Shown: positions 1 through 64,000 of the stretch, piece by piece
How positions within the stretch are numbered: the first letter of the stretch is position 1
Layout of the letters: each line of letters starts with the position of its first letter
NCBI GenBank assembly: GCA_947586835.1
Contig: CANPXT010000006.1
Location: 422-64,421, forward strand
From: an uncultured Alphaproteobacteria bacterium
GTDB lineage: Bacteria; Pseudomonadota; Alphaproteobacteria; CAAHEQ01; UBA3637
Direction of reading: 5' to 3'
Length of the DNA: 64,000 nt
Notes under the pieces: model-generated
Seen by the model: the letters and a program-made list of their open reading frames with translations, nothing else
Told to the model about the DNA's origin: nothing
Databases searched by the model: none
Made by a program: the position numbers and the translations under genes

Positions 1-580
1 GTGCACCACCTTTACTTGTTGCGGTGTTTTTCTCGAAAATATCCGTGTCAAAAAGCGTTTTTCCTTGGAAACCTTCAACGGCTTGATTAAGTGGCATAAG
101 TGTTACCGCACCGCCTTGAGACGCAGAATTTCCCGTAAAAGTAGAATTCAAAACTTTATCTTCTTTAGCCGCTTTGTCATGAGCATCATGCCATAAAGAT
201 AAGGCACCACCTGAACCGCCGTCTACTGTGGTTTTGTTATTTGTAAAAGTGCTGTTATTAATTGTTGTTTGTTTTTGTGTTGAATTCCAGCCAATATCAG
301 GATACATATTCATGTAAACACCATAATTGCTGCTATCCCAACCATCTGCGGTAATTTGAAGCTCATTATTTGTTTCATCATAATCACCTGTAACTTTATC
401 TTTTGAGTCAGAATCTTTGGATAGTGTTTTTTCTGAACTAAAAAATAAAGCATTTTTATTAATGGTTGATTGCAGGTCTTGAGCGCTGGCGGGTAATGCA
501 ACCATAGTGCCCATTAAAAGCGCAGCATTTAATAAAGCGCATTTCTTTAAAATATGTCCGTACTCATGCGATAAATACAT
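1..580 (-). CDS. Pmp-repeat (FxxN/GGA) autotransporter-like surface protein, N-terminal part only; the ORF runs off the left edge, so it is absent from the supplied ORF track
   Basis: Hand translation of the minus strand from ATG at 580 is open for 193 codons down to position 2, with an in-frame TAG upstream at 608-610. The N-terminus MYLSHEYGHILKKCALLNAALLMGTMVALPASA/QD is signal-peptide-like. Three FxxN...GGA units follow (STFTNNKTTVDGGSGGALSL, STFTGNSASQGGAVTL, DIFEKNTATSKGGA), typical of polymorphic-membrane-protein passenger repeats. Confidence 0.6.
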   Translation of the reverse strand, partial: MYLSHEYGHILKKCALLNAALLMGTMVALPASAQDLQSTINKNALFFSSEKTLSKDSDSKDKVTGDYDETNNELQITADGWDSSNYGVYMNMYPDIGWNSTQKQTTINNSTFTNNKTTVDGGSGGALSLWHDAHDKAAKEDKVLNSTFTGNSASQGGAVTLMPLNQAVEGFQGKTLFDTDIFEKNTATSKGGA

Positions 581-681
581 AAGTGCTGTTTTTGAATATT
601 TTATCATACTAATTTCTCCTTGATAATTAAATTAAAGTATTGATGCTCTTTTTTATGAAGAACATCACTCCTCGACTATTG

Positions 682-709
682 AGTATACAAAAACGTACGT
701 TTAATGCAA
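682..709 (-). promoter_or_regulatory. Putative sigma70-type promoter of the Pmp-like gene (TTGCAT-16 nt-TATACT on the minus strand), with the palindrome AAACGTACGTTT lying in the spacer
   Basis: Plus-strand atgcaa at 704-709 gives -35 TTGCAT. Plus-strand agtata at 682-687 gives -10 TATACT. The -35 lies inside the gene-proximal inverted-repeat arm. Confidence 0.4.
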
Positions 710-843
710 CGATTTTTTCGACACTTTTGAAGGGTAAGCAAAAAAATTAAGGAAAAAATAAAAAACAATAAAAATCAATGAGTTAAAAGAAAAATAAATT
801 TTTTTTGCAAAAAATGAAAAAAAGTGTTGCAAAAAACGTACGT
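693..843. repeat. IR-flanked upstream module, copy A: 26-bp arms (22/26 complementary) at 693-718 and 818-843 around a 99-bp A/T-rich spacer
   Basis: Arm 693-718 is ACGTACGTTTAATGCAACGATTTTTT. The reverse complement of 818-843 is ACGTACGTTTTTTGCAACACTTTTTT. The spacer and the distal flank (TTATTTTGTGCAG) are homologous to copies at 24656-24805 and 42749-42899. Confidence 0.85.
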
Positions 844-1158
844 TTATTTTGTGCAGTGAGGAAATCCACCGAACGGCTGATTTTCTTTCCCCCGATGCTC
901 TAGTTTTTTTAACTCCCATTCGGCAGAAAACCTCTCTTTTTTTAGACCATCAAACTGACAATAAAAACAACAAGAAAAAAAATCTCATCAATCACCAGTT
1001 TCGGGAAATATGATCAGAAACATAATATTGTCATTAATAATAAAACAATTTTATTTTAATATTCAATATGTTAATAATAATTTTTAATGTATTAAATTAA
1101 TATAAAAAGCAATCAAGATTATCAATAATTAAAGCTATATTACAACGCTTTTTATAAG

Positions 1159-1196
1159 AAAAAAAGCCCGTTGACAATTGAGCCAACGGGCTTTTG
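1159..1196 (-). terminator. Rho-independent terminator downstream of ppdK
   Basis: GC stem AGCCCGTTG (1165-1173) pairs with CAACGGGCT (1184-1192). It is followed on the minus strand by a T-run (plus-strand A-run 1159-1165). Confidence 0.7.
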
Positions 1197-1212
1197 GTTT
1201 GAATGGAAATAA

Positions 1213-3879
1213 TTATTTCTTTTCGTTGCGGACTGCCGCTTGCGCTGCTGCCAATCGTGCAATAGGAACACGATACGGTGAGCAGGAAACATAAGTTAAT
1301 CCGACCCGATGACAGAAGTCAATGGTTTTCGGATCTCCACCGTGTTCGCCGCAAATACCCAGTTTGATATTCGGACGAACGGATTTTCCTTTCTGTACGG
1401 CAATTTCAACCAACGCACCCACACCTTCCTGATCCAATGAGGCAAACGGATCTTGTTCGTAAATGCCTTTTTGGACATATTCGGGTAAGAACGAACCGGC
1501 ATCATCACGACTCATACCCAAGGTTGTTTGCGTTAAGTCGTTTGTTCCGAAACTGAAAAATTCGGCTGTTTCGGCAATCTTGTCAGCCGTGATTGCTGCC
1601 CGCGGCAATTCAATCATGGTTCCGACATGATATTCGAATTTCTTGCCTGATTCGGTCATGACTTCATCAGCCACTTTCACCACAACGGCTTTGGCTAAAT
1701 CAAGCTCTTTTTTCGTGCCGACAAGCGGAATCATAATTTCCGGTACAATGGTTTTACCTGTTTTCGACATAACTTCAACAGCCGCTTCAAAAACAGCCCG
1801 TGCCTGCATTTCGTTGATTTCAGGATATGTAATGCCTAACCGACAACCGCGATGTCCCAACATTGGGTTGGCTTCGTGTAATTTGGCTGTCCGTGCAGCA
1901 ATTTCTTCAACACTGACGCCTAATTCACGGGCAATTTCTGCCTGTTCTTCGCGCTTGTTCGGCAAGAACTCATGCAATGGCGGATCCAAGAAACGAATGG
2001 TAACCGGTAAACCTTCCATAATGGTAAATAGGTCAACAAAGTCTTGACGTTGATACGGTAACAATTTTGCCAAAGCTTTACGGCGATCTTCAACCGTGTG
2101 CGACAAAATCATTTCGCGCATGTGATTAATCCGTGCCGGATCAAAGAACATGTGTTCCGTACGGCACAAACCGATACCTTCCGCACCGAATTGACGAGCC
2201 GTTTTGGCATCAAGCGGTGTTTCGGCATTGGTACGAACACCTAAAGTACGAATTTCATCGACCCAGCTCATAAATTCGCCGAAATTACCCGTCATTTCAG
2301 GTAAAACAAGCTTTAAAGCACCTGACATAACTTGACCGGTTGTTCCGTCAATGGAAATCATATCGCCTTCTTTAATAATCGTTTCACCGACTTTTAAGAA
2401 TTTACCTTCATAATCAATTCTTAAATCAGATACGCCGGACACACACGGTTTACCCATTCCGCGCGCCACAACGGCTGCGTGAGATGTCATACCGCCGCGG
2501 GCTGTTAAAATACCTTGCGAAACATGCATACCGGCAATATCTTCCGGTGAAGTTTCAATACGAACCAAAACAACTTTTTTGCCTTCGCCGGCTTGTTTTT
2601 CAGCATCTTCCGCCGAGAATACGACCTGACCGACGGCAGCACCGGGAGAAGCCGGTAAACCGGTTGTTAAAACAACCCGTTTTTCCGATTTATCAAACAT
2701 CGGGTGCAATAATTGATCCAATTGCGGCGCTTCAACACGCATAATAGCTGTTTTCTTATCAATCAAGCCTTCTTTGACCATTTCAACGGCAATGCGCAAC
2801 GCAGCCGTACCCGTACGTTTACCGTTCCGCGTTTGCAACATCCATAATTTTCCGTCTTGAATGGTAAATTCCATATCTTGCATATCTTTATAATGTGCTT
2901 CCAGTTTTTCACGAATGGCATTCAATTCGTTATAAACGGCAGGGAATTCTTCTTCCATGCAGGGCAGGTCGATATGACGTCGTTCTTTAACAAGTTTTGT
3001 CATCGGTTGAGGTGTACGAATACCGGCCACAACGTCTTCCCCTTGGGCGTTTTTCAAATATTCACCGTAGAAGTAATTTTCACCGGTTGCCGGATCACGC
3101 GAGAAGCAAACGCCGGTTGCCGATGTGTCACCATAGTTACCGAATACCATGGTTTGAACGTTAACGGCTGTACCCCAATCACCAGGAATATTGTTTAATT
3201 TCCGATAATAAATGGCACGATCAACCATCCATGAACCAAACACGGCACCGATACCGCCCCAAAGCTGTTCTTTCGGATCTTGCGGCAAGGGATGTCCGTC
3301 TTTTTCGCAGATTTCCTTATATTCTTTAATAACGGCTTTTAATTGTTCAACCGTCATTTGATTGTCAAACTTGTAACCGTTTTCTTCGCGAACTCTGTCT
3401 AATACGGCTTCAAACTTTGAGCTGTGAACGCCCATCACCACATCGCCATACATTTGAATAAACCGACGATAGCTGTCATAAGCAAACTTTTCATTACCGG
3501 ATTTTTCTGCCAAGCCGACAACCGTTTCATCATTTAAGCCTAAATTCAAAACGGTATCCATCATACCCGGCATGGAAACCCGAGCGCCTGAACGAACCGA
3601 AAATAAAAGAGGATTTTTCGGATCACCGAATTTTTTACCCATTTTGGCTTCAATACCGGCCAAAGCGGTTAAAACCTGATCTTTTAAATCAGCCGGATAT
3701 GTATGATTATTTTCATAGTAATATGTGCAAACTTCCGTTGTAATGGTGAAACCCGGCGGAACGGGAACACCGACACGGCTCATTTCAGCCAGATTCGCGC
3801 CTTTACCGCCTAAAAGATTACGCATGTCGGCATTGCCTTCCGCTGCGCCGTCACCAAATGTGTAAACCCATTTTGTCAT
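1213..3879 (-). CDS. ppdK: Pyruvate, phosphate dikinase
   Basis: 888-aa ORF. N-terminus [24 protein letters not shown], phospho-His region [15 protein letters not shown] and C-terminal PEP-utilising TIM-barrel motifs ([11 protein letters not shown]) are all typical of PPDK. Confidence 0.97.
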
Positions 3880-4112
3880 TTATTTTTCCTTTGTTATTTG
3901 TTAAAAAAAACCATAAAATACTTTTGATTATGGAAATTGATTTTTTTACCTTGCCTGTTTACCACTTTTTAAAAATGATTGCAAGGCTTTTTTTCAAAAT
4001 TTCAAAAAAAAGTCATAAAAATACTTTTTTTAGACGAATATTCTTTTTTTTCTTCCCTTTTATACCAAAATAATGTTATAAAGAATTGAAACGACACTTG
4101 AAAGAGGCTCAA

Positions 4113-6332
4113 ATGACAGAACAACTTGATATTCAAACAATTGATTTAATTCGAACAGGACGTTTTTACGGCGATATTTTTTCGGTCTTGGGTATGCATG
4201 AAGAAAAAAATCCGACAGGCAAAAAAATAATTGTCGTTCGAACATTTCAACCGCAGGCAGAGAAAATTGAATTAATCAACTGCAATACAAAAGAAACCTT
4301 TTTAATGAATAAAAGAACATCAGACGGTTTTTTTGAATGCGTGTTTGCCGATTCCTCATTTTTCGAATATGCTTTTAAAATCACGCTTTATGGCGGAGAT
4401 ACTTATGAAACGCGAGATGTCTATAGCTTTTTACCTGTTTTGGGCGATTTTGATTTATATCTCTTTAACGAAGGGACTCATAAGGAAATATATGAAAAAC
4501 TGGGTGCGCATTTAATAGCGCATCAAGGTTGTAAAGGCGTTTGTTTTGCCGTTTGGGCACCAAACGCCAAACGAGTCAGTGTTGTCGGTAATTTTAATGA
4601 TTGGGACGGTCGGCGTCATGTTATGCGACCGCGGGGACAATCCGGCGTGTGGGAATTATTTATTCCGCATTTGAAAGAGTGGAGTATATATAAATATGAA
4701 ATTATCGGAGCTGACGGCGAGTTGCTGCCGTTAAAAATTGATCCTTACGGACAGGCGTTTGAAATGCGTCCGAAAACGGGAACACTGGTTTTTGATCAAA
4801 ACACTTATGATTGGAACGATTCTCACTGGATTTCACGCGAACGTTATCGGGTTAACGCATTGGATAAGCCGATTTCCGTATACGAGGTACATTTCGGATC
4901 ATGGCGTCGAAATGCATTGGAAAATAATCGCTGGCTGACTTATCGGGAAATGGCGGAAGAGTTGCCGGCCTACTTGCTTGAAAACAAATTTACACATGTG
5001 GAATTTTTACCATTGGCAGAGTATCCGTTTGACGGATCTTGGGGGTATCAGCCGACAGGACTTTACGCGCCGACAAGCCGATACGGATCGCCGAATGATT
5101 TTAAATATTTGATTGATAAACTGCATCAGGCGGGAATCGGGGTTATCATGGACTGGGTACCTGCTCATTTTCCGAAGGATGCTTTCGGACTTTCAAACTT
5201 TGACGGTACAGCTCTTTATGAACATCAGGATCCGCGTTTGGGGGAACATAAAGACTGGGGAACCAAAATCTATAATTACGGCAGAAATGAAGTTTCTTGC
5301 TTTTTATCGGCCAATGCTTTGTTTTGGATCAGAGAATATCATATCGATGCGTTGCGGGTTGACGCCGTTGCCAGTATGTTATATCTTGATTATTCCCGAA
5401 AAGAGGGTGAATGGATCCCCAACAAATACGGCGGACGTGAAAACATTGAAGCCATTAATTTCCTGCGTCGCTTAAATGAATATATATATGGCGAGAATGT
5501 AGGCGCGGTTACGTTTGCGGAAGAATCAACCTCATGGCCTATGGTTTCCAAACCGACTTATATCGGCGGTTTAGGTTTCGGCTATAAGTGGAATATGGGG
5601 TGGATGCATGATACATTGGAGTATATGCAACATGATCCCGTATTACGGAAATATCGTCAAAACGAGCTGACATTCAGTTTTCTTTATACTTTTTATGAAA
5701 ACTTTATTTTACCGCTTTCGCATGATGAGGTTGTTCACGGAAAAGGTCCTATGATTGACAAAATGCCGGGTGATTTTTGGCAGAAAATGGCTAATTTGCG
5801 TTTATACTATACTTATCAGTTTATGCATCCCGGCAAAAAACTTCTTTTTATGGGGAATGAATTTGCCGTTCGACGGGAATGGAATTATGCCGACAGTTTA
5901 GATTGGGATTTGTTAAAAAATCCAATTCATTTGGGTTTGCTGCGATTAATAAAAGAATTGAACACGTTATATCAAACAAAGAGCGAATTATATGAACTGG
6001 ATTGCGAACCCGGCGGATTTGAATGGATTGATGGCAGTGACAGCGATAACTCCGTTTTAACGTTTATGCGAAAAAATAAAGCAGGGGACACCTTAATTAT
6101 TGCCTGCAACTTTACACCGGTTGTTCGAAAAGATTATCGAATCGGCGTTAACCAAGCCGGACAATATAAAGAAATATTTAATTCTGATGATACGCTTTTT
6201 GCCGGTTCCGGCGTTATCAATAAAGATATTCTCGAAACATCCGACGGGTGGAATTTTAAACCGTTTTCTTTAACCGTTACATTACCGCCGCTTGGTGTTT
6301 CAGTTTTTCAGCTTAAAAAAGAGAGGGAATAA
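4113..6332 (+). CDS. glgB: 1,4-alpha-glucan (glycogen) branching enzyme
   Basis: GH13 motifs are present (DWVPAHF, GIDALRVDAVASMLY, FAEESTSWP, LSHDEVVHGK). The ATG at 4113 follows AAAGAGG; the TTG at 4086 in the ORF track is less likely to be the start. Confidence 0.95.
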   Translation: MTEQLDIQTIDLIRTGRFYGDIFSVLGMHEEKNPTGKKIIVVRTFQPQAEKIELINCNTKETFLMNKRTSDGFFECVFADSSFFEYAFKITLYGGDTYETRDVYSFLPVLGDFDLYLFNEGTHKEIYEKLGAHLIAHQGCKGVCFAVWAPNAKRVSVVGNFNDWDGRRHVMRPRGQSGVWELFIPHLKEWSIYKYEIIGADGELLPLKIDPYGQAFEMRPKTGTLVFDQNTYDWNDSHWISRERYRVNALDKPISVYEVHFGSWRRNALENNRWLTYREMAEELPAYLLENKFTHVEFLPLAEYPFDGSWGYQPTGLYAPTSRYGSPNDFKYLIDKLHQAGIGVIMDWVPAHFPKDAFGLSNFDGTALYEHQDPRLGEHKDWGTKIYNYGRNEVSCFLSANALFWIREYHIDALRVDAVASMLYLDYSRKEGEWIPNKYGGRENIEAINFLRRLNEYIYGENVGAVTFAEESTSWPMVSKPTYIGGLGFGYKWNMGWMHDTLEYMQHDPVLRKYRQNELTFSFLYTFYENFILPLSHDEVVHGKGPMIDKMPGDFWQKMANLRLYYTYQFMHPGKKLLFMGNEFAVRREWNYADSLDWDLLKNPIHLGLLRLIKELNTLYQTKSELYELDCEPGGFEWIDGSDSDNSVLTFMRKNKAGDTLIIACNFTPVVRKDYRIGVNQAGQYKEIFNSDDTLFAGSGVINKDILETSDGWNFKPFSLTVTLPPLGVSVFQLKKERE

Positions 6333-8353
6333 TGAGCTATGAAGTTTTAAAGGGGTATCCTTATCCGTTAGGTGCTCAATATGACGGTAAAGGCGTTAAT
6401 TTTGCGCTTTTTTCGGCTCATGCGCAAAAAGTGGAATTATGTTTATTTGACAAAAACGAAAAACATGAAGAACGCATTGTTTTACCCGAATATACCGACG
6501 AGGTTTTTCACGGTTATGTTGTCGGACTCAAACCGGGACAATTGTACGGCTATCGTGTTTACGGACCGTATGAACCGGAAAAAGGCAATCGATATAATCC
6601 GAATAAATTGTTAATTGATCCCTATGCAAAACAATTAACGCGCGCTGTTAAAGCACATAACGCTCTTTTGGGATACAATCCGTTATCCGTTCGGGAAGAC
6701 TTGTCGTTTTCACGCAAAAACTCGGCGCCGTATGTGCCAAAATGTATTGTCACCGATGAACAGAGTTTCGATTGGGAAAATGTCAAAAAACCGCTTATTC
6801 CGTGGGATGAAGAAATTATTTATGAAACGCATCTCAAAGGATTTACCATGCTTAATCCGGAAATTAATACCGATATTCGCGGTACGTTTGCCGGATTAAG
6901 CTCTCAAAAAGCCATTCAATATTTAAAGTCGCTCGGTATTCATGCGGTGGAACTTTTACCGATTGCCGCTTTTATGGAATCCGGTTTTTTGCAGGAAAAA
7001 GGCTTAACAAACTATTGGGGATATGATCCGATTGCTTTTATGGCACCGCATGCACCTTATTTATCAGGCTTTGACTTAAACGAGTTGAAAAAAACAGTAC
7101 GTCTGTTTCATGAAGCCGGCATTGAGGTGATATTGGATGTTGTTTATAATCACACGGGTGAGGGCAATCATAAAGGGCACACACTTTGCTATCGCGGCAT
7201 TGATAATCAAATTTATTATCGCTTGAATAAAGACAATCCTCGTTTTTATGATGATACGACAGGGTGCGGAGCTTCCTTTAATTTAGGACATCCGCGTGTA
7301 TTGCAGTTGGTTATGGATACATTAAGATATTGGGCAGATACCGTTCAAATTGACGGCTTTCGTTTTGATTTAGCAACGACATTGGCTCGAAACGATAATA
7401 ACCAATATGCCATTAACAGTGACTTTTTATCAACCGTTCAACAAGATCCGACATTGCAGCGACTGAAACTTATTGCCGAACCATGGGATTTAGGTTGGGG
7501 TGGTTATCAGGTCGGTGCTTTTCGTCCCGGTTGGGCAGAGTGGAATGATAAATTTCGCGATACCGCACGCCGGTTTTGGAAAGGCGAGGAAGGATGCGCC
7601 AGTGAAATGGCTTCTCGCTTAACCGGATCTTCCGATGTGTTTAGTTATAAGGGTCGAAAACCGTGGGAATCGGTTAATTTTATAACCGCACATGATGGTT
7701 TTACAATGTATGATTTGGTTTCGTATAATCAAAAACATAATGAAGCAAACGGCGAAAATAATCGTGACGGAAATGACAATAATCTCTCGTGGAACAGCGG
7801 TGCAGAAGGGGAAACGAACAATCAAAATATTTTAAATAATCGTGAACGGCGGGCAAGGGCATTGATGGCAACGCTTTTATTGTCCGTCGGTACGCCGATG
7901 ATTCAATCCGGCGATGAAATTTTATCAACTCATAAAGGCAATAATAATGTCTATGCTCAAGATAATGAGCTTTCATGGATTGATTGGAGTCATATTTCCT
8001 CGCAAGGCAAACGTATGCTTGAATTTACAAAAAAATTGATTGCATTTCGAAAGAGTGAACCGATTTTAAAATACGGGTATTTTCTAACACCTGAAGAATG
8101 CATCTGGCTAAAACCAAACGGTACACAAATGCAAGAAAATGATTGGCAACATTTTGTTCGAACGATAGCTTGTTTAATAAATAATGAAAACAGTAAGTTA
8201 TTTATAATATTTAATGCATTTAATGAAGATATAACATATCAAATTCCTTCAAATGTGCATTGGAGAGCAGTGCTTGACAGCAGTGAAAAAATGAAACTAA
8301 ATCAAGATAATATTATTGTTCCGGCTTGGAGTGTGGTTGTTTTAAAAGGATAA
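6332..8353 (+). CDS. glgX: Glycogen debranching enzyme (GlgX type, GH13)
   Basis: N-terminus GYPYPLGAQYDGKGVNFALFS, plus motifs VILDVVYNHT, DGFRFDLA, AEPWD and ITAHDGFT. The start overlaps the glgB stop (TAATGA). Confidence 0.93.
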   Translation: MSYEVLKGYPYPLGAQYDGKGVNFALFSAHAQKVELCLFDKNEKHEERIVLPEYTDEVFHGYVVGLKPGQLYGYRVYGPYEPEKGNRYNPNKLLIDPYAKQLTRAVKAHNALLGYNPLSVREDLSFSRKNSAPYVPKCIVTDEQSFDWENVKKPLIPWDEEIIYETHLKGFTMLNPEINTDIRGTFAGLSSQKAIQYLKSLGIHAVELLPIAAFMESGFLQEKGLTNYWGYDPIAFMAPHAPYLSGFDLNELKKTVRLFHEAGIEVILDVVYNHTGEGNHKGHTLCYRGIDNQIYYRLNKDNPRFYDDTTGCGASFNLGHPRVLQLVMDTLRYWADTVQIDGFRFDLATTLARNDNNQYAINSDFLSTVQQDPTLQRLKLIAEPWDLGWGGYQVGAFRPGWAEWNDKFRDTARRFWKGEEGCASEMASRLTGSSDVFSYKGRKPWESVNFITAHDGFTMYDLVSYNQKHNEANGENNRDGNDNNLSWNSGAEGETNNQNILNNRERRARALMATLLLSVGTPMIQSGDEILSTHKGNNNVYAQDNELSWIDWSHISSQGKRMLEFTKKLIAFRKSEPILKYGYFLTPEECIWLKPNGTQMQENDWQHFVRTIACLINNENSKLFIIFNAFNEDITYQIPSNVHWRAVLDSSEKMKLNQDNIIVPAWSVVVLKG

Positions 8354-8369
8354 TTAGCGGATTAAACAC

Positions 8370-10559
8370 ATGGCTTTTAATGAAGAAAAATTGAATGAAT
8401 TATCTGAAAAATTAGGTATTTATTTATCCTTTACGGATGATGGAACGCACAAAACTTATCAGGCGGACAGAAAATCAAAACAAGTAATCTGCGCCGGGTT
8501 AGGGTATTCGGCTCATTCGGATAAAGCCGTTGAGAAATCATTGATAAAACTTGAAAATCAATTTTGGTTAAATGGGGTTGAAGCCACACATACGGTATAT
8601 TTAGAAGAAATAAAACCGCTTGTTTTTGAAATGGCGCTGCCGAAAAAATTTGAACATAATTGCATTGATTTTGAGTTTCACAAGGAAGATAATACCGTTG
8701 ATAAAGGCTCATTTTGGTTTCACGATATGCCGTTTTTAACCGAAAAGGAAATTAACGGTGTTTGTTATCAAAAACGACGTGTTTATCTGTTTTTAAATGC
8801 TGATTACGGTTACCACCAAATGCATTTTATATTGCCTGATCAACAAGTGATAAAGATGTATGTGTTTGTGGTGCCTCGTACATGTTATCAACCGACAGAA
8901 ACACCTGAAAATAAATATGTTTACGGTTTTCCCGTTCAATTGTATGCTTTAAAAAGTCGTAAAAATTTCGGTATCGGTGATTTTGGTGATTTACGATATT
9001 TGGCCGCTATCGGCAAAAAACTTCATACCGGTTTAATCGGAATCAATCCGCTCAGTGCGCTTTTTGAAGATATGCCGCAAGATGCCAGTCCTTATAGTTC
9101 TTCATCTCGACTGTTTCTTAATCCGCTTTACATTGATATTACGAATGTTGAAGAATTAAAATCACATGAAGCCTTGCAAAAAAAACTCAATACCAAGACT
9201 TTTCAACAAAAATTAGAAACCCTGCGAAATACAAAAGAAGTAAATTATCAAGAAGTTGCTAAAATTAAGTATTCACTGCTCAATCAATTATATCGGCATT
9301 TTATTGAAACAAAACCCGCTAAACGATATGAAGCTTTTCAAAAATTTTGTAAGGAGCAGGGCGAAGAACTGGAAAACTTTTCCGTTTTTCAAGCTATTCG
9401 ATATATATTCGGAAAAGAAAATAAATCTTTATATTGGCGATCATGGGCAAAAGATTTTCAAGATCCGTCAAGTACAGCCATACTACAATTTAAAAATAAA
9501 TATGCCGACTTAGTGAAGGCAATTAAATATCGACAATTTTTGGCTTTCGAACAATATGATGCGGTAGTAAAAATAATGAAACACCAACTGCCTATTGGTT
9601 TGTATACCGATATGCCGGTCGGGGTGTGTGAAAACAGCGCAGAAGTATGGGCACATCAGGATTTGTTTATTGAAGGTGTGTCAGCCGGTGCGCCGCCTGA
9701 TGCATTTAATCGCAAAGGACAAGATTGGGGGTTGGCCGCATTTCATCCGATTGCATTAAAACAAACGGGCTTTTCGGCTTATCGAAAAGTGATTCGACAA
9801 ATGATGCACGGTGCCGGCGCCGTAAGAATTGATCACGCATTCGGATTGGAACGATTGTATTTGCGGGTTAAAAATGGTGCCGGCGCTTATTTAAAATATC
9901 CGTTTAAAACACTGATGGGAATTGTTGCATTGGAGAGCTTACGGGCAAAATGTTTGGTCATTGCCGAAGATTTGGGAACGGCACCGTGCGGATTTTCCGA
10001 CAAAATGACATCGGCCGCGGCTTATTCGTTTAAAATTCTTCATTTCCACAGGCAAGGTGATTCTTTCCAAGCACCGAATTGTTTTCCTCATTACTCGTTA
10101 ATTGCTTCCGGTACGCACGATATGCCTTCATATAGTTCTTTTTATAAGGGATTGGATTTAGCGTTGTCAAAGCGTTTAAAAACCGTTACGACGGCACAAT
10201 ATAACTTGCATCGAAAAGAACGTTTATCAGATAAAAAAGCTTTTATCAATGCGTTTCAAAGGGCTGGGTATCCCATGCCCGATGAATCGATTAAAATAGC
10301 TGTGAATGCCGATGAAACACCTCCATGGTTTATTGAAAATACCTATCGATATTTAAACGATTGTGACAGTCGCTTGTTAATGGTTCGTTTGGAAGATGTC
10401 TTTAATCAAGATGAACAAACCAATGTACCCGGAACATGTTTTGAATATCCGAACTGGCGATATAAACTGCCTGTTTTAACAGAAGATTTTTTAACTGACG
10501 AACGTTTAAAGAAAATTATTAAAATTATTGAAAAAAAACGAGGATCTTCTCATGAATGA
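8370..10559 (+). CDS. malQ: 4-alpha-glucanotransferase (amylomaltase, GH77) with a long N-terminal extension
   Basis: Motifs include GIGDFGDL, SPYSSSSRLFLNPLYID, RIDHAFGL, VIAEDLG and SGTHD. Confidence 0.9.
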   Translation: MAFNEEKLNELSEKLGIYLSFTDDGTHKTYQADRKSKQVICAGLGYSAHSDKAVEKSLIKLENQFWLNGVEATHTVYLEEIKPLVFEMALPKKFEHNCIDFEFHKEDNTVDKGSFWFHDMPFLTEKEINGVCYQKRRVYLFLNADYGYHQMHFILPDQQVIKMYVFVVPRTCYQPTETPENKYVYGFPVQLYALKSRKNFGIGDFGDLRYLAAIGKKLHTGLIGINPLSALFEDMPQDASPYSSSSRLFLNPLYIDITNVEELKSHEALQKKLNTKTFQQKLETLRNTKEVNYQEVAKIKYSLLNQLYRHFIETKPAKRYEAFQKFCKEQGEELENFSVFQAIRYIFGKENKSLYWRSWAKDFQDPSSTAILQFKNKYADLVKAIKYRQFLAFEQYDAVVKIMKHQLPIGLYTDMPVGVCENSAEVWAHQDLFIEGVSAGAPPDAFNRKGQDWGLAAFHPIALKQTGFSAYRKVIRQMMHGAGAVRIDHAFGLERLYLRVKNGAGAYLKYPFKTLMGIVALESLRAKCLVIAEDLGTAPCGFSDKMTSAAAYSFKILHFHRQGDSFQAPNCFPHYSLIASGTHDMPSYSSFYKGLDLALSKRLKTVTTAQYNLHRKERLSDKKAFINAFQRAGYPMPDESIKIAVNADETPPWFIENTYRYLNDCDSRLLMVRLEDVFNQDEQTNVPGTCFEYPNWRYKLPVLTEDFLTDERLKKIIKIIEKKRGSSHE

Positions 10560-11298
10560 ATTTGTGAAAGACTATGAAATTGCCAGCTATGAATGCGATG
10601 AAAATCTTTATTTCAGATTACGTAGTTTATTCAATATTTTTCAAGATGTTGCCGATAATCATGCCGATTTAATGGGGGTCGGATATCATTATTGCATACA
10701 AAACAAATTAGGGTGGGTCGGCGGTGCCTATGAGGTTGAATTTATGTCACTGCCGAAGTGGAATGATAAAGTAAGACTAAAAACGTGGCCGTCACAAACA
10801 AATGCCGCAACGGCATACCGTGAGTTTGAATTAATAAATATTGAAACGAAAGAGGTGTTGGTGCGTGCTTCAAGTCAATGGGTTTTACTTGATTTAGAGC
10901 GCATGCGTCCGGTTGCGGTCGGAAAACATTTAGAAAAATGCCAATTAAATGAAACACGTGCCATCGATACTCGGTTTGAAAAATTACCTGCTCTTGATAA
11001 AAACGATTTTCAAACGGAAGAAATTATTCGTGCTGATGATATTGATTTAAATCATCATGTGAATAATGCCGTTTACCCGACATGGATATTAGATGCGCTT
11101 ATGCAAGATTTTATGAAAAGAAAAACCATACTTCGATTGAAAATTCAATATCGCCAACCGGCCAAACGGGGCGATAAGATTATTGTTGCCACACAAATTG
11201 TTTCGGAAACCGAAACACGGCACACAATTTCCGATGGAGCAGGGAAAGAATACGCACGATTACACATATCGTGGAAAAGTAATGAAATGATTTTATAA
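10552..11298 (+). CDS. Acyl-ACP thioesterase family protein (FatA/B-like hotdog)
   Basis: The YEIASYECD...LFNIFQDVADNHA...GWVGG pattern and the second hotdog half (DIDLNHHVNN) fit this family. The ATG at 10552 follows GAGGA and overlaps the malQ stop; 10528 is an alternative start. Confidence 0.75.
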   Translation: MNEFVKDYEIASYECDENLYFRLRSLFNIFQDVADNHADLMGVGYHYCIQNKLGWVGGAYEVEFMSLPKWNDKVRLKTWPSQTNAATAYREFELINIETKEVLVRASSQWVLLDLERMRPVAVGKHLEKCQLNETRAIDTRFEKLPALDKNDFQTEEIIRADDIDLNHHVNNAVYPTWILDALMQDFMKRKTILRLKIQYRQPAKRGDKIIVATQIVSETETRHTISDGAGKEYARLHISWKSNEMIL

Positions 11299-11928
11299 CG
11301 CTTTAATTATATTTCAATACATAAACCTTTCAAGTGGAAAACAGGCTTTCTTAATGAAAATTTCTTTTAAAAACGATCTTAAATGAAAAAATATTCATTT
11401 TTAAAAGGTTTGTTGTATTGAGATATATCTTAAATTTAAATTTAATAAATTATAAAAAAAATCAATATCTTGCTTTAAAATTTGTTTATTATTTTTTTAT
11501 AAAAATATTATAAAAAAGCTTAATTTCTGAACTTTAATTGTTAAATTTAAGATATAACTATACATAATATAAATTATGCGACAAATATTAAGATAAGAAA
11601 AAAGATAAAATGTTTTATAATCAATATGTTAAACAAAATGTGGATAACTTTGTTTATAACTTTACTTCACAAAAATAATTGTGTTATTCTCACCTCATCA
11701 AAATCTATTACATCAATACTGATAATGTTCCCTCTAGACGTGCATAAAAATACCGCTTAAATTATCATTTGATAAGATGAAATGCAAATCAAAAAATAAT
11801 TAAAATTTCTCTGTAATCATTGATTTTATTTCGTTTAAGAGAATTTTTATTATATAAAATGCGATTTTAGAGCCAAATTATTTAAAAAATTAACAAAATT
11901 ACCCTACTCTCTTTTTTGTGATGTTACT

Positions 11929-11966
11929 AAAAAATCCTGATAACAATAAAGTTACCAGGATTTTTT
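11929..11966 (-). terminator. Bidirectional-looking hairpin terminator downstream of pepN
   Basis: Stem AATCCTGATAAC pairs with GTTACCAGGATT. It is flanked by an A-run on one side and a T-run on the other. Confidence 0.6.
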
Positions 11967-11980
11967 ATGAATCGCATTTT

Positions 11981-14491
11981 TTATATCATCCGTTCGACGG
12001 TTTCTCTTGAAACATCGGATAATGTTTTATCAGCTGCAACTTTTTTTAATACACTGCGTGCCATTTCTTTTGTTGCCTCATCAAACTTTCGATATTTTGC
12101 AAATGCCGTAAATAGCCGTGCTGCCAAATGCGGATTGATTTTATCAATTTCCATGACATGACGCACAAAAAATTCATATCCTTTTAAAGTATGGAAAGAT
12201 TCCATATTTCCGCCAAAGGCACCGATAACAGCCCGCACTTTGTTGGGATTTCGAATATCGAACTTTTCGTGTTGAACTAATTTTTCCACAATCGGTAAAG
12301 TATTTTTTGATCCGTTTCGCGCTTGAACAGCAAACCATTTGTTTAAAACCAAATCGTCATTTTCATAGCGTTTATAGAAAGCATCAAGCGCTTGATCGGC
12401 ACCGGGCAAATCATTATTAACCAAAATATTTAAAGCTGATAATCTATCCGTTAAGTTATCGGCTTCATCAAATTGTTTTTTCACCAAATCAGCATAACCG
12501 ACCAATGCCAAATATCCCAAAGCGACGTTTTTGATGGCCCGTTTTCCGAAAGATAAATTATCCGGTGAATAAGCCTTTTTTATTTGATTTTTATTGTAAA
12601 TTTTCAATAAAATATCCTTATATTTTTCGGCAAAAGCTTGGCGCATCATTAATCGAACGGCTTTAATGCGTTTCATATCGGCAACACGCACTTTTTCAAA
12701 GATTTCTTCCTCACTCGGCAGAACAATGGCGCGTGCGATGAAAGCTTTATCTAATTTTGATTGATTTAAATAAGAACCTAATGCTTCAATGACATGCATA
12801 TCTGGTTCTTTGGCATTTTTCTCATACAAATGAACCAAGGAATCCAAAGCATATTGATGTCCGGCATCATAGCGATTAAATAAATCACTGTCATATTTCA
12901 TTAACCGTAAACGCATCACTTTTTTAGGTGAATATATAATATCAACCGGTGATGTAAAAAAGCGATTCAGTGATAAAGCCGGTTCATAAGGTACTTTAAA
13001 TCTATATGTTTTTGACTTTTTACTTAAAACAATTAAACCGTTTTTAAACTTTTTCCCTCTTCTGCCGACCAACCCAAAGGCCAACGGAATAACAAACGGC
13101 TTATATTTTCGCGAATGACTTTGCTTTAACGTAACGGCATAAGTACCGTTTTTATAGGAAGTTTTTACTTTTATCCTCGGCCGCCCTGCTGTTGAATACC
13201 ACAATTTAAATTGCGTTAAATCTTTACCGGATGCATCTTCCATGGCTTTAACAAAGTCATCAATGGTAACAGCCTGTCCGTCATGACGTTTAAAGTAAAG
13301 CGCTGCCCCTTTCATAAAAGTTTTTTTACCCAATAATGCCTTTTGCATTCGAATAACTTCCGCGCCTTTTTCATAAATGGTCGTGGTATAGAAGTTATCA
13401 ATCTCATGGTACGAATCGGGTCGTACCGGATGCGCTAACGGACCGTCATCCTCCGGAAATTGAACGGCACGAAGTGTTGCAACATCATCAATGCGACTGA
13501 CGGCTTTTGAAAAAGTATCATAACCGTATTCGGAATCACGAAACACCGTAAATCCTTCTTTTAAAGAAAGTTCAAACCAACTGCGCAAAGTCACGCGATC
13601 ACCACTGTAATTGTGAAAATATTCATGCGCCACAACGTGCTCAATATATTCATATGTTGCATCGGTAGCCGTATCGGGCGAAGCCAATAAGGCTGCATCA
13701 TTAAAAATATTTAATGATTTATTTTCCATCGCTCCCGCGTTAAAATGCGGAACGGCAACAATGCTGAATCGATTTAAATCATATTCCAAATGAAAAACTT
13801 TTTCATCCCATGCCATAGCTCGTTTTAAAGCATTGATGGCAAAAGTTAACCGTTCGGCTTTTCCGCGTTCGCAATAAAGACGTAAATCAACTTTTTTACC
13901 CGATTGCGTGATGTAAACATCATGAATACTGTCTAAATCGCCGGCAACCAAAGCAAACAAGTAACACGGTTTATTATAGGGATCTTCATAAACAATTACA
14001 TTGCCTTCGTCTTTAATGACATTACCGTTTGACAACAATACGGGATATTTTTTTCTGTCAGCGCGAATGGTTACGATAAATTTACTCGGCACATCGGAAT
14101 GATCAGGATAATATGTAATGTTTCTAAATCCTTCCGGCTCGCATTGCGTACAGAAAATGCCGTTTGAAACATAAAGCCCCATCAAACGCGTGTTATCTTG
14201 CGGATTAATTTCAACTTCCGTTTCAACAACAAAGGCTTTTTCTTTCGGATAAAGTGTTAAGCTCACATCTGTCAGATCATAATCATTCGGCGTTAATATT
14301 TGTCCGTTAATCATTACTTTTTTAAGGGTCATATATTGCCCGTTTAATAACAGCGGCTTATCTGTTTCAACCGAATCGAAATGCAGTTTTGCTTTAACCA
14401 GTGTTTTGGTCGGATCCAAAGTAAAATCCAATTCCGTTAAGGGTAACCGATAATGCGGTGCCACATAATTTTTGCGATATTTTAATGTCAT
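11981..14491 (-). CDS. pepN: Aminopeptidase N (M1 family)
   Basis: 836 aa. Has the GAMEN motif (NAGAMENKSLN), the zinc site HEYFHNYSGDRVT and the downstream SLKEGFT. Confidence 0.95.
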   Translation of the reverse strand: MTLKYRKNYVAPHYRLPLTELDFTLDPTKTLVKAKLHFDSVETDKPLLLNGQYMTLKKVMINGQILTPNDYDLTDVSLTLYPKEKAFVVETEVEINPQDNTRLMGLYVSNGIFCTQCEPEGFRNITYYPDHSDVPSKFIVTIRADRKKYPVLLSNGNVIKDEGNVIVYEDPYNKPCYLFALVAGDLDSIHDVYITQSGKKVDLRLYCERGKAERLTFAINALKRAMAWDEKVFHLEYDLNRFSIVAVPHFNAGAMENKSLNIFNDAALLASPDTATDATYEYIEHVVAHEYFHNYSGDRVTLRSWFELSLKEGFTVFRDSEYGYDTFSKAVSRIDDVATLRAVQFPEDDGPLAHPVRPDSYHEIDNFYTTTIYEKGAEVIRMQKALLGKKTFMKGAALYFKRHDGQAVTIDDFVKAMEDASGKDLTQFKLWYSTAGRPRIKVKTSYKNGTYAVTLKQSHSRKYKPFVIPLAFGLVGRRGKKFKNGLIVLSKKSKTYRFKVPYEPALSLNRFFTSPVDIIYSPKKVMRLRLMKYDSDLFNRYDAGHQYALDSLVHLYEKNAKEPDMHVIEALGSYLNQSKLDKAFIARAIVLPSEEEIFEKVRVADMKRIKAVRLMMRQAFAEKYKDILLKIYNKNQIKKAYSPDNLSFGKRAIKNVALGYLALVGYADLVKKQFDEADNLTDRLSALNILVNNDLPGADQALDAFYKRYENDDLVLNKWFAVQARNGSKNTLPIVEKLVQHEKFDIRNPNKVRAVIGAFGGNMESFHTLKGYEFFVRHVMEIDKINPHLAARLFTAFAKYRKFDEATKEMARSVLKKVAADKTLSDVSRETVERMI

Positions 14492-15189
14492 TTTTTCTCC
14501 TTTTCTTGATTACCGATTTTTTCGGCATTTAAAATTTTGTTCTTTTTATTTAATTCATTAAACCAATAGTCAGCTCGCTCTTGATTTTTTTCAAGACCTT
14601 GAAAGCCACCACTATAAAGGGCAATTAAGCTTGTCATAGCAAAAATATGTCCTTGTTCGGCTGCTTTTTCATAGAGAGTCAGCACTTTATCCATATTCGG
14701 CGTGCCGAAGTATCCGCGTTCAATCCAAACGCCCAGTCCGTATAAAGCATCCGGTAAATTATTCTGTGCTGCCGAATTCATCCATTTTATGGCTTTAATT
14801 TTGTTTTCGGGTATTTTATCACCCGTATCGTACATTAATGCCAATTCATATTGCGCTCGCGGAACATTTTGTAAAGCCGCCTGCTCTAAAAAAATTTCTG
14901 CTTTCTTTCCGTTAATCGGAAAAGAAGTGCCGCCTTTTCTGTACATTCGTCCCAAATAATATGAGGCCAACTTAGCCGTATCATTGTTTTGAGCGCTACT
15001 TGCCAACAAATAATAACGTTCGGCTTTTTTAAACAACCCGTTACTTTCCGCCTTTTGTGCAATTTCAAATAATTCGGCGGAAGATAAAGTAAAATCGCGT
15101 CCGACAACATAAACAATGCCGCAGAATGATAAGAAAATCAAGCCCAAAAATACTCGTTTAAAAATTGATTTTCTTTTTTTAGATGTCAT
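14488..15189 (-). CDS. Sel1-repeat (SLR/TPR-like) protein with an N-terminal membrane anchor or signal
   Basis: Hydrophobic N-terminus (VFLGLIFLSFCGIVYVV). Repeated A..YYLG.MY..G / A.YELALMY / ALYGLGVW Sel1-type units follow. The start overlaps the pepN stop region. Confidence 0.75.
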   Translation of the reverse strand: MTSKKRKSIFKRVFLGLIFLSFCGIVYVVGRDFTLSSAELFEIAQKAESNGLFKKAERYYLLASSAQNNDTAKLASYYLGRMYRKGGTSFPINGKKAEIFLEQAALQNVPRAQYELALMYDTGDKIPENKIKAIKWMNSAAQNNLPDALYGLGVWIERGYFGTPNMDKVLTLYEKAAEQGHIFAMTSLIALYSGGFQGLEKNQERADYWFNELNKKNKILNAEKIGNQEKEKK

Positions 15190-15258
15190 TTTAAAAATCC
15201 TCTTGCTTTTTTTCTGTTTTAATGTATAACAAAATTTAAATGTATTGTAAAAGGAAAA

Positions 15259-16608
15259 ATGATTTTGCGCAAGAAATTTTGTTATAAAAATTACTTTTTT
15301 AATTCAAAAACGGGCGAACTGTTTTTCCGCTATGAAATGCAGTTGGAAAATAAAAGTTTTTTATTTACGGAAAAAATTGTTTTTCCTTTGGCGCCGTTTC
15401 AGTTAAATGAGCTTCAAAATCAAGCATTAAGCCGTATTTTTTCCTTAGCGCATATCGCATTTGGTATCAGTTATTATAAAGCATTTTGTCCATGTGAGTT
15501 ATCGGTTGAGTCATCTGCTCTTTCAAAAGATGAAGCTTTATTTTTTAATCGTTTTTATGAAAGCGGATTAGGCGAATTTGCCGTTCGAAATAATTTAAAT
15601 TTGCAAGGCCTAATTACCTTTCCGTTTGAAAGAAAAGAAAAAACTTCCGTTCCTATAATGTTACAAAATAAATATCTCATACCAATCGGTGGCGGAAAGG
15701 ATTCTTGCTTAACCGTTGAAATTATGAAAAAGTTAAATGTCAATGCCGCAACAATCGCGATCGGAAATGCTCGTCCTATTTGCGCGTGTATGCGCTTATC
15801 AAACCTTGATTCATTAAACATTATCCGAAAAATTGATCCGCAATTGATTGAACTCAATCAATCAGGGCACACAAACGGACATGTCCCGATTACGGGTATG
15901 TTGGCATTTTTACTTTGGGGTGCAGCTATTTTATATAATTATCAATATGTTGTTTTATCATGTGAACAATCGGCAAATGTCGGTAATTTAATGCAAGGGA
16001 ATTTGGCGGTTAATCATCAATACAGTAAATCTTTTGAATTTGAGCAAAATTTTTATCGATTAACGCAATCCGTAACACCAGATTTTCGCTATTTTTCTTT
16101 ATTAAGACCATTAAGCGAATTTTCAATAGCAAAACTTTTTTCTCAATATTGTCAAACTTATTTTTCGGCATTTACCAGTTGCAATAAGGCTTTTCGTTTA
16201 AACGAAAAAACAAGATTAAATGCTTGGTGCGGCACGTGTGATAAATGTCGTTTTGTGTTTTTAATATTAGCTCCTTTTTTGCCGAGAGAAACCTTGATTC
16301 GTATCATTGGCAAGAATCTTTTAGATGATGAAACACAATTGATCGGTTATAAAGAATTATTGGGTCTGCAAGGTCATAAACCATTTGAATGTGTCGGAGA
16401 AATTGAGGAGTCACGGATAGCATTTCAAATATTGTCACGCAGAAATGAATGGAAAAATGATTTTGTTATCAATGCATTAACAGACAAAATTAAATCTTTT
16501 GAAGAAGATATTTCGCGAAAATATTTAACACCAGCTATGCGGCACTTAATACCGGATACCATTGCCGATCAGGTTATTTGTATTTTTAATGAAGGATTAA
16601 AAACATGA
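15259..16608 (+). CDS. PP-loop-like ATP-utilising protein; candidate UDP-MurNAc-L-Ala-L-Glu epimerase (MurL-like)
   Basis: 449 aa. Has an IPIGGGKDSC motif (SGGKDS-type PP-loop) and a C-terminal Cys cluster WCGTCDKCRF, as in QueC-like ATP pyrophosphatases. It is translationally coupled (ATGA overlap) to a stand-alone MurD-type ligase. The MurL assignment is inference from this pairing. Confidence 0.45.
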   Translation: MILRKKFCYKNYFFNSKTGELFFRYEMQLENKSFLFTEKIVFPLAPFQLNELQNQALSRIFSLAHIAFGISYYKAFCPCELSVESSALSKDEALFFNRFYESGLGEFAVRNNLNLQGLITFPFERKEKTSVPIMLQNKYLIPIGGGKDSCLTVEIMKKLNVNAATIAIGNARPICACMRLSNLDSLNIIRKIDPQLIELNQSGHTNGHVPITGMLAFLLWGAAILYNYQYVVLSCEQSANVGNLMQGNLAVNHQYSKSFEFEQNFYRLTQSVTPDFRYFSLLRPLSEFSIAKLFSQYCQTYFSAFTSCNKAFRLNEKTRLNAWCGTCDKCRFVFLILAPFLPRETLIRIIGKNLLDDETQLIGYKELLGLQGHKPFECVGEIEESRIAFQILSRRNEWKNDFVINALTDKIKSFEEDISRKYLTPAMRHLIPDTIADQVICIFNEGLKT

Positions 16609-17885
16609 AATGGGACGCATTAAATGATAAAACCATCGGTATTTGGGGTCAAGGTCGTGAAGGTATGGCAGCTCAAAATGCGATTCGACGGTTTGTGCCG
16701 AGTGCTAAAATTATTTTATTTGATGATTCAAATTTAACCCATATGTTTGAGTGTGATATTGTAATCACCTCACCCGGTGTCAGCATTTATCGACGGGAAA
16801 TAGAGAAAGCCAAACAACAAGGGATTGTTTTCACAACCGGCACCAATTTGTTTTTAGCAAATAAAAAGAAAAAAACACGAGTTATCGGCATAACAGGGAC
16901 AAAAGGGAAAAGCACAACTTCTTCAATTATTTATCATCTTCTTTTACAGTATGAACCGCATACGGCGTTAGGCGGAAATATCGGAAAACCCTTACTAGAT
17001 TTGCTTTCTGACGACTTTCATTTTGTTGTGGCGGAACTGTCCAGTTATCAATGTGCCTCTTTGAAATATGCTTGTGAAGTTGCTGTTTTGTTAAATTTAT
17101 ATCCCGAACATTTACAATGGCATCAAACACATGAAAATTATTATAATGATAAGTGTCGATTGATAAAACTTTCCAATCAAGCGGTTGTTAACGGTTCGAA
17201 TGAAGAAATTATGAAACATTTGAAAAATTTATCAACTATTCACTATTTTAATACAAAAGACACGTGGCATATTGAAGATAATTATTTTTATAATGCTTCA
17301 AAAAAAACAATTCCCGTTTCCTCATTACCACTTTTAGGCATTCATAATGCCATTAATGCCTGTGCGGCAATCAGCACTCTCTCACTTCTTGATATTCCCA
17401 TTCAGGAAAAAAAAATTATTCAAGGATTTCAATCGGTTTCTCCTCTACCCCATCGATTGCAACCGATTTATGTATACAATGATATTAAATTTATCGATGA
17501 TAGCATTTCAACAACACCCGAATCGAGCGTTGCCGCATTAAAAACATTTCACAATGCTGACTTTATAACCCTGATTGCCGGCGGATTTGATCGGGGTCAA
17601 AATTATGAAACATTGATTCGTTATGCCGTTCAATTAAAGCATAAACTTTTTGTGATTGCCTTACCCGATACCGGTAAGCGCCTGTGCGAAGAAGCTAAAA
17701 AAGCCGGATTGTTAACATCTTATGTGGAAAATATGACATCAGCTGTTCAAAAAGCTTTAACCGTTACGCCGAAAAACGGATATGTTTTATTATCTCCGGC
17801 AGCACCGAGCTATAATTTATATCGAAACTTCGAGGAACGCGGAAAAGATTTTCTTTTTGCCATTCAAAAAATAACCCGAGGATAA
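16605..17885 (+). CDS. murD: Mur ligase, MurD family, located outside a dcw cluster; candidate MurD2 (L-Glu-adding)
   Basis: 426 aa. P-loop GITGTKGKSTTSS and MurD-like length and domain order. The N-terminal IGIWGQGREGMAA replaces the usual GLG.SG dinucleotide-fold motif. Confidence 0.7.
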   Translation: MKWDALNDKTIGIWGQGREGMAAQNAIRRFVPSAKIILFDDSNLTHMFECDIVITSPGVSIYRREIEKAKQQGIVFTTGTNLFLANKKKKTRVIGITGTKGKSTTSSIIYHLLLQYEPHTALGGNIGKPLLDLLSDDFHFVVAELSSYQCASLKYACEVAVLLNLYPEHLQWHQTHENYYNDKCRLIKLSNQAVVNGSNEEIMKHLKNLSTIHYFNTKDTWHIEDNYFYNASKKTIPVSSLPLLGIHNAINACAAISTLSLLDIPIQEKKIIQGFQSVSPLPHRLQPIYVYNDIKFIDDSISTTPESSVAALKTFHNADFITLIAGGFDRGQNYETLIRYAVQLKHKLFVIALPDTGKRLCEEAKKAGLLTSYVENMTSAVQKALTVTPKNGYVLLSPAAPSYNLYRNFEERGKDFLFAIQKITRG

Positions 17886-17910
17886 AAGCATTATTATTTG
17901 AATAAATAAG

Positions 17911-18351
17911 TTATTCTGATCGAATTTCCCACCCTGCACCGTAAGGATTATTCGGACTGTCATAGCGATAAGGACTGCCTGCCCCATAGGGATTGTTAAT
18001 ACTTTCGGCCGAATAAGGACTTCCGTATCTGCCGTACGGATTAGCGATTGAATCCGGATCATACGGATTATTGTTTAAATTACCTCTGAAATGACCTTCG
18101 GAATCATAAAGTTTGAGTGTCTCATCACCGGATGAATAGGGATTGTAAGCAGATGAAAAAGAATAGCGACTGCCAAACTCTCCGTTTGGATTGTTAATGC
18201 TTTCGGCCGAGTAAGGACTTCCGTACGGTCCATAAGGATTTGACGTGGAGTTTACCGCATACGGATTAGCCGAAAATTGTCCTAAATATCGAGCTTGAGC
18301 TGAATAAATAAAACTAAAAGATAAGAGAAAATAAACAAAAACTTTTTTCAT
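17911..18351 (-). CDS. Small secreted repeat protein (NPYG / SPYSAESINNP repeats)
   Basis: Signal peptide MKKVFVYFLLSFSFIYSAQA. An internal duplication is visible (NPYGPYGSPYSAESINNPNGEFGS versus NPYGRYGSPYSAESINNPYGAGS). The composition is rich in N/P/Y/G/S. Confidence 0.6.
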   Translation of the reverse strand: MKKVFVYFLLSFSFIYSAQARYLGQFSANPYAVNSTSNPYGPYGSPYSAESINNPNGEFGSRYSFSSAYNPYSSGDETLKLYDSEGHFRGNLNNNPYDPDSIANPYGRYGSPYSAESINNPYGAGSPYRYDSPNNPYGAGWEIRSE

Positions 18352-18425
18352 ATGACATCTTTTCTTTATATCTTAATTTATACTAAATAAGTAAAAGATT
18401 GTGAAAAAACAAGTTTAAATTTGTT

Positions 18426-19811
18426 TTAATGCTTTTTCTCAAAAGGATTCGCTCGTTTACGCATGACAATACGAATTGGAATTCCTTCCAAACCATAATC
18501 GCTTCTTAAACCGTTTGATAAATACCGCAAGTATGATTCCGGTAAAGAATCAGGATTGCTTGAAAAAATAACAAATGTCGGCGGACGTGTACTGACCTGT
18601 GTCATATACTTCATGGGAATTCGTTTTCCGTTTGATGCAACCGGTGTCGGATGCGCTTGTGTCATACGGGCTAAAAAATCATTTAATTTATGGGTAGGAA
18701 CACGGTAATTCCATAAATGATATATCTTAAAAACATCACTCATCATTCTGTCTAAGCCATACCCTGTTTTTGCGGAAACAGTATGAACGGGTATTCCCTT
18801 AACTTGTTGTAATGAAACGGCTAATTTTTCTTTTAACGTATTTAATACCTGTTTCGGACGTTCAATACTGTCCCATTTATTTAATGCAATTAATAAACAA
18901 CGTCCTTCATTTAAAACTTTTGAAGCAATAAGTAAATCTTGCTTTTCCATGGGTTGAAGTGCATCTAACACTAAAATAACAACTTCTGCAAAATCAATGG
19001 CATTTAAAGTATCGGCAACCGAAATTTTTTCCAATTCGTGCTCAATTTTTCCTTGCTTTCTTAAACCGGCCGTATCCGTCAATAAAATTTCATGTTCACG
19101 CCATGTAAAGGGAATTGTAACAGCATCACGCGTTACACCTGCCGTGGGTCCGGTCAATAAACGCTCTTTTCCGATAAGGGTATTAATTAATGTAGACTTT
19201 CCGACATTCGGTCGTCCGACAATAGCCAATTTTAAAGGCTTACTTTGCCGAATTAAACGTTCTTTTTCCTTATCATGCAATGAGGCGTTCAACAGAGGCG
19301 TGTCCTCTTCAATTGATACATGTTCTTCTTTAGGTAAAGCTTTTTTAAGCGCATCATACAAATCAGAAAGACCCAGTCCATGTTCAGCTGAAACAGGAAT
19401 GGGATCGCCTAACCCCAAACGATAAAAAGATCCGGTTAAATGAGCGATTTTACCTTCACATTTATTTGCCAGCAAAATAATTTTTTTCCCTGATTTTCGC
19501 AACGTTTCCGCCATTTTAATATCTAACGGCATCACATCATCGCGACCATCCACAACCGCCAGTACGACATCAGCTTCCGAAACGGCTGTTTCTGTTTGCT
19601 TCCACATGGCTTGTGCCAATTCGGTTGTTTCTTCCAGTCCTGCCGTATCAACCAAACGAAACGACAAATCCATTAAATGGGCTTCAGCTTCTTTTCTGTC
19701 GCGGGTCACACCGGCTTCATCATGCACAATAGCTAATCGACGACCGCATAAACGATTAAATAATGTAGATTTTCCGACATTTGTCCGCCCGACGATTGCA
19801 ACCGTTTTCAT
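18426..19811 (-). CDS. der: Ribosome-associated GTPase Der/EngA (double G-domain)
   Basis: Two GRxNVGKST P-loops (GRTNVGKST, GRPNVGKST), two DTAG motifs and a KH-like C-terminus. Confidence 0.95.
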   Translation of the reverse strand: MKTVAIVGRTNVGKSTLFNRLCGRRLAIVHDEAGVTRDRKEAEAHLMDLSFRLVDTAGLEETTELAQAMWKQTETAVSEADVVLAVVDGRDDVMPLDIKMAETLRKSGKKIILLANKCEGKIAHLTGSFYRLGLGDPIPVSAEHGLGLSDLYDALKKALPKEEHVSIEEDTPLLNASLHDKEKERLIRQSKPLKLAIVGRPNVGKSTLINTLIGKERLLTGPTAGVTRDAVTIPFTWREHEILLTDTAGLRKQGKIEHELEKISVADTLNAIDFAEVVILVLDALQPMEKQDLLIASKVLNEGRCLLIALNKWDSIERPKQVLNTLKEKLAVSLQQVKGIPVHTVSAKTGYGLDRMMSDVFKIYHLWNYRVPTHKLNDFLARMTQAHPTPVASNGKRIPMKYMTQVSTRPPTFVIFSSNPDSLPESYLRYLSNGLRSDYGLEGIPIRIVMRKRANPFEKKH

Positions 19812-19823
19812 TTTTTTCCTCTG

Positions 19824-21092
19824 TTATTGATAAGCAACCAGTTCTGCCTCATTGGAAAGCAAAATAACTTTTTCATCTCCTAAAATCGGTTTGTTGGAAA
19901 AACCGTCTCTTCGGATGGTTTGTTTAATTTGACCGTTTTGCGGTGCAACAAAAACAACATCACCTTTATTAGAAACAACAATCAACTGATTTCCCGCTAA
20001 TACGGGACCGTTCCAAACAATATTTTTCATTTCTTTAGATTCCAACGGTATTTCCCAAACTAAACGCCCCGTTGATTTTTCCAAAGCTGTCAATGTATTA
20101 CGATTTGTAATTAAAAATAAAGCATTACCGCTGACGACCGGCGTTGATGTTCCACCGATATTTTGCACATATTTCGAAGTTCCCGTGCGTAAATCATATG
20201 CCCCTGTTTTTTGGGCGTTCCCGACCAGATAAACCGTGTTACCGTCAATAACCGGAGCTGCCAATACATGAGAAATATCTTGAATTTGATTAAATGTACG
20301 GGCGGAAAGCAATGCATCAGACCAAAGTATTACACCTGTTTTTGCATCAAATGCAATAATTTCGCCGCTGGAAAACGGAACGACCAACACACCGTTTGAA
20401 ACGGCCGGTTGTCCCATACCCAACAAGTTGGTCATAGTTGATAAATTTCGATACCGCCAAATTTCTTCTCCGTTTAAAGAATCCAATGCAAATAATTCAT
20501 TGTTGCCGGATAATACATATAAAATGCCTTTTTCAATGGTCGGTGCCGAACGTAAAATAGAGTTCGTGTTTTTTTGCCACAAAATTTTGCCTTCAAAATC
20601 AACGGCATAAATCATGCCATTTCCGCCAACGGCATAAACGGCATTTGAATCGGCAGCCAAACCGATACTGGCCAATCCTAAATCTTCGGACACCGGCAAT
20701 GCGATTTGCCACATCAATTTTCCGTCTTTTGCACGGACGGCTGATAACCGAAAAGTCGAATCCAATGCATAAATAACGCCGTCATGAAAAACAGGTTCAG
20801 GCAAAAGCAAATTATCATCGCTAATACCTTTCCCGATTGAGCGTTTCCATACAAGTTGCGGTGAATCGCTTAATTGACCGTGCGGCATTAAGTTTTTAGC
20901 ATTTCCGTTGTTTTGTGACCAATTAAAATCAGAAACCGTTTGTCCGACTTGAATATTTGTTGTTGCTTTCTGTACTTCCGCGGCAGCCGTATTTTTAACC
21001 GCCAATCTTTCACCGGGCGGGACGGGACGCTTTGAATCAGCACAAGCAGCCAATAAAGCACAGATAACAAAAACCGATAACAGTTTTTTCAT
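19824..21092 (-). CDS. bamB: Outer-membrane assembly lipoprotein BamB (PQQ-like beta-propeller)
   Basis: Lipobox LLAAC after MKKLLSVFVICA. The ATG at 21092 is preceded by GGGGAG. Repeated propeller blades (G.lyal...G..lW) are present. The position between the yfgM-like gene and der is conserved synteny. Confidence 0.8.
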   Translation of the reverse strand: MKKLLSVFVICALLAACADSKRPVPPGERLAVKNTAAAEVQKATTNIQVGQTVSDFNWSQNNGNAKNLMPHGQLSDSPQLVWKRSIGKGISDDNLLLPEPVFHDGVIYALDSTFRLSAVRAKDGKLMWQIALPVSEDLGLASIGLAADSNAVYAVGGNGMIYAVDFEGKILWQKNTNSILRSAPTIEKGILYVLSGNNELFALDSLNGEEIWRYRNLSTMTNLLGMGQPAVSNGVLVVPFSSGEIIAFDAKTGVILWSDALLSARTFNQIQDISHVLAAPVIDGNTVYLVGNAQKTGAYDLRTGTSKYVQNIGGTSTPVVSGNALFLITNRNTLTALEKSTGRLVWEIPLESKEMKNIVWNGPVLAGNQLIVVSNKGDVVFVAPQNGQIKQTIRRDGFSNKPILGDEKVILLSNEAELVAYQ

Positions 21093-21105
21093 TTTTCTCC
21101 CCTTT

Positions 21106-21789
21106 TTATTCAATAACCGCCAACAAGGCATTTAATCTGTCTTTTGAAACAGATGTTAAAAACTGATTATCCAAGGCATTTTGAATGGCTTGTTTGGCTT
21201 CATCATTTTTTTGTAATTTAACAAGCAATGCTGCTTGTAATTCAACGGCGGAAGCGTATAAGGCATTTACCGGTTGATTTAAAATGGGTTGTAACACCGC
21301 TAACAAAGCTTCATCGGGCGTTTTATCGATTTTATAGCCGACATAAGTAACACGAGCCACATCTTTCAGCTCTGAAGATTCGCCCGAATCGATAACTTGT
21401 TTTAAATAAATGCCGGCATTTTCATCATCACCGCCTTCATGAGCAATAGCAGCCAATCTCAACAATGCCAATTCTTTATAACCCGTATGTGCACTTTGCG
21501 CCAAGTCAATATAAATTTGCGCAGCTTCTTCAGGATTGCCGGTATAATTTAAAATAACCGCTTGTTCAAACCGATTCGATTCGGATAAACGCGTTTTTTC
21601 ATACCACATTCGATAAACTTCGTTTCCGCAGGTAAAAGCAACGACACCGATAATGCCACCGATAATTAAAAAACGGTATTTTTTCCAAAAATTCAATAAC
21701 TTTTCTTTTTGAATTTCTTCTTCCACTTCGCGCATTAAAACGGCTTGTTGAATGCGTTCCGCTTCATCAATGGGATTTTCTTTCTTCAT
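21106..21789 (-). CDS. YfgM-like membrane-anchored TPR protein
   Basis: Single N-terminal TM segment (FLIIGGIIGVVAFTC) followed by a TPR-like helical domain. It lies immediately upstream of bamB-der. Confidence 0.55.
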   Translation of the reverse strand: MKKENPIDEAERIQQAVLMREVEEEIQKEKLLNFWKKYRFLIIGGIIGVVAFTCGNEVYRMWYEKTRLSESNRFEQAVILNYTGNPEEAAQIYIDLAQSAHTGYKELALLRLAAIAHEGGDDENAGIYLKQVIDSGESSELKDVARVTYVGYKIDKTPDEALLAVLQPILNQPVNALYASAVELQAALLVKLQKNDEAKQAIQNALDNQFLTSVSKDRLNALLAVIE

Positions 21790-21850
21790 TTTAACCTCTC
21801 TTTATTATTAATATTTTGTATATAGCAAAATTTATTATAAAATGCAACGG

Positions 21851-22630
21851 TTATTTCTCTTTTTGCGGTAAGCATTTTAAAATCAGGCTTAAAAGACCTG
21901 CCGGCAAGACGCTTCCAATCCAAGCGGCAAAGGCAAGAGGTGCCGGAAAAGCAATTACCGATTTATTTTGAAGCATTCCTTTAATAATTATCTCGGCGGC
22001 CTTTTGAGCCGGCATTAAAAGCGGCATTTTAAAGGTATTGGTATCGGTTAATGGCGTTTTGACAAAGCCGGGACAAATTACATTGACTTTTATATTATCT
22101 TTCATTAAATAGCCGCGTAAAGCTTCACCCCAAGCTTTAACAAAACTTTTTGAAGCCGAATAAGCCGGACAATTTCTTAATCCCCTGTAGCCGGCCATTG
22201 AGCTCATGACGGCAATTTGCCCCTGCCCTTGCTTTTTCATCAATTCAATCACGGGCAAAACGGTATTCACCACGCCGAACACGTTGGTACGAATAATATC
22301 GGGCGTTGATTGTGTATCTTGGTTGATATGAAGCGATCCGGAAGAAACACCGGCATTTGCAATCAAAATATCAATTTTACCGAATTTTGTGGCTTTTTGT
22401 ATGGCCTCTTTCGTTGCAATTTCATCGGTCACGTCAAAGGTAAGCGTTTCAACTTGAGCGCCTTGATTTCGACAGGTTTCTGCTGTTTTCTCCAAGCGTT
22501 TTTGATTACGTCCGCATAAAATAAGGCAAATATTGTTTATTTTTGAAAATCTTTCGGCCAAAGCTGATCCGATTCCGCTTGAAGCACCGGTAATTAAAAC
22601 ACTTTTTCCTTCAAAATTTTTAAAATTCAT
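21851..22630 (-). CDS. Short-chain dehydrogenase/reductase (SDR)
   Basis: Has TGASSGIG, NAG and YSASK motifs. The start at M25 (ATG 22630) places the Rossmann motif at the usual distance from the N-terminus. Confidence 0.85.
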   Translation of the reverse strand: MNFKNFEGKSVLITGASSGIGSALAERFSKINNICLILCGRNQKRLEKTAETCRNQGAQVETLTFDVTDEIATKEAIQKATKFGKIDILIANAGVSSGSLHINQDTQSTPDIIRTNVFGVVNTVLPVIELMKKQGQGQIAVMSSMAGYRGLRNCPAYSASKSFVKAWGEALRGYLMKDNIKVNVICPGFVKTPLTDTNTFKMPLLMPAQKAAEIIIKGMLQNKSVIAFPAPLAFAAWIGSVLPAGLLSLILKCLPQKEK

Positions 22631-22662
22631 AAAAAAAATACCTTTCTTTTGAAAAAAAGTTC

Positions 22663-22690
22663 TTGACAAGTGATTATAACTGTGCATAAT
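22663..22690 (+). promoter_or_regulatory. Putative promoter of tRNA-Leu (TTGACA-16 nt-CATAAT)
   Basis: TTGACA at 22663-22668 and CATAAT at 22685-22690, about 20 nt upstream of the tRNA 5' end. Confidence 0.5.
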
Positions 22691-22710
22691 GGGTTTGTCC
22701 ACTAAAAAAT

Positions 22711-22797
22711 GCCTCTATGGCGAAACTGGTAGACGCGACAGACTCAAAATCTGTTGACCGCAAGGTCATGCTGGTTCAAGTCCGGCTAGAGGTACCA
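22711..22797 (+). tRNA. tRNA-Leu (anticodon CAA), long variable arm, encoded CCA
   Basis: Acceptor GCCTCTA pairs with TAGAGGT. Anticodon stem ACAGA/TCTGT with loop CTCAAAA. T-loop GGTTCAAGTCC. Confidence 0.9.
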
Positions 22798-22802
22798 AAA
22801 AT

Positions 22803-22831
22803 AAGCCCTTCATTTCGAAGGGTTTTTTTTA
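22803..22831 (+). terminator. Rho-independent terminator after tRNA-Leu
   Basis: Stem CCCTTC (22806-22811) pairs with GAAGGG (22817-22822), followed by T8. Confidence 0.7.
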
Positions 22832-22904
22832 TTTCGGTGATAATAAAGCAACGTATAACAGTAGCATTGAGGGATATAAAGAAAAAACGCATACATTAAT
22901 GAAG

Positions 22905-23157
22905 CATTTCACTACTTTTAGTTGTAAAAATTTATAATATTTCTACTTTAAATATATAAAATGAAAAAAATCTGCTAAATTTTTTGCTATTGATATTCTT
23001 ATTTTTATTCATGTATGTATAATTTAATTAATTTTTGATGATATTTTTTTGTCTGTCGGCGGGTGGAACAGACGGTGTTTCAGCGGGAAGTGCCGGCTCG
23101 GGGAACGTGAGCCGGCGCGGGTGGTGCGGGAGGCTGGTAGGTCTCACTTACATAAGG
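22905..23157. repeat. Conserved 3'-flank repeat of the pilin-like loci, copy 1 (twin at 41271-41524); contains a GC-rich hairpin element
   Basis: It aligns by eye over ~250 bp with few substitutions or indels to 41271-41524. Shared blocks include TTGTAAAAATTTATAAT, ATGTATGTATAATTTAATTAATTTTTGATGATATTTTT, and CGGCGGGTGG...GTGTTTCAGCGGGAAGTGCCGGCTC-loop-GAGCCGGCGC. Confidence 0.85.
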
Positions 23158-23206
23158 CGAAGAGGTGGTCGTGGGTTCGTGTGTGAGCAATAGTATACCG
23201 GTATCA

Positions 23207-23686
23207 TCAATCAATACATACAGCATCAGCTTGGTAATAGAAGTCATCACGAAAGTAGTTTTGACCGATATTACCACTATAGAAGCCTACCCAGTATTTG
23301 ATGCAGGAGTTACTCCCTTCACTTGTTGTCCATACATAACTACCTGCTTCTGACATATTTTCAGACAACTTTTCAGACAACTCCTTCAATATCATACTAT
23401 CAGCACATTTGTTACTTCCTGACTCTACAGGAAGTAAAAATTTTGAACACCCCAATTCTTCTAAGCTCACCATCTTTTTGCCAATCGCATAGCAATACCT
23501 CTCTACACTCCACCAGTTCATACACGGACCTATATAATAAGTTGTCCCGTATACTTCCACTTTTTGCGGTTCCTCTATATCCTCACATGTATAGCTACTG
23601 CAAGAAGTTTCGACACCATTGGAGCAACCACACTCTTTGGTCATGCAATATTGACCTGTATCACAATTATTGCAAGGATTTTCCAC
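23207..23686 (-). CDS. C-terminal (Cys-containing, C-type-lectin-like) domain ORF of a split modular pilin-like gene
   Basis: The 159-aa ORF (GTG start in the track) is collinear with residues ~245-395 of the intact paralog 41511-42698 (CSNGVETSC.SY.C.DI.EPQKVEV.G.TYY; MVSL.ELGC). No independent RBS or ATG is visible. It is separated from the upstream ORF only by a +1 frame change at an A8 tract. Confidence 0.6.
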   Translation of the reverse strand: MENPCNNCDTGQYCMTKECGCSNGVETSCSSYTCEDIEEPQKVEVYGTTYYIGPCMNWWSVERYCYAIGKKMVSLEELGCSKFLLPVESGSNKCADSMILKELSEKLSENMSEAGSYVWTTSEGSNSCIKYWVGFYSGNIGQNYFRDDFYYQADAVCID

Positions 23687-24611
23687 ACACTTTTTTTTCT
23701 AAACTGCTCCAATATTTTCCTTCATCACATTCGCATCGCTTCGTTTCTTCATTCCATATGCCACTCGTGGTGGGATCACAAACCACACATTGACCACCGT
23801 ATAAATGCTTTTCTTTATCTTTACATACGCATTCGCTTACCCCTTCATCCCACTCCGTATCCGTCGGGCATGTTATGCACTTTTCGCCGTTCCAATACTT
23901 ATCCGTTTCCGAACATTCACACTTTTCCCCGTCCCATGTGGAATCTGTCGGACACTCTCCACACGTTCCGTCTTCATTGCATGGCCCTTGACAACTTTCA
24001 TCGCATGCCGGTTCCTCTCCTTGCGCTTCGTCTTCCACATTACCTTCACCACCGCTGTTGCGTATCTTTTCACCCGAAAAATCAACTTCCAATGTGTTAC
24101 TGACTTCACTGCATAATGTTACATTCAATTCCGAAGTGCATTTCGTGCCATTTATCACAACTGCTACCGTTTCATCCATACTTTCTAAAAGTGTTGCCAA
24201 CGGTTTGCATACGCCAGCCGTTACCCCTGATACGCTGATAAAATATCCGCTTTTCTCCCTTTCTTCCTCTTCTTCCGACTCTTCCGTGTCATGATTAAAC
24301 CCGAAATCAACTTTATATTTTTCGTTAAAACTCAAATGCCCTAATTCTTCCCCGATTTTGTCATACGGCTCACCTAAAAATAATTTTTGCTCCCCTTGAG
24401 CCAGTTTTATTTTGGCATCATTGCGCATTAAATTTATTTCATTCGCAATTTGATTCGCCTGATACCGTTCCATTGCCATTTTATAGCCTGCGATTCCCCC
24501 CAGTGAAATCACGCCGATAATAGCCAAAACACCCAGCATTTCAACCATTGACCGCCCGTCTTGTGCCTGATTTTGATGCTGCTTTGTTTTATTCTTTTTT
24601 TGAATTTCCAT
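23667..24611 (-). CDS. Modular pilin-like surface protein, N-terminal fragment: class-III (prepilin-type) signal, pilin-like domain and Cys-rich EGF/furin-like repeats
   Basis: The ATG at 24611 is preceded by GGGAGAAAGGG. The leader is MEIQKKNKTKQHQNQAQDG/RSMVEMLGVLAIIGVISL, with Gly at -1, Glu at +5 and a hydrophobic helix. There are 16 Cys in residues 202-309. The longer 385-aa track ORF reads through the upstream IR module and is rejected. Confidence 0.7.
   Translation of the reverse strand: MEIQKKNKTKQHQNQAQDGRSMVEMLGVLAIIGVISLGGIAGYKMAMERYQANQIANEINLMRNDAKIKLAQGEQKLFLGEPYDKIGEELGHLSFNEKYKVDFGFNHDTEESEEEEEREKSGYFISVSGVTAGVCKPLATLLESMDETVAVVINGTKCTSELNVTLCSEVSNTLEVDFSGEKIRNSGGEGNVEDEAQGEEPACDESCQGPCNEDGTCGECPTDSTWDGEKCECSETDKYWNGEKCITCPTDTEWDEGVSECVCKDKEKHLYGGQCVVCDPTTSGIWNEETKRCECDEGKYWSSLEKKVCGKSLQ
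23691..23698 (-). other. A8 homopolymer (T8 on the plus strand) at the frame junction of the split pilin-like gene
   Basis: Minus strand reads ...AGT TTA GAA AAA AAA GTG TGT GGA AAA TCC TTG CAA TAA. With A7 the frame reads ...LEKKCVENPCNNC... straight into the 159-aa ORF. Confidence 0.9.
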
Positions 24612-24643
24612 GAACCCTTTCTCCCGTTTACTTTTTCCTAAAT

Positions 24644-24672
24644 TGTATAAATTAAACGTAGGTTTATTGCAA
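24644..24672 (-). promoter_or_regulatory. Putative promoter of the pilin-like gene (TTGCAA-17 nt-TATACA), with the -35 inside the proximal IR arm
   Basis: ttgcaa at 24667-24672 is palindromic. Plus-strand tgtata at 24644-24649 gives TATACA on the minus strand. The same -10 block is conserved at 42737-42742. Confidence 0.4.
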
Positions 24673-24805
24673 CACTTTTTCGCACGCTTGAAAGAACAAA
24701 CATTTTGAAAACAAGAAAAGAATAACCGATTGAAAATGAACAAAAAACAAGAAAAATAAATTTTTTTGATGAAAAATGAAAAAAAGTGTTGCAATAAACC
24801 TACGT
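24656..24805. repeat. IR-flanked upstream module, copy B: perfect 25-bp inverted repeat (24656-24680 / 24781-24805) around a 100-bp spacer
   Basis: ACGTAGGTTTATTGCAACACTTTTT is the exact reverse complement of AAAAAGTGTTGCAATAAACCTACGT, checked base by base. Confidence 0.95.
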
Positions 24806-24858
24806 CTATTTTGTGCAGATTCAAAAAAAAAGCTGCTCGGAATGAGCAACTTTTTAAA

Positions 24859-24935
24859 TGGTAGGCGACTACGGATTCGAACCGCAGACCCCCTCGGTGT
24901 AAACGAGGTGCTCTGACCAGCTGAGCTAGTCGCCC
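24859..24935 (-). tRNA. tRNA-Val (anticodon TAC), encoded CCA
   Basis: Minus strand reads GGGCGACTAGCTCAGCTGGTCAGAGCACCTCGTTTACACCGAGGGGGTCTGCGGTTCGAATCCGTAGTCGCCTACCA. Anticodon stem CCTCG/CGAGG with loop TTTACAC. Confidence 0.9.
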
Positions 24936-24955
24936 GTAAAAAAAGGGTGATGTTA

Positions 24956-24984
24956 TCTATACCACCCTTTTTATATTTTGTCAA
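24956..24984 (-). promoter_or_regulatory. Putative promoter of tRNA-Val (TTGACA-17 nt-TATAGA)
   Basis: Plus-strand tgtcaa at 24979-24984 and tctata at 24956-24961. The -10 lies ~20 nt upstream of the tRNA 5' end. This region also forms an A/T-clamped GGGTG/CACCC hairpin that could terminate hup transcripts. Confidence 0.4.
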
Positions 24985-24993
24985 GAGCAAAAA

Positions 24994-25272
24994 CTATTTT
25001 TTGTTGACAACGTCTTTCAAACCTTTACCGGCACGGAATTTCGGTTGTTTGGAAGCCGGAATTTTAATAGCATCACCTGTATGCGGGTTACGACCTGTTG
25101 TAGCAGCTCTTTTCACAACGGCAAACGTACCGAAATTTGTAATGCGTACTTCATCACCTTTTTTTAAAGCGGCAGAAACGGCAGATGTTGTAGCATCTAA
25201 AGCTTTGGCAGCATCTGTTTTGGTTAAACCGGCTTGTTTTGCGATTGCATCAACTAATTCTTGCTTATTCAT
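24994..25272 (-). CDS. hup: Nucleoid-associated DNA-binding protein HU
   Basis: 92 aa, MNKQELVDAIA...FGTF.V..RAA..GRNP.TG..I.IPA...P.F..GK.LKD. Confidence 0.93.
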   Translation of the reverse strand: MNKQELVDAIAKQAGLTKTDAAKALDATTSAVSAALKKGDEVRITNFGTFAVVKRAATTGRNPHTGDAIKIPASKQPKFRAGKGLKDVVNKK

Positions 25273-25625
25273 AGTAAAACTCCTTAATTTTGTTGGCTGA
25301 ATGTACGACGTACATCCTTGACTTATTCACTTTAACCCTTGTTTTAAGCGGTTGTCAACAATCTTTTTGCTGTTTTATCAAAAAAAATGATTTTTTTGCT
25401 TTTTTGTTAACAAAAAATAAACTTTTGTGTCTCTAAATCCTTGATTTAATCGCTTTAAATGCCTGTTTTCCGCGATTTTTTATGTTGTTTTTTAAAACGA
25501 ATCAAAAGAGTGAATTTAAAAAGATATTTTTAATTTATTATTAAATTTCAATATGTTATGAAGAAAAAACGAATCGCCTCGCCTGATTTTTCATTTAAAA
25601 AAGCACAAAAATACCTGAAAATGCC

Positions 25626-26402
25626 TTAAACACGGGTATAATCAATTATTTTTTGAAATAAGGCCCGCCTTAAAGGCTCAACCCGATCCAATTCACTCAC
25701 AATCTTTCGGGCAATGGGATAATCCGCTTTTCTTTCGACAAGACACTTTTTCAATGCTGTTGCCGTTGTTTCATAATGTACACCCGAAACAATAACAAGT
25801 CCTTTTCCGATCGGCTCAACTATTACAGCCGGCAAGCTTTTGTCGGGTAATCGATAATTAGCTATCACACTTCCCTTTGACTGTGCTTTTTTAACAAACC
25901 AAGGACCGCCGTGATAATAAGCCGCATATGAATTGCTGTTTATTCTATCTTGAAGCAACACAACCGCCGTTGCCGCCGCCGTAGGCTCATATGGCTTGAT
26001 ATTTAACTCTTTTTGAAGCGTTCCGATGGCAATGGCGTCAATTAAGTTTAAGCCGTAATCGTTTATTTTCCGTAAATGAGAAATCTGGGGCTCGAAAACA
26101 GCTTTTTTGGCAGCAAAATATGCTCCGGCACAAATACCGTAATAAATGCCACCCGATTCGACATAGGAACGAATGAACTGCTTACCTGATGCTCCTAATT
26201 TTAAATGATAATAATCTGCCGATCCGCCAGGCATAAAAAAAGCGACAACATTCGATGATAAAGCGTTTTGATGAATAATGGCATCTGCCGAAACAGTTTC
26301 AATTAATATACCTTTCGCCGAAAACTCTTTGTTCAAGGCCTCTTGCAAAACGGTCACACCGGCTGTACCAATATCATCATAAATTAAAATTTTATTCTTC
26401 AT
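25626..26402 (-). CDS. BPL_N-like (class-I glutamine-amidotransferase-like fold) protein of unknown function
   Basis: The pattern ILIYDD.GT......L.......V......VAFFMPGGSADYY...LG..G...I..YV..GG.YYGICAGAYFA resembles the N-terminal domain of eukaryotic biotin-protein ligases. It lies 10 nt downstream of the HydE-like gene. Confidence 0.5.
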   Translation of the reverse strand: MKNKILIYDDIGTAGVTVLQEALNKEFSAKGILIETVSADAIIHQNALSSNVVAFFMPGGSADYYHLKLGASGKQFIRSYVESGGIYYGICAGAYFAAKKAVFEPQISHLRKINDYGLNLIDAIAIGTLQKELNIKPYEPTAAATAVVLLQDRINSNSYAAYYHGGPWFVKKAQSKGSVIANYRLPDKSLPAVIVEPIGKGLVIVSGVHYETTATALKKCLVERKADYPIARKIVSELDRVEPLRRALFQKIIDYTRV

Positions 26403-26412
26403 TTTCTGTCTT

Positions 26413-27417
26413 TCATACCTGATAATGTTTAATATGTCCGCCGTAACCCGTGCCGATTGTGCGTCCGATACTTTTTATTTTTAATCCGATACAAGTTCGA
26501 CATTGCATAGCTGATTCATTCAAACAAATTTTGTTCGGATATAATTCATACAATTTGCGATATTCCGTATCCGTTACATTCGGCATAATGACATTGGCAC
26601 CGCATTGAAGCGCCATTAACCGTCCTTGCGGATGCAGACTTTCCATGGCAGTTGTAGCAGGAATGTTAATATCCGGCATTAAAAGACGCATGGCTGCCAT
26701 GGTTCTTAATGCCAATTTTAACGTGCCGCCTTTTTCCTTTGCCAACGGCGTTTGCGGATGCGGAATAAACGGTCCGATACCTGCCATATCCACCGGCAGA
26801 GATTGTAAATAGAGTAAATCATCGGCAACAGACTCAATACTTTGCCCCGGAAGTCCGACCATAATGCCTGAACCCAACTCATAACCTAAATCTCGAATCA
26901 TTAACAAACACTCATGCCGATGTTCCCAACTCATATGCGGATCTAACCGATGATATAAATCTTTATCGGTTGTTTCAATGCGCATTAAATATCTGTCAGC
27001 ACCGGCTTCACGAAAGGCTTTATACTCTTCATACGACCTTTCGCCGATACTTAATGTGACCGCTACATCCAACTTTTTAATTTCTTCAATCACATGACAA
27101 AGCTTATCCGTTGTATAATATAAATCTTCTCCCGATTGCATGACAATGGTTTTAAATCCGAGGTTTGCAGCATTAAAAGCCGTTTGTATCAGTTCATCTT
27201 CCGATAATCTGTATCGCTTTACAAGCGCATTGCCGCAACGAATACCGCAATAAAGACAATTGTTTCGGCAAATATTCGAAAACTCAATCAACCCGCGCAA
27301 ATGTACCTCATCGCCGAGTGTTTCTTTGCGAACGGTATCAGCCTTTTGAAACAAGTCTTTTTCTTGTTCGTCATCTTGAAGCCAACGAATAATTTCTTCT
27401 TTCGAATATCGAAGCAT
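26413..27417 (-). CDS. hydE: Radical-SAM enzyme of the HydE/PylB/BioB-like subfamily (HydE-like)
   Basis: CxxxCxxC in the context IEFSNICRNNCLYCGIR. Other motifs are IVMQSGED, AGADRYL, MVGLPGQ, GIGPFIPHP.TPLA, NIPATTAM and CGANVIMPN, which is the HydE pattern as I recall it. No hydA, hydF or hydG is present in the window. Confidence 0.65.
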   Translation of the reverse strand: MLRYSKEEIIRWLQDDEQEKDLFQKADTVRKETLGDEVHLRGLIEFSNICRNNCLYCGIRCGNALVKRYRLSEDELIQTAFNAANLGFKTIVMQSGEDLYYTTDKLCHVIEEIKKLDVAVTLSIGERSYEEYKAFREAGADRYLMRIETTDKDLYHRLDPHMSWEHRHECLLMIRDLGYELGSGIMVGLPGQSIESVADDLLYLQSLPVDMAGIGPFIPHPQTPLAKEKGGTLKLALRTMAAMRLLMPDINIPATTAMESLHPQGRLMALQCGANVIMPNVTDTEYRKLYELYPNKICLNESAMQCRTCIGLKIKSIGRTIGTGYGGHIKHYQV

Positions 27418-27530
27418 TTTGTTCTCATTTTAATTGCATAATCCTGCTTATTTTACTCTTTTTTTTACTTTTGTCAATTTGTTATTAAAATGTATTTGAT
27501 TATTTTATTTATTTTGCTATATTTGATGAT

Positions 27531-28133
27531 ATGAAAATAGATTTGACACAAAAAATACCGCCGGAGGTTTATTTAAAAAATCCCTTTGTCATTGCCAAAG
27601 ATTATTTACTGGGTGCGTATTTGTGTACTTGCTTCAACGGCATTTTAACTGCCGGAAAAATAACCGAATTGGAAGTTTATATGGGCGCTACGGATAAAGC
27701 AGCGCATACTTACGCTTTTCATCGATCACCTCGCGTTGAAAGCTGTTATAAAAAAGGCGGATGCGCTTATGTGTTTTTCATTTACGGGTGTCATTATCAT
27801 TTTAATGTTGTCATTGGCGAAAAAGAAGATCCAAAAGCCATTTTAATTCGTGCCCTCGAACCCGTAACAGGCGCAGAAGAAATGATAAAACGTCGCACAA
27901 ATAAAAACCCGAAACAATTGTTAAACGGTCCCGGGAAATTGTGTCAGGCGCTCGGCATTACAAAAACCTTGGACGGCGCCGATTTAACGGGTAATCAAAT
28001 TTGGCTTTCACCCAAAACGGAACGTATTTTGAAAAAAGATATTTTGGCACTTCCTCGTGTCGGGATTGATTACGCTGAAGAATATGCGCTGAAAAAATGG
28101 CGTTTTTTGCTTAATTTACAAAGAAAAGACTAA
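27531..28133 (+). CDS. mpg: DNA-3-methyladenine glycosylase (AAG/Mpg family)
   Basis: 200 aa. Motifs include GKITELEVYMG..D.AAH, GG.AYVFFIYG.HYHFNVV, ILIRALEP and GPGKLCQALGI. Confidence 0.88.
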   Translation: MKIDLTQKIPPEVYLKNPFVIAKDYLLGAYLCTCFNGILTAGKITELEVYMGATDKAAHTYAFHRSPRVESCYKKGGCAYVFFIYGCHYHFNVVIGEKEDPKAILIRALEPVTGAEEMIKRRTNKNPKQLLNGPGKLCQALGITKTLDGADLTGNQIWLSPKTERILKKDILALPRVGIDYAEEYALKKWRFLLNLQRKD

Positions 28134-28898
28134 AACACGCGTGATACCGCCCAAATCCCGATAACTTTTTAAAAACCGCCAGTTTTCATTGTGCATAATG
28201 CTACACACCGCTGATGCCTGCCCCTGCCCGATTTCAAAAAACACCATCGATTTTGAATGACAGCATTTCTTTAAAATGTGACTCAACCGCCGATAGGCGT
28301 TTAACCCGTCTTTACCGCCGTCAAGCGCAATGAAGGGATCAAACAAACGAACGCTTTTTTCTAACTTTTCAATATCAGCCGTGGGAATGTAAGGCGGATT
28401 GGATAGTAAAATATCAAACTGCCCCAAATCACTGAAATCATCGGTATAAAAGTTCTTCTCTTTAAAAACAATTTTGTTTTCCGGATCGTTTTGACGCGCC
28501 ACCGCCAGTACTTCAGTCGAAACATCAATACCGACACCCGTTAATTGTCGATATTCATCACATAAAGATAAAATTAAACACCCGCTGCCCGTTCCGATAT
28601 CCAACGCCCGATAAGCTTTTGTTGCATCAGGAAAAAAAACTTTAATCGCTTCTATCAACGTTTCGGAATCGGGTCTGGGATCCAACACACATTCTGACAC
28701 ATAAAAATCACGTTTCCAAAAGCCTTTTTGACAAATGATTTTCGAAACCGGTTCGCCGACGGTTCTTCTTTGAATAAAATCAATAATTTGCTCATCGCTC
28801 GGCTTGTTTTGATAATGTGCGCAAAAAAAACGTGCGTCAAGAAGCGGTGTATCGCTGACTCCTTTTAATTGTTCGGCAATTTTTTCAATCAGTGACAT
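28116..28898 (-). CDS. prmC: Release-factor glutamine N5-methyltransferase
   Basis: SAM motif DIGTGSGC and catalytic NPPY (LLSNPPYIP). It lies directly downstream of prfA. Confidence 0.9.
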   Translation of the reverse strand: MSLIEKIAEQLKGVSDTPLLDARFFCAHYQNKPSDEQIIDFIQRRTVGEPVSKIICQKGFWKRDFYVSECVLDPRPDSETLIEAIKVFFPDATKAYRALDIGTGSGCLILSLCDEYRQLTGVGIDVSTEVLAVARQNDPENKIVFKEKNFYTDDFSDLGQFDILLSNPPYIPTADIEKLEKSVRLFDPFIALDGGKDGLNAYRRLSHILKKCCHSKSMVFFEIGQGQASAVCSIMHNENWRFLKSYRDLGGITRVLVFSL

Positions 28899-29972
28899 TT
28901 ATCCGTCAATTTCAGCTAATTTCTGCATTTGATCTTCGGCAATCAAAGCATCGATAAAATCATCAAGACCGACACCGTCCATCACTTCGCTTAATTGATA
29001 AGAAGTTTTGTTAATGCGATGATCCGTCACTCGACCCTGCGGAAAATTATATGTTCTGATTCGCTCGGATCTGTCTCCCGATCCGACTTGATTTTTCCGA
29101 TTTTGTGATCGTTCTTTATCCAGTGCCTGTCGCTGCATATCATACAACAACGTTCTTAAACGCATCATCGCCTTATCTTTATTTTTAAATTGCGAACGTT
29201 CTTCCTGCGATTCAACGGCAATGCCCGTCGGTTTATGTACAATTCGAATGGCACTGTCGGTTTTATTAATGTGCTGTCCGCCGGCGCCTGATGAACGACA
29301 GGTTGTAATTTCCAAATCAGCCTCATTAATTTGCACGTCAACTTCCTGAGCCTCGGGCAAAACGGCAACGGTTGCCGCAGAGGTATGTACCCGTCCGCCG
29401 GATTCCGTTTCCGGTACACGCTGTACCCGATGAGCTCCGGATTCAAACTTCAGTCGTGCGAACACGGAACGACCTGATATTTGCGCAACCGCTTCCTTAT
29501 AACCGCCCAATCCCGTTTCGTTTAACGATAATATTTCAAACGTCCAATTTTTAAGAGCGGCATAACGTTCATACATACGAAATAAATCAGCAGCAAATAA
29601 CGCAGCCTCTTCGCCTCCTGTTCCCGCCCGCACTTCCAAAATCACATTTCTGTCATCGGCTTCATCTTTCGGCAAGAGTAAAATTTGAATTTCTTTTTCC
29701 ATTTCAGGTACTTGTTCTTTGAGTGAATAGTATTCTTCCTGTGCCATGGTTCGCATTTCGGCATCCGTCGTTTCATCATTCATTAATGCTTCATCATCAG
29801 CTATATCACAAAGCAATTTTTTATATTTTAATCCTAATGTATGAATTTCTTCCAACTGACTTAATTCTTTCGACAGACGAACAAACTCATCTCCTTCAAC
29901 GCCTTGCGATAATAAAGCGGTTAATTCCTCATAGCGACCGATAATCGGCGTTAATTTTTGCTCAAAATTCAT
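28899..29972 (-). CDS. prfA: Peptide chain release factor 1
   Basis: PET-like tripeptide region (RVQRVPETESGGRVHTS) and the GGQ motif (SSGAGGQHINK). Confidence 0.96.
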   Translation of the reverse strand: MNFEQKLTPIIGRYEELTALLSQGVEGDEFVRLSKELSQLEEIHTLGLKYKKLLCDIADDEALMNDETTDAEMRTMAQEEYYSLKEQVPEMEKEIQILLLPKDEADDRNVILEVRAGTGGEEAALFAADLFRMYERYAALKNWTFEILSLNETGLGGYKEAVAQISGRSVFARLKFESGAHRVQRVPETESGGRVHTSAATVAVLPEAQEVDVQINEADLEITTCRSSGAGGQHINKTDSAIRIVHKPTGIAVESQEERSQFKNKDKAMMRLRTLLYDMQRQALDKERSQNRKNQVGSGDRSERIRTYNFPQGRVTDHRINKTSYQLSEVMDGVGLDDFIDALIAEDQMQKLAEIDG

Positions 29973-29993
29973 GATAATTAAACTCCTGCCAGA

Positions 29994-30878
29994 TTACTCT
30001 TGAAAGGCATCTGCTTCCAATTTCACGTTATTCATTACTTTCTTCGTTTTTGATAAAGTCCCTTTCGGCATTTTATCGACATAAACAGTTAACGCCGGCG
30101 CATTTCCCGTTTTCAGACGTAATTCTTTTTCATCCGTCGGCACAAAATAAGCATCCCCTTTATTCATAATTCGATTAAAAACAATTTTGGTCGGATTACT
30201 TACAGATATCCACACTTGTTCATTGGCTACCAAAACAACACGGGCATTTTCCGGGTTTCCGAGCCGTTCGCCCGTTACATCGGGATAATCAACCGAGACC
30301 GTCGGTATAACGGGTTGTGTTTCAATCGCTGCCGACATTTCTGACTTTTCTGTATCAGTCGGCAACACTTTTTCGACGGGAACATCTGCTGCTATCGGTG
30401 TTGTTTCCATTATTTTCATATCCACGGTAACGGTATTTTCATTTTCCGAAACCGTTTTGTTAAAATGAACGATCATACAAATACCGATGACCAAAACCAA
30501 CAAAACAACACCTGCCCCGATTAAAACCCGTTTTTCGGGAATAACGGATGTTTCACTGTGGATGGGAAAATCTGCCGGCGTACTGGAGGGTGAAATATTC
30601 TTTTCCTTATATTGTTTCACAAGCATATCGCTTTCCAATCCCAAATAGGCAGCATAAGAACGCAAAAAAGCAACCCCATAAACAGGCGCCGGAAAAGCAT
30701 CCGTTGTATTTTCTTCAAGCGCTTGAATATATTTCGGTCGAATATTTAAGGCTTGAGCGGCTTTTTCAATACTGATGTTTTTAGCCAGTCTTGCCCGACG
30801 CAATTCATCACCGATGGTATCAAACAAAGTTCGTTCCACCATTTCCGATGTGTTTTTATGTCCCGATTTCATTTCCAT
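29994..30878 (-). CDS. RodZ-like cytoskeletal protein (HTH domain, TM segment, DUF4115-like C-terminus)
   Basis: N-terminal XRE-type HTH (IGDELRRARLAKNISIEKAAQALNIRPKYIQALEE), a central TM segment (LIGAGVVLLVLVIGICMIV) and a C-terminal beta-rich domain. Confidence 0.7.
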   Translation of the reverse strand: MEMKSGHKNTSEMVERTLFDTIGDELRRARLAKNISIEKAAQALNIRPKYIQALEENTTDAFPAPVYGVAFLRSYAAYLGLESDMLVKQYKEKNISPSSTPADFPIHSETSVIPEKRVLIGAGVVLLVLVIGICMIVHFNKTVSENENTVTVDMKIMETTPIAADVPVEKVLPTDTEKSEMSAAIETQPVIPTVSVDYPDVTGERLGNPENARVVLVANEQVWISVSNPTKIVFNRIMNKGDAYFVPTDEKELRLKTGNAPALTVYVDKMPKGTLSKTKKVMNNVKLEADAFQE

Positions 30879-30920
30879 TTAAACCTCTTTTCAATTTAAG
30901 CATTTTATAATGCATTTTTT

Positions 30921-31625
30921 TTAAAATGTCCACAATAAATTAAGATACAACAAAAAGAAAACAACAATGCCCGCCAAGCCCAATGCCGGTCCGAAAGCAT
31001 CTGCTCGTTTTTTCTTAATCCAAGCCGTGGCATAGAAAAACAAAAATGAAAGCAAAAGCGTGATATTTAATCCCATAGGACCAAACCAAATACCGAAAGC
31101 CGTTAACATTTTCACATCACCGGCACCGAATTCGCCTTTTTTGAAAAACGACATTATGAAAACGGCAAGGGTGGAAATAATGTAGCCGAACCACGCCCCG
31201 ATAATTCGTTCATTCATCGTTAAAACGGTATCCGACGAAAAACAAGCAAATGTAACACCGATTAATAATAAAGGAATGGTAAAAAAATCGGGTAATAAAT
31301 AATATTGTTGATCTACCGCCATTAAAAGAGCCGTTAAATAAAAAAACAGGCAAGCATAAACATAGATATGCGGTAAAAAAGCACAGGCATACGCAAACAA
31401 AAATCCCATGACAACACCCCAACCAACCGAAAAATAAATCATTTTTCGCCATTTTCCCTCTAACAATTCGCGACGTTTTGCATCTGCTACGCGCGGAAAC
31501 CGCGGTTTATGGAAAAGCATGGCACAAACCAAACCCGGATCGGCGGGTAATATTTTACCGAAACGACTGGCAAATGTCGGTATGGTTAAACCGAGTAAAA
31601 AGCCAATGAACATAATAACCGTCAT
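30921..31625 (-). CDS. Prepilin (A24 family) aspartic peptidase, without an obvious N-terminal Cys-rich methyltransferase module
   Basis: Polytopic membrane protein with a GAGDVKMLTAFG motif (GxGD-type second catalytic Asp). No CxxC pairs are visible at the N-terminus. Confidence 0.75.
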   Translation of the reverse strand: MTVIMFIGFLLGLTIPTFASRFGKILPADPGLVCAMLFHKPRFPRVADAKRRELLEGKWRKMIYFSVGWGVVMGFLFAYACAFLPHIYVYACLFFYLTALLMAVDQQYYLLPDFFTIPLLLIGVTFACFSSDTVLTMNERIIGAWFGYIISTLAVFIMSFFKKGEFGAGDVKMLTAFGIWFGPMGLNITLLLSFLFFYATAWIKKKRADAFGPALGLAGIVVFFLLYLNLLWTF

Positions 31626-32230
31626 TTATTGAGCCTTTCTTTTTGATCGATTGCATCATTTTTCTTTTCAATTTCCAAATGCTTTTTATATTTTTCATAT
31701 TTTTGCAATATAAAAGCGCATACTTCAACGGGTGTTTGATAAGTTGTGTCGGCAATGCAATCAAAGTTATAATCGTTATCAATATCAACCCCGTAAATAC
31801 GTTTAAATCGTTCTACTTCCAATGTACGACGACTGATCAGTGCCTCCACGGCTTCTTTGACGGAAAAATATTTTTGTTCACCGCTTCTTTCAGTATCATT
31901 AAAAATACGTTCACCGGCAATCAGCGTATCAACATTCAATTTAACCTTAAAAGAAGCGGGAATAAAATGAAAAGCCATTCGCGAATCAACAACGTAATTT
32001 TGTCCGTTCAAGGGCAATTCTTTAAAAACGCCGTCAATTTCCTGATCAATCTGCGGATTGGTTTTGCACATTTCATTGAGTTCCAATGTCGTTACACCGT
32101 AACGTGCAGCAATTAAGCGTTGCACATTTCCGGTCGAATAAAACTCAAACCCCAACCGATCAGCCAACAATCGACCGATGGTTGATTTACCGCTGCCCAA
32201 TTGTCCGGATAAGGTAATAATTGACGACAT
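31622..32230 (-). CDS. P-loop kinase of the cytidylate-kinase-like / AAA family
   Basis: ITLSGQLGSGKSTIGRLLADRLGFEFYSTG. There is a 4-nt overlap with the downstream prepilin peptidase gene. Confidence 0.6.
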   Translation of the reverse strand: MSSIITLSGQLGSGKSTIGRLLADRLGFEFYSTGNVQRLIAARYGVTTLELNEMCKTNPQIDQEIDGVFKELPLNGQNYVVDSRMAFHFIPASFKVKLNVDTLIAGERIFNDTERSGEQKYFSVKEAVEALISRRTLEVERFKRIYGVDIDNDYNFDCIADTTYQTPVEVCAFILQKYEKYKKHLEIEKKNDAIDQKERLNK

Positions 32231-32321
32231 ATGAAAACTCCTTTTATCATTATCATATTGATTTTATCGAAAAGGTCAATCATTTTATTTGTTTTTCGGC
32301 TTAAAAACGCTGTTTTTTTCA

Positions 32322-32350
32322 TTGACAATCTTCCTCGGGGTCGATATAGT
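32322..32350 (+). promoter_or_regulatory. Putative promoter (TTGACA-17 nt-TATAGT) of the flavoprotein gene
   Basis: TTGACA at 32322-32327 and TATAGT at 32345-32350, 29 nt upstream of the ATG at 32379. Confidence 0.55.
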
Positions 32351-32378
32351 AAAAAAGTCATCACAAAAAGGAGGAAAA

Positions 32379-33011
32379 ATGAAAGTTTTAATGGTTAACG
32401 GATCACCGCATCTGAAAGGATGTACTTACACCGCTTTAAATGAAATTTCCGAAACGTTGAAAGAAGAAGGTATCGATTCGGAAATTTTTCACGTCGGATT
32501 GGATCCGATTGCACCGTGTCGCGCCTGTCGCGCCTGCGCCAAGCTGAAACGCTGTGTTATTCAGGATAAAGTCAACACGTTTTTGGACTTATCCGAACAA
32601 GCAGACGGTTTCATTCTTGCCTCTCCCGTACATTATGCTTCGGCAAGCGGTATTATCGTTCCGTTTATGGACAGAGCCTTTTTCGCCGGATTCAACAGCA
32701 GCAGAAATTTGTTTCGCTTAAAACCGGCAGCCGCCGTTGCCAGTGCCAGACGAGCCGGCACAACGGCGACCTTGGATCAACTCAATAAATATTTTCAAAT
32801 CAATGAAATGCCCATTATTTCCGGACGCTATTGGAATATGGTGCATGGCGCCAATCCCGATGAAGTGCGTCAAGACTTGGAAGGTATGCAAAATATGCGC
32901 ATTTTGGCACGCAACTTTGCCTATCATTTGAAATGCAAAGAAGCAGCCACCAAAGCAGGTGTTTTATTACCCAAACAAGAAACAACCGTTTTTACAAACT
33001 TTATTCGCTAA
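32379..33011 (+). CDS. Flavodoxin-like fold NAD(P)H-dependent FMN reductase / iron-sulfur flavoprotein
   Basis: MKVLMVNGSPH..G.T, the Cys cluster CRACRACAKLKRC, and SPVHYASASG. The ATG at 32379 follows AAAGGAGG. Confidence 0.75.
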   Translation: MKVLMVNGSPHLKGCTYTALNEISETLKEEGIDSEIFHVGLDPIAPCRACRACAKLKRCVIQDKVNTFLDLSEQADGFILASPVHYASASGIIVPFMDRAFFAGFNSSRNLFRLKPAAAVASARRAGTTATLDQLNKYFQINEMPIISGRYWNMVHGANPDEVRQDLEGMQNMRILARNFAYHLKCKEAATKAGVLLPKQETTVFTNFIR

Positions 33012-33145
33012 AATCATATCGGCGGCGAGATTTGTTCCGTCGCCCGATATTTTAATATGTTTTGTACCCTCTTTTTGTCGTAAATTCTTGCGCATTAAGC
33101 CTTTTGTTTCCCATATACGATTTAAATAAAAAAAAGAGGGGAAAA

Positions 33146-34060
33146 ATGAAATTTATCGGCTATTTATTTGCGCTCATTGCAGTTTTTTTTTGGAGTTTCA
33201 ACAATATTATCGCGAAAGAACACGCCACCGATCTGACACCGATTGAGTTTGCCGCCGGTCGTTGGCTTGTGGCCGCGTTAATATTGTTACCCTTTACTGC
33301 CAAAGAGTTATGGAAAAACAGGGCTTATTTCAAAAAGCGTCTGCTTTGGATTTTCTCGTTGGGTTTAAGCGGCATAGTACTGGATAATACACTGATTTAT
33401 TTGGCAGCCGAAACGGCCTCGGCAACCAATATCGGTATATTGAGTATTTTGGCACCGATTTTTTTGGCACTGCTTTCGTTTTTCTTTTTGCATAAACCGA
33501 TTACGCGCAAACAAATAATCGGAATGTTGGTTGCCGTTTTCGGCGTACTGATTGTGATAACGAAAGGAGATTTAACCGATATTACCCGTATGAAAATTGC
33601 CGTTGGCGATTTTTGGGTAATTGCCAACGCTGCTTTTTTTGCACTATACAGTTTTTTACAATTTTCAAAGCCGAAAAACATTTCGCAAACCGCTCTTTTA
33701 TCCATTACCGTATGGGCAGGCGTGATTGTGCTTTTACCGCTTTTATTTCTCTATACGCCGCTGCCCGTTTTACGAAAATTAACGCTTGTTGATTACTCTT
33801 TATTCATTTATTTGGGTATTTTTAATTCTGTTTTGGCTTATTTGTTTTGGAATAGCGCATTAGCCAAAATCGGCGCAGTGCAAACAGGTATTATTTATTA
33901 TCTTCTGCCGATTTTTACCATGATTGAAGCGGCTTTTGTGTTAAAATCGGAAATTCACCTTAATCAAATCATCGGCGGATTTATTGTTATATGCGGTATT
34001 TTGCTTGTAACATTCGGGCAAAAACAAAAAGAAACGCGTACCGTTAAAAAGAATGCTTAA
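33146..34060 (+). CDS. EamA/DMT-family transporter
   Basis: About ten hydrophobic segments and two EamA-like halves. The ATG at 33146 follows AGAGGGG. Confidence 0.8.
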   Translation: MKFIGYLFALIAVFFWSFNNIIAKEHATDLTPIEFAAGRWLVAALILLPFTAKELWKNRAYFKKRLLWIFSLGLSGIVLDNTLIYLAAETASATNIGILSILAPIFLALLSFFFLHKPITRKQIIGMLVAVFGVLIVITKGDLTDITRMKIAVGDFWVIANAAFFALYSFLQFSKPKNISQTALLSITVWAGVIVLLPLLFLYTPLPVLRKLTLVDYSLFIYLGIFNSVLAYLFWNSALAKIGAVQTGIIYYLLPIFTMIEAAFVLKSEIHLNQIIGGFIVICGILLVTFGQKQKETRTVKKNA

Positions 34061-34065
34061 AAAAG

Positions 34066-34695
34066 TTATTGCGATTCGGTTGTTGTCAGTAATTTAAGAG
34101 AACTTAGCGATTCGGCGTGTTTTTCCATCCATAAAGTCGGATTTTCGTCAATAAAGATACATAAATTTTCTTCGGTTTGAATCGGTAAACCGTTTTTATC
34201 TTGAAAACGCTTTTGAATCAGCTGCTTAAACTCGCGTTGAATGGACATTTCTGAAATACCGGCAAACTCTTTTTTGGTTTTACTTAAAACCTTATCGGGT
34301 GTAAAACCATGCGCACGCACTTTTTTTCCGAAAGCCAACAATTGGGGATTGTAGATTTGAAAAAACGTTGCGGGATAATTTTGAAGCAAAACACCTTTTT
34401 TCTTACAATAATCGCCATAACCGATATAATGTCTGTATATTACGTTCGCCAATGAAAATAATTCTTGATTTTCCGCAACCTCATCAACCGACAACCGATC
34501 GGCTAAATATTTATGACGTAAACACAGAAAACCGGGGATAATCAACAGAACGGCAGCCATAATTAAGAGAAAACTCGACAAGCGTTTGCGACGTTTTTTA
34601 TCGATTTCGGCAGAGATTTTTTTTCTTCTCATGCGTTGTTTGACAATCACACGAGCGGTTTGATGCTTGATTTTTTTAATTGCTTTTGAAACCAT
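34066..34695 (-). CDS. Hypothetical membrane-anchored protein
   Basis: 209 aa. Basic N-terminus, one TM segment (LSSFLLIMAAVLLIPGFLCL) and no recognisable motif. Confidence 0.5.
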   Translation of the reverse strand: MVSKAIKKIKHQTARVIVKQRMRRKKISAEIDKKRRKRLSSFLLIMAAVLLIIPGFLCLRHKYLADRLSVDEVAENQELFSLANVIYRHYIGYGDYCKKKGVLLQNYPATFFQIYNPQLLAFGKKVRAHGFTPDKVLSKTKKEFAGISEMSIQREFKQLIQKRFQDKNGLPIQTEENLCIFIDENPTLWMEKHAESLSSLKLLTTTESQ

Positions 34696-34761
34696 TAAAA
34701 ACCTCCTTAAATTATATTTTACTCTTTTTTAAAGAAGTTGACAAGTTTTTTTTATTGAAAA

Positions 34762-35457
34762 TTAATAATCTTCATTTAAAGCAAAAGCCTTTTTCTGTTT
34801 ACGGGTATGTTTTTGCTTAATTTTTAAAGTCGGAACGGTTTTTGTAATAATATTATAAACTTCTTGCAACTTACCGCTGTAAATATGATTGGCATCAGGT
34901 ATCATTTTATATTCAACGGTTAATGACCGATAATGACCTAACTGCTCAACAAGCATCGACACGGAAGATTCATCAACAACCGTATCTTTTCCGCCTTGAA
35001 TAATCAAACCGGAAGCCGGACAAGGTGTTAAAAAATCAAACGAATATAAGTTTGTCGGAGGTGAAACGAAAACAAACCCTTTAATTTCGGGACGTCTCAT
35101 CAGCAACTGAGCCGCAATATAAGCGCCGAAAGAATAACCGGCAATCCAACAAACGGTCGTTTCGGTACAAATACTTTGCACCCAATCTAATGCCACAATG
35201 GCATCTTGTAATTCACCGTTACTGCTGCCGTCAACGGTTCCTTGGGAATTCCCCACACCGCGATAATTAAAACGCAGCACGGAAAATCCCATATTCACAA
35301 ATGCTTGAAACATCGTATATGTCATTTTATTATTCATGGTGCCGCCTTGTGCCGGGTGCGGATGAAGAATCATCACGAGCGGTGCGCGCGGATTTTCCGA
35401 TTTATGAAAACGTCCTTCCAATCGACCCATCGGTCCTGCAAAATAAACTTCCGACAT
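34762..35457 (-). CDS. Alpha/beta hydrolase
   Basis: Nucleophile elbow GYSFG and the H-containing C-terminus DANHIY. 231 aa. Confidence 0.75.
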   Translation of the reverse strand: MSEVYFAGPMGRLEGRFHKSENPRAPLVMILHPHPAQGGTMNNKMTYTMFQAFVNMGFSVLRFNYRGVGNSQGTVDGSSNGELQDAIVALDWVQSICTETTVCWIAGYSFGAYIAAQLLMRRPEIKGFVFVSPPTNLYSFDFLTPCPASGLIIQGGKDTVVDESSVSMLVEQLGHYRSLTVEYKMIPDANHIYSGKLQEVYNIITKTVPTLKIKQKHTRKQKKAFALNEDY

Positions 35458-35582
35458 ATGATAAAAACCCTTTCAAACACAAAAAAATTTCATCAATAAA
35501 ACAATTTTAGATTATTTTTTTAAAAAAAGCAATCTTTTTTATTGACAAACGTAAATTTTAAGCGTATAAGCATTAAAGCTTC

Positions 35583-35658
35583 GGCGGAATAGCTCAGATG
35601 GTAGAGCGGTGGAATCATAATCCATGTGTCGGGGGTTCGATCCCCTCTTCCGCTACCA
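35583..35658 (+). tRNA. tRNA with CAT anticodon (elongator Met or lysidine-modified Ile2; not initiator-like)
   Basis: GGCGGAATAGCTCAGATGGTAGAGCGGTGGAATCATAATCCATGTGTCGGGGGTTCGATCCCCTCTTCCGCTACCA. The anticodon stem lacks the three G-C pairs of initiator tRNA. Confidence 0.85.
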
Positions 35659-35663
35659 ATTAT

Positions 35664-35698
35664 AAAAAAAACCTGCTTTTAAAACGGCAGGTTTTTTT
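35664..35698 (+). terminator. Rho-independent terminator after tRNA-CAT
   Basis: Stem AACCTGC pairs with GCAGGTT, followed by T7. Confidence 0.65.
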
Positions 35699-35928
35699 GT
35701 GTTCAATCAATAAAATTGTTTTTTTATTATAAAAAAACTGCATACCGACATTAATTTTGTCACGCCGTTTTTATATTAAAAATACATCATTAACCAAAAA
35801 ATAAAATATTAAACAGATAAAAATATATGTTTTTTTTTACAATATATTTTTCTTAAAAAGATTTTTGTTTTAAGTATTTATAAAAAAAAGCGAATGAATA
35901 ACTTCGCTTTTTTAATACATTTTTCAGG

Positions 35929-36004
35929 TGGTGCCTGGGGACGGAATCGAACCGCCGACACAGGGATTTTCAGTCCCTTGCTCTACCAACTGAGCTACCC
36001 AGGC
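35929..36004 (-). tRNA. tRNA-Phe (anticodon GAA)
   Basis: Minus strand reads GCCTGGGTAGCTCAGTTGGTAGAGCAAGGGACTGAAAATCCCTGTGTCGGCGGTTCGATTCCGTCCCCAGGCACCA. Confidence 0.92.
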
Positions 36005-36075
36005 TGAGAGCAAAATTGTTTATACACGAAAATAAATCAAATGTCCAGTCTTTTTTTTAAAAAAATGCATTTTTT

Positions 36076-36267
36076 TTAATTTTTCGCATCGGAACACGTC
36101 TCTGTTTCAGAAAAATCAGCCTCTTTCGGTCGTTCATCGGTATGAATGACATACGTTCCTTTCAACCAGCGCCCTAAATCAACATCAGCGCATTTTTTGG
36201 AACAAAAGGGCTTATATTTCTCATCTTGATTTTTCCCGCAAATCGGGCATTTCTTTTCATTTTCCAT
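36076..36267 (-). CDS. yacG: DNA gyrase inhibitor YacG (zinc finger)
   Basis: CPICGK...PFCSKKCADVDLGRWL. The start at MENEKK overlaps the end of the upstream gene. Confidence 0.85.
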   Translation of the reverse strand: MENEKKCPICGKNQDEKYKPFCSKKCADVDLGRWLKGTYVIHTDERPKEADFSETETCSDAKN

Positions 36268-37201
36268 TTTTTTCCTCTTCCAATTCATATTGATTTAAAG
36301 AATAAGTAATATTTGTTTTAATCAAACACAAGTGTTGAAATTCTGCCGGCAATTGAGCTGCCAAACTCGGATGAACGGTTAAAATGGGCATCGAATACCA
36401 TTTTTTTTCTAATTTTTCTTGAATTTCCATACTTAAAAATAAAGCATTTTTTTCTCCCGTGCGCGTTAAAAACACATCAAACAACGAGGCGGCCTCCCGC
36501 TTGCGTGTTATTTCACATAAACGCGTTTTTGTAAACCCGCATAAGTGCACCAACGTATCATTTTTAAACGATTCTTTTAATACGGTTGATAGTTTTTTTT
36601 GCTCATCCGATTTTTTAAAACCGGCAAAATCAATTAAAATAATGCCCGATAAATTTTTAAGCCGCACTTGTTTTGCTATTTCCATACAAGCCGATTCATT
36701 AATTTTATCAAGCGGTTGCATTGACTGAGCAGAATCGACATCAAACACATAACAAACATTTGTTCGCTCCAAATGCAAAACGGCACCGTCGGCAAAACGA
36801 ATCTCTTTTGTTAAAGCTTCTTCAATCAGTGCAGTATTGATTTCATCTTTATTTTCAATATCTTTATTCTCAATAGCAGCATTTGAAGTCGACACTTTTT
36901 TATATTCTTGACATAAAACACCCGTTGCCGCCTTATTTTCCCGCGCTTCTTTCACAATTTGAACCGATACGCTTTGTCCGACAGATAACTTTTGCTTTGT
37001 TTGAATAAATAACGGTATGTTTTCTTTGGCTTTGGCAAAATAACCGCCCAGCGTTTGATGGTAATCCGTCACAACGGCGAAAACCGTTTCTTGATAATTC
37101 AAAGCATTTTTTTGTGCTACGGTTAAATATTGCAAACTGTAAGCATCGTCACAAAAGCCGGTTACGATTGCCTGATAATAAACGCGCCTCAAAACTTTCA
37201 T
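36257..37201 (-). CDS. Ribonuclease E/G-family-like protein (short form)
   Basis: 314 aa with an S1-like segment (GQSVSVQIVKEA) and an ILIDFAG motif resembling the RNase E/G DFID catalytic region. It lies between maf and yacG, as in many alphaproteobacteria. Confidence 0.55.
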   Translation of the reverse strand: MKVLRRVYYQAIVTGFCDDAYSLQYLTVAQKNALNYQETVFAVVTDYHQTLGGYFAKAKENIPLFIQTKQKLSVGQSVSVQIVKEARENKAATGVLCQEYKKVSTSNAAIENKDIENKDEINTALIEEALTKEIRFADGAVLHLERTNVCYVFDVDSAQSMQPLDKINESACMEIAKQVRLKNLSGIILIDFAGFKKSDEQKKLSTVLKESFKNDTLVHLCGFTKTRLCEITRKREAASLFDVFLTRTGEKNALFLSMEIQEKLEKKWYSMPILTVHPSLAAQLPAEFQHLCLIKTNITYSLNQYELEEEKNGK

Positions 37202-37788
37202 CAGCCGATAATGCCTCTTAAAATTTGTGCCGTTTCAAAAACGGGAAGACCGACAATGCTGTCATATGAACCGTTAATACGCTTAATAAAAGCACTGATA
37301 AGTCCTTCAATTTTATACCCTGCAACATTTTTATACTCACCCGATTTTAAAATGAATGCCAGATCTTCTTGCGACAGATGTTTCATGGTTACAACCGATC
37401 GTGAAACACGCGTAATAATTTTTCCTTGCGGAGAAATAACGCATAAGCCGGTTATTACGCAATGTTTCCTGCCTGATAGAAGCTGTAAATGGTGCAATGC
37501 TTCTTCTTCATTGGCGGCTTTTCGAATAATTCGACGACCAACGGACAAAACTGTATCGGCCGCCACTACACAAACCCCTTTGTTTTCCTCAAAAACGGCT
37601 TGCGCTTTTAAAATGGCAATGCGTTTCACATATTGCGTCGGCAATTCATCGACTAAAACCGATTCGTCAATATCAGGCGAAACAATTTTATCGGGATATA
37701 AACGTATTTGCTCCAACAAAGCCTTTCGTTGCGGCGAACCCGATGCCAAAATAAAACCGGCTTTTAAACCCCAAAAATTATTTATCAT
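37201..37788 (-). CDS. maf: Maf-family nucleoside-triphosphate pyrophosphatase
   Basis: [22 protein letters not shown] and GAYKIEG-like (AGYKIEGL) motifs. The ATG at 37788 overlaps the dksA stop; the 240-aa track ORF is an over-extension. Confidence 0.85.
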   Translation of the reverse strand: MINNFWGLKAGFILASGSPQRKALLEQIRLYPDKIVSPDIDESVLVDELPTQYVKRIAILKAQAVFEENKGVCVVAADTVLSVGRRIIRKAANEEEALHHLQLLSGRKHCVITGLCVISPQGKIITRVSRSVVTMKHLSQEDLAFILKSGEYKNVAGYKIEGLISAFIKRINGSYDSIVGLPVFETAQILRGIIG

Positions 37789-38200
37789 CTGCCTGTGTTT
37801 TTTCTTTGCGCTCGTGCCGTTCTTGCGCTTCAATACACAGCGTGGTAACCGGACGTGCTTCCAACCGTCCCAATCCGATGGGTTCACCGGTTTCTTCACA
37901 ATAACCATATGTACCGTCTTCAATACGTTTTAAAGCGGCTTCGATTTTTTTAATTAACTTACGCATCCGATCTCGGGTACGCAAATCAAGAAATTGATCG
38001 GTTTCCGTACTGGCACGATCATTTAAATCCGTTTCCTGCAAGCTGTTTTCTTTTAAATTTAGTAAAGTATTTTCGGAAGCTGCAACCAACTCATCACGCC
38101 ACGCCAACAATTTCTGACGAAAATATTCCAGCTGACGTTCATTCATATATTCTTCATCGGCGGATGGTTTATAATCGGGGGGTAATTTAATCATTGTCAT
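37778..38200 (-). CDS. dksA: RNA polymerase-binding transcription factor DksA
   Basis: Coiled-coil with the acidic tip (ETDLNDRAS) and a zinc-finger region YGYCEETGEPIG..RLEARP...LCIE. Confidence 0.9.
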   Translation of the reverse strand: MTMIKLPPDYKPSADEEYMNERQLEYFRQKLLAWRDELVAASENTLLNLKENSLQETDLNDRASTETDQFLDLRTRDRMRKLIKKIEAALKRIEDGTYGYCEETGEPIGLGRLEARPVTTLCIEAQERHERKEKTQADDK

Positions 38201-38329
38201 TATTTGCTCCTTTTTTAAATGGGATAGTTATACATAGCTGATTTTGAAATAAATGTCAAGCGTTGTTTTTTCTTGATATTTTTTTTATTCTTTGCTATGA
38301 TTTTAAAACAAAAGGAAAGGAAATAAAAA

Positions 38330-39688
38330 ATGCGTATCTTTTTATCTTTACTTCTTATGGGATTTGCAGGATTTACATCGTTGCAAGCCGTTGCCGTTGA
38401 TGAGTGTGAACAACAATTGTTGGACTTAGAAAAATCACCTGAAGGCATTGATGAATCCGTCTATGATTCTTGCGGTTTTAACGATTCGGTTGTTGTATGG
38501 ACGAAATGGGCACCGTTGGCCGCACAAAAAAATGCCAGAAAAATGCTCTATGAAGTTTGTCGGCGCTATCCTGACCATATGTACCACGAGATGTATTGCC
38601 AAAAAGCATATTTCACCAAGTATGGTCCCTCACTGGCGTATCAAGCCGAACAATTGTTAAAGAAAGAAAAAATTAATGAAGCCCTTCAAAAAGCTGCCGA
38701 TGCCATCAACACACAAGAAATGACAACTCGGCAGGAAGGCAATTTGTTGGGTGCTTTTGCTGTCTATTATTTAAAAAAAAATGATGATCGTTATCAATCA
38801 TACCTCCGTGAAGCAACGGAGCGTTATTCTGCCATAGCCAATCATATTTCGGGGGTGATTGCTTATCAAGACGCCTCTGATCCCGATAAAGATGCGCAAA
38901 TTGCATTTAAATATATATGGCGCGCCATTTTACTCGGATGTCCGGCTGCCGAGGAAAATTTGGGATTATTCCATCTGGTCAAACAAAATAAAATTGATTT
39001 TCAAACCGGTAAGAACAAAATGCGGGAAAATATGTTTTCTTGTGAAGGAAGTGCTACGAAAAAATCAGATGAACCCATCCCTGAAGAGATGTTAAACTGC
39101 AAATGCAAAACAGCCATCGAATATGAACAGACTTTTATCAATAAGCCGTTTATTTTAAAGAAAACGGAAGGCTCCCGTGCCATTTTGGAAACCAAAGAAG
39201 GCGAAACATATAATGTGGCAGCGGGTGATAATCTGCCCGGACAAGCGGTTGTGAGCGAAGTGCATAAAACCGCTGTTGTAATTATACAGGAAGACGAGCG
39301 TATTATTATAAACCTACATAAGCCCGATGAATGTTTTGCGTTTTGCAACAATCATCACATTACGGAAAACTTATCACCTGCGGAAATGAAAAAACGAATC
39401 ATCAGCGATTCGGTACATATTAAGCCATACCACCTTACTTTTACACAAAAGGAATGTGAAACCATTGCTTATTATGCCAAAACTTTGTTAGATGAAAATA
39501 TACCGTATGTCGGTCAAAAAGAGTGTGCTGCTCAATTCGCGGGGAAACACAATTTGATTGAATTGCTTGAAAAACAAACGCAATCGAACAACGAAATCGA
39601 TCCGCGTCAACAAAAAACCCCCGTTGATCCGGAAGCGATAAAAGAGCGTATGAAAACATTAAACAAAAGCATAATGGAAAAAAAATAA
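38330..39688 (+). CDS. Secreted hypothetical protein with a Sel1/TPR-like N-terminal half and an unknown C-terminal half
   Basis: Signal peptide MRIFLSLLLMGFAGFTSLQA. Helical repeats including AEENLGLFHL. The C-terminal ~200 aa have no recognisable motif. Confidence 0.5.
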   Translation: MRIFLSLLLMGFAGFTSLQAVAVDECEQQLLDLEKSPEGIDESVYDSCGFNDSVVVWTKWAPLAAQKNARKMLYEVCRRYPDHMYHEMYCQKAYFTKYGPSLAYQAEQLLKKEKINEALQKAADAINTQEMTTRQEGNLLGAFAVYYLKKNDDRYQSYLREATERYSAIANHISGVIAYQDASDPDKDAQIAFKYIWRAILLGCPAAEENLGLFHLVKQNKIDFQTGKNKMRENMFSCEGSATKKSDEPIPEEMLNCKCKTAIEYEQTFINKPFILKKTEGSRAILETKEGETYNVAAGDNLPGQAVVSEVHKTAVVIIQEDERIIINLHKPDECFAFCNNHHITENLSPAEMKKRIISDSVHIKPYHLTFTQKECETIAYYAKTLLDENIPYVGQKECAAQFAGKHNLIELLEKQTQSNNEIDPRQQKTPVDPEAIKERMKTLNKSIMEKK

Positions 39689-39707
39689 AAACGAAATGAA
39701 AAAAAAC

Positions 39708-39735
39708 TTGCTTTTTTAAAAAATATATGTATAAT
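39708..39735 (+). promoter_or_regulatory. Putative promoter of the rpsF operon (TTGCTT-16 nt-TG-TATAAT)
   Basis: TTGCTT at 39708-39713 and TATAAT at 39730-39735, preceded by TG. This leaves a ~120-nt leader. Confidence 0.55.
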
Positions 39736-39858
39736 CAAACCGTTTTTCCGATTTAAAATCCTTGCTCTTGCTATCGGACAAGGGCTATGCTTCAAGCACT
39801 TATTCATGGGGAATAACTGTTTTAACCGAAGCGAGAAAAACCAAAAGGAGAGGATATT

Positions 39859-40239
39859 ATGCCTTTTTATGAAAATGTCTTTATCGCGCGGCAAGATTTA
39901 ACGCCCGCAAAAGTTGCCGAATTAACGGATAAATATGCATCCGTTATCGAAAACAACGGCGGCAAGGTTTCAAAGCGCGAAAACTGGGGCTTACGCACGT
40001 TAGCCTATAAAATCAACAAAAACCGCAAAGGATATTATATGTTAATGAACATTGACGCACCGGCTCCTGCCGTTGTTGAAATGGAACGGTTAATGCGGTT
40101 AGATGAAAATCTGCTCCGTTATTTAACGGTGAAAGTTGATGCGTTGGAAGAAGGTCCGTCAGTTATGATGGAACCCAAAGCCCGCAAAAGTAAAGCTGAT
40201 GATAAATATGAAATTGAAATCACGGAAGGAGAAATATAA
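39859..40239 (+). CDS. rpsF: 30S ribosomal protein S6
   Basis: [14 protein letters not shown]...[11 protein letters not shown]...GYY, with an acidic C-terminal tail. Confidence 0.96.
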
Positions 40240-40472
40240 TGAGTGAAACGAAAAGCTCCTTGTTCCGGCATAAAAAAACATGCCAGTTCTGTATGGATGA
40301 AACATCTGTTATTGATTATAAAGATGTAAAATTATTAAGCCGTTATTTATCGGAACGCGGTAAAATGGTACCGGCACGGGTTTCCGCAACGTGTGCCAAA
40401 CATCAACGCGGTTTGTCCAAAGCCGTAAAACGCGCCCGCTTTTTAGCTTTATTACCTTTTGTCGCTGATTAA
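40239..40472 (+). CDS. rpsR: 30S ribosomal protein S18
   Basis: [47 protein letters not shown] overlap with rpsF. Confidence 0.96.
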
Positions 40473-40486
40473 GAAAGGGGAATAAA

Positions 40487-41056
40487 ATGGAAGTTATTTT
40501 ATTAGAACGTATTGAACGCTTGGGTCAAATGGGCGATGTCGTGAATGTAAAAAACGGCTATGCTCGCAATTTTTTGTTACCGCAAAAGAAAGCTTTACGG
40601 AAAACAAAAGATAATATGGCGTTATTTGAATCCAAACGCAAAGAATATGAGGCTTACAACCTGAAATTAAAGGCAGAAGCCGAACAAATGGCTGAAAAGA
40701 TGAAAAATCTTTCGGTTGTTATTATTCGTCAAGCCGCTGAAACCGGTCAATTATACGGTTCCGTTACGGTGCGTGATATATGCGATGCCATTCATGAAGC
40801 CGGCTTTAAATTGGAACGCCGTCAAATCAATTTGGGGCAACCGTTTAAAAATCTTGGCATTTTTGATGTGCGGTTATCCTTGCATCCCGATGTTTCCCAA
40901 ACGGTTCGGGTAAATGTCGCCCGTTCGGCGGAAGAAGCCAAACGCTCGGCATCGAAGCATCAAAAACGGAAAGCCGAAGAAGCTGCAAAATCTGAAACAG
41001 TGACGGAAACACCGGCGGAAACTGCTGTTGAAGAAACGAAACCGGCAGAAGCTTAA
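40487..41056 (+). CDS. rplI: 50S ribosomal protein L9, with an extended charged C-terminal tail
   Basis: MEVILLERIE.LGQMGDVVNVKNGYARNFLLPQKKA. Confidence 0.95.
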   Translation: MEVILLERIERLGQMGDVVNVKNGYARNFLLPQKKALRKTKDNMALFESKRKEYEAYNLKLKAEAEQMAEKMKNLSVVIIRQAAETGQLYGSVTVRDICDAIHEAGFKLERRQINLGQPFKNLGIFDVRLSLHPDVSQTVRVNVARSAEEAKRSASKHQKRKAEEAAKSETVTETPAETAVEETKPAEA

Positions 41057-41270
41057 TTACACATAAAGAGTAAAAAAAACGGCTTTTTGCTAAACGGCAA
41101 GAAGTCGTTTTTTTATGTCTCAAATCCCAACTGCGATGATGGCGTGTAACGCTGTTATTGTTAACGAAATTTTTCTTCTATCAGCGAGTGAAAAACGTTG
41201 CAAAAAGTGGCAAGAAATGAAAAACAGCAGCAACACCGATGGTTACAAAAAAAATACATACATGTATGTA

Positions 41271-41524
41271 AATTTTCACCACTTTGGGTTGTAAAAATTT
41301 ATAATTTTTCTACTTTTAATATATAAACGAGAAAAATATTTCGAAATTTTTTGCTGTTTATATTCTCATTTTTATCGATGTATGTATAATTTAATTAATT
41401 TTTGATGATATTTTTTCGTTTATCGGCGGGTGGGACAGAGGGTGTTTCAGCGGGAAGTGCCGGCTCGTGAAACGTGAGCCGGCGCAGGTGGTCAGAGAGG
41501 CTGAGAGGTCTTACTTACATAAGG
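41271..41524. repeat. Conserved 3'-flank repeat of the pilin-like loci, copy 2 (twin of 22905-23157)
   Basis: See copy 1. Hairpin GCCGGCTC (41459-41466) pairs with GAGCCGGC (41476-41483); the loop is GTGAAACGT, versus GGGGAACGT in copy 1. Confidence 0.85.
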
Positions 41525-42698
41525 TATCAAAACCGCCTGATTCCTGGTAGAAGTCTCTATTACTACCGGGAACTATCACGTATGCCTTGCAGGAATTCTC
41601 ACTATCATCAGATGGTTTTGTCCATAAAGCTCTTCTTCCAGCATTTTTTTCCTGCAGCTTCTTTATTAATGCACTTCCGGAACAGTCGACTGTTTTCGCC
41701 GTCGCTGTGCATCCCAACTCGCTTAAACTTACCATCTGTCCTGTTCCCTTCCCTTGTCTTCCTAATGCTTGGCAATATCTCTTTGCATTCCACAACTCCA
41801 TCAAAACATTATCCGTATAATAATAAGTCTCCCCGTCTACTTCCACTTTTTGCGGTTCTCCTATATCCATACATCTATAACTCCGGCAAGAAGTTTCAAC
41901 ACCATTGGAGCAACTACAACTGAGCATACAAAATTGATTACTGAGGCAATCATCATCTGTTGTACAATTCTTTCCTATTGTTGTCGCTGTTGCTGTCTCT
42001 GTTGTTATTGCTGCCGTTGTCGTAATGGGGGTTGTCGTTATCGGAGCTGTCGCTGTCGGTGTTGTCGGCATCGGTGTTGTTGGCGTCGGTGTTGTGGGCG
42101 TCGCTGTCGTAGTGGTAAATGTCACTGCCGTTGTCATCGGTTCATCTTCCTCATCATTCACAACACCCAAATCTGTGGTCGAAAATGCCACTTCTATTTT
42201 GTTTTCTGTGGCGCAAATGTTCCAATCCGTATCATAATAATCAACTTCATTTACTTTTATATCTTCCGTGTCTTCCATACTATCTAAAAGCGTGACTAAC
42301 GGTTTGCATACGCCCTCTGAAATGTTTGATACACTGATAAAATATTCATCTTCCGTCTCTTCCTCTTCTTCCGGATCTTGCGAATCATTATTAAACCCGA
42401 AATCAACTTTATATTTTTCGTTTAAACTCAAATGCCCTAATTCTTCGCCATCATTATCGTATGGTTCTCCTAAAAATAAATCGGCACCTTGTGCTACTTT
42501 CATCTTCATATCATTGCGTATTAAGTTGATTTCATTCGCAATTTGATTCGCCTGATACCGATCCATTGCCATTTTATAGCCTGCGATTCCCCCCAATGAA
42601 ATCACACCGATGATGGCCAAAACACCCAGCATTTCGACCATGCTGCGCCCGTCTTGTGCTTGTTTTTGTTGTTGTTTTAATTGTTTATTTTCTTGCAT
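41511..42698 (-). CDS. Modular pilin-like surface protein (intact paralog): class-III signal, pilin-like domain, Thr/Pro-rich linker and a Cys-containing lectin-like C-terminal domain
   Basis: The ATG at 42698 is preceded by GGGAGAAAGGA. The leader is MQENKQLKQQQKQAQDG/RSMVEMLGVLAIIGVISL. A disulfide pair sits in the pilin-like part (GVCKPL...NIC). The linker is TTAVTFTTTTATPTTPTPTTPMPTTPTATAPITTTPITTT. The C-terminal domain contains W.AKRYCQALG....MVSLSELGC...WT....NSC. Confidence 0.75.
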   Translation of the reverse strand: MQENKQLKQQQKQAQDGRSMVEMLGVLAIIGVISLGGIAGYKMAMDRYQANQIANEINLIRNDMKMKVAQGADLFLGEPYDNDGEELGHLSLNEKYKVDFGFNNDSQDPEEEEETEDEYFISVSNISEGVCKPLVTLLDSMEDTEDIKVNEVDYYDTDWNICATENKIEVAFSTTDLGVVNDEEDEPMTTAVTFTTTTATPTTPTPTTPMPTTPTATAPITTTPITTTAAITTETATATTIGKNCTTDDDCLSNQFCMLSCSCSNGVETSCRSYRCMDIGEPQKVEVDGETYYYTDNVLMELWNAKRYCQALGRQGKGTGQMVSLSELGCTATAKTVDCSGSALIKKLQEKNAGRRALWTKPSDDSENSCKAYVIVPGSNRDFYQESGGFDTLCK

Positions 42699-42748
42699 TT
42701 TCGTGAATCCTTTCTCCCGTTTACTTTTTCCTAAATTGTATAAATTAA

Positions 42749-42899
42749 ACGTAGGTCTAGTTGGTGCACTTTTTTGCACGCTTGAAAAAACAAACATTTT
42801 AAAAATAATAAAAAAATAACCGATTGAAAATGAATAAAAAACAAGAAAAATAAATTTTTTTGATGAAAAATGAAAAAAAATGTTGCAAAAATCGTACGT
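42749..42899. repeat. IR-flanked upstream module, copy C: the distal arm and spacer are conserved, the proximal arm is degenerate
   Basis: The reverse complement of the distal arm 42874-42899 is ACGTACGATTTTTGCAACATTTTTTT. The proximal arm 42749-42775 is ACGTAGGTCTAGTTGGTGCACTTTTTT, which matches only at the ACGTA.G start and the T-run. The spacer is nearly identical to copy B. Confidence 0.75.
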
Positions 42900-42951
42900 T
42901 TATTTTGTGCAACTCCAACCCCCAAAATTTATTAATCTTAAAAAAAACAAC

Positions 42952-44247
42952 TTAACTTATTTTCGTTCGACAAACGGTTAATTCCGGTAATAAACGTGCT
43001 GTTTCGACCGATACGGGGATTTGAACCGCCTGCCCTAAATGTCCGGCAGAAAGTTCTTGACATTCGGCAGCATTTTCGGCGTTATAAAACCGATCTACCA
43101 CCATTTTAATCGGATCAAATTGATACGGCGATAAAAATTCAAGCGTCATTCCTTTCATTATTTTATGCTTAATTTCAACCGTTAAAAACCCGTTATCAAC
43201 CTTTCGCACAACTCCTGCAAAACGATATGCCCCATTACTTGCCGAAACGTCATAATTATGCGCTTCGGGACCGGCATTTCCATCTAAAAAACCAAGCGTA
43301 TAACCGCGTGACTGCAAAGACAATATTTCTTCCATATACTTATCCGGCTGCCAGTCACTCGGATTTTGAAACCAATCATCAATGGCTTTGCGATATGTTC
43401 GTGCCGTTACGGCCGCATAATATTGCGATTTATTGCGTCCTTCAATCTTAAACGAATCAAGTCCGATCGGCAATATATCAGGCAACCGCGGCAACCAGCA
43501 TAAATCGCGCGAGTTCATAATATACGTGCCGTTTTCATCTTCATCAATGCGCATCAATGACAACGGGCGCGTTTCTTCTTCAAGATAATAAACTGAATCT
43601 TTGGTATTTTCCGCCTGTTCTTCGGCTTTATATATTTTATAACGCCATCGACAGGCATGCGCACAATTGCCTTTGTTGGCACTGCGCCCTGTCATAAAGT
43701 TTGAAAGCAAACACCGACCCGAATAACTGACGCATAATGCACCGTGAATAAAGGCTTCCAATCGAATATCCGGACACTTTTCTCGAATTTCTTCCATTTC
43801 GTTCAACGGCACTTCGCGCCCCAACACGCATAAGGCCGCTCCCCGCTCTTTCCAAAAACGAACGGTTAAATATGAACAAACATTAGCTTGTGTGGAAATA
43901 TGAAGCGGTAAATCGGGAAGTTCTTTCCTGATAAGTCCGAACACACCCGGATCAGCCACAATCACTCCGTCCGGATTTAAAGTTTTCAAATGAGTCGTAA
44001 AATCTTTAACCCGCTCAATATCATGATTATGCGTAAACAAATTAACGGTTAAATATACCTTTTTCTTTAAAGAATGCGCAAAGATAATTCCTTCTTGTAA
44101 TTCTTCATAACTGAAAGCAATTTTATTTCTTAAACATACCCCGGGCATACCGGCATAAACGGCATCGGCACCATACAAAAATGCTGTTTTTAAGCGTTCC
44201 AACGACCCCGCCGGCAACAATAATTCCGGCTTTTTGAATAATTTCAT
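42952..44247 (-). CDS. Peptidase U32 family protein (YegQ/TrhP-like)
   Basis: MKLFKKPELLLPAGSLE.LK.A..YGADAVY, the E..HGA.C.SYSGRC.LS motif and a C-terminal beta-barrel extension. Confidence 0.85.
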   Translation of the reverse strand: MKLFKKPELLLPAGSLERLKTAFLYGADAVYAGMPGVCLRNKIAFSYEELQEGIIFAHSLKKKVYLTVNLFTHNHDIERVKDFTTHLKTLNPDGVIVADPGVFGLIRKELPDLPLHISTQANVCSYLTVRFWKERGAALCVLGREVPLNEMEEIREKCPDIRLEAFIHGALCVSYSGRCLLSNFMTGRSANKGNCAHACRWRYKIYKAEEQAENTKDSVYYLEEETRPLSLMRIDEDENGTYIMNSRDLCWLPRLPDILPIGLDSFKIEGRNKSQYYAAVTARTYRKAIDDWFQNPSDWQPDKYMEEILSLQSRGYTLGFLDGNAGPEAHNYDVSASNGAYRFAGVVRKVDNGFLTVEIKHKIMKGMTLEFLSPYQFDPIKMVVDRFYNAENAAECQELSAGHLGQAVQIPVSVETARLLPELTVCRTKIS

Positions 44248-44257
44248 TTTTCATCCT

Positions 44258-45619
44258 TTATTCTTCAACACATGAACCGGTATTTATCGGTGTCAAATGC
44301 GCATTGCGTCGCCAAAACGCTTCAATCGAATCAATACCGTAGGTCTTTATTGTATTATATTCTTTTAAAAAGTCAATCATTTCTTCTAAGGAACGTGCTT
44401 TTCCGAGCAAACAGCCCTGCCCGAGTTCACAATTATGTTGTCGCAGCCAATGAAGCATTTGCGGTGAGTTAATACCGTCAATCACGGCTTTTGATTCAAA
44501 TAAACGCGCCTGATTAATCACGGATTGTACAATCAGCATTTCACGCGGATTTTCAAATAAATGCGCCGTATAAGTTTTATCCAGCTTGATTTTATCAAAA
44601 TGAAATTCCTGCAAATAGGGATAAGCGGAATAGCCGGATGCAAAATTATTTAAACAAAGCATAATTCCGTTTTCTTTTAAAATTGTAATGTTTTCCCTTA
44701 AAAGAGGCGGATATTTCGGAAAAAGTCTTTCCGTTACGGCACATTCAATTTCAGATGAGGTAATATTCATTCTGTCCAAAAGCATAAGCAAACTTTCCCC
44801 TAAATGTTCCAATTCAAGCTGTTCGGGTGTCAGATGGATTGAGATTTTTAAAGAATTTAAACCGTTGAGTTTCATTTGATTTAGATCGGTAAAAATTTGT
44901 TCAAACAAAATATTCATCAAATCCGGTAATAAATTGCTTTCTTCAAAAAGTGTCAGAAAAAAATCGGGTCCCAAAATACCTTTTGTCGGGTGACACCACC
45001 GTAAACAACTTTCCAGACAAACAAGTTCACCCGTATTGATGTTCCATTGCGGTTGATAAAAATAAAAAAATTCACGCTCTTCCAATGCTCTTCGAATATC
45101 AAAAAGCAATAACGTTTTATCAATGTTTGAATATTGATTTGTTTTTTGTTGAACTGCCAATTGCTCCCACAGCGGAATAATGCCTTTCTTTTTTAACTCA
45201 TTCGTGAAGGTTTCTGTGGGCATTTCTTTCTTCTTTTTTGATTCATTTAAAACATAAATTATGTTTTTCAACATATTGTTATTTTTATTTTTTTTATAGA
45301 TATTTTTATTCGCATTCGTTTCCATGTGTCCTGCCGGCAACTGATTAATAATATCATTTAACACATCTTGCCTGTTTTTCATTTTTTTCTTTGAATGAAT
45401 AAGTTTTAATCCGTTTTGTTTATTCAAAATTGCCTTTTCCTCTTTTTTTTCTTCCGATTCCATGGTGCCCAAAACCGTATTTAATGCCGATAATGCATTG
45501 ATTTCTTCATCGTTTTCGTATCGAGACAATTCGTCGACGGTTTCTTTAATTTTATCTGATAATTTTTGATCTGAAAGCAAAATTATGGTCTTTTCAAACT
45601 TTTTTTTATTCTTTTTCAT
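44258..45619 (-). CDS. EAL-domain (c-di-GMP phosphodiesterase-type) protein with a Lys/Asn-rich N-terminal region and no GGDEF domain
   Basis: The C-terminal ~250 aa carry EAL-family blocks (F.YQPQ.N...G....LE.LLRW.HP..G, E.AVTE, DNFASGYS...YL......K.DK, IDG....Q). The N-terminal ~180 aa are low-complexity. Confidence 0.75.
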   Translation of the reverse strand: MKKNKKKFEKTIILLSDQKLSDKIKETVDELSRYENDEEINALSALNTVLGTMESEEKKEEKAILNKQNGLKLIHSKKKMKNRQDVLNDIINQLPAGHMETNANKNIYKKNKNNNMLKNIIYVLNESKKKKEMPTETFTNELKKKGIIPLWEQLAVQQKTNQYSNIDKTLLLFDIRRALEEREFFYFYQPQWNINTGELVCLESCLRWCHPTKGILGPDFFLTLFEESNLLPDLMNILFEQIFTDLNQMKLNGLNSLKISIHLTPEQLELEHLGESLLMLLDRMNITSSEIECAVTERLFPKYPPLLRENITILKENGIMLCLNNFASGYSAYPYLQEFHFDKIKLDKTYTAHLFENPREMLIVQSVINQARLFESKAVIDGINSPQMLHWLRQHNCELGQGCLLGKARSLEEMIDFLKEYNTIKTYGIDSIEAFWRRNAHLTPINTGSCVEE

Positions 45620-45855
45620 TCTATTCTTCCCCTTCTTTACACGTTTCTAAGTCGTTTTAACGAAAAGTTAAGAATTAAATCGTTTGATTTCAAATATTTT
45701 CAAAAAAAAATAAATTTTAATTACTTGAAATTGTTTTGTTTTCATCTTTTTTAACAAAATTTCAAAAAAAATATACACTTTTTCTAAAAATTATTTTATA
45801 ATGCACCTATCTGTTTTAAGAACTCAATTATTATTTTTTGATGAAAGGATTAAAC

Positions 45856-47397
45856 ATGAATACAAGACAAAAACCAGTCGTTCTGTGCATATTAGACGGT
45901 TGGGGGTATCGTAATCAAACAGAATATAACGCCATTGAAACGGGAAAAACACCTTTTTGGCATTCTTTAATTCAAGAATATCCGACAACAATGCTTAAAA
46001 CATCGGGTCTTGATGTCGGCTTGCCTGACGGACAAATGGGTAACTCCGAAGTCGGGCATACCAATTTGGGGGCCGGACGGATTGTCATGCAGGATTTACC
46101 GCGCATTGATCAAGCCATTCAATCTCATGAACTGGATAAAAATCCCGTTTTGCGTTCGTTGATTGATAAATTAAAAGCCACAAAAAGAACCTGCCATTTA
46201 ATGGGACTAATCGGTACAGGAGGCGTTCATGCGCAACAATCGCATGTCATCGCATTGGCTCGGATTTTAAACGAAGCCGAAATCCCCGTTGCTTTGCATG
46301 CGTTTACTGACGGACGTGATACACCGCCCGATTCCGGTCGTGGATTTATGCGTGATCTGGAAAATGTATGTCAACAAATGCCTTTCGTAAAAGTAGCAAC
46401 CGTTTCAGGCAGATATTATGCCATGGACAGAGATAATCGCTGGGAAAGAATTAAGTTAGCTTATGAAGCAATTGTTAATGCAAAAGGTCCGCATTTCAAA
46501 ACGGCAGATGAAGCCATACAAGCTTCTTATAACGATAAAGTGTTCGATGAATTCATTGTACCCGCCGTTATCGGTAATTATGAGGGAATGCATGATCAGG
46601 ACGGCTTAATTATGGCGAACTACCGTACTGATCGGGCTCGTGAAATCACGCGCATTTTATTACAACCCGATTTTACGCTGAGTGAACGGTCAAAAGTTAT
46701 TCATTTTGCCGATGCCGTTGCCATGACGGAATATTCAACGGATCATACGCAATGGATGCATGTTTTATTTCCGCCTGAAGATTTGCAGCAGATTTTCGGT
46801 GAAGTAATTGCCAAGGCCGGATTAAAACAATTACGAATTGCCGAAACGGAAAAATATGCCCATGTGACCTTTTTCTTTAACGGCGGAAAAGAAACATTGT
46901 TCCAAGGGGAAGAAAGAATCCTTATTCCCTCTCCGAAAGTTGCAACTTATGATTTAAAGCCCGAAATGTCAGCTTATGAAGTAACGGACAAATTGGTCGA
47001 GGCTATTCAGAATGATACATTTGACGTGATTATCGTTAATTATGCTAATGGTGATATGGTCGGACATACCGGTGTTATGGAAGCAGCCGTAAAGGCGGTT
47101 GAAGCCGTTGATTCTTGTTTGAAACGCGTAGTCAAAGCCGTACAAGAAAAAGGCGGTGTCATGTTTATCACAGCCGATCACGGTAATGCCGAACGGATGA
47201 TGGACGAAACAACAAACACACCTTATACTGCGCATACAAATACGCCTGTTAAGGCTGTTTTGGTAAATGCACCCCAAAATATCATCGGATTGAAAGAAGG
47301 TCGTCTGTGCGATGTGGCACCGACTTTACTTGCATTGATGAATCTACCGCAGCCCTCTCAAATGACGGGAAAATCATTACTGATTTATAAAGATTAA
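45856..47397 (+). CDS. gpmI: 2,3-bisphosphoglycerate-independent phosphoglycerate mutase
   Basis: VLCILDGWG, GNSEVGHTNLGAGR and ITADHGNAE motifs. The ATG at 45856 follows AAAGGA. Confidence 0.95.
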   Translation: MNTRQKPVVLCILDGWGYRNQTEYNAIETGKTPFWHSLIQEYPTTMLKTSGLDVGLPDGQMGNSEVGHTNLGAGRIVMQDLPRIDQAIQSHELDKNPVLRSLIDKLKATKRTCHLMGLIGTGGVHAQQSHVIALARILNEAEIPVALHAFTDGRDTPPDSGRGFMRDLENVCQQMPFVKVATVSGRYYAMDRDNRWERIKLAYEAIVNAKGPHFKTADEAIQASYNDKVFDEFIVPAVIGNYEGMHDQDGLIMANYRTDRAREITRILLQPDFTLSERSKVIHFADAVAMTEYSTDHTQWMHVLFPPEDLQQIFGEVIAKAGLKQLRIAETEKYAHVTFFFNGGKETLFQGEERILIPSPKVATYDLKPEMSAYEVTDKLVEAIQNDTFDVIIVNYANGDMVGHTGVMEAAVKAVEAVDSCLKRVVKAVQEKGGVMFITADHGNAERMMDETTNTPYTAHTNTPVKAVLVNAPQNIIGLKEGRLCDVAPTLLALMNLPQPSQMTGKSLLIYKD

Positions 47398-47407
47398 GGA
47401 TTTTAAA

Positions 47408-48604
47408 TTGTTTAAATTATTTCTTCTTTCAATCGGATTGCCTTTCTTACTGATCGGTACGGCTCAGGCCGAACCGACACAGGATGATTTACAACGTATT
47501 GAAGCGGAATTACGACAAGAGCGAAAAACGCAAAAAGAAGCCGAAAAAAAATCCGCCGAAATTGCCGATGAAATTAAAACAGTTCAAAAACAAATGGTTC
47601 GTTCGGCAAAAGCTGTTCGTGAAAAAGAAGATTTACTTAATGATTTAAAGAAAAAATTAACAGATTTAAAAGAAAAAGAAGATGATTTAAATCAAAAACT
47701 GGCTTTATCCGATAAACAACTGGTAGAAGTTTCAACGGGCTTACAAACATTGGCATTGCGTCCGCCGGAGGTTGTTTTGCTCGAACCTCAAAGTCCGTTG
47801 GAACATTTAAGAAGTAAAATGTTATTTAATTTCGCACTGCCACAAGTTAAAAGTATGAATAAAGGTTTTCTGGATGATTTATCTCAATTGGCAAAAACAA
47901 AAAAAGAAATTGAAAATCAGGCTAAACGGGCAAAAACAACACAAATACAGCTTCATGAGCGCGCTTCACAAATGAATAAGCTGATTCGGCAAAAAGAATT
48001 GCTTCAAGCTCAATATAATGCCACACATAAAAAATCACGACAAAGAATTGTGGCACTCGCCGGTCAAGCCAAAGATTTAAAAGAGTTATTGGAAAAATTA
48101 GAAGTAGAAAAGCAGCGTCAAGTCGCCGAAAAAGCAAGACTTACGGAAGAAGAAAGACAAAAAGCTGCTGTGCAAAATATTGTACGGGTTCAAAATGAAT
48201 TACCAAAAAACATGACTATTCCCAAAGGATCGTTTATAAAAGCAAAAGGTTCTTTAAATTATCCGATTAACGGAAGAATTATTGAAAACTTTAACGATAT
48301 TAACAGTGCCGGTCTCCATTCAAAGGGAATGCGTTTAGTCTCAACCGGCGGCAGCATCGTGACGAATATTTTTTACGGTATCGTTTTGTTTTCCGGTCCT
48401 TTTAAAAGTTACGGACAACTGTTAATTGTTGATAACGGCGATGATTATTTAACGTTGTTGACGGGATTGGAAGATATGAATGTGTCGGAAGGTCAGGAAA
48501 TACTGGCCGGAGAGCCCATCGGTCGATTAAATAAAAACGGGGAACTTTATTTGGAAATTCGCAAAAACGGTCAACCTATTGATCCGAAACCATGGTTTCG
48601 TTAG
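47408..48604 (+). CDS. Murein hydrolase activator / M23 (LytM) peptidase with a long coiled coil (EnvC-like)
   Basis: Signal peptide, ~250 aa of coiled coil and a C-terminal LytM domain (G..I........V.F.G....YG.L.I.....Y..L........V..G..........G). TTG start. Confidence 0.8.
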   Translation: MFKLFLLSIGLPFLLIGTAQAEPTQDDLQRIEAELRQERKTQKEAEKKSAEIADEIKTVQKQMVRSAKAVREKEDLLNDLKKKLTDLKEKEDDLNQKLALSDKQLVEVSTGLQTLALRPPEVVLLEPQSPLEHLRSKMLFNFALPQVKSMNKGFLDDLSQLAKTKKEIENQAKRAKTTQIQLHERASQMNKLIRQKELLQAQYNATHKKSRQRIVALAGQAKDLKELLEKLEVEKQRQVAEKARLTEEERQKAAVQNIVRVQNELPKNMTIPKGSFIKAKGSLNYPINGRIIENFNDINSAGLHSKGMRLVSTGGSIVTNIFYGIVLFSGPFKSYGQLLIVDNGDDYLTLLTGLEDMNVSEGQEILAGEPIGRLNKNGELYLEIRKNGQPIDPKPWFR

Positions 48605-48658
48605 GAACAGGAAAAGTTTTCTGTTGACGAATGCATCAACTTTTGTTAAAAGATAAAT

Positions 48659-49318
48659 ATGTTTAAAGAAAAGCAAATTATATCCGCCCAACAGGCAGCT
48701 GATTTAATACCGAGCGGTTCATCGATTATGATCGGCGGTTTTTTAAAATGCGGTTCACCTACAATGGTTATTTCTTATTTATTAAAAAACAAAGTCAATC
48801 ATTTAACACTCATTGCAAATGATACCTCTTTTGCAGATGCCGATAAAGGACAATTAATTGCTGCCGGGCTTGTTGATAAAGCCATCGTAACACATATCGG
48901 AATGAATCCGGAAACAGGCAGACAAATGCATGATGGTACTTTAAAAGTCGAATTGGTTCCGCAAGGAACGCTTGCCGAGCGAATTCGGGCCGGAGGTGCC
49001 GGTCTGGGCGGTATTTTGACACCGACGGGATTAGGCACCATTGTTGAAGAACAAAAAGATAAAATGGTTATTGACGGAAAAACTTATTTGCTTGAAAAGG
49101 CATTAAAAGCCGATGTAGCCTTAATTTATGCCTCAAAAGCAGACAAATACGGAAATCTTTCATATAAAGGAACAACCCGTAATTTCAATACCGTTATGGC
49201 AACGGCTGCCAACTGTGTGATTGTGGAAGTTGATGAACTTTCCGAAACGCCGCTGTCACCGAATGAAATTATTGTTCCGGGACTGTTTGTTCATTATCTT
49301 GTTATGAAAAAGGATTAA
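48659..49318 (+). CDS. 3-oxoacid/acetate CoA-transferase subunit A
   Basis: Motifs GGF...G.P, ELVPQGTLAERIRAGGAG and KADKYGNL. Confidence 0.88.
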   Translation: MFKEKQIISAQQAADLIPSGSSIMIGGFLKCGSPTMVISYLLKNKVNHLTLIANDTSFADADKGQLIAAGLVDKAIVTHIGMNPETGRQMHDGTLKVELVPQGTLAERIRAGGAGLGGILTPTGLGTIVEEQKDKMVIDGKTYLLEKALKADVALIYASKADKYGNLSYKGTTRNFNTVMATAANCVIVEVDELSETPLSPNEIIVPGLFVHYLVMKKD

Positions 49319-49320
49319 AA

Positions 49321-49971
49321 ATGCCGACCAAAGATGAAATTCGTCATTTTATTGCCAAACGCGTTGCCAAAGAATTTCAAGACGGCGATATTGTGACATT
49401 GGGAATTGGGTTACCCACGTTGGTCGCTGACTACCTATCTCCGACAAAACATGTTACTTTGCAATCTGAAAACGGTGTTTTAGGAGTTGGCAAAACCCCT
49501 CTGCCTGAAGATTGTGATGAGCAAATCACTAATGCAGGCGGTAAATTAATTTCATTGATTGACGGTGGTTGCTACTTCGATAGCTTCACTTCTTTCGGTA
49601 TGATTCGCGGCGGACATATCAATGCAACGGTTTTAGGTGCTTTACAAGTTGATGAAGAAGGAAACCTGGCGAACTGGGTCGTTCCCGGGAAACTGGTGCC
49701 CGGTATGGGAGGAGCCATGGATTTGGTTGTCGGTGCTCAAAAAGTGATCGTAGCCATGGAACATACCAATAACGGAAAATCAAAAATTTTAAAAAAATGC
49801 ACTCTCCCCTTAACGGCTGCACACGAAGTTGATATGATTATTACCGAAAAAGGCGTTTTTGAAATAAAAGAAAACGGTTTAACGCTTGTTGAAATCAGCT
49901 CTCTTTCCTCACTTGATGATATCAAAGCTTCAACGGAAGCTTCTTTTAAAATTGATTTAAAGATCGCTTAA
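49321..49971 (+). CDS. 3-oxoacid/acetate CoA-transferase subunit B
   Basis: Motifs LGIGLPT, SENG and GMGGAMDLV. Confidence 0.88.
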   Translation: MPTKDEIRHFIAKRVAKEFQDGDIVTLGIGLPTLVADYLSPTKHVTLQSENGVLGVGKTPLPEDCDEQITNAGGKLISLIDGGCYFDSFTSFGMIRGGHINATVLGALQVDEEGNLANWVVPGKLVPGMGGAMDLVVGAQKVIVAMEHTNNGKSKILKKCTLPLTAAHEVDMIITEKGVFEIKENGLTLVEISSLSSLDDIKASTEASFKIDLKIA

Positions 49972-50421
49972 TCTTAAGTCTTTTATCATTAAAATCGATC
50001 GCATTTTATTTACATGAGAATACCATTTTCCATATGATACAAAGCCAAATTTTTCAAAAAAAGGCAAAATATCATGATGAACATATACAGCCATTCGTTC
50101 ATGTTTTTCTTTTCGCGCATAACTGAAAGCCATTCCGACCAACTTCGAACCCACACCTTGCCTGCAATATTTTTCATTAACAACCAACTGGCTCAATCGA
50201 ATCCATTTATTTTGCGGTTCCGGCGTTAACATCAGGCAAGCGACCGGTTGTCTTGAATTAACGAGAGCAACAATAAAGACAGACTCATCTTCAATTTTTT
50301 CAAAAGCAACACTTGTCAATAAGTGTAACGGTTGCCATAAGCGATCACGACGCAGTTTCAAACATTTACTATATATGGGATTTTGGTTTGTAATGAATCG
50401 ATAGCTGAGATAGGATTGCAT
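49957..50421 (-). CDS. GNAT-family N-acetyltransferase
   Basis: The QLVVNEKYCRQGVGSKLV motif is the acetyl-CoA-binding R/Q-x-x-G-x-G/A motif. Confidence 0.75.
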   Translation of the reverse strand: MQSYLSYRFITNQNPIYSKCLKLRRDRLWQPLHLLTSVAFEKIEDESVFIVALVNSRQPVACLMLTPEPQNKWIRLSQLVVNEKYCRQGVGSKLVGMAFSYARKEKHERMAVYVHHDILPFFEKFGFVSYGKWYSHVNKMRSILMIKDLRLSDL

Positions 50422-50437
50422 AGTTTGCCTTTCACTT

Positions 50438-50755
50438 TTAATATGACTTTTTAATTTCTAATGAAGCAGATAAAGTATAAATCGCTTCACGACTATCATT
50501 TGGTGCCACACGATTTTTGCGTTCAAAACCACATTTACGACAGCGATGAAGAATATATTCTTTACCGTTTCGAATTTCAAAACCGACCGGATCCATAATT
50601 CCCTGACAGGAACAAGCTCTGTCACCGGGTAAAATATCAACATGCACACAAGAAAGACAATGGGGACAATGGTTCGTATACCCGTTACCGTTCACACAAT
50701 ATCCGCAAACAATACATATAAAGTTTTCAACCGTTTTCGTAAAATTTTTAGTCAT
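50438..50755 (-). CDS. RNHCP-domain zinc-ribbon protein
   Basis: F.C..CG......GYTNHCPHCL.S.HVD..PGDR...C.G.M and a second CRKCG. The ATG at 50755 overlaps the hflX stop (AATGACTAA). Confidence 0.7.
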   Translation of the reverse strand: MTKNFTKTVENFICIVCGYCVNGNGYTNHCPHCLSCVHVDILPGDRACSCQGIMDPVGFEIRNGKEYILHRCRKCGFERKNRVAPNDSREAIYTLSASLEIKKSY

Positions 50756-52031
50756 TGTTCTTCCTTGAATATACAATAAAAGACTTAAACAATCTCTCAT
50801 CTTCCGGTTTTAATCGCACCAGAAGCGTTATTGTTTTTTCATTATCTTTTCGACTGATTATTTGTCCTTTTTGATATAAGTTTGCCAATGATTTACCATC
50901 AGACACGGGAATGGATAATTTAAAAGTTTTTCTATCTTTATTTAACGTCTCTTCAACGGCCTTTAAAAGTGCATCAACACCTTTGCCCGTCAAGGCAGAA
51001 ATCGGATATTCTTTCGGTTTTCGTTTTTTTTGATTTATAATCATATTTTTTTCGTTTTCATCAAATAAATCAATTTTATTTAATGCTTCCAACAGTTCGT
51101 TTTCGACGGTTTCTTTAAGACCTAAATCACATAAAACACGTTCAACATCTTTCTTTTGAGCCAACGTATCCGGATGATGATAATCGCGAACATGAACAAT
51201 GACATCGGCTTCTAAAACTTCTTCCAACGTCGCCCGAAAAGCCATAATAAGCTCGGTTGGCAAATCCGATACAAAACCGACCGTATCGGATAAAACGGCA
51301 ACTTGTCCAGACGGCAGTTTGATTTGACGCATTGTCGGATCTAATGAAGCAAACAACATATCTTTTGCAAAAACATTGGCTTTTGTTAAATAATTAAAAA
51401 GAGTTGATTTTCCGGCATTGGTATATCCTACCAGAGCCACCACCGGAAACGGAACTCGTTTTCTCGCTCGTCGATGAAGAGCCCGCGTTTTTTTAACTTC
51501 TTCCAATTCTTTTTTAATTTTAACAATATCTTCATCAATTAAACGCCTGTCTAATTCTATTTGCGTTTCACCCGGCCCTCCTAAAAATCCGGATCCGCCC
51601 CGTTGCCGTTCAAGATGCGTCCATGATCGAACCAATCGAGAACGCGCATAAGTCAAATGCGCTAATTCCACTTGTAATGCTCCTTCTTTGGTTCGGGCAC
51701 GTTGACCGAAAATTTCTAAAATCAAAGCCGTTTTATCAATAACCTTTGTCTGCCATATCTTTTCTAAATTACGCTGTTGCAGCGGCGATAGTCGACAAAC
51801 CATAATCACAACATCAATTTGATTTTCTTTAATAAAAGAGCAATAAGAATCGATAGCTCCTTTTCCGATGAAGGTTGGCGCTTTAATCGTGCGCAAAGGG
51901 ATCAGATCGCTTTTCACAACCGTTAAGGCAATCGCTTGAGCCAAAGCAACCGATTCATCAAGCGTAGCACACGGCTGCCGATAAAATTTTTCATTTTTTA
52001 AAAACGGAAATAAAATCAGCGTATTATTCAA
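50748..52031 (-). CDS. hflX: GTPase HflX
   Basis: The N-terminal HflX domain has GGIGGRGPGE-like LGGPGETQIELDRR. The G-domain has GYTNAGKSTLFN, DTVGF and NKID. Confidence 0.95.
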   Translation of the reverse strand: MNNTLILFPFLKNEKFYRQPCATLDESVALAQAIALTVVKSDLIPLRTIKAPTFIGKGAIDSYCSFIKENQIDVVIMVCRLSPLQQRNLEKIWQTKVIDKTALILEIFGQRARTKEGALQVELAHLTYARSRLVRSWTHLERQRGGSGFLGGPGETQIELDRRLIDEDIVKIKKELEEVKKTRALHRRARKRVPFPVVALVGYTNAGKSTLFNYLTKANVFAKDMLFASLDPTMRQIKLPSGQVAVLSDTVGFVSDLPTELIMAFRATLEEVLEADVIVHVRDYHHPDTLAQKKDVERVLCDLGLKETVENELLEALNKIDLFDENEKNMIINQKKRKPKEYPISALTGKGVDALLKAVEETLNKDRKTFKLSIPVSDGKSLANLYQKGQIISRKDNEKTITLLVRLKPEDERLFKSFIVYSRKNND

Positions 52032-52048
52032 TTAACTTCATCCATTAC

Positions 52049-52255
52049 TTACAAAACAATGGGCGATGAAGGCATAACCGTAGAAACGGCTGCTTTGTAA
52101 ATCATTTGTGTATGTCCGTCGCGTCTGAGAAAAATTGTTTTTTCATCAAAAGAAACAATAATTCCCTGCAATTTAATACCACCGATTAAAAAAACAGTCA
52201 CAGGTATTTCATCTGTATTAATTTTTTTCAAAAAAGCTTCTTCCGTAAAAGACAT
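52049..52255 (-). CDS. hfq: RNA chaperone Hfq (short form, 68 aa)
   Basis: Sm motifs VTVFLIGGIKLQGII.SFD and IYK.AVSTV. It lies upstream of hflX. Confidence 0.9.
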   Translation of the reverse strand: MSFTEEAFLKKINTDEIPVTVFLIGGIKLQGIIVSFDEKTIFLRRDGHTQMIYKAAVSTVMPSSPIVL

Positions 52256-52416
52256 TTTAGCTCCTTTTGTTAAACAATCTTTTTTATAACATACTTAAAT
52301 AAAATTTTCAAGTCTTTATTTAAAATTTAAGACTTTTTTATCTTTTAAGGCAAAAAACAACCGTTTTTTATTTTTATCTCTTGATATATGATAAAAAATT
52401 CTTTATAAATCATAAT

Positions 52417-53250
52417 ATGAAAGTACGCTCTGTTTTTATCTTCGGATTTTCGTTGTTAACTTCTGCTGTTTTGGCTGAACCGTTCGGCAGTTGTCCGCCT
52501 TATTCGGCTTTATATGGTGATCAAATTCTTTACGACTTAAATCATAAACCGATTTTGGCGTTGTTGGACAATGATTTAAAAATGTCCAATCTTTTGGGAA
52601 ATATTCCTTCTTTTGATTTATTTAAAACTACGCAAAATAATGTTTTTTACCCGAACGGCGATATATTGGTCACCTTTCAATCAAACGGTTCCCCAAGGAG
52701 CGGTATACAAAATATTTTTTATGAAAACGGCAATTTAATGGCTTCAATCCCATATTCTGAGGGTCAAAAAAACGGTTCTTTAAAACTTTATTATTCCAAT
52801 GGCGTGTTAATGGCCAGTATTCCGTATAAAAATGATTTAATTAACGGCGAATTAATTACCTATTATAATAATAACAATATTCAAATGCGCCAAACCTATA
52901 CAAATAATATGCCTGTCGGTACGGGTGAAATGTATCATGATAACGGAAATTTACAATTGACGCAAACTTATCAAAACGGGCAAATTCAAGGCCTTCAAAC
53001 ACAATTTTATGAAGATGGCTCAACCGTTCAATCGGAAATTTATTTTTCGAACGGGGTTATGAATCAAACAGCACGTTTATTTTACTTTAATTCGGCACCG
53101 CTTGCCGTTATTGAACTAAATGAAGGACAAATAATTTCAAATATTTGTTATACAAATGTCGGACAGACATCAAAACTTAATCAGGTTGAAATATATAAGT
53201 TTTTAAACGGTATGCGTCCGATTAATTGTTTCTATCAAAGTGAAATGTAA
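52417..53250 (+). CDS. Secreted MORN-repeat (YwqK-like) protein
   Basis: Signal peptide MKVRSVFIFGFSLLTSAVLA. Repeated Y..NG.L.....Y.NG...G units follow. Confidence 0.7.
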   Translation: MKVRSVFIFGFSLLTSAVLAEPFGSCPPYSALYGDQILYDLNHKPILALLDNDLKMSNLLGNIPSFDLFKTTQNNVFYPNGDILVTFQSNGSPRSGIQNIFYENGNLMASIPYSEGQKNGSLKLYYSNGVLMASIPYKNDLINGELITYYNNNNIQMRQTYTNNMPVGTGEMYHDNGNLQLTQTYQNGQIQGLQTQFYEDGSTVQSEIYFSNGVMNQTARLFYFNSAPLAVIELNEGQIISNICYTNVGQTSKLNQVEIYKFLNGMRPINCFYQSEM

Positions 53251-53318
53251 TTTTTTTTGTGATTGACAAATACCTTAAAATCATTTATTTTGAATAAAAT
53301 TTTAAAAAGGATATTCAA

Positions 53319-54083
53319 TTGCGTTTCATATATTTTCTGTGTCTTACCTTTCTTTTTGTGATGCCGCCTGCGGTAAATGCACAAAATTATACGATTTCTT
53401 CATTTTCAAAAGCTAAAAAACTGCTGCTGAACAATGTTTACACCGATTACTTTCAAACCGTTTACTGTCAAGCGACATATTTACCCGAAACAAAGCAAAT
53501 TATTCATTATCCCGAAAACTTTAATCAAACGGTCATGGCAAAACGTTCTCAAAAAATAGAATACGAACACATCGTACCGGCTGAAAACTTCGGACGTTTC
53601 TTTAAAGAATGGCGTGAAGGCGCACCGACTTGTGTCGATAAAAACAATAAGCCGTATCAAGGAAGAAAATGTGCTGAAAAAACAAATATTATTTTTGCAC
53701 TTATGGAAGCTGATATGTATAATTTGTATCCGGCAATCGGATCGGTCAATGCAGCGCGCTCCAATTATAATTTTACGGAATTGCCTGAAAATATACCCAG
53801 CACATTCGGTGGATGCAAATTTAAAATTGCGGATAAAAAAGTTGATCCGCCTGATGAGGTCAAAGGTTTGATTGCACGCACAACGCTCTATTTTGAATCG
53901 GCTTATGCACCCCGTTTTAGATTAAGTGCCGCTCAAAATCAATTGATGCAAAAATGGAGTGCAAAATATCCCGTATCCTCTTGGGAGTGTATTCGAACGG
54001 CTCGGATAGAAAAATTGCAACATTCCGAAAACAAAATTACAAAAAATGCTTGTATTTTAGCTCATTTATGGCCAAAGGAATAA
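53319..54083 (+). CDS. Secreted endonuclease I (EndA family)
   Basis: Signal peptide, then YC...Y, the EHIVPAE motif, N..P..G..N..R.N and YP.S.WE. The TTG start follows AAAAAGGA. Confidence 0.8.
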   Translation: MRFIYFLCLTFLFVMPPAVNAQNYTISSFSKAKKLLLNNVYTDYFQTVYCQATYLPETKQIIHYPENFNQTVMAKRSQKIEYEHIVPAENFGRFFKEWREGAPTCVDKNNKPYQGRKCAEKTNIIFALMEADMYNLYPAIGSVNAARSNYNFTELPENIPSTFGGCKFKIADKKVDPPDEVKGLIARTTLYFESAYAPRFRLSAAQNQLMQKWSAKYPVSSWECIRTARIEKLQHSENKITKNACILAHLWPKE

Positions 54084-54086
54084 AAA

Positions 54087-54917
54087 ATGTTAACCATCGG
54101 TGCACATCTTTCATCTGCAAAAGGGTTTTATGCCATGGGACAAGAAATGCTGGCAATGAATGCCTCTACCTGTCAATTTTTTACGCGTAATCCTCGTGGC
54201 GGTCAGGCAAAAGAGATTAACTTGAAGGATATTGAGTCATTTCTTAATCTAATGAAAGAGAACAGTATTCAAAAAATTTCAGCACACGCCTCTTATACCA
54301 TCAACCCCTGCTCTGATAAAGAAGAAACAAGAAGCTTCGCCCTTGAAACAATGACAGATGATTTAAACCGTTTATCGGTATTAAACGGACAATATTATAA
54401 TTTCCATCCGGGGTGTCATGTCGGACAAGGAATGACAAAAGGAATTACACAAATCGTATCACTGATTAATCATCTGTTAAGCAGGCCGACAAATACAACC
54501 GTTTTATTGGAAACCATGTCGGGTAAAGGTTCCGAAATCGGTTCAACCTTTGATGAAATTGCCGCGATTATTAATCAAAGCAATTATGCCGAAAAATTAG
54601 GTGTTTGTTTGGATACATGTCATATTTATTCCGCCGGATATGATATTGTTCATCGATTAGACGATGTTTTGGAGGAATTCGATCAAAAAATCGGTTTAAA
54701 ACGATTAAAAATGATTCACTTAAATGACAGTTTAACGCCATTTAACAGTCACAAAGACAGGCATGCCAAAATTGGTGTCGGTTCCATCGGAACAGAGGCT
54801 ATTATTCGCTTCATTAATCATCCTCTATTAAAAGATTTACCGTTTATTTTGGAAACACCTAATGAGTTTGAAGGCTATAAAGCCGAAATAGCTTTGTTAC
54901 GTGCAAATTACGGCTAA
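54087..54917 (+). CDS. nfo: Endonuclease IV (AP endonuclease)
   Basis: GAH.S, HA.Y.INP, V.LET..G.G...G, CLDTCH and HLNDS motifs. Confidence 0.92.
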   Translation: MLTIGAHLSSAKGFYAMGQEMLAMNASTCQFFTRNPRGGQAKEINLKDIESFLNLMKENSIQKISAHASYTINPCSDKEETRSFALETMTDDLNRLSVLNGQYYNFHPGCHVGQGMTKGITQIVSLINHLLSRPTNTTVLLETMSGKGSEIGSTFDEIAAIINQSNYAEKLGVCLDTCHIYSAGYDIVHRLDDVLEEFDQKIGLKRLKMIHLNDSLTPFNSHKDRHAKIGVGSIGTEAIIRFINHPLLKDLPFILETPNEFEGYKAEIALLRANYG

Positions 54918-55384
54918 CCGATGAGTAAAGAAGCATTTAAATAAAAGGCAAAAATTGCCCATACGAGTTGCGGAATCAATAATATACCGGCCGTTTTTGA
55001 AACAGGATAAAATGTTTTAATCGTCAACCCCAGAAAAACAATCATTAAAGCAATAATAATTAAGCCGCCGATTATGCTATGTAAAAAGAAAAAGACAAAC
55101 GGCCATAAACCCGCGCAAATAAGTTGTAAGGCAAAATAACGCGGTGAAGCTTTATTCCAGACCAAAAAGGCGGATATACCCATCAGCAGATATAAAATGC
55201 TCCATGCAACACCGAATAAATAATCGGGTGGCGTTAAAGAGGAAAGCGGCAATGATCGATACCAGTTTAGCCGATCCCGCGTAATAAAAAGAGAACTGAC
55301 AAAACAAACCGCATAAACAAACACTAATATAAAAAATAATCGTCCGGCTTTAACGTAAATTGATTCACTTTTTTGACTTGCCAT
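54914..55384 (-). CDS. tspO: TspO/MBR tryptophan-rich sensory protein
   Basis: 156 aa with five TM segments. Motifs W.Y..L..P...PP...F...W..LY..MG and P...W..FA..LN. Confidence 0.85.
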   Translation of the reverse strand: MASQKSESIYVKAGRLFFILVFVYAVCFVSSLFITRDRLNWYRSLPLSSLTPPDYLFGVAWSILYLLMGISAFLVWNKASPRYFALQLICAGLWPFVFFFLHSIIGGLIIIALMIVFLGLTIKTFYPVSKTAGILLIPQLVWAIFAFYLNASLLIG

Positions 55385-56126
55385 TCTTTTCTCCTTTAAA
55401 AATAAGCCATTCCAATTCTTTTTCCAAGGGATAACCGCTTAATGCATGCCCTTCTCCTTTTATTATATGAATTTGAACGTCTTTGGACAAGAGTGCCTCT
55501 TTAATTTTAAACGAATTATCGGGTAAAACAACCGTATCGGCATCTCCATGCACCAAAATTACCGGCCCCGTATAGTTAATTTTACGATTAAGTAACATAT
55601 ACGGCTTAGCCTCTTGAAACATGGCATAAGAAAAGCAATATCCTTTTGTTTCGGCATTCGGACCGATAACATGACCGCTTTTAAGCAACAGCTTAATGTC
55701 AGGCGGTAAAATCTTACGCCAAACACGTTCCAAAAAATCAACACCTGCCGCACAAGTTAAAATTCCTTTAACCTGATTTTGCATTTTTTCAGCCAATAAA
55801 AAGGCTATCCATCCTCCCAAAGAACTGCCGACCAGATAAAGAGGATTGATAATTTTTTCTTTTGCCATAACATCAAGAACATCATTCAAACACCGTTCAA
55901 TACGAAAGTCACTCGGTTGTCCTTCCGATTCACCGTGCGCTGTATAATCTACAGATAAAAATGCCAAATTTTTCTCATTGGCAAATTTCAATAATCGCTT
56001 TCCCTTTTCGCTTTGTCGAGAAGAATTAAGTCCGTGTAAATAAACAAGACAGGGTGTATTTTTCTTTGCACACCATTCATAAACAATTGTCCTGTTTTCG
56101 CGATTTAAAATTTTTTTAATGCTCAT
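55365..56126 (-). CDS. Alpha/beta hydrolase
   Basis: HGLNS, the nucleophile elbow GSSLGG, and HGD.D..V...GEGH. Confidence 0.8.
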   Translation of the reverse strand: MSIKKILNRENRTIVYEWCAKKNTPCLVYLHGLNSSRQSEKGKRLLKFANEKNLAFLSVDYTAHGESEGQPSDFRIERCLNDVLDVMAKEKIINPLYLVGSSLGGWIAFLLAEKMQNQVKGILTCAAGVDFLERVWRKILPPDIKLLLKSGHVIGPNAETKGYCFSYAMFQEAKPYMLLNRKINYTGPVILVHGDADTVVLPDNSFKIKEALLSKDVQIHIIKGEGHALSGYPLEKELEWLIFKGEKNGKSKK

Positions 56127-56173
56127 TTTATTTTATCCTTGCAATTTAAGCATCAATACAGTAGTTTATTTTT

Positions 56174-56926
56174 ATGGAAAATACAAGTAAATTCAAAAAT
56201 ATTTTTAAAACTTTGCTTAAAAATATCGTTAATTATCTGTTTCCGCCTCAATGCCCGTATTGTGAGAAAATTATTGATTCTAAACAACTTTTATGTGATG
56301 AGTGTTATCATAAAATTCATTTTATTCAAGCTCCGAAATGCTATTGGTGTTCCGTTCCTCTGCCGATTGAAACGGATACAGGCGAAAAAATGCTTTGCGC
56401 GAAATGTTTATCCAAGCGTCCGCTTTATGATATGGCGCGCTCGGTATTCGTTTATGATCATTTTTCCCGTTTACTCATTTTAAAATTTAAATATTACGAT
56501 CGAAATGATTTAAGGCATATTCTGGTTCATTATCTTTTAAAAGCCGGCAATGATCTGTTTGATAAAACGGATCTGGTAATTCCTGTTCCCATGTTTTGGC
56601 TTCGTCGATTGAAAAGACAATATAATCAATCATCTGTTTTAGCCGAACTGTTGGCGAAAAAAATTCACAAACCATATTATCCTGATGTTTTATATCGCAC
56701 ACATCATACCGAAACACAAACACATAAAACATCCAAAGAAAGAAAACAAAACTTAAAAGATGCTTTTCAGGCACGCCATGTCGAATTGATTCAAGGGAAA
56801 CGTATTTTGTTAATTGATGATGTCTTAACAACCGGAGCAACAGCCGAATCATGTACAAAAGTATTAAAGAAAAACGGTGCAAAAGCTGTTTATGTTTTAA
56901 CCGTTGCTCGTACAGTTAAAAAATAA
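56174..56926 (+). CDS. comF: ComF-family phosphoribosyltransferase-fold protein
   Basis: N-terminal double CxxC (CPYC...CDEC...CYWC...CAKC) and a C-terminal PRPP loop ILLIDDVLTTGAT. Confidence 0.85.
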   Translation: MENTSKFKNIFKTLLKNIVNYLFPPQCPYCEKIIDSKQLLCDECYHKIHFIQAPKCYWCSVPLPIETDTGEKMLCAKCLSKRPLYDMARSVFVYDHFSRLLILKFKYYDRNDLRHILVHYLLKAGNDLFDKTDLVIPVPMFWLRRLKRQYNQSSVLAELLAKKIHKPYYPDVLYRTHHTETQTHKTSKERKQNLKDAFQARHVELIQGKRILLIDDVLTTGATAESCTKVLKKNGAKAVYVLTVARTVKK

Positions 56927-56935
56927 AAAAAGTTT

Positions 56936-57286
56936 TTAATTTCTGTTAATTATGCGTCGAACTTCACGCGTTACAACATCTTCAACAATTGTCGGCAAAT
57001 GCTCATTTAACCAAGCTTGTAATAAAGGTTTTAATTCTTTTTCGATAATTGTTTTTTCATTCGTGTCTTTATAAATATCCAGTTTTTCCAAAGATGCTTG
57101 TGCTTTAATTGCCGTTTGCGGGGTGACCAACTCTCCTTGCGAAAGTTGCATTTGCGGCGTTAATTCAAATACATCGTCTTGAATCTTTTGGGGAACAGGT
57201 GCTTCCGTATTCAACGTTTCCGCCTCTTTGGAAAGTACTTGTCGAATGGAAGTTAATATATCGGCAATTGTTTGTTCTTCCTGCAT
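56936..57286 (-). CDS. DUF2497 / PopZ-like pole-organising protein (short)
   Basis: The C-terminal block LKPLLQAWLNEHLPTIVEDVVTREVRRI matches my recollection of the conserved PopZ/DUF2497 C-terminus. It is adjacent to tolC, as in many alphaproteobacteria. Confidence 0.55.
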   Translation of the reverse strand: MQEEQTIADILTSIRQVLSKEAETLNTEAPVPQKIQDDVFELTPQMQLSQGELVTPQTAIKAQASLEKLDIYKDTNEKTIIEKELKPLLQAWLNEHLPTIVEDVVTREVRRIINRN

Positions 57287-57296
57287 TTTTCCCCCT

Positions 57297-58658
57297 TTAA
57301 TTCATTCCGAACCATTTATTTTTAACTTCTTCATAATAGGCTTTCGGATTATAAGACGATACATTTAACTTTAATCCTTCCGGATTTAAAGAACCGACGG
57401 CCGACATTAAAGCATAAGCTGATACGATTTCATCCCGATGAACACGAACCAAAGCAACTTGGTTATCTAAATGCTCCTGTTCGGCATCCAACACGTCAAG
57501 AACGGTTCGTGATCCGACTTTTGCTTCTCGAATCACACCATCCAAAGCAATTTTAGAGGCTTTAATCTGCGCTTTAATCGAGTTGATTTGTGCTTTATTC
57601 GAAGTGTAATTTTCCCAAGCGGCAATCGTTTGCGACCTTACGTCTTGTTTAATTTTTGAAAGCAAAATACGATATTGATTTTCGGTTTGTTTAGCCGCTC
57701 GAATATCGGCATATTCGGCACCGGACTGATAAAGCGGAACGGAAATATTTGCCATCACTTCCCATGTATCGTTACGTTTAAACATACTCACGTCATGCTG
57801 TTTTCCGGCACCGGCCGAAACATCAACCGTCGGTGCCAACACACCCTTTTTGGCACTGACGGTATAACCGGCAGCTTGCAACGCATATTCGGCAGCTTTG
57901 ATTTGCGGATTATTGGCTAAAGCCGCATCAATTGCTTCATCCAACGTTTTCGGAAGCGGCAATTTTACTTGATCGCTCACATCATCCATTTTGGAAGCCG
58001 GTTCTAATCCGACCACACTAAAATAATTGGCATTTGAAACTTGTAAAGCTCCTTCGGCTGCAATTTTAGCCGCTTTGGCACCCGATAAACGGGCTTCGGA
58101 TTGAGCAACGTCTGTTCGGGTTAATTCACCCGCTTTGAAACGTTTTTGATAAGAATCCAAATGGCGTGCCAACACTTTTTCATTACTGATTTGCAAATCA
58201 AGAACGGCTTTATCACGAATCACATCCATATAAACGGCAACGGCATCTAACAAAGTGGCTTGCTCGGTATTATATAAATTGGAACGAGCCGATTTTACCT
58301 GTGATTTTGCGGCTTTTACGGAATGATAGGTGGAAAGCCCCGAAAACACCGGTTGAATCAAATTCACCGAAACACCGTTCGGATCTTGATACATTTTTTG
58401 CTTTGTTCCGCCAAAAGCTCTGTCATAAATGCTTTGCGTGTGATTTCGTCCGATATTTCCTTGACCGATAATTGCGGGTCTGTACCCCGATTTGGCTTTG
58501 GCAACGCTTTCATCAATTGCTTTTAACCCTGCCCGCTCGGCATTAACGGTTAAGCTGTTTTCATATGTATAAGATAGAACATCAGAGAGATTTTCAGCCG
58601 TAGCGACGGAAGAAACTGTTGATAAAACAAGAGCTAATAAAGAAATTTTTTTTAACAT
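57297..58658 (-). CDS. tolC: TolC-family outer-membrane channel
   Basis: Signal peptide and two OEP repeats. The length (453 aa) and helical/beta alternation are typical. Confidence 0.88.
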   Translation of the reverse strand: MLKKISLLALVLSTVSSVATAENLSDVLSYTYENSLTVNAERAGLKAIDESVAKAKSGYRPAIIGQGNIGRNHTQSIYDRAFGGTKQKMYQDPNGVSVNLIQPVFSGLSTYHSVKAAKSQVKSARSNLYNTEQATLLDAVAVYMDVIRDKAVLDLQISNEKVLARHLDSYQKRFKAGELTRTDVAQSEARLSGAKAAKIAAEGALQVSNANYFSVVGLEPASKMDDVSDQVKLPLPKTLDEAIDAALANNPQIKAAEYALQAAGYTVSAKKGVLAPTVDVSAGAGKQHDVSMFKRNDTWEVMANISVPLYQSGAEYADIRAAKQTENQYRILLSKIKQDVRSQTIAAWENYTSNKAQINSIKAQIKASKIALDGVIREAKVGSRTVLDVLDAEQEHLDNQVALVRVHRDEIVSAYALMSAVGSLNPEGLKLNVSSYNPKAYYEEVKNKWFGMN

Positions 58659-58777
58659 CGGTTACCTCATTTTGTTTAATGAATATTGCTACTATATACT
58701 ATTTTGAAAAAAATTACAACATTTTTTATTTTTTTCTTGACATATTTTTTATTTTTTTCTAAAAGTATTATGTTCAT

Positions 58778-58852
58778 GGCCGGTTGGCAGAATGGCTTAT
58801 GCAGAGGACTGCAAATCCTTTTATGTCGGTTCGATTCCGGCACCGGCCTCCA
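58778..58852 (+). tRNA. tRNA-Cys (anticodon GCA)
   Basis: Acceptor GGCCGGT pairs with ACCGGCC. Anticodon loop CTGCAAA. Encoded CCA. Confidence 0.9.
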
Positions 58853-58857
58853 AATGT

Positions 58858-58932
58858 TCCAGCGTAGCTCAGTGGTAGAGCAATCGGCTGTTAACCGATC
58901 GGTCGTAGGTTCGAGCCCTACCGCTGGAGCCA
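58858..58932 (+). tRNA. tRNA-Asn (anticodon GTT)
   Basis: Acceptor TCCAGCG pairs with CGCTGGA. Anticodon stem ATCGG/CCGAT with loop CTGTTAA. It starts 5 nt after tRNA-Cys. Confidence 0.9.
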
Positions 58933-58938
58933 TTAAAA

Positions 58939-58969
58939 GAAAGCCTGCTGTTTTCAAGCAGGCTTTTTT
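58939..58969 (+). terminator. Rho-independent terminator after tRNA-Cys/tRNA-Asn
   Basis: Stem AGCCTGC pairs with GCAGGCT, followed by T6. Confidence 0.7.
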
Positions 58970-59164
58970 ATGTTCATTATCTTGTGTATTGATTTAAAAT
59001 CAGCACATTTTTCCATCAATAATTGAGCAGGTTTTAAATTACCGTTATCAATCGGCTATTATTAAAGTTATTTTGCAGTGTTTATTAAAACTTGTGCTCT
59101 ATGCATTAAATGGTTTCTTTTATTATTTCCTTTCTCACTTTATTCTTCTTTCAAACAATATTTC

Positions 59165-60643
59165 TTATCTTTGATTGAGCTTTTTTTGAGAGAGAACGGA
59201 TTCTTGCTGATGTATACTCCGAAGAATTTTTTGATCATTATCTTTTTCTTCCGCACTTAATTTACCTTGCAAAGAGCGATAAATTTTTGAAGCTGATGCG
59301 TATTTAAGCTTCTGATAAATTTTTCTTCTCCAAGAAGTACCGATTTCAGAATGCAAGAATTTTTCACTGCAACTCATTTTCTTTAATGCCAACTGCTCTT
59401 CTTCCGTCAGAGCTTTTTTCATTTGAGCTGTCATTACCGATTGCAACGGATACCATGATTTTAAAAGTTTGGAAATTTCCGTGTATTCCTTGCTATCAGC
59501 ATATGCCAGCGCCGTTTTTCCGTCCTTATCTTCGGTATTTACATCAATTTCAGGCACATTTAACAAAGCCGACACAATTTCCGGATGATTGTTATTTATG
59601 GCAATCATCAGTGCCGTTTTTCCACCTTCATTTCTGGCATTCACATCAATTTCCGGAGCTTTTAACAAAGCTTCCACATTTTTTGTATTACCATACCGCG
59701 CAGCCTGCATTAATGCCGTCCAATGATGTCCGTTTTTGGCATTCACATCAATTTCCGGCACTTTTAATAAGGCTGATACAACTTCCGGATCATTATTTCG
59801 CGCGGCATACTGCAAGGCTGTCATTTTATTATTGCTATTTTGGGTATTTACTTCAATTCCAGGCACTTTTAGTAATTTTATCACAATTTCAGGATTGTTG
59901 TTGCGTGTTGCATACATTAACGCCGTCATATTATTTTTATCTTTCACATTGACGTCAATCCCGGGCATTTTTAAGATCTCTGATACAATAATCTCGGAGT
60001 TATAAGTTGCAGCACGCATTAATTCGGCATTAAGATCAGTTCCCGGAACTTTTAACAAACTCGACACAATTTCCGGATGTTTATAGTCAGCAGCATACGC
60101 CAGCGCCGTATCACCTTTCATATCTTGAATAGCAGCAATTCCCGGCACCTTTAACAAAGCTGATACGATTTCAGAGCTGTTACGAGCGGCAGCCAACATG
60201 AGGGCAGATCTTCCATAGTTATCTTTGGCACCGATAACATCAATTCCCTGTGTTTTTAATAAAGCCGATGCAATTTCCTGATAATTGTTTTTAGCGACAA
60301 TTATTAACGCTTTTCCCTTTTGTGCATTGACATTAACACCCGGCACTTTTAACAATTTCGTCACAATTTCTAAATTATTGTTCGCAACGGCCGTTACCAA
60401 GGCTTTTCCGTTTTGTGCATTAACATTAATGCCCGGCACCTTTAATAATTCCGATAAAATTTCCAAATTATTATTTGCAATAACGGTATTCAACGCCGTA
60501 TTACCGTATATATCTTCTTCGTTAACATCAACACCTTGTCGAATTAAGCTTTTTACCTTTTTTAACTTTCCCTCGCGACAAGCTGTTATCAGTCGAGTAC
60601 TTTTTTCTTCCGGTTTTCTGATATTCATATAATTCATAGGCAT
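59165..60643 (-). CDS. Ankyrin-repeat protein (about 11 regular repeats) with a ~90-aa non-ANK C-terminal domain
   Basis: Repeats have the form ...TAL..AA.NN.PEIVSALLKVPGIDVNA.... The start is AGGAGG-N6-ATG. The C-terminal block is KFLHSEIGTSWRRKIYQKLKY. Confidence 0.85.
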   Translation of the reverse strand: MPMNYMNIRKPEEKSTRLITACREGKLKKVKSLIRQGVDVNEEDIYGNTALNTVIANNNLEILSELLKVPGINVNAQNGKALVTAVANNNLEIVTKLLKVPGVNVNAQKGKALIIVAKNNYQEIASALLKTQGIDVIGAKDNYGRSALMLAAARNSSEIVSALLKVPGIAAIQDMKGDTALAYAADYKHPEIVSSLLKVPGTDLNAELMRAATYNSEIIVSEILKMPGIDVNVKDKNNMTALMYATRNNNPEIVIKLLKVPGIEVNTQNSNNKMTALQYAARNNDPEVVSALLKVPEIDVNAKNGHHWTALMQAARYGNTKNVEALLKAPEIDVNARNEGGKTALMIAINNNHPEIVSALLNVPEIDVNTEDKDGKTALAYADSKEYTEISKLLKSWYPLQSVMTAQMKKALTEEEQLALKKMSCSEKFLHSEIGTSWRRKIYQKLKYASASKIYRSLQGKLSAEEKDNDQKILRSIHQQESVLSQKKLNQR

Positions 60644-60824
60644 TTTTTTCCTCCTGGTTACCTTTAAAATCGTATAAATGATACGTCAATATGTTTATTA
60701 TAACTCAATTTCACATTTTGTCAAGTATTATTTAATTTTTTTAAACGAAAATGTTTTTTTTCTTTTCAATTAAAGAAAATTTATTAAATTAACAAGCACT
60801 TTTATGGCTTTTGCCTATTGTTTT

Positions 60825-61220
60825 TGATGAACATACTGTTGAGATATAATGTATTCATGATAACGTTTTTGATGCAAAATTTTTCGATTGGGTTCTTTTT
60901 CTTCCAAAGTTAATTTTGTTTGAAGACTTTTATAAATCTCCAAAGCTTCTGTATATTTCAGTTTTTGATAAATCTTTCTTCGCCATAAAGTCCCGTTTTC
61001 GGAATGAAGGAATTTTTCATCACAAACGAGTTTCGTTACTGCTTGTTGTTCTTCCTTCGTGAGATTATTTCCCTGCCATGATTTTATCAGTTGAACTACA
61101 CCGCATGATTTTCGTTACACATAAATGTCGTTTAACTTTTTTTAAATGACCTTTTTGCGAGACAACAATCAGCTGCGTATTTTCGTATTGATCTTTTTTA
61201 TTCCAAATATTAAAAAACAT
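60825..61220 (-). pseudogene. Frameshifted, repeat-less paralog of the ankyrin gene (N-cap plus C-terminal domain only)
   Basis: The ATG at 61220 follows AGGAGAA. Frame 1 gives MFFNIWNKKDQYENTQLIVVSQKGHLKKVKRHLCVTK... and stops at 61065. A second frame continues ...SCGVVQLIKSWQGNNLTKEEQQAVTKLVCDEKFLHSENGTLWRRKIYQKLKYTEALEIYKSLQ... to TAG at 60825. Both parts parallel the ends of the 492-aa ANK protein. Removing one A in ACGAAAATC restores the frame. Confidence 0.65.
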
Positions 61221-61310
61221 TCCGTTCTCCTAATGTCTTGGAATGATATATACTGATTATATTTTAAATCCTTCTTTAGTCAAGAATGATTTAATTTATA
61301 TAAACGCTTA

Positions 61311-61589
61311 TTATTCTTCATTAAAACGGGCATTTATTAAGTCAACAAGTGCTTTCATGGCTTCTTGAGCATCACTGCCTTGTGCCGTGAGTATCACTTC
61401 TTCACCCAAGGGAATTCCCAGCATTAAAATTCCCATAATCGACTTTCCCGAAACAGGTATCCCCCCCTCTTTTTGAATGGTAATATCGCTTTGAAACGAA
61501 GAAGCTATTTTCACGAATGCCGCCGTTGCCCGAGCATGCAATCCCTTTAAATTTTGAATACAAATTTTTTGAATCAGCTTTTTTTCCAT
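61311..61589 (-). CDS. HPr-family phosphocarrier (NPr-like)
   Basis: GLHARA (active His) and GKSIMG (regulatory Ser) motifs. Confidence 0.88.
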   Translation of the reverse strand: MEKKLIQKICIQNLKGLHARATAAFVKIASSFQSDITIQKEGGIPVSGKSIMGILMLGIPLGEEVILTAQGSDAQEAMKALVDLINARFNEE

Positions 61590-61595
61590 TATCGA

Positions 61596-61988
61596 TTAAG
61601 CAAGTAAGTTTGAGGCAACATTAATATATTTACGACCGGCTTCCTGCGCCTTTTGAACGGCCACCTGCATCGGCTCAGAACGTTCTTCCGCCAATTTAAT
61701 CAACATGGGAACATTCATACCGGAAATAACTTCAATATTTCTCTCTTCCATTAAAGAAATGGCTAAATTAGAGGGCGTGCCACCAAACATATCCGTTACA
61801 ACGACCACACCGTCACCCGTATCGACGGAAATTGTTTTCTCAAGAATTTCATGGCGCTTTTCTTCCATATCATCCGACATATCGATGCAAACACACGTCA
61901 TGCCGTCGGTATTTCCCACAACATGCTTGACAACCGTTAGCATGGCTTGCGGTAATTCGTTATGTCCGACTAAAACAATTCCTATCAT
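61596..61988 (-). CDS. PTS EIIA component, mannose/fructose family
   Basis: MIGIVLVGH (active His), DMFGGTP. 130 aa. Confidence 0.85.
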   Translation of the reverse strand: MIGIVLVGHNELPQAMLTVVKHVVGNTDGMTCVCIDMSDDMEEKRHEILEKTISVDTGDGVVVVTDMFGGTPSNLAISLMEERNIEVISGMNVPMLIKLAEERSEPMQVAVQKAQEAGRKYINVASNLLA

Positions 61989-62006
61989 TTTTATTCCCTC
62001 CGTTTT

Positions 62007-62453
62007 TTAAAAGGTAACTATCGATACTTCTTTGTTGACAATTTTTATAGCAATAAGCACTTTATTTGTCAAGAAAAAATCGTTTTTCCAAAACGAAAAT
62101 GAAAAAACATCTCTTCCGGCAATTTTTTCATGATGCGATAACAAAAATCGTTCGGGTTTCTCATCCGTCAGATGAATAACGGCTTGAATCGGCGTTTCTT
62201 GAAGTGTCGGCAATCCTTTCACAATTCCAATCCCACGAACTTCAAGCAACCCTTTCAGCAAATCGGGTGCTTTTGCCGTTAATTGATTGTTTTTAATATA
62301 AATATCCGTTCGATCATCGCTAATGAGTGTTGCCCCTTTTTCAATCAGAGACAACACCAATGACGACTTTCCGCTTCCGCTGTTACCGACAATTAAAATG
62401 CCGACATTTTGAAAGTTTACGCAACTTGCAGCAATATTCTGATATTCACGCAT
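62007..62453 (-). CDS. hprK: HPr kinase/phosphorylase, short C-terminal-domain-only form
   Basis: P-loop GNSGSGKSSL and LEVRGIG. At 148 aa it matches the truncated alphaproteobacterial HprK found next to EIIA(Man) and NPr. Confidence 0.8.
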   Translation of the reverse strand: MREYQNIAASCVNFQNVGILIVGNSGSGKSSLVLSLIEKGATLISDDRTDIYIKNNQLTAKAPDLLKGLLEVRGIGIVKGLPTLQETPIQAVIHLTDEKPERFLLSHHEKIAGRDVFSFSFWKNDFFLTNKVLIAIKIVNKEVSIVTF

Positions 62454-62465
62454 ATCATGACAATA

Positions 62466-62542
62466 TGGCGTTCCCGGAGGGAGTCGAACCCACGGCCTCA
62501 GGATTAGGAATCCTACGCTCTATCCTGCTGAGCTACGGGAAC
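62466..62542 (-). tRNA. tRNA-Arg (anticodon CCT)
   Basis: Minus strand reads GTTCCCGTAGCTCAGCAGGATAGAGCGTAGGATTCCTAATCCTGAGGCCGTGGGTTCGACTCCCTCCGGGAACGCCA. There is one T-T mismatch in the T-stem. Confidence 0.8.
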
Positions 62543-62550
62543 CAAGATCC

Positions 62551-62826
62551 CTATTGTTGTTTTTCTTCGCAAGAAAGTAAAAATTCGCAAAACATTCTTA
62601 ACACAACGGCTTCAACCACCACAAAAATCAAACCGATAATGGCTGCCGAAAATGATGTAAACAATGAAACGAGTGAAAATAAAACCGTTAAAGCCAAAAA
62701 TACCAGACAAACAATATAAATGACTTGTACATGTTTTGCCAATTTCGGCGCCAAAATCGGCGTTAAAACCGGTTCTTTCAATTCCAACATTTTCTTTACT
62801 GTTGTTTGCAATTCTTCTTTATTCAT
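62551..62826 (-). CDS. Small hypothetical membrane protein (two TM segments)
   Basis: 91 aa. Hydrophobic stretches VIYIVCLVFLALTVLFSLVSLF and IIGLIFVVVEAVVL. No recognisable motif. Confidence 0.45.
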   Translation of the reverse strand: MNKEELQTTVKKMLELKEPVLTPILAPKLAKHVQVIYIVCLVFLALTVLFSLVSLFTSFSAAIIGLIFVVVEAVVLRMFCEFLLSCEEKQQ

Positions 62827-62887
62827 ATTTCCTCCTTTTATAAAGATTGAACATTATTAATATATCTTGTTTTCCGAAAATAGCAAG

Positions 62888-64000
62888 TTATTTTTTACGC
62901 ATTGTCGGAAAAGCAATGATATCTCGAATGGATACGTTAGCCGTTAATATCATAATTAACCGGTCTAATCCTATGCCTAATCCGCCGGTTGGGGGCATTC
63001 CGTGCTCCAAAGCCGTAACAAAATCTTCATCCATCATATCGGCTTCATCATCACCGGCCTCCCGTTCTTTAACCTGTGCTTCAAAGCGTTCGCGTTGATC
63101 AATCGGATTCGTTAATTCACTGTATGCATTGCCCAATTCCCAACCGTTGATATAGGGCTCAAACCGCTCGACCAAACGCGGATTCGAGCGATGTTCTTTT
63201 GTTAACGGCGAAATTGATTTCGGATGATCAATCACATGAACGGGTTGAATAAGATGAGATTCGCATTTTTCTTCAAACACGGTAGCCATACAATGCCCCC
63301 AATCAGCATGCGCATCAACATCTACACCAACTTTTTTACAAAGTGCACGTGCTTCTTCATCTGTTTTGGCTGCCATAAAATCAACTCCGGCATATTCCAA
63401 AACCAACTCTGCCATTGTTTTACGCGGATACGGTCCTTTTAAATCAATTTGATGTCCGTCAATTTCGATAACGGTTGTATGGTTAACTGCCATAGCTGCT
63501 GATTCAACAATTTTTTCAAATAACGTCATCATATCGGTATAATCATTATATTGCCGATAAATTTCCATCATGGTGAATTCCGGATTATGACGCGTATCGA
63601 TTCCCTCATTTCTGAAATTACGTCCGATTTCAAACACCCCCGGCAAACCACCGACGATTAAACGCTTTAAGTAAAGCTCCGGAGCCACACGCAAAAATAA
63701 ATCCATATCCAACGCATTATGATGTGTGATAAACGGCTTAGCCGTTGCACCGCCTTTAATGGTATGTAACAGCGGTGTTTCAACCTCCAACAAACCTTCG
63801 CTTAACAAATACGAACGAACAGCCGTAATGATTTGCGAACGCTTAATTAACGTTTCGGTCGTATCAGGATTCATAATCATATCCAGATACCGTTGCCGAT
63901 ATTTTGTATCCGTATCCGTTAAACCGTGAAATTTTTCAGGCAACGGCAATAATGCTTTGGCCAGCATGGTAATTTTTTGAGAATTGACCGATAATTCGCC
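62888..64000 (-). CDS. lysS: Lysyl-tRNA synthetase, class II (C-terminal catalytic part; the N-terminus lies beyond the right edge)
   Basis: Class II motifs are present (FRNEG, GWELGNAYSEL, GMPPTGGLGIGLDRL). The frame stays open upstream of the track's internal Met (..GELSVNSQKITMLAK..). Confidence 0.93.
   Translation of the reverse strand, partial: GELSVNSQKITMLAKALLPLPEKFHGLTDTDTKYRQRYLDMIMNPDTTETLIKRSQIITAVRSYLLSEGLLEVETPLLHTIKGGATAKPFITHHNALDMDLFLRVAPELYLKRLIVGGLPGVFEIGRNFRNEGIDTRHNPEFTMMEIYRQYNDYTDMMTLFEKIVESAAMAVNHTTVIEIDGHQIDLKGPYPRKTMAELVLEYAGVDFMAAKTDEEARALCKKVGVDVDAHADWGHCMATVFEEKCESHLIQPVHVIDHPKSISPLTKEHRSNPRLVERFEPYINGWELGNAYSELTNPIDQRERFEAQVKEREAGDDEADMMDEDFVTALEHGMPPTGGLGIGLDRLIMILTANVSIRDIIAFPTMRKK

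Follow-up and report, generated by a model that had tools for sequence, protein, structure and literature searches.

The inverted repeat at positions 691–845 of the 64-kb stretch of DNA analysed here (the window) is most likely one of dozens of small flippable switches that tune pilin-like and other surface genes in an uncultured rabbit-gut alphaproteobacterium, a kind of regulation known chiefly from Bacteroides. Judged from its sequence, the module is most likely a promoter inverton of the Mpi type and not a repressor operator. The palindrome AAACGTACGTTT at its heart is probably the crossover core of a recombination site, one whose place in a promoter spacer is incidental, since the core stands in both arms of every module, a homologous locus (L046) carries the intervening DNA inverted, and a gene of the Mpi family lies beside a module in a relative. 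On the same three grounds the proposal of an earlier note, that the palindrome is a classic repressor operator, is probably wrong; a protein may nevertheless also bind AAACGTACGTTT as an operator, alongside the crossover role.

Results

A doubled palindrome in the promoter region of a Pmp-like gene

A repeat search resolved the inverted repeat as two 28-nt arms (691–718 and 818–845), complementary at 24 of 28 positions (86%) and separated by a 99-nt spacer. The repeat starts 84 nt upstream of the ATG at 607, and a short segment bounded by inverted repeats therefore sits directly before the gene. The arms listed in the earlier note (693–718 and 818–843, 22/26) are the same repeat, trimmed by 2 nt. 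The palindrome AAACGTACGTTT occurs exactly twice in the 64 kb, at 691 and 834, against an expectation of 0.48 when one mismatch is allowed. Counting inverted repeats that match at 24 or more of 28 positions and are spaced 50–200 nt apart gave 12 position bins in the window, as against 0 in each of five shuffles. Both the repeat and its doubled palindrome are far above chance expectation.

On the minus strand the proximal palindrome is flanked by TTGCAT (709–704) and TATACT (687–682), 16 nt apart, and so has the position previously claimed for it between a -35 and a -10 hexamer. The parts of this module (copy A) and the two further copies in the window are listed below; where no strand is given, none applies.

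1–607, minus strand: 5' end of the controlled gene, whose product is a surface protein with repeats of the Pmp type (polymorphic outer membrane protein-like) and a signal peptide; cut by the window edge
615–620, minus strand: RBS AGGAGA, 7 nt before the ATG at 607–605, as read from the sequence
682–687, minus strand: predicted -10 hexamer TATACT, outside the invertible segment and hence fixed
691–718: predicted gene-proximal recombination site (P arm), consisting of the core palindrome AAACGTACGTTT (691–702) and the inner arm
709–704, minus strand: -35-like TTGCAT in the P inner arm, as read from the sequence
697–839: predicted invertible segment of 143 bp, core centre to core centre, from the L046 alignment and the core spacing of the family
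773–785, plus strand: AATCAATGAGTTA, near the segment centre, a candidate bending or accessory site that fits the IHF-type core WATCAANNNNTTR
783–826: A/T-tract block aaaagaaaaataaattttttttgcaaaaaatgaaaaaaagtg, abutting the distal inner arm, a candidate UP-like element and a spacer block common to copies A, B and C
818–845: predicted distal recombination site (D arm), with inner arm GTGTTGCAAAAAA, TTGCAA at 827–832 and core AAACGTACGTTT at 834–845
846–856: distal outer arm ATTTTGTGCAG, mirroring the proximal outer arm, without a -10-like hexamer
24632–24829: copy B of the module, upstream of a pilin-like gene starting at 24611 (minus strand)
about 42738–42912: copy C of the module, upstream of a pilin-like gene starting at 42698 (minus strand)

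The A/T-tract block is among the best-conserved spacer blocks of the family consensus, at the centre of which a block AAAAATCAATGA is also conserved. The IHF-like label for 773–785 is based on the IHF-type core WATCAANNNNTTR; this central motif may bind a protein.

The product of the gene downstream of copy A matches Pfam Chlam_PMP (E=2.3e-7), and a 335-aa version of it in L001 matches TIGR01376 POMP_repeat. Its translation is without the pilin-like N-terminus of the products encoded behind copies B and C, which bears out the earlier statement that this gene is not a pilin paralogue. In rabbit-gut metagenomes, the stretch encoding its signal-peptide region (504–605) is covered at 10–40 times the depth of the flanks, pointing to a family of Pmp-like genes with a common N-terminus.

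Copies B and C precede pilin-like paralogues

As had been noticed from the sequence, the distal spacer block of copy A and the CTGCACAAAATAA flank beyond the distal arm recur at both copies B and C. The three copies have one common orientation, each lying just upstream of a minus-strand gene. The gene products behind B and C are paralogues with a type IV prepilin-like N-terminus (...GRSMVEMLGVLAIIGVISL...), and the two regions belong to a segmental duplication with 85–90% identity across gene and module. Downstream of both there is also a 281-nt repeat (22877–23157 for B, 41244–41524 for C; 85% identical), so that their duplication spans module, gene and 3' flank.

In copy B both inner arms are of one type (TTGCAATAAA) and both cores carry CCTACGT. 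The underlying change from GTAC to CTAC is thus found in both arms, as expected if partner sites must match for strand exchange. The orientation of copy B is identical in three other assemblies that reach the module. In copy C the TTGCA hexamer has been lost from the proximal inner arm, with the implication that only the flipped form of this copy would have a -35.

The pilin-like gene behind copy B (23207–24611) is apparently split into an ORF at 23667–24611 (314 aa) and an overlapping ORF in a different frame at 23207–23686 (159 aa), both of which align with the single 395-aa gene behind copy C (repeat families D5 and D7–D9); it may be a frameshifted pseudogene or the result of a sequencing error. 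At copy C, an in-frame ATG at 42797 within the module gives the pilin ORF (41511–42797, minus strand) a spurious 33-aa N-terminal extension. Exact protein look-ups with the B and C proteins gave no match, for which differing start calls by gene callers may be the cause. The window also encodes a type IV prepilin leader peptidase (Pfam Peptidase_A24; 30921–31625, minus strand), consistent with processing of the pilin-like N-termini, and a 492-aa ankyrin-repeat protein (59165–60643, minus strand) made up of about ten tandem units of 93–105 nt. Ankyrin-repeat proteins are unusual in free-living bacteria and typical of host-associated ones.

The module belongs to a large family in related genomes

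In rabbit-gut metagenomes the module core is covered at ~100–300 times the depth of single-copy flanks, indicating a module present in very many copies. Scanning GTDB species representatives by pattern returned 37 loci with the distal arm. These derive from the MAGs Lapin-032 bin105 and Lapin-024 bin64 (each named 'uncultured Alphaproteobacteria bacterium') and from Akkermansia-binned contigs, the window's own genome not being included. Two loci labelled Akkermansia (L019 and L028, CANQYL01) share their modules and pilin-like genes with the Alphaproteobacteria MAGs, and such contigs are probably mis-binned. JGI metagenome contigs gave 0 matches to the ordinary distal arm; the module family is therefore absent there, and the 0 matches to flipped junctions in the same contigs say nothing. 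A scan of IMG/VR likewise gave 0 matches.

The MAG loci (~250 kb sampled) contain 62 complete modules, making 65 together with the three of the window. Each module end is a site of ~32 bp in which the core (C/G)GTACGTTT stands between an inner and an outer arm. The distance from one core centre to the other is 144±1 bp in 64 of the 65, even between spacer types that can no longer be aligned. The inner arms differ systematically: the gene-proximal arm (P) reads cgcgTTGCATTAAA, while the distal arm (D) reads agtgTTGCAAAAAT and always has A/T tracts on its inside. Accordingly high is the A+T content of the 30 nt inside the D arms, with a mean of 0.94 as compared to 0.61 at P arms. The same arm faces the gene in all 65 modules, those of the MAG loci and those of the window.

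Pilin-like genes, encoding proteins of roughly 450–720 aa, lie downstream of 56 modules; one module precedes a Pmp-like gene (copy A), one a DXD glycosyltransferase, and the rest a few unknowns or contig ends. Counting copies and scoring their association with surface genes, the check suggested in the earlier note, gave almost only surface-type genes across the two related MAGs and the window. At copy A and several other copies, neither the gene that follows nor its leader is related to the rest. The module is a multi-copy family that does not depend on the coding sequence, as the earlier note suggested.

Terminal inverted repeats, a length of ~170 bp and many copies would equally describe a MITE scattered through the genome. 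All 65 copies, however, precede a start codon by a fixed distance and have one orientation relative to the gene, with 0 inside genes and none pointing away from one; no target-site duplications are evident next to the arms, and the outer flank forms the -10 and leader. Scattered or intragenic copies, named beforehand as the mark of MITE behaviour, are thus not what the 65 modules display, and we regard a MITE as very improbable.

Variant modules were also encountered. L014 2011–2122 (D/D) and L018 3217–3328 (P/P) have matching inner arms at both ends with the spacer in its usual orientation, which points to gene conversion between arms. The L008 module (1790–1975) is flanked by two divergent genes. 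On one side its D arm, with the A/T tracts, borders directly on a perfect TATAAT and a 379-aa gene of unknown function; on the other side, 150 nt from its P arm, is a GAF + PEP-utilizing (PtsP-like) gene. This module may toggle between two genes. Joins that skip the spacer were seen in the window (711 to 792), in L044 (6012 to 6077/6087 and 6013 to 6094) and in L016 (5134/5135 to 5242). The metagenome contigs and reads with such joins have roughly single-copy depth, with 64–107 nt missing, and seem to represent 'mini-modules' in which little besides the arms and the A/T-tract block is retained. Finally, ~40 nt past the distal arm (…aaaataaaccgytcacttttcccctatcg) are conserved in many L-type copies, for example at about 5900–5950 of L044, and the repeated unit is therefore longer than the module.

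A relative encodes an Mpi-family serine recombinase beside a module

In the Lapin-024 MAG, a 197-aa serine recombinase is encoded 287 nt from a module (L016:4218–4811). It harbours a Pfam Resolvase and a C-terminal HTH domain, its closest solved structure is the Gin DNA-invertase, and it scores 283 bits against the NCBIfam equivalog NF009949 'master DNA invertase Mpi family', for which the cutoff is 272. The protein is ~60% identical to thousands of others, one of which is named by NCBI 'master DNA invertase Mpi family serine-type recombinase', and it was the sole match in a catalytic-motif scan of the window and all loci. Pfam searches of the large ORFs and the motif scan revealed no recombinase of any kind in the 64-kb window; the enzyme is therefore documented only in a related species. 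With regard to tyrosine recombinases, no Phage_integrase match was found among the window ORFs, and none was found by motif scan of the window and loci.

The Mpi target consensus is reportedly ARACGTWCGT. Both arms of copy A match this pattern on both strands, the sequence AAACGTACGT in each arm fitting the consensus, and the window contains 5 pattern matches as compared to 0.6 expected.

Other Mpi homologues were also inspected. Four of them (P0092, P0093, P0094 and P0098) have no modules or ACGTWCGT sites nearby. Two more distant members of the family (L051 and L052; 64–68% identical), from other MAGs, lie beside Eco57I/ResIII-type restriction-modification genes, with no modules nearby. Immediately upstream of the invertase gene in L016, positions 38–3916 encode a 1292-aa repeat-rich protein without a Pfam match, which from its sequence looks like an autotransporter or adhesin.

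A homologous locus carries the segment in the opposite orientation

A search with the gene A product identified a homologue of gene A in the assembly of another sample (L046). The -10 hexamer TATACT, leader, RBS and gene start of this locus align directly with the window, at 79% as computed, a value that end gaps lower. The inner 139–140 nt agree with the window at 78% in reverse complement, compared to 56% in the forward direction. In L046 the D arm and A/T tracts adjoin TATACT, and the P arm adjoins a distal-type flank; reciprocal joins of just this kind would result from an inversion whose breakpoints lie in the cores. L046 has only the 5' region in common with the window, the distal flank and the rest of the protein being different, and it counts as a homologous locus and at most as a possible allele of the copy A locus.

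A second, slighter indication comes from copy C. The tip of a Logan contig (L007) runs from the copy C distal flank into AAACGTAGGTC, which elsewhere is found only in the C proximal arm. With three informative bases only, the tip is a hint of a recombinant junction of copy C. A contig from a sister run, probably of the same sample (L005), has the unflipped copy C junction.

Assemblies covering the three copies were found via the neighbouring PPDK, HU and U32-peptidase genes. Those of A and B have the window's orientation or break inside the module, and the same is true of C except for the L007 tip. Contigs and reads were also placed on modules A, C, L044 and L016. Raw reads of two gut metagenomes, where the organisms are only thinly present (depth ~85–100x, summed over the arms of the family), contained no strand-switch junctions within modules at a threshold of three or more reads. 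No strand-switch junction was called in Logan contigs on the modules either, where k=31 leaves fewer than 20 nt on one side, below what is callable. The uniform orientations and the lack of flipped reads imply that inversion is rare, strongly biased or possibly only evolutionary. The evidence for both orientations of the segment is comparative (L046 and, more slightly, the L007 tip). In the search for flipped spacers in relatives that was earlier advised, the homologous locus L046 is inverted and the 62 MAG modules are all in one orientation.

We considered whether a static promoter region could give rise to these features. A dimeric repressor bound to AAACGTACGTTT at the promoter spacer and to a second site 143 bp upstream, with looping of the DNA between them, would reduce the inverted repeat to two operator copies with their flanks. 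Such an arrangement would suit the placement of a perfect palindrome between -35 and -10, an operator spacing kept at 144±1 while the spacer sequence drifts, the one orientation of all assembled copies except L046, and raw data free of flipped reads. It would not account for inter-core DNA that is precisely reverse-complemented in L046 with both junctions reciprocal, and it leaves the L007 tip unexplained. Nor does it sit well with conserved arms that reach well past the palindrome, with inner arms systematically unlike at the two ends, or with an Mpi-family invertase gene beside a module, and no candidate regulator was found next to the modules. We therefore hold two-operator looping to be unlikely. 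The earlier description of a portable cis-regulatory or recombination cassette of a surface regulon is upheld in its recombination half; the operator reading is probably wrong.

The modules could alternatively be a relic, that is, the duplicated promoter-leader region of a paralogous family, spread by duplication and occasional recombination, with L046-like inversions as rare evolutionary accidents. The segmental duplication of B and C and the uniform orientation in the MAGs are compatible with this, and the arm-conversion variants L014 and L018 show that general recombination does act on the arms. Against it, copy A and several other copies stand before unrelated genes with unrelated leaders, the geometry and both sites persist even as the spacer diverges, an intact gene of a dedicated invertase family is present (L016), and the L046 and L007 breakpoints fall within the core, as for site-specific exchange. 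This explanation appears to us slightly less probable still than operator looping, and an Mpi-type promoter inverton remains our preferred reading.

An apparently split promoter and a proposed switch

At 60 of the 65 gene-proximal sites a TAnnnT motif lies 17–18 nt after the TTGCAN hexamer, whereas this is so at only 1 of the 65 distal sites. This argues that the -10 and leader are fixed, and that the inner arm turned towards the gene, P or D, provides the -35. A consensus promoter scan called TTGCAA-16-TATACT in the flipped locus L046, and nothing at the corresponding position in the window or in L044, a typical P-state copy. Reading the arms as sigma-54 or Bacteroidetes-type promoters was rejected on inspection by eye, due to a misfit in spacing. 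In the sole RNA run found, which carries no start-site information, module depth was proportional to copy number.

We postulate that two ~32-bp sites in inverted orientation bracket the 143-bp segment, and that an Mpi-family serine invertase, encoded elsewhere in the genome, would bring them into synapsis, cleave inside the core and flip the DNA between them. The -10 (TATACT, 682–687), leader, RBS and gene would lie outside the segment and stay fixed, while the -35 hexamer, being within the inner arm, would be exchanged by inversion. In the window's state the promoter would have a -35 of TTGCAT with unremarkable upstream DNA; after inversion it would have TTGCAA, preceded by phased A/T tracts resembling an UP element. 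The predicted polarity is thus a low or OFF state for the window orientation and a high or ON state for the flipped form, which fits with nearly all paralogues being in the P state in consensus assemblies. Since either orientation offers a -35-like hexamer, the switch may adjust the level of expression instead of silencing the gene. It is from sequence that we infer the flipping by an L016-type enzyme, the use of the hexamers as promoter, the identity of the ON state and the role of the A/T tracts.

One type of switch placed before dozens of pilin-like paralogues and a few other surface-related genes would result in combinatorial phase variation of the cell surface. In its broadest form the proposal is of a very large inverton regulon (62 modules in ~250 kb from two relatives), in which one Mpi-family invertase flips 143-bp cassettes, swapping the -35/UP half against a fixed -10, and thereby drives combinatorial phase variation of long type IV pilin-like proteins, Pmp-like adhesins and a glycosyltransferase. 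To this whole we give somewhat less than even credence.

Significance and comparison with known systems

If correct, the strategy of one master invertase acting on many promoter switches extends from Bacteroides to an uncultured alphaproteobacterial gut lineage, where an exceptionally large set of pilin-like surface proteins would be under its control. The switch would be of compact design, with the core between -35 and -10 and only half a promoter being moved, and its activity would account for the assembly breaks at module loci. The defined repeat motif would moreover let metagenomes be scored for orientation, rendering surface phase variation measurable in an uncultured gut bacterium.

Among characterised systems, the E. 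coli fimS switch uses the tyrosine recombinases FimB and FimE, which act on 9-bp repeats to invert a 314-bp element containing the whole promoter. The modules resemble fimS as short invertible promoter elements that precede a pilus or adhesin gene and may contain an IHF-type site, but no tyrosine recombinase was found here by Pfam in the window or by the motif scan. The Hin/Gin/Cin systems, such as Salmonella hin-hix flagellar phase variation and Gin of phage Mu, are built around one invertible segment of ~1–3 kb, with the invertase gene inside it or next to it. Similarities are the candidate enzyme, whose closest solved relative is Gin, the imperfectly dyad-symmetric sites in inverted orientation, and a conserved block inside the segment as candidate accessory or enhancer site. 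The modules differ in having a 143-bp segment, dispersed copies and an enzyme proposed to act in trans.

In surveys of gut bacteria with PhaseFinder and DeepInverton, invertons are described as inverted repeats around promoter-like DNA near surface genes, which can be grouped by repeat homology and linked to particular invertases (PMC11892184, PMC11602134). The modules reported here are of the same general class. Our literature search found no description of this repeat group, of the host lineage or of a pilin-like regulon of such size, which is not proof of novelty.

The nearest parallel is Mpi of Bacteroides fragilis, where one master serine invertase flips at least 13 dispersed promoter regions, including those of seven capsular polysaccharide loci (PMC5903667). 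As in that system, there is a small serine recombinase above the NCBIfam Mpi-family cutoff (here in a related MAG, at L016), many dispersed short segments are flanked by inverted repeats of one sequence and lie upstream of genes for surface structures, and the invertase is unlinked to most of its presumed targets. The arm core AAACGTACGT likewise fits the Mpi consensus, reportedly ARACGTWCGT. The differences are equally marked: the host is an uncultured alphaproteobacterium and not a member of the Bacteroidales, the downstream genes are type IV pilin-like paralogues and a Pmp-like gene in place of polysaccharide loci, and the copies are far more numerous, with 62 modules in ~250 kb from two relatives. 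In addition, the predicted -10 lies outside the segment, so that the -35/upstream half and not the whole promoter would be exchanged, and inversion driven by the enzyme is here a proposal. By function and by enzyme family the module is most likely an Mpi-type promoter inverton, one that departs from the Bacteroides paradigm in its host, its regulon, its copy number and its apparently split promoter.

Follow-up and report, generated by a model that had tools for sequence, protein, structure and literature searches.

A frameshift at an eight-adenine run probably removes the predicted lectin-like tip from one paralogue of a multicopy type IV pilin family in an uncultured alphaproteobacterium

In a 64,000-nucleotide (64-kb) stretch of DNA from an uncultured gut alphaproteobacterium, referred to here as the window, one gene is split into two open reading frames (ORFs) at a run of eight adenines (A8). 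The split gene is probably a young frameshift allele, fixed at the consensus level in the sampled populations, that deprives one copy in a redundant family of its lectin-like tip. In this reading, one gene from a large family of modular type IV pilins, present in many copies, would have undergone a +1 frameshift, most simply A7 to A8, in its Glu-Lys-Lys codons GAA AAA AAG. The locus would now encode a 314-aa pilin lacking the lectin-like module, or nothing useful, making it a young pseudogene or truncated allele, and the A8 allele would be the consensus state in every sampled population of the strain. The run itself would be an ordinary by-product of lysine codons in a genome of 38% GC, without any dedicated switching role. 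Replication slippage could physically revert it, and transcriptional slippage could correct a few percent of the mRNA; both would be incidental.

The split gene comprises the following features, listed together with the intact paralogue found in the same window.

23691 to 23698, minus strand: A8 homopolymer (GAA AAA AAA G), the frameshift site, exactly eight A (23698 to 23691)
23685 to 23690, minus strand: (GT)3 directly 3' of the A8 run, from direct reading
23667 to 24611, minus strand: truncated ORF of 314 aa, which starts with a prepilin-type (class III) leader and continues with a predicted pilin module and EGF-like Cys-rich repeats
23207 to 23686, minus strand: downstream ORF of 159 codons, predicted C-type-lectin-like module (AF2 model and Foldseek)
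41511 to 42698, minus strand: intact paralogue of 395 aa, which shares both the pilin and the lectin-like modules but has a Thr/Pro-rich linker

The minus strand runs ...TGG AGC AGT TTA GAA AAA AAA GTG TGT GGA AAA TCC TTG CAA TAA. Counted from its ATG at 24611, the 314-aa ORF stops seven sense codons past A8, and the 159-codon ORF follows in the +1 frame with a 20-nt overlap. The run marks the border where the final EGF-like repeat meets the lectin-like module, at two thirds of the gene's length and away from its start. By frame arithmetic, A7 gives a 467-aa ORF and A10 one of 468 aa, A9 leads to a stop, and A8 gives the split. The initial annotation had placed A8 at the junction of two ORFs and predicted that A7 would restore a 467-aa protein collinear with the paralogue at 41511-42698; direct reading (23691-23698) confirmed the first point, and frame arithmetic together with alignment confirmed the second. 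Its description of the downstream ORF, as having no start signals of its own and as corresponding to the C-terminal domain of the paralogue, also proved correct: the possible starts are a GTG or an ATG 14 codons inside, direct reading revealed no Shine-Dalgarno-like sequence, and identity to the paralogue is 42% over 136 aa (E=6e-25). With neither a ribosome-binding site (RBS) nor a signal peptide of its own, the 159-codon ORF is unlikely to be expressed separately, and this possibility was rejected. As an alternative origin, the same frame error may have come from a (GT)4 beside A8 that lost one GT.

Based on alignments and structural models, the gene is predicted to be a modular type IV pilin composed of a pilin module, an EGF-like Cys-rich stalk and a C-type-lectin-like module, so that the A8 frameshift would sever the lectin-like module from the pilin and stalk. 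The leader of the 314-aa ORF (...QAQDG/RSMVEMLGVLAIIGV) has the hallmarks of a class III signal peptide: it is short and basic with Gly at -1, and is followed by Glu at +5 and a hydrophobic alpha1-N helix. Across the family, the leader ...QAQDG/RSMVEMLGVLAIIGVISLGGIAGY is invariant in 17/17 aligned members, with Arg and not Phe or Met at +1, and the earlier view of a pilin-like surface gene holds. The alignment of 17 sequences shows an almost invariant N-terminal region of 190 residues, followed by variable Cys-rich repeats and a C-terminal module with invariant Cys and Trp. A Pfam scan of the protein gave no significant match, and NCBIfam gave prepilin-type matches only, which were weak and below the cut-off. 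The full-length AF2 model (pLDDT 66) had as its best PDB match the S. typhi type IVb pilin 3fhu, with a probability of 0.99 but E=0.025; TcpA and CofA came next, and the model also matched EGFR-like Cys-rich regions and C-type-lectin-like domains. Modeled alone, the downstream ORF reached a pLDDT of 85 and a pTM of 0.82. Essentially all of its approximately 30 top Foldseek matches in the PDB were C-type-lectin-like, at marginal scores (E=0.011-1, TM 0.4-0.6), and we refer to it as a predicted C-type-lectin-like module. The split gene and the paralogue at 41511-42698 are 76% identical in their N-terminal parts. In place of an EGF-like Cys-rich stalk, the paralogue has a Thr/Pro-rich low-complexity linker (window 41990-42140; TTPTPTTPMPTTP...), indicating that stalk type varies within one genome.

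The family to which the split gene belongs is large. The A7 fusion used as a query returned 222 homologues, many of them 440-500 aa long and covering 94-99% of the fusion, and a genome collection held at least 584 matching stretches, with many copies in single genomes and at least six on one 192-kb contig. The hosts are uncultured gut Alphaproteobacteria known from metagenome-assembled genomes (MAGs) of rabbit, ruminants and humans; a literature search on pilins of gut Alphaproteobacteria found nothing relevant. Comparison with these homologues bears on the age of the lesion. The junction of the A7 fusion (...KYWSSLEKK/CVENPCNNC...) matches the family consensus GKxWxxxxGKCIxNxCN, and the Cys just past the A8 run occupies an invariant column of the 17-sequence alignment. 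The A7/A10 fusion can be aligned over its whole length with 16 homologues, and its A7 form keeps all invariant C-terminal residues (C308, C316, C322, C329, W367, C373, A375, C388, L411 and C465), suggesting that the fused form is ancestral and the lesion young. Most homologues have no run at the A8 site, while one (P0015) carries an in-frame A7 at the homologous junction (CAA AAA AAG TGC, encoding QKKC). This example indicates that Lys-Lys codons generate such runs and makes A7 to A8 the simplest history. From these comparisons we infer that A7 mutated to A8, that it did so recently and that function was lost.

The A8 run recurs in other assemblies. Look-ups with the neighboring genes and the downstream ORF recovered three further contigs (ERZ27249446 NODE_563, ERZ27060145 NODE_1910 and ERZ27249451 NODE_65527; loci L088, L093 and L094), and, counting the window, A8 was found in 4/4 assemblies spanning this position. 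All three contigs from other samples are of the SPAdes-style NODE type, with a coverage of about 6-7x, and the four-fold A8 is an assembly consensus, a level at which mixtures of A7, A8 and A9 within populations are invisible. The four assemblies are nearly identical and most likely come from one study, so they are not fully independent, and independence from the window's own data is not demonstrable. With 24 substitutions confined to two tight patches and identity to the window elsewhere, the ERZ27060145 contig is a distinct second haplotype that also carries A8. These patches (L093 1184-1246 and 3844-3919) correspond to window 23103-23165 and 20430-20505; one lies in the 3' element of the split gene, where it is paralogue-like, and the other within a bamB-like gene. 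Judged from the sequence, both look like short gene-conversion or recombination tracts. No length change was seen at other A/T runs of at least 8 in 27 observations across all other-sample contigs overlapping the window. Exact look-up of the A7 and A10 full-length proteins and of partial forms found none in a collection of 15 billion proteins, and a pattern scan of metagenome_contigs for other run lengths gave 0 matches.

These data speak directly to the idea, listed as an alternative in the initial annotation, that A8 is an assembly or sequencing artefact, the true sequence being A7 and the gene intact. Homopolymers are a classic source of indel errors and the coverage was low, yet four separate assemblies, three of them SPAdes-style contigs from other samples, agree on A8, none of the window's 22 in-ORF runs breaks another gene, and the 27 observations of other runs were identical between assemblies. 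We regard an artefact as very unlikely. Another of the annotation's alternatives, a fixed pseudogene, fits best in that the gene is disrupted relative to intact homologues and the lesion is fixed, at the consensus level, in all four assemblies. It fits less well in that further decay is absent: the 17-sequence alignment and an ORF check revealed no second lesion in the 159 downstream codons. An undamaged downstream ORF is also what a maintained reversible switch would be expected to show, and together with the nature of the product, a surface adhesin-type protein of the classic contingency-gene class, and the restriction of all data to consensus sequences at about 6-7x, it weighs against a young frameshift.

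The reading favored by the initial annotation was a slipped-strand contingency switch. At a true locus of this kind, replication would toggle A7 and A8 and thereby turn the lectin-like tip on and off, and the sampled populations would happen to be mostly in the OFF state. Several features are in keeping with this proposal. A single-base change restores a complete conserved protein (A7 and A10 are on, A8 and A9 off), the downstream ORF is intact, and the product is a predicted surface adhesin from a multicopy variable family. Furthermore, homopolymers of at least 8 were often variable in deep sequencing of N. meningitidis (PMC5084427), which counts in favor of a switch and against the young-frameshift reading. 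In the same species, weak phase-variation candidates were almost all A/T runs, while strong ones were mostly G/C (PMC5084427), and selection against slippery A/T runs typically starts at ~9 nt (PMC1088944). By analogy with these systems, A8 would sit at the low edge of potentially variable run lengths.

Against this background, the run is not exceptional within the window. Inside long ORFs the window contains 22 A/T runs of at least 8, including A9 and T9 (~0.4 per kb of coding sequence), and all except 23691-23698 are in frame. With ~20 such in-frame runs in ordinary genes, A8 by itself is unremarkable in the window, and what is unusual about the run at 23691-23698 is its out-of-frame state and not its length. 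If A8 slipped fast, many housekeeping genes of the same 64 kb would be unstable. A window-wide scan for ORFs that merge upon a ±1 change at A/T runs of at least 7 or G/C runs of at least 5 identified 23691-23698 as the only real case. A further A8 at 10531-10538 was rejected as a frameshift, being the extreme end of malQ where it overlaps the start region of the next gene; from its sequence, this next gene is a candidate acyl-ACP thioesterase-like gene. The family offers no sign of a dedicated tract either. In 80 complete genes (95.7 kb) there are five A8 and one T8, none longer than 8 and none at a conserved position. In a tblastn search for split genes, with 17 family proteins as queries and the window and 83 loci as targets, N- and C-terminal matches fell in different frames for the window gene only.

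The proposed switch failed every available indirect test, namely polymorphism (A8 in 4/4 assemblies and two haplotypes, at the consensus level), conservation, length relative to the genome background (A8, against a threshold of ~9 for A/T) and recurrence (none other of the 83 loci is split). The run is short, made of A/T, neither conserved nor enriched in the family, and is found two thirds into the gene and not near its start; no other family gene is frameshifted at a run. Taken together, we consider a slipped-strand contingency locus unlikely. One other family member is broken, though in a different way: P0021 (L092, ERZ27249106 NODE_33781) is frameshifted at about codon 250 by a deletion of ~26 nt between GAAGCGC direct repeats, which is not at a homopolymer and is irreversible, and its downstream lectin-like part is intact in another frame. 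Coverage of this contig is 5x and misassembly is possible. The P0021 deletion indicates that ordinary decay does occur in the pilin family.

A different way to reconcile a stable A8 with an undamaged downstream ORF would be partial rescue during expression, either by RNA polymerase slippage that yields A7 or A10 transcripts or by a +1 slip of tRNA-Lys on AAA AAA G, so that a minor fraction of full-length, lectin-tipped pilin is made beside the truncated form. Loss of one nucleotide in the RNA, or a +1 ribosomal slip (E-K-K-C-V-E-N), gives exactly the family-like junction, and productive transcriptional slippage on A8 is known from some IS elements and from human apoB, for which ~10% rescue was reported (PMC1088944), a precedent that also counts against reading the locus as a simple young frameshift. 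However, efficient bacterial slippage usually needs at least 9 A/T (PMC1088944), the run and its two-ORF layout are unique to the window gene and not conserved in 80 homologues, stimulatory elements are not evident, and the many in-frame A8 and A9 runs in essential genes imply low slippage at this length. Partial rescue thus appears improbable. A -1 ribosomal frameshift on A-AAA-AAG was rejected, since it yields the wrong frame, equivalent to A9. Whether framed as a low-frequency reversible switch or as a transcriptional-slippage 'dimmer' for the C-type-lectin-like tip, a regulatory role for A8 is doubtful, and a young frameshift allele is our preferred explanation.

The surroundings of the split gene contain several further elements.

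24632 to 24829, minus strand: conserved upstream module of two inverted arms of ~49 nt with a 100-nt T-rich spacer
24859 to 24935, minus strand: tRNA-Val(TAC), whose terminator is directly upstream of the inverted-repeat module
23144 to 23203, minus strand: in-frame remnant of an older C-terminus (...HLFALCK*; ...YRYTIAHTRTHDHLFALCK*), past the gene's own stops TGA TGA
23040 to 23143, minus strand: GC-rich 3' element with the hairpin GCCGGCTC-N9-GAGCCGGC
22711 to 22797, plus strand: tRNA-Leu(CAA), flanking the split gene
30921 to 31625, minus strand: prepilin peptidase gene (Peptidase_A24), the enzyme expected to process the pilin family

The arms of the upstream module (24632-24680 and 24781-24829) are 49 nt each and 82% complementary, and the paralogue carries the same module at 42745-42925 with 88% identity. 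The consensus arms are AAACGTACGaTTTTTGCAAC ... GTTGCAttAAAggTACGTTT, and direct reading of the alignment places a putative promoter, TTGCAA-17-TATACA, over the gene-proximal arm. A similar arrangement of terminator, arms of 20-49 nt, ~100-nt spacer and putative promoter precedes family genes in several MAG species. In rabbit-MAG loci (L034, L007, L013, L010 and others), the spacer has a conserved GGAGG-N8-ATG, and a ~30-codon ORF crosses the gene-proximal arm and ends immediately ahead of the pilin RBS. Neither copy of the module in the window conserves this ORF. The other-sample contigs stop either in the conserved N-terminal pilin region or in or beside the inverted-repeat module (L084-L087 end at window 24359, 24854, 24746 and 24713, and L088/L093 start at 24348). 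Such ends in family repeats are consistent with multicopy repeats breaking short-read assemblies and could hide structural variation.

The initial annotation had suggested that the upstream inverted repeat acts as a second stochastic switch on the same gene. The module is indeed a real and conserved element, with upstream copies at about 36-46 loci among L001-L083. In the fetched loci it occurs in a single orientation: the spacer block adjoins the distal arm in 46 cases and the gene-proximal arm in 0/36, such that both orientations, as expected of an inverton, were not observed (46 distal and 36 gene-proximal arms), and an inverton was rejected. Orientation scoring by the outer flank was confounded, as the inverted repeat extends into the flanks, and a scan of metagenome_contigs with the family-wide arm pattern gave 0 matches and was given no weight on orientation. 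Moreover, the gene-proximal arm or the sequence beyond it contains the likely promoter, so that inversion between the arms would not move it. With a single orientation and a promoter outside the invertible part, two independent stochastic switches are unsupported. Compared with an inverton, a pair of operators or a duplicated promoter element is no less likely, and a recombination site is a further possible role for the module.

Downstream of the split gene, the remnant at 23144-23203 is homologous to the final codons of the paralogue (TLCK*), and the GC-rich 3' element that both genes share comes after it, so the C-terminal module appears to have been replaced by recombination, of which the remnant suggests a footprint. 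The 3' element is common to the paralogue (41430-41510), the 3' end of L092 and family genes in other genomes. Its GC content is about 65% in a genome of 38% GC, and a second hairpin precedes an A-run. Rfam identified only the tRNAs and had no match for the 3' element. In the ERZ27060145 haplotype, the paralogue-like patch lies exactly at the remnant and 3' element. From these sequence footprints, the diversity of the family seems to arise mainly from module exchange between copies. Besides the prepilin peptidase gene, the 64-kb window contains no assembly ATPase or platform genes.

As it stands, the window gene is one broken copy within a big surface-protein family, and it carries a caution: A8 at a frameshift in an AT-rich genome is, by itself, no evidence for phase variation. 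More noteworthy than the run is the pilin family itself, with its EGF-like stalk, lectin-like tip and conserved 5' inverted-repeat and 3' GC-rich modules, an architecture that, together with the footprints of C-terminal module replacement, suggests a repertoire for binding hosts or glycans that recombination has diversified. If a switch or 'dimmer' were nonetheless at work, a gut commensal alphaproteobacterium would diversify lectin-tipped pilins by homopolymer slippage in addition to recombination of C-terminal modules, and mixtures of A7 and A8, if found in reads, would turn the locus into a case in which the switching of a tip adhesin by a commensal could be tested.

Frameshifts at homopolymers in paralogues of surface proteins are an already known kind of event. 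Like the window gene, Neisseria pilC with its poly-G tract, poly-G genes of Campylobacter and the A/T and CT tracts of Helicobacter have surface or adhesin genes in which a ±1 change in a repeat toggles the full-length product. Those simple-sequence-repeat (SSR) switches rely on runs that are longer, made of G/C or both, and that are conserved while differing in length between strains, whereas the window A8 is not conserved, has the same length in four assemblies and is matched or exceeded in length by many runs in housekeeping genes. Genes that depend on poly(A) slippage, including those of endosymbionts, IS3-family transposases, Thermus dnaX and Shigella mxiE, likewise have an A-run at the junction with a startless downstream ORF, but their runs are usually at least 9 and conserved among homologues (PMC1088944), while the window run is 8 long and present in one paralogue only. 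Closest to the preferred reading are young pseudogenes in surface-protein families, which share a single lesion in an otherwise intact copy and the presence of intact paralogues. The window gene differs in that reversion at A8 is easier than average, so that 'dead' and 'dormant' are indistinguishable by sequence alone.

The predicted architecture also has established counterparts in modular tip pilins, a concept whose wide distribution has been described (PMC8179133, PMC6048534). ETEC CofB, V. cholerae TcpB and S. sanguinis PilB/PilC, like the window gene, combine a prepilin leader and pilin module with a linker or repeats and a C-terminal ligand-binding module, and the best structural match of the window gene's N-terminal part is to type IVb pilins (3fhu, TcpA, CofA). 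Unlike these proteins, the window gene has an EGF-like, Cys-rich stalk, and its predicted tip is C-type-lectin-like and not an H-type lectin, vWA or ConA-like domain. It also lies outside any pilus operon and belongs to a family present in many copies per genome, which share elements at their 5' and 3' ends.

Follow-up and report, generated by a model that had tools for sequence, protein, structure and literature searches.

A perfect 25-bp inverted repeat lies directly upstream of a prepilin-like gene in the 64-kb window (the whole stretch of DNA analysed here). We consider it one copy of a family of invertible upstream switches (invertons) for prepilin-like surface or secreted proteins, a reading to which we assign a probability of about 0.5. 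The family, here called W-type, comprises at least 29 unit instances across the window and rabbit-gut metagenome-assembled genomes (MAGs), a count that may include the same locus in different MAGs. Its members share a common anatomy and a constant spacing between two arm sites. One member carries its segment flipped, and a homologous locus of another type (X) is found in both orientations.

The repeat unit in the window

The inverted repeat reported in the preliminary description was reproduced on recomputation: positions 24656-24680 (ACGTAGGTTTATTGCAACACTTTTT) and 24781-24805 are exact reverse complements (25/25) separated by 100 nt, and 100 dinucleotide-shuffled versions of the window yielded no such repeat. 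A weaker complementarity of 82% spans 49 nt (24632-24680 against 24781-24829). The arm starts 45 bp from the minus-strand start codon at 24611, as originally stated, and the proposed −35 hexamer in the proximal arm can be read directly from the minus strand, which has TTGCAA (24672-24667), a 17-nt spacer, TATACA (24649-24644) and then a GGGAGA Shine-Dalgarno sequence. Inverted repeats flanking a short gene-adjacent segment, the layout expected of an inverton, are therefore present at this unit (copy B), and the arm motif recurs throughout the family. The features of copy B are as follows.

24656-24680, gene-proximal arm, core ACGTAGGT; TTGCAA at 24667-24672 reads as a minus-strand −35
24681-24780, candidate invertible segment of 100 bp; centre varies among copies, A/T-tract block by the distal arm conserved
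24781-24805, distal arm, exact reverse complement of the proximal arm
24730-24757, plus strand, weak sigma-70-like site TTGAAA-16-AAAAAT (9/12), pointing toward the distal arm and away from the gene
24644-24649, minus strand, −10-like TATACA outside the arm, in the outer half of the proximal quasi-palindromic site, 17 nt after TTGCAA
24806-24818, plus strand, outer half of the distal site, CTATTTTGTGCA; mirrors the −10 position and reads TGTGCA, which is not a −10
24612-24643, minus strand, short leader; Shine-Dalgarno GGGAGA is the reverse complement of 24620-24625
24827-24855, minus strand, hairpin resembling a terminator, following tRNA-Val (24859-24935, minus strand) and adjoining copy B on its distal side

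The 9/12 site is the only promoter-like element of the copy B interior, in keeping with the earlier caveat that the 100 bp hold no strong promoter. A strict sigma-70 scan left the arm-embedded promoter uncalled, TATACA having no T at position 6 and TTGCAT matching at 3/6 positions. Since its −35-like hexamer is part of the arm and its −10-like hexamer sits beyond the arm, this arm-embedded promoter would survive inversion. On the far side (24859-24935 and 24994-25272), the distal arm as assembled is directed at the terminator and at the antisense strand of the tRNA. An exact look-up of the window protein B in public assemblies returned no record, and consequently no independent assembly of the copy B locus is available for comparison.

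The preliminary description placed homologous units before two other surface-protein genes, and nhmmer recovered exactly these two (copies A and C) and none elsewhere in the window, which also has no isolated single arm-like sites. The three-copy family stands as a set of three homologous units; perfect arms are confined to copy B. Relative to their genes, all on the minus strand, the three copies are oriented alike, a caveat that had been raised from the outset. The other units and the associated genes of the window are listed below.

669-858, plus strand, copy A unit; arms 693-717 and 819-843 (21/25 complementary)
<1-607, minus strand, gene downstream of copy A encoding a Chlam_PMP-repeat protein (domain match)
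42727-42915, plus strand, copy C unit; arms 42749-42773 and 42875-42899 (12/25 complementary), proximal arm a GTGCACCAA variant
41511-42698, minus strand, prepilin-like gene C, downstream of copy C
23667-24611, minus strand, prepilin-like gene B (314 aa), N-terminal GRSMVEMLGVLAIIG, C-terminal part Cys-rich
23207-23686, minus strand, 159-aa ORF homologous to the protein C C-terminal domain; a frameshift at an A8 tract (23691-23698) separates it from gene B
30921-31625, minus strand, prepilin peptidase gene (Peptidase_A24, domain match)

At their N-termini proteins B and C read ...GRSMVEMLGVLAIIGV..., a motif of the prepilin type, which substantiates the earlier assignment of a surface protein with a class III signal. 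The Peptidase_A24 product is likely the processing enzyme for the pilin-like proteins. Besides these genes the window DNA is housekeeping in character; prfA (28899-29972) was identified by inspection only. The absence of a recombinase from the window, another of the initial caveats, was confirmed by a scan of 58 window ORFs against Pfam or NCBIfam, none of which contained a recombinase domain. Serine or tyrosine recombinases were likewise absent from the fetched loci, which together with the 64-kb window are small parts of the genomes concerned, and a regular-expression search of the window and fetched-locus DNA for the serine-recombinase catalytic motif gave no match.

Two further observations concern the window genes. 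The A8 tract (T8 on the plus strand) just precedes the gene B stop codon, and loss of one A would fuse gene B in frame with the 159-aa ORF, which has 42% identity to the C-terminal domain of protein C, giving a product of ~470 aa as in the rest of the protein family; the frameshift may stem from a sequencing error, mark a pseudogene or reflect slipped-strand phase variation. Genes for ankyrin-, Sel1- and MORN-repeat proteins are present at 59165-60643, 14488-15189 and 52381-53250, and ankyrin genes also adjoin units in four fetched loci (L001, L007, L032 and L036). Repeat proteins of this eukaryote-like kind are a hint that the organism lives in association with a host.

Conserved architecture of the W-type family

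Scanning species-representative genomes with the distal-arm pattern led to rabbit-gut MAGs labelled uncultured Alphaproteobacteria, and further loci were fetched through homologues of protein B, of which there are at least 220, none with a Pfam family. One match of the genome scan (L009) was rejected as a chance match, and two arm-pattern scans of JGI metagenome contigs returned either no matches or chance matches without a unit. An 8.8-kb contig labelled uncultured Akkermansia sp. (L004, CANQYL010000089.1) contains four W-type units with pilin-like genes; its genes are typical of the alphaproteobacterial MAGs, and the contig is probably mis-binned. Nearly all W-type units lie directly 5′ of prepilin-like genes, including one for a 154-aa probable major pilin, and a few precede a glycosyltransferase gene, a secreted-protein family or a PEP-phosphotransferase-like gene, the last named from sequence inspection.

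Both arms of the unit share the motif AAACGTAC..TT..TGCAAC, and each arm represents the inner half and core of a ~32-bp quasi-palindrome, TTGCA...CGTACG...TGCA. Complementarity between the arms is typically 17-18/25, the exceptions being copy B (25/25), L003_1965 (23/25) and copy C (12/25), and proximal and distal arms differ consistently at positions 7, 8, 11, 12 and 19 (in 19-21 of 23 copies). All 23 copies measured place the two cores 142-145 bp apart around an interior of 100-103 bp, a spacing whose helical phasing is ambiguous at 10.3-10.5 bp per turn. The central ~60 nt of the interior fall into at least three diverged subtypes, and the distal block (A-tracts plus GTGTTGCAAAAATCGTACGTTT) together with the distal arm is nearly invariant, though it faces no gene in most copies.

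On the proximal side the −10-like hexamer (TATGCT, TATACT or TATACA) always has A at position 2, lies 17 nt after TTGCAT or TTGCAA and is followed by a short leader with a GGGAG Shine-Dalgarno sequence. The distal site reads TGTGCA at the −10-equivalent position, but units with a gene adjoining them on the distal side have a canonical hexamer there: five assemblies (L018-L022) have TTGCAA-17-TATAAA followed by a Shine-Dalgarno sequence and ATG, and the L001 gene at 622-1761 has TTGCAT-17-TATAAT, preceded by TG. In many copies of the W-type unit a weak interior site recurs at the same offset and faces the distal arm (TCGAAA, TTGAAA or TTTAAA, 16-17 nt, then TAAAAT or AAAAAT), scoring 8.5-10/12. 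Other readings of the arms were rejected by eye, namely sigma-54 (no GG at −24), ECF/EcfG (AAC and CGT elements wrongly spaced) and CtrA (TTAA repeats N8 apart, absent from copy A).

Two additional conserved elements were seen around the units of sister MAGs. A long hairpin (TTTTCCCCTATCGGCCCATAGCGACAGACG...CGTCTGTC...GCCGATAGGGAAAA) follows many pilin-like genes just distal to units in L002, L003, L004, L005 and L008 (e.g., L005:2806-2878) and looks like a common terminator or REP-like repeat. A conserved leader of 138 nt separates the unit from the ATG at the gene for the 154-aa probable major pilin (GAGAGAAAA..TCTCTCGATAGGGAAA...; L001:7733-7870 and L002:2736-2875) and may be a structured 5′ UTR.

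Segment orientation and the choice between switch and static cassette

One segment orientation is found in 28 of 29 family copies, and the five loci for which at least two independent assemblies were compared (L010/L011, L012/L013, L014-L017, L018-L022 and L033/L034) agree among themselves. The exception, L035 (GCA_947624935.1), has a 141-nt core-to-core segment that aligns to the reverse complement of the standard unit, with 117/141 identical positions and a local score of 94 against 19 in the forward direction. Its outer flanks are standard: the far one bears the GTGCAAC signature, the one next to the gene has TGTATACT, GAAAGGAGTC and ATG, and the −10, Shine-Dalgarno sequence and gene keep the usual layout. 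In this copy the equivalent interior site points toward the gene. The interior subtypes themselves are not mutual reverse complements, as none of 190 pairs scored better reversed.

A second case comes from X-type units upstream of a distantly related gene (P0103, 30% identity), which have analogous 25-bp arms (ATCTCAAAAAAAYGTTCCTTTTTTT). One such locus was assembled twice, as L028 and L029, which match without a single difference over the 1440 nt covering the near arm and gene and are nearly identical in the far flank. Between the arms the two are entirely different in the forward direction and align significantly only in reverse, the reverse-complement score being 42 compared with 17.9 ± 3.1 for shuffles (0/1000 as high). 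In the L028 segment a consensus sigma-70 promoter, TTGACA-17-TATAAT, is directed away from the gene; in the L029 segment TTGACA-17-TAAAAT is directed toward it. The interiors are only ~70% identical after reversal, so the two states do not represent a simple recent flip. A third unit type (Y), found in L006 (L006:2511-2715), has a 20-nt perfect inverted repeat with cores AAACGTCCGTTT and AAACGGACGTTT 164 bp apart, and is followed by a gene for a 191-aa protein (L006:2725-3297) with three helix-turn-helix (HTH) motifs (HTH_38, HTH_7 and HTH_23/28). Next to one arm is TTGACA-17-TATACT (11/12), which faces the neighbouring W-type unit and pilin-like gene and points away from the 3xHTH gene. Promoters in the X- and Y-type units score 11-12/12. 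The 3xHTH protein may act as a regulator or as an accessory factor in recombination; the window encodes no homologue of it.

In the mechanism that we propose for the inverton, a site-specific recombinase encoded elsewhere in the genome would bind the two sites, 142-145 bp apart core to core, and flip the segment by strand exchange at the core or close to it. The prevailing assembled orientation (28/29), with the interior promoter-like site and the A-tract/TTGCAA half-promoter pointing away from the gene, would correspond to an OFF or low state with at most weak expression from the arm-embedded TTGCAA-17-TATACA, and inversion would point the interior elements at the fixed −10, leader and gene to give the ON state. 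We infer that inversion at the window loci is programmed, frequent and recombinase-mediated, and likewise which promoter elements it would switch. The two independent inversions, in L035 and in L028/L029, break precisely at the arms, which favours the inverton. The consensus promoters that homologous units hold in a switchable position, and the comparable layout of the Y-type unit in L006, count on the same side. The near invariance of a distal block that faces no gene is easily explained if this block is the stored half of a switch.

The original proposal of a phase-variable switch is upheld in that segments bounded by inverted repeats occur in many copies 5′ of surface-protein genes and related segments are inverted exactly at the arms; it is not upheld for flipping of the window copies, as the flipped state was found neither for these three nor for their closest relatives (L033/L034) in the assemblies compared. 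Known invertons can show a near-universal preference for one orientation (PMC11892184), and uniform orientation in consensus assemblies is no refutation because they can be in a single state nearly all the time (PMC11892184). Nor would it be one for a family of dozens of contingency genes, most of which would be expected to be OFF. Several points do count against the inverton: L035 could be a single evolutionary inversion by homologous recombination, the promoter-like motif over the proximal arm and outer flank persists in either orientation, proximal and distal arms are consistently different at five positions, the interior sites of W-type units are weak, no serine or tyrosine recombinase was found in the window or fetched loci, and the L028/L029 interiors have diverged by the extent noted above.

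The strongest competitor, which we regard as a serious possibility if a somewhat less probable one, is a static regulatory cassette in which one promoter/operator motif is present twice, as the two arms, in diverging orientation (−35 TTGCAA/T, a 17-bp spacer with a CGTACG dyad, then the −10) and inversions are rare accidents. A common dimeric or multimeric protein, for example the L006 3xHTH protein, would bind both sites and loop the fixed-length, A-tract-rich spacer, co-regulating the whole surface-protein regulon, and inversions like that of L035 would arise by recombination between the inverted repeats. The expected pair of dyad-symmetric sites at a constrained distance is indeed present, one at each arm with the same spacing in 23/23 copies. 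The proximal −10-like hexamer, with its invariant A, is at the right distance from the Shine-Dalgarno sequence and ATG, and distal-type arms abut genes with canonical −10s in L018-L022 and at L001 622-1761. The single orientation of 28/29 copies and of all repeated assemblies, the distinct conserved identities retained by proximal and distal arms, and the arm-like sites 5′ of the HTH protein gene, which could reflect autoregulation, are also as a cassette would have them. A cassette leaves unexplained why L035 breaks exactly at the arm cores and why near-consensus promoters stand by one arm of X- and Y-type units in either direction, and it needs an extra assumption to account for a conserved UP-like A-tract and −35 beside the non-functional TGTGCA. 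Its regulator has no candidate beyond the L006 3xHTH lead, and isolated single sites are absent from the window. The real choice is between a programmed inverton, which we rate at about even odds, and a static cassette occasionally inverted in evolution, to which we give an appreciable but smaller share of belief.

Comparison of individual loci gives further hints of recombination at the units. L010 and L011 differ by clustered substitutions confined to the interior, their flanks being identical (2290-2481). Between the orthologous L036 and L037, identity is ~98% as far as the unit, within which homology ends, and the two continue into different downstream paralogues (L036:5780-6180 against L037:3725-4095). 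The units resemble junctions at which recombination could shuffle the surface-protein genes. The L003_1965 unit has a mosaic arm, distal-type sequence at the proximal site, and this mosaic together with the perfect arms of copy B points to sequence exchange between arms. L014-L017, four independent assemblies of one unit, are identical except for the presence or absence of one T in the T-tract by the distal arm (columns 88-92), which is homopolymer length variation or an assembly error.

A more elaborate version of the inverton, which we think rather unlikely in its entirety, would combine dozens of genome-wide invertons, one unlinked recombinase, a split promoter, a regulatory hierarchy and gene-shuffling junctions. 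The −10 and leader would be fixed outside the repeat and the invertible segment would carry the UP-like A-tract, the −35 and the weak internal promoter, such that inversion would tune an always-present core promoter without removing it. In this hierarchy, the related Y-type switch would toggle its strong promoter between the 3xHTH gene and the neighbouring pilin-like gene, and the units would double as recombination junctions shuffling downstream surface-protein genes among loci.

Mobile-element and RNA readings, and comparison with known systems

The preliminary description also named a MITE, here one with terminal inverted repeats and outward-facing promoters spread through the genome, and we consider this very improbable. 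The ~190-bp copies with inverted-repeat arms are many and dispersed, some precede unrelated genes (Pmp-like, glycosyltransferase, PEP-phosphotransferase-like and secreted-protein family), and homology between orthologous loci breaks inside the unit, all of which a mobile element would accommodate. However, each copy with readable flanks is at a gene 5′ end in fixed orientation, and the repeats are internal rather than terminal, with the conserved −10, leader and TGTGCA extending beyond the arms. The loci examined showed no target-site duplications, empty sites or transposase, and co-duplication with the paralogous genes explains most copies. The MITE reading fails on context and for want of terminal repeats and target-site duplications.

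The remaining alternative, a 25-bp stem acting in leader RNA or as a DNA cruciform (an attenuator, terminator or processing site), is scarcely credible: copy B folds stably as RNA (−47.1 kcal/mol, z = −7.6) and as DNA (−29.7 kcal/mol, z = −5.8), but the reading fails because base pairing is conserved neither in copy C (12/25) nor in most other copies (17-18/25, with the same mismatches in 19-21/23), there is a single double change and covariation across homologues is missing, the likely transcription start downstream of the proximal arm means that both arms would not be together in the mRNA, and Rfam gave nothing at the gathering threshold and, far below it, only models of miRNA precursors, as long hairpins generally do.

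If the inverton reading is correct, the units would constitute a large inverton family new to the literature, in gut Alphaproteobacteria that are uncultured and essentially without genetics, controlling an expanded prepilin-like repertoire (at least 220 homologues of protein B, none matching a Pfam family). This would amount to Bacteroides-style combinatorial surface variation by a global invertase in another phylum and with another class of surface molecule, and would provide a defined repeat motif for calling phase variation in rabbit-gut and other gut metagenomes. Should inversion be excluded, the unit would still be a sharply defined regulatory cassette marking a surface/secretome regulon.

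Among known systems, the Correia elements of Neisseria are MITEs of ~150 bp with promoter-bearing 26-bp inverted repeats that insert at TA sites with duplications in many contexts. They resemble the W-type units in their many copies, ~25-bp repeats and possible supply of promoters to neighbours. Unlike Correia elements, W-type units are located at gene 5′ ends and their conservation continues past the repeats. The upstream homology box of Borrelia erp genes, a conserved 5′ region that carries operators and is more similar among loci than the paralogous coding sequences, is a model for the static cassette, being a non-coding 5′ region with protein-binding sites (predicted in our case); in contrast to W-type units, the erp regions have no bounding inverted repeats and are not known to be inverted between strains.

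Escherichia coli fimS and Salmonella hin share with the W-type units a segment bounded by inverted repeats upstream of a pilus or flagellar gene, and the quasi-palindromic arm sites are reminiscent of hix sites. Those systems are single loci with a clear internal promoter and the recombinase (fimB/fimE or hin) adjacent or inside, whereas the W-type units exist in dozens of copies with no nearby recombinase and a weak internal promoter.

The closest known system is that of the Mpi-dependent invertible promoters of capsular polysaccharide loci. Their repeat core is given as ARACGTWCGT, which AAACGTACGT in copy A would match; copy B has AAACGTAGGT. W-type units are like the Mpi promoters in being dispersed in many units per genome and in having ~20-25 bp repeats around a short segment, promoter-bearing in the Mpi case, immediately 5′ of genes for surface structures. 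In Bacteroides fragilis a single serine recombinase, Mpi, inverts 13 dispersed regions (PMC4747536), and with one global enzyme no adjacent recombinase is needed (PMC4747536). Unlike the Mpi system, the W-type units belong to an alphaproteobacterial host, precede prepilin-like genes, and have sites of the sigma-70 −35/−10 type with no Bacteroides −7 TAnnTTTG promoter inside the segment; given the differences in host and promoter type, they are not members of the Mpi family. Their 100-103 bp interior is without a strong promoter, the −35-like hexamer being in the arm and the −10-like hexamer outside, and if the units are invertons, the location of part of the promoter outside the invertible segment is a possible variant feature of the family.
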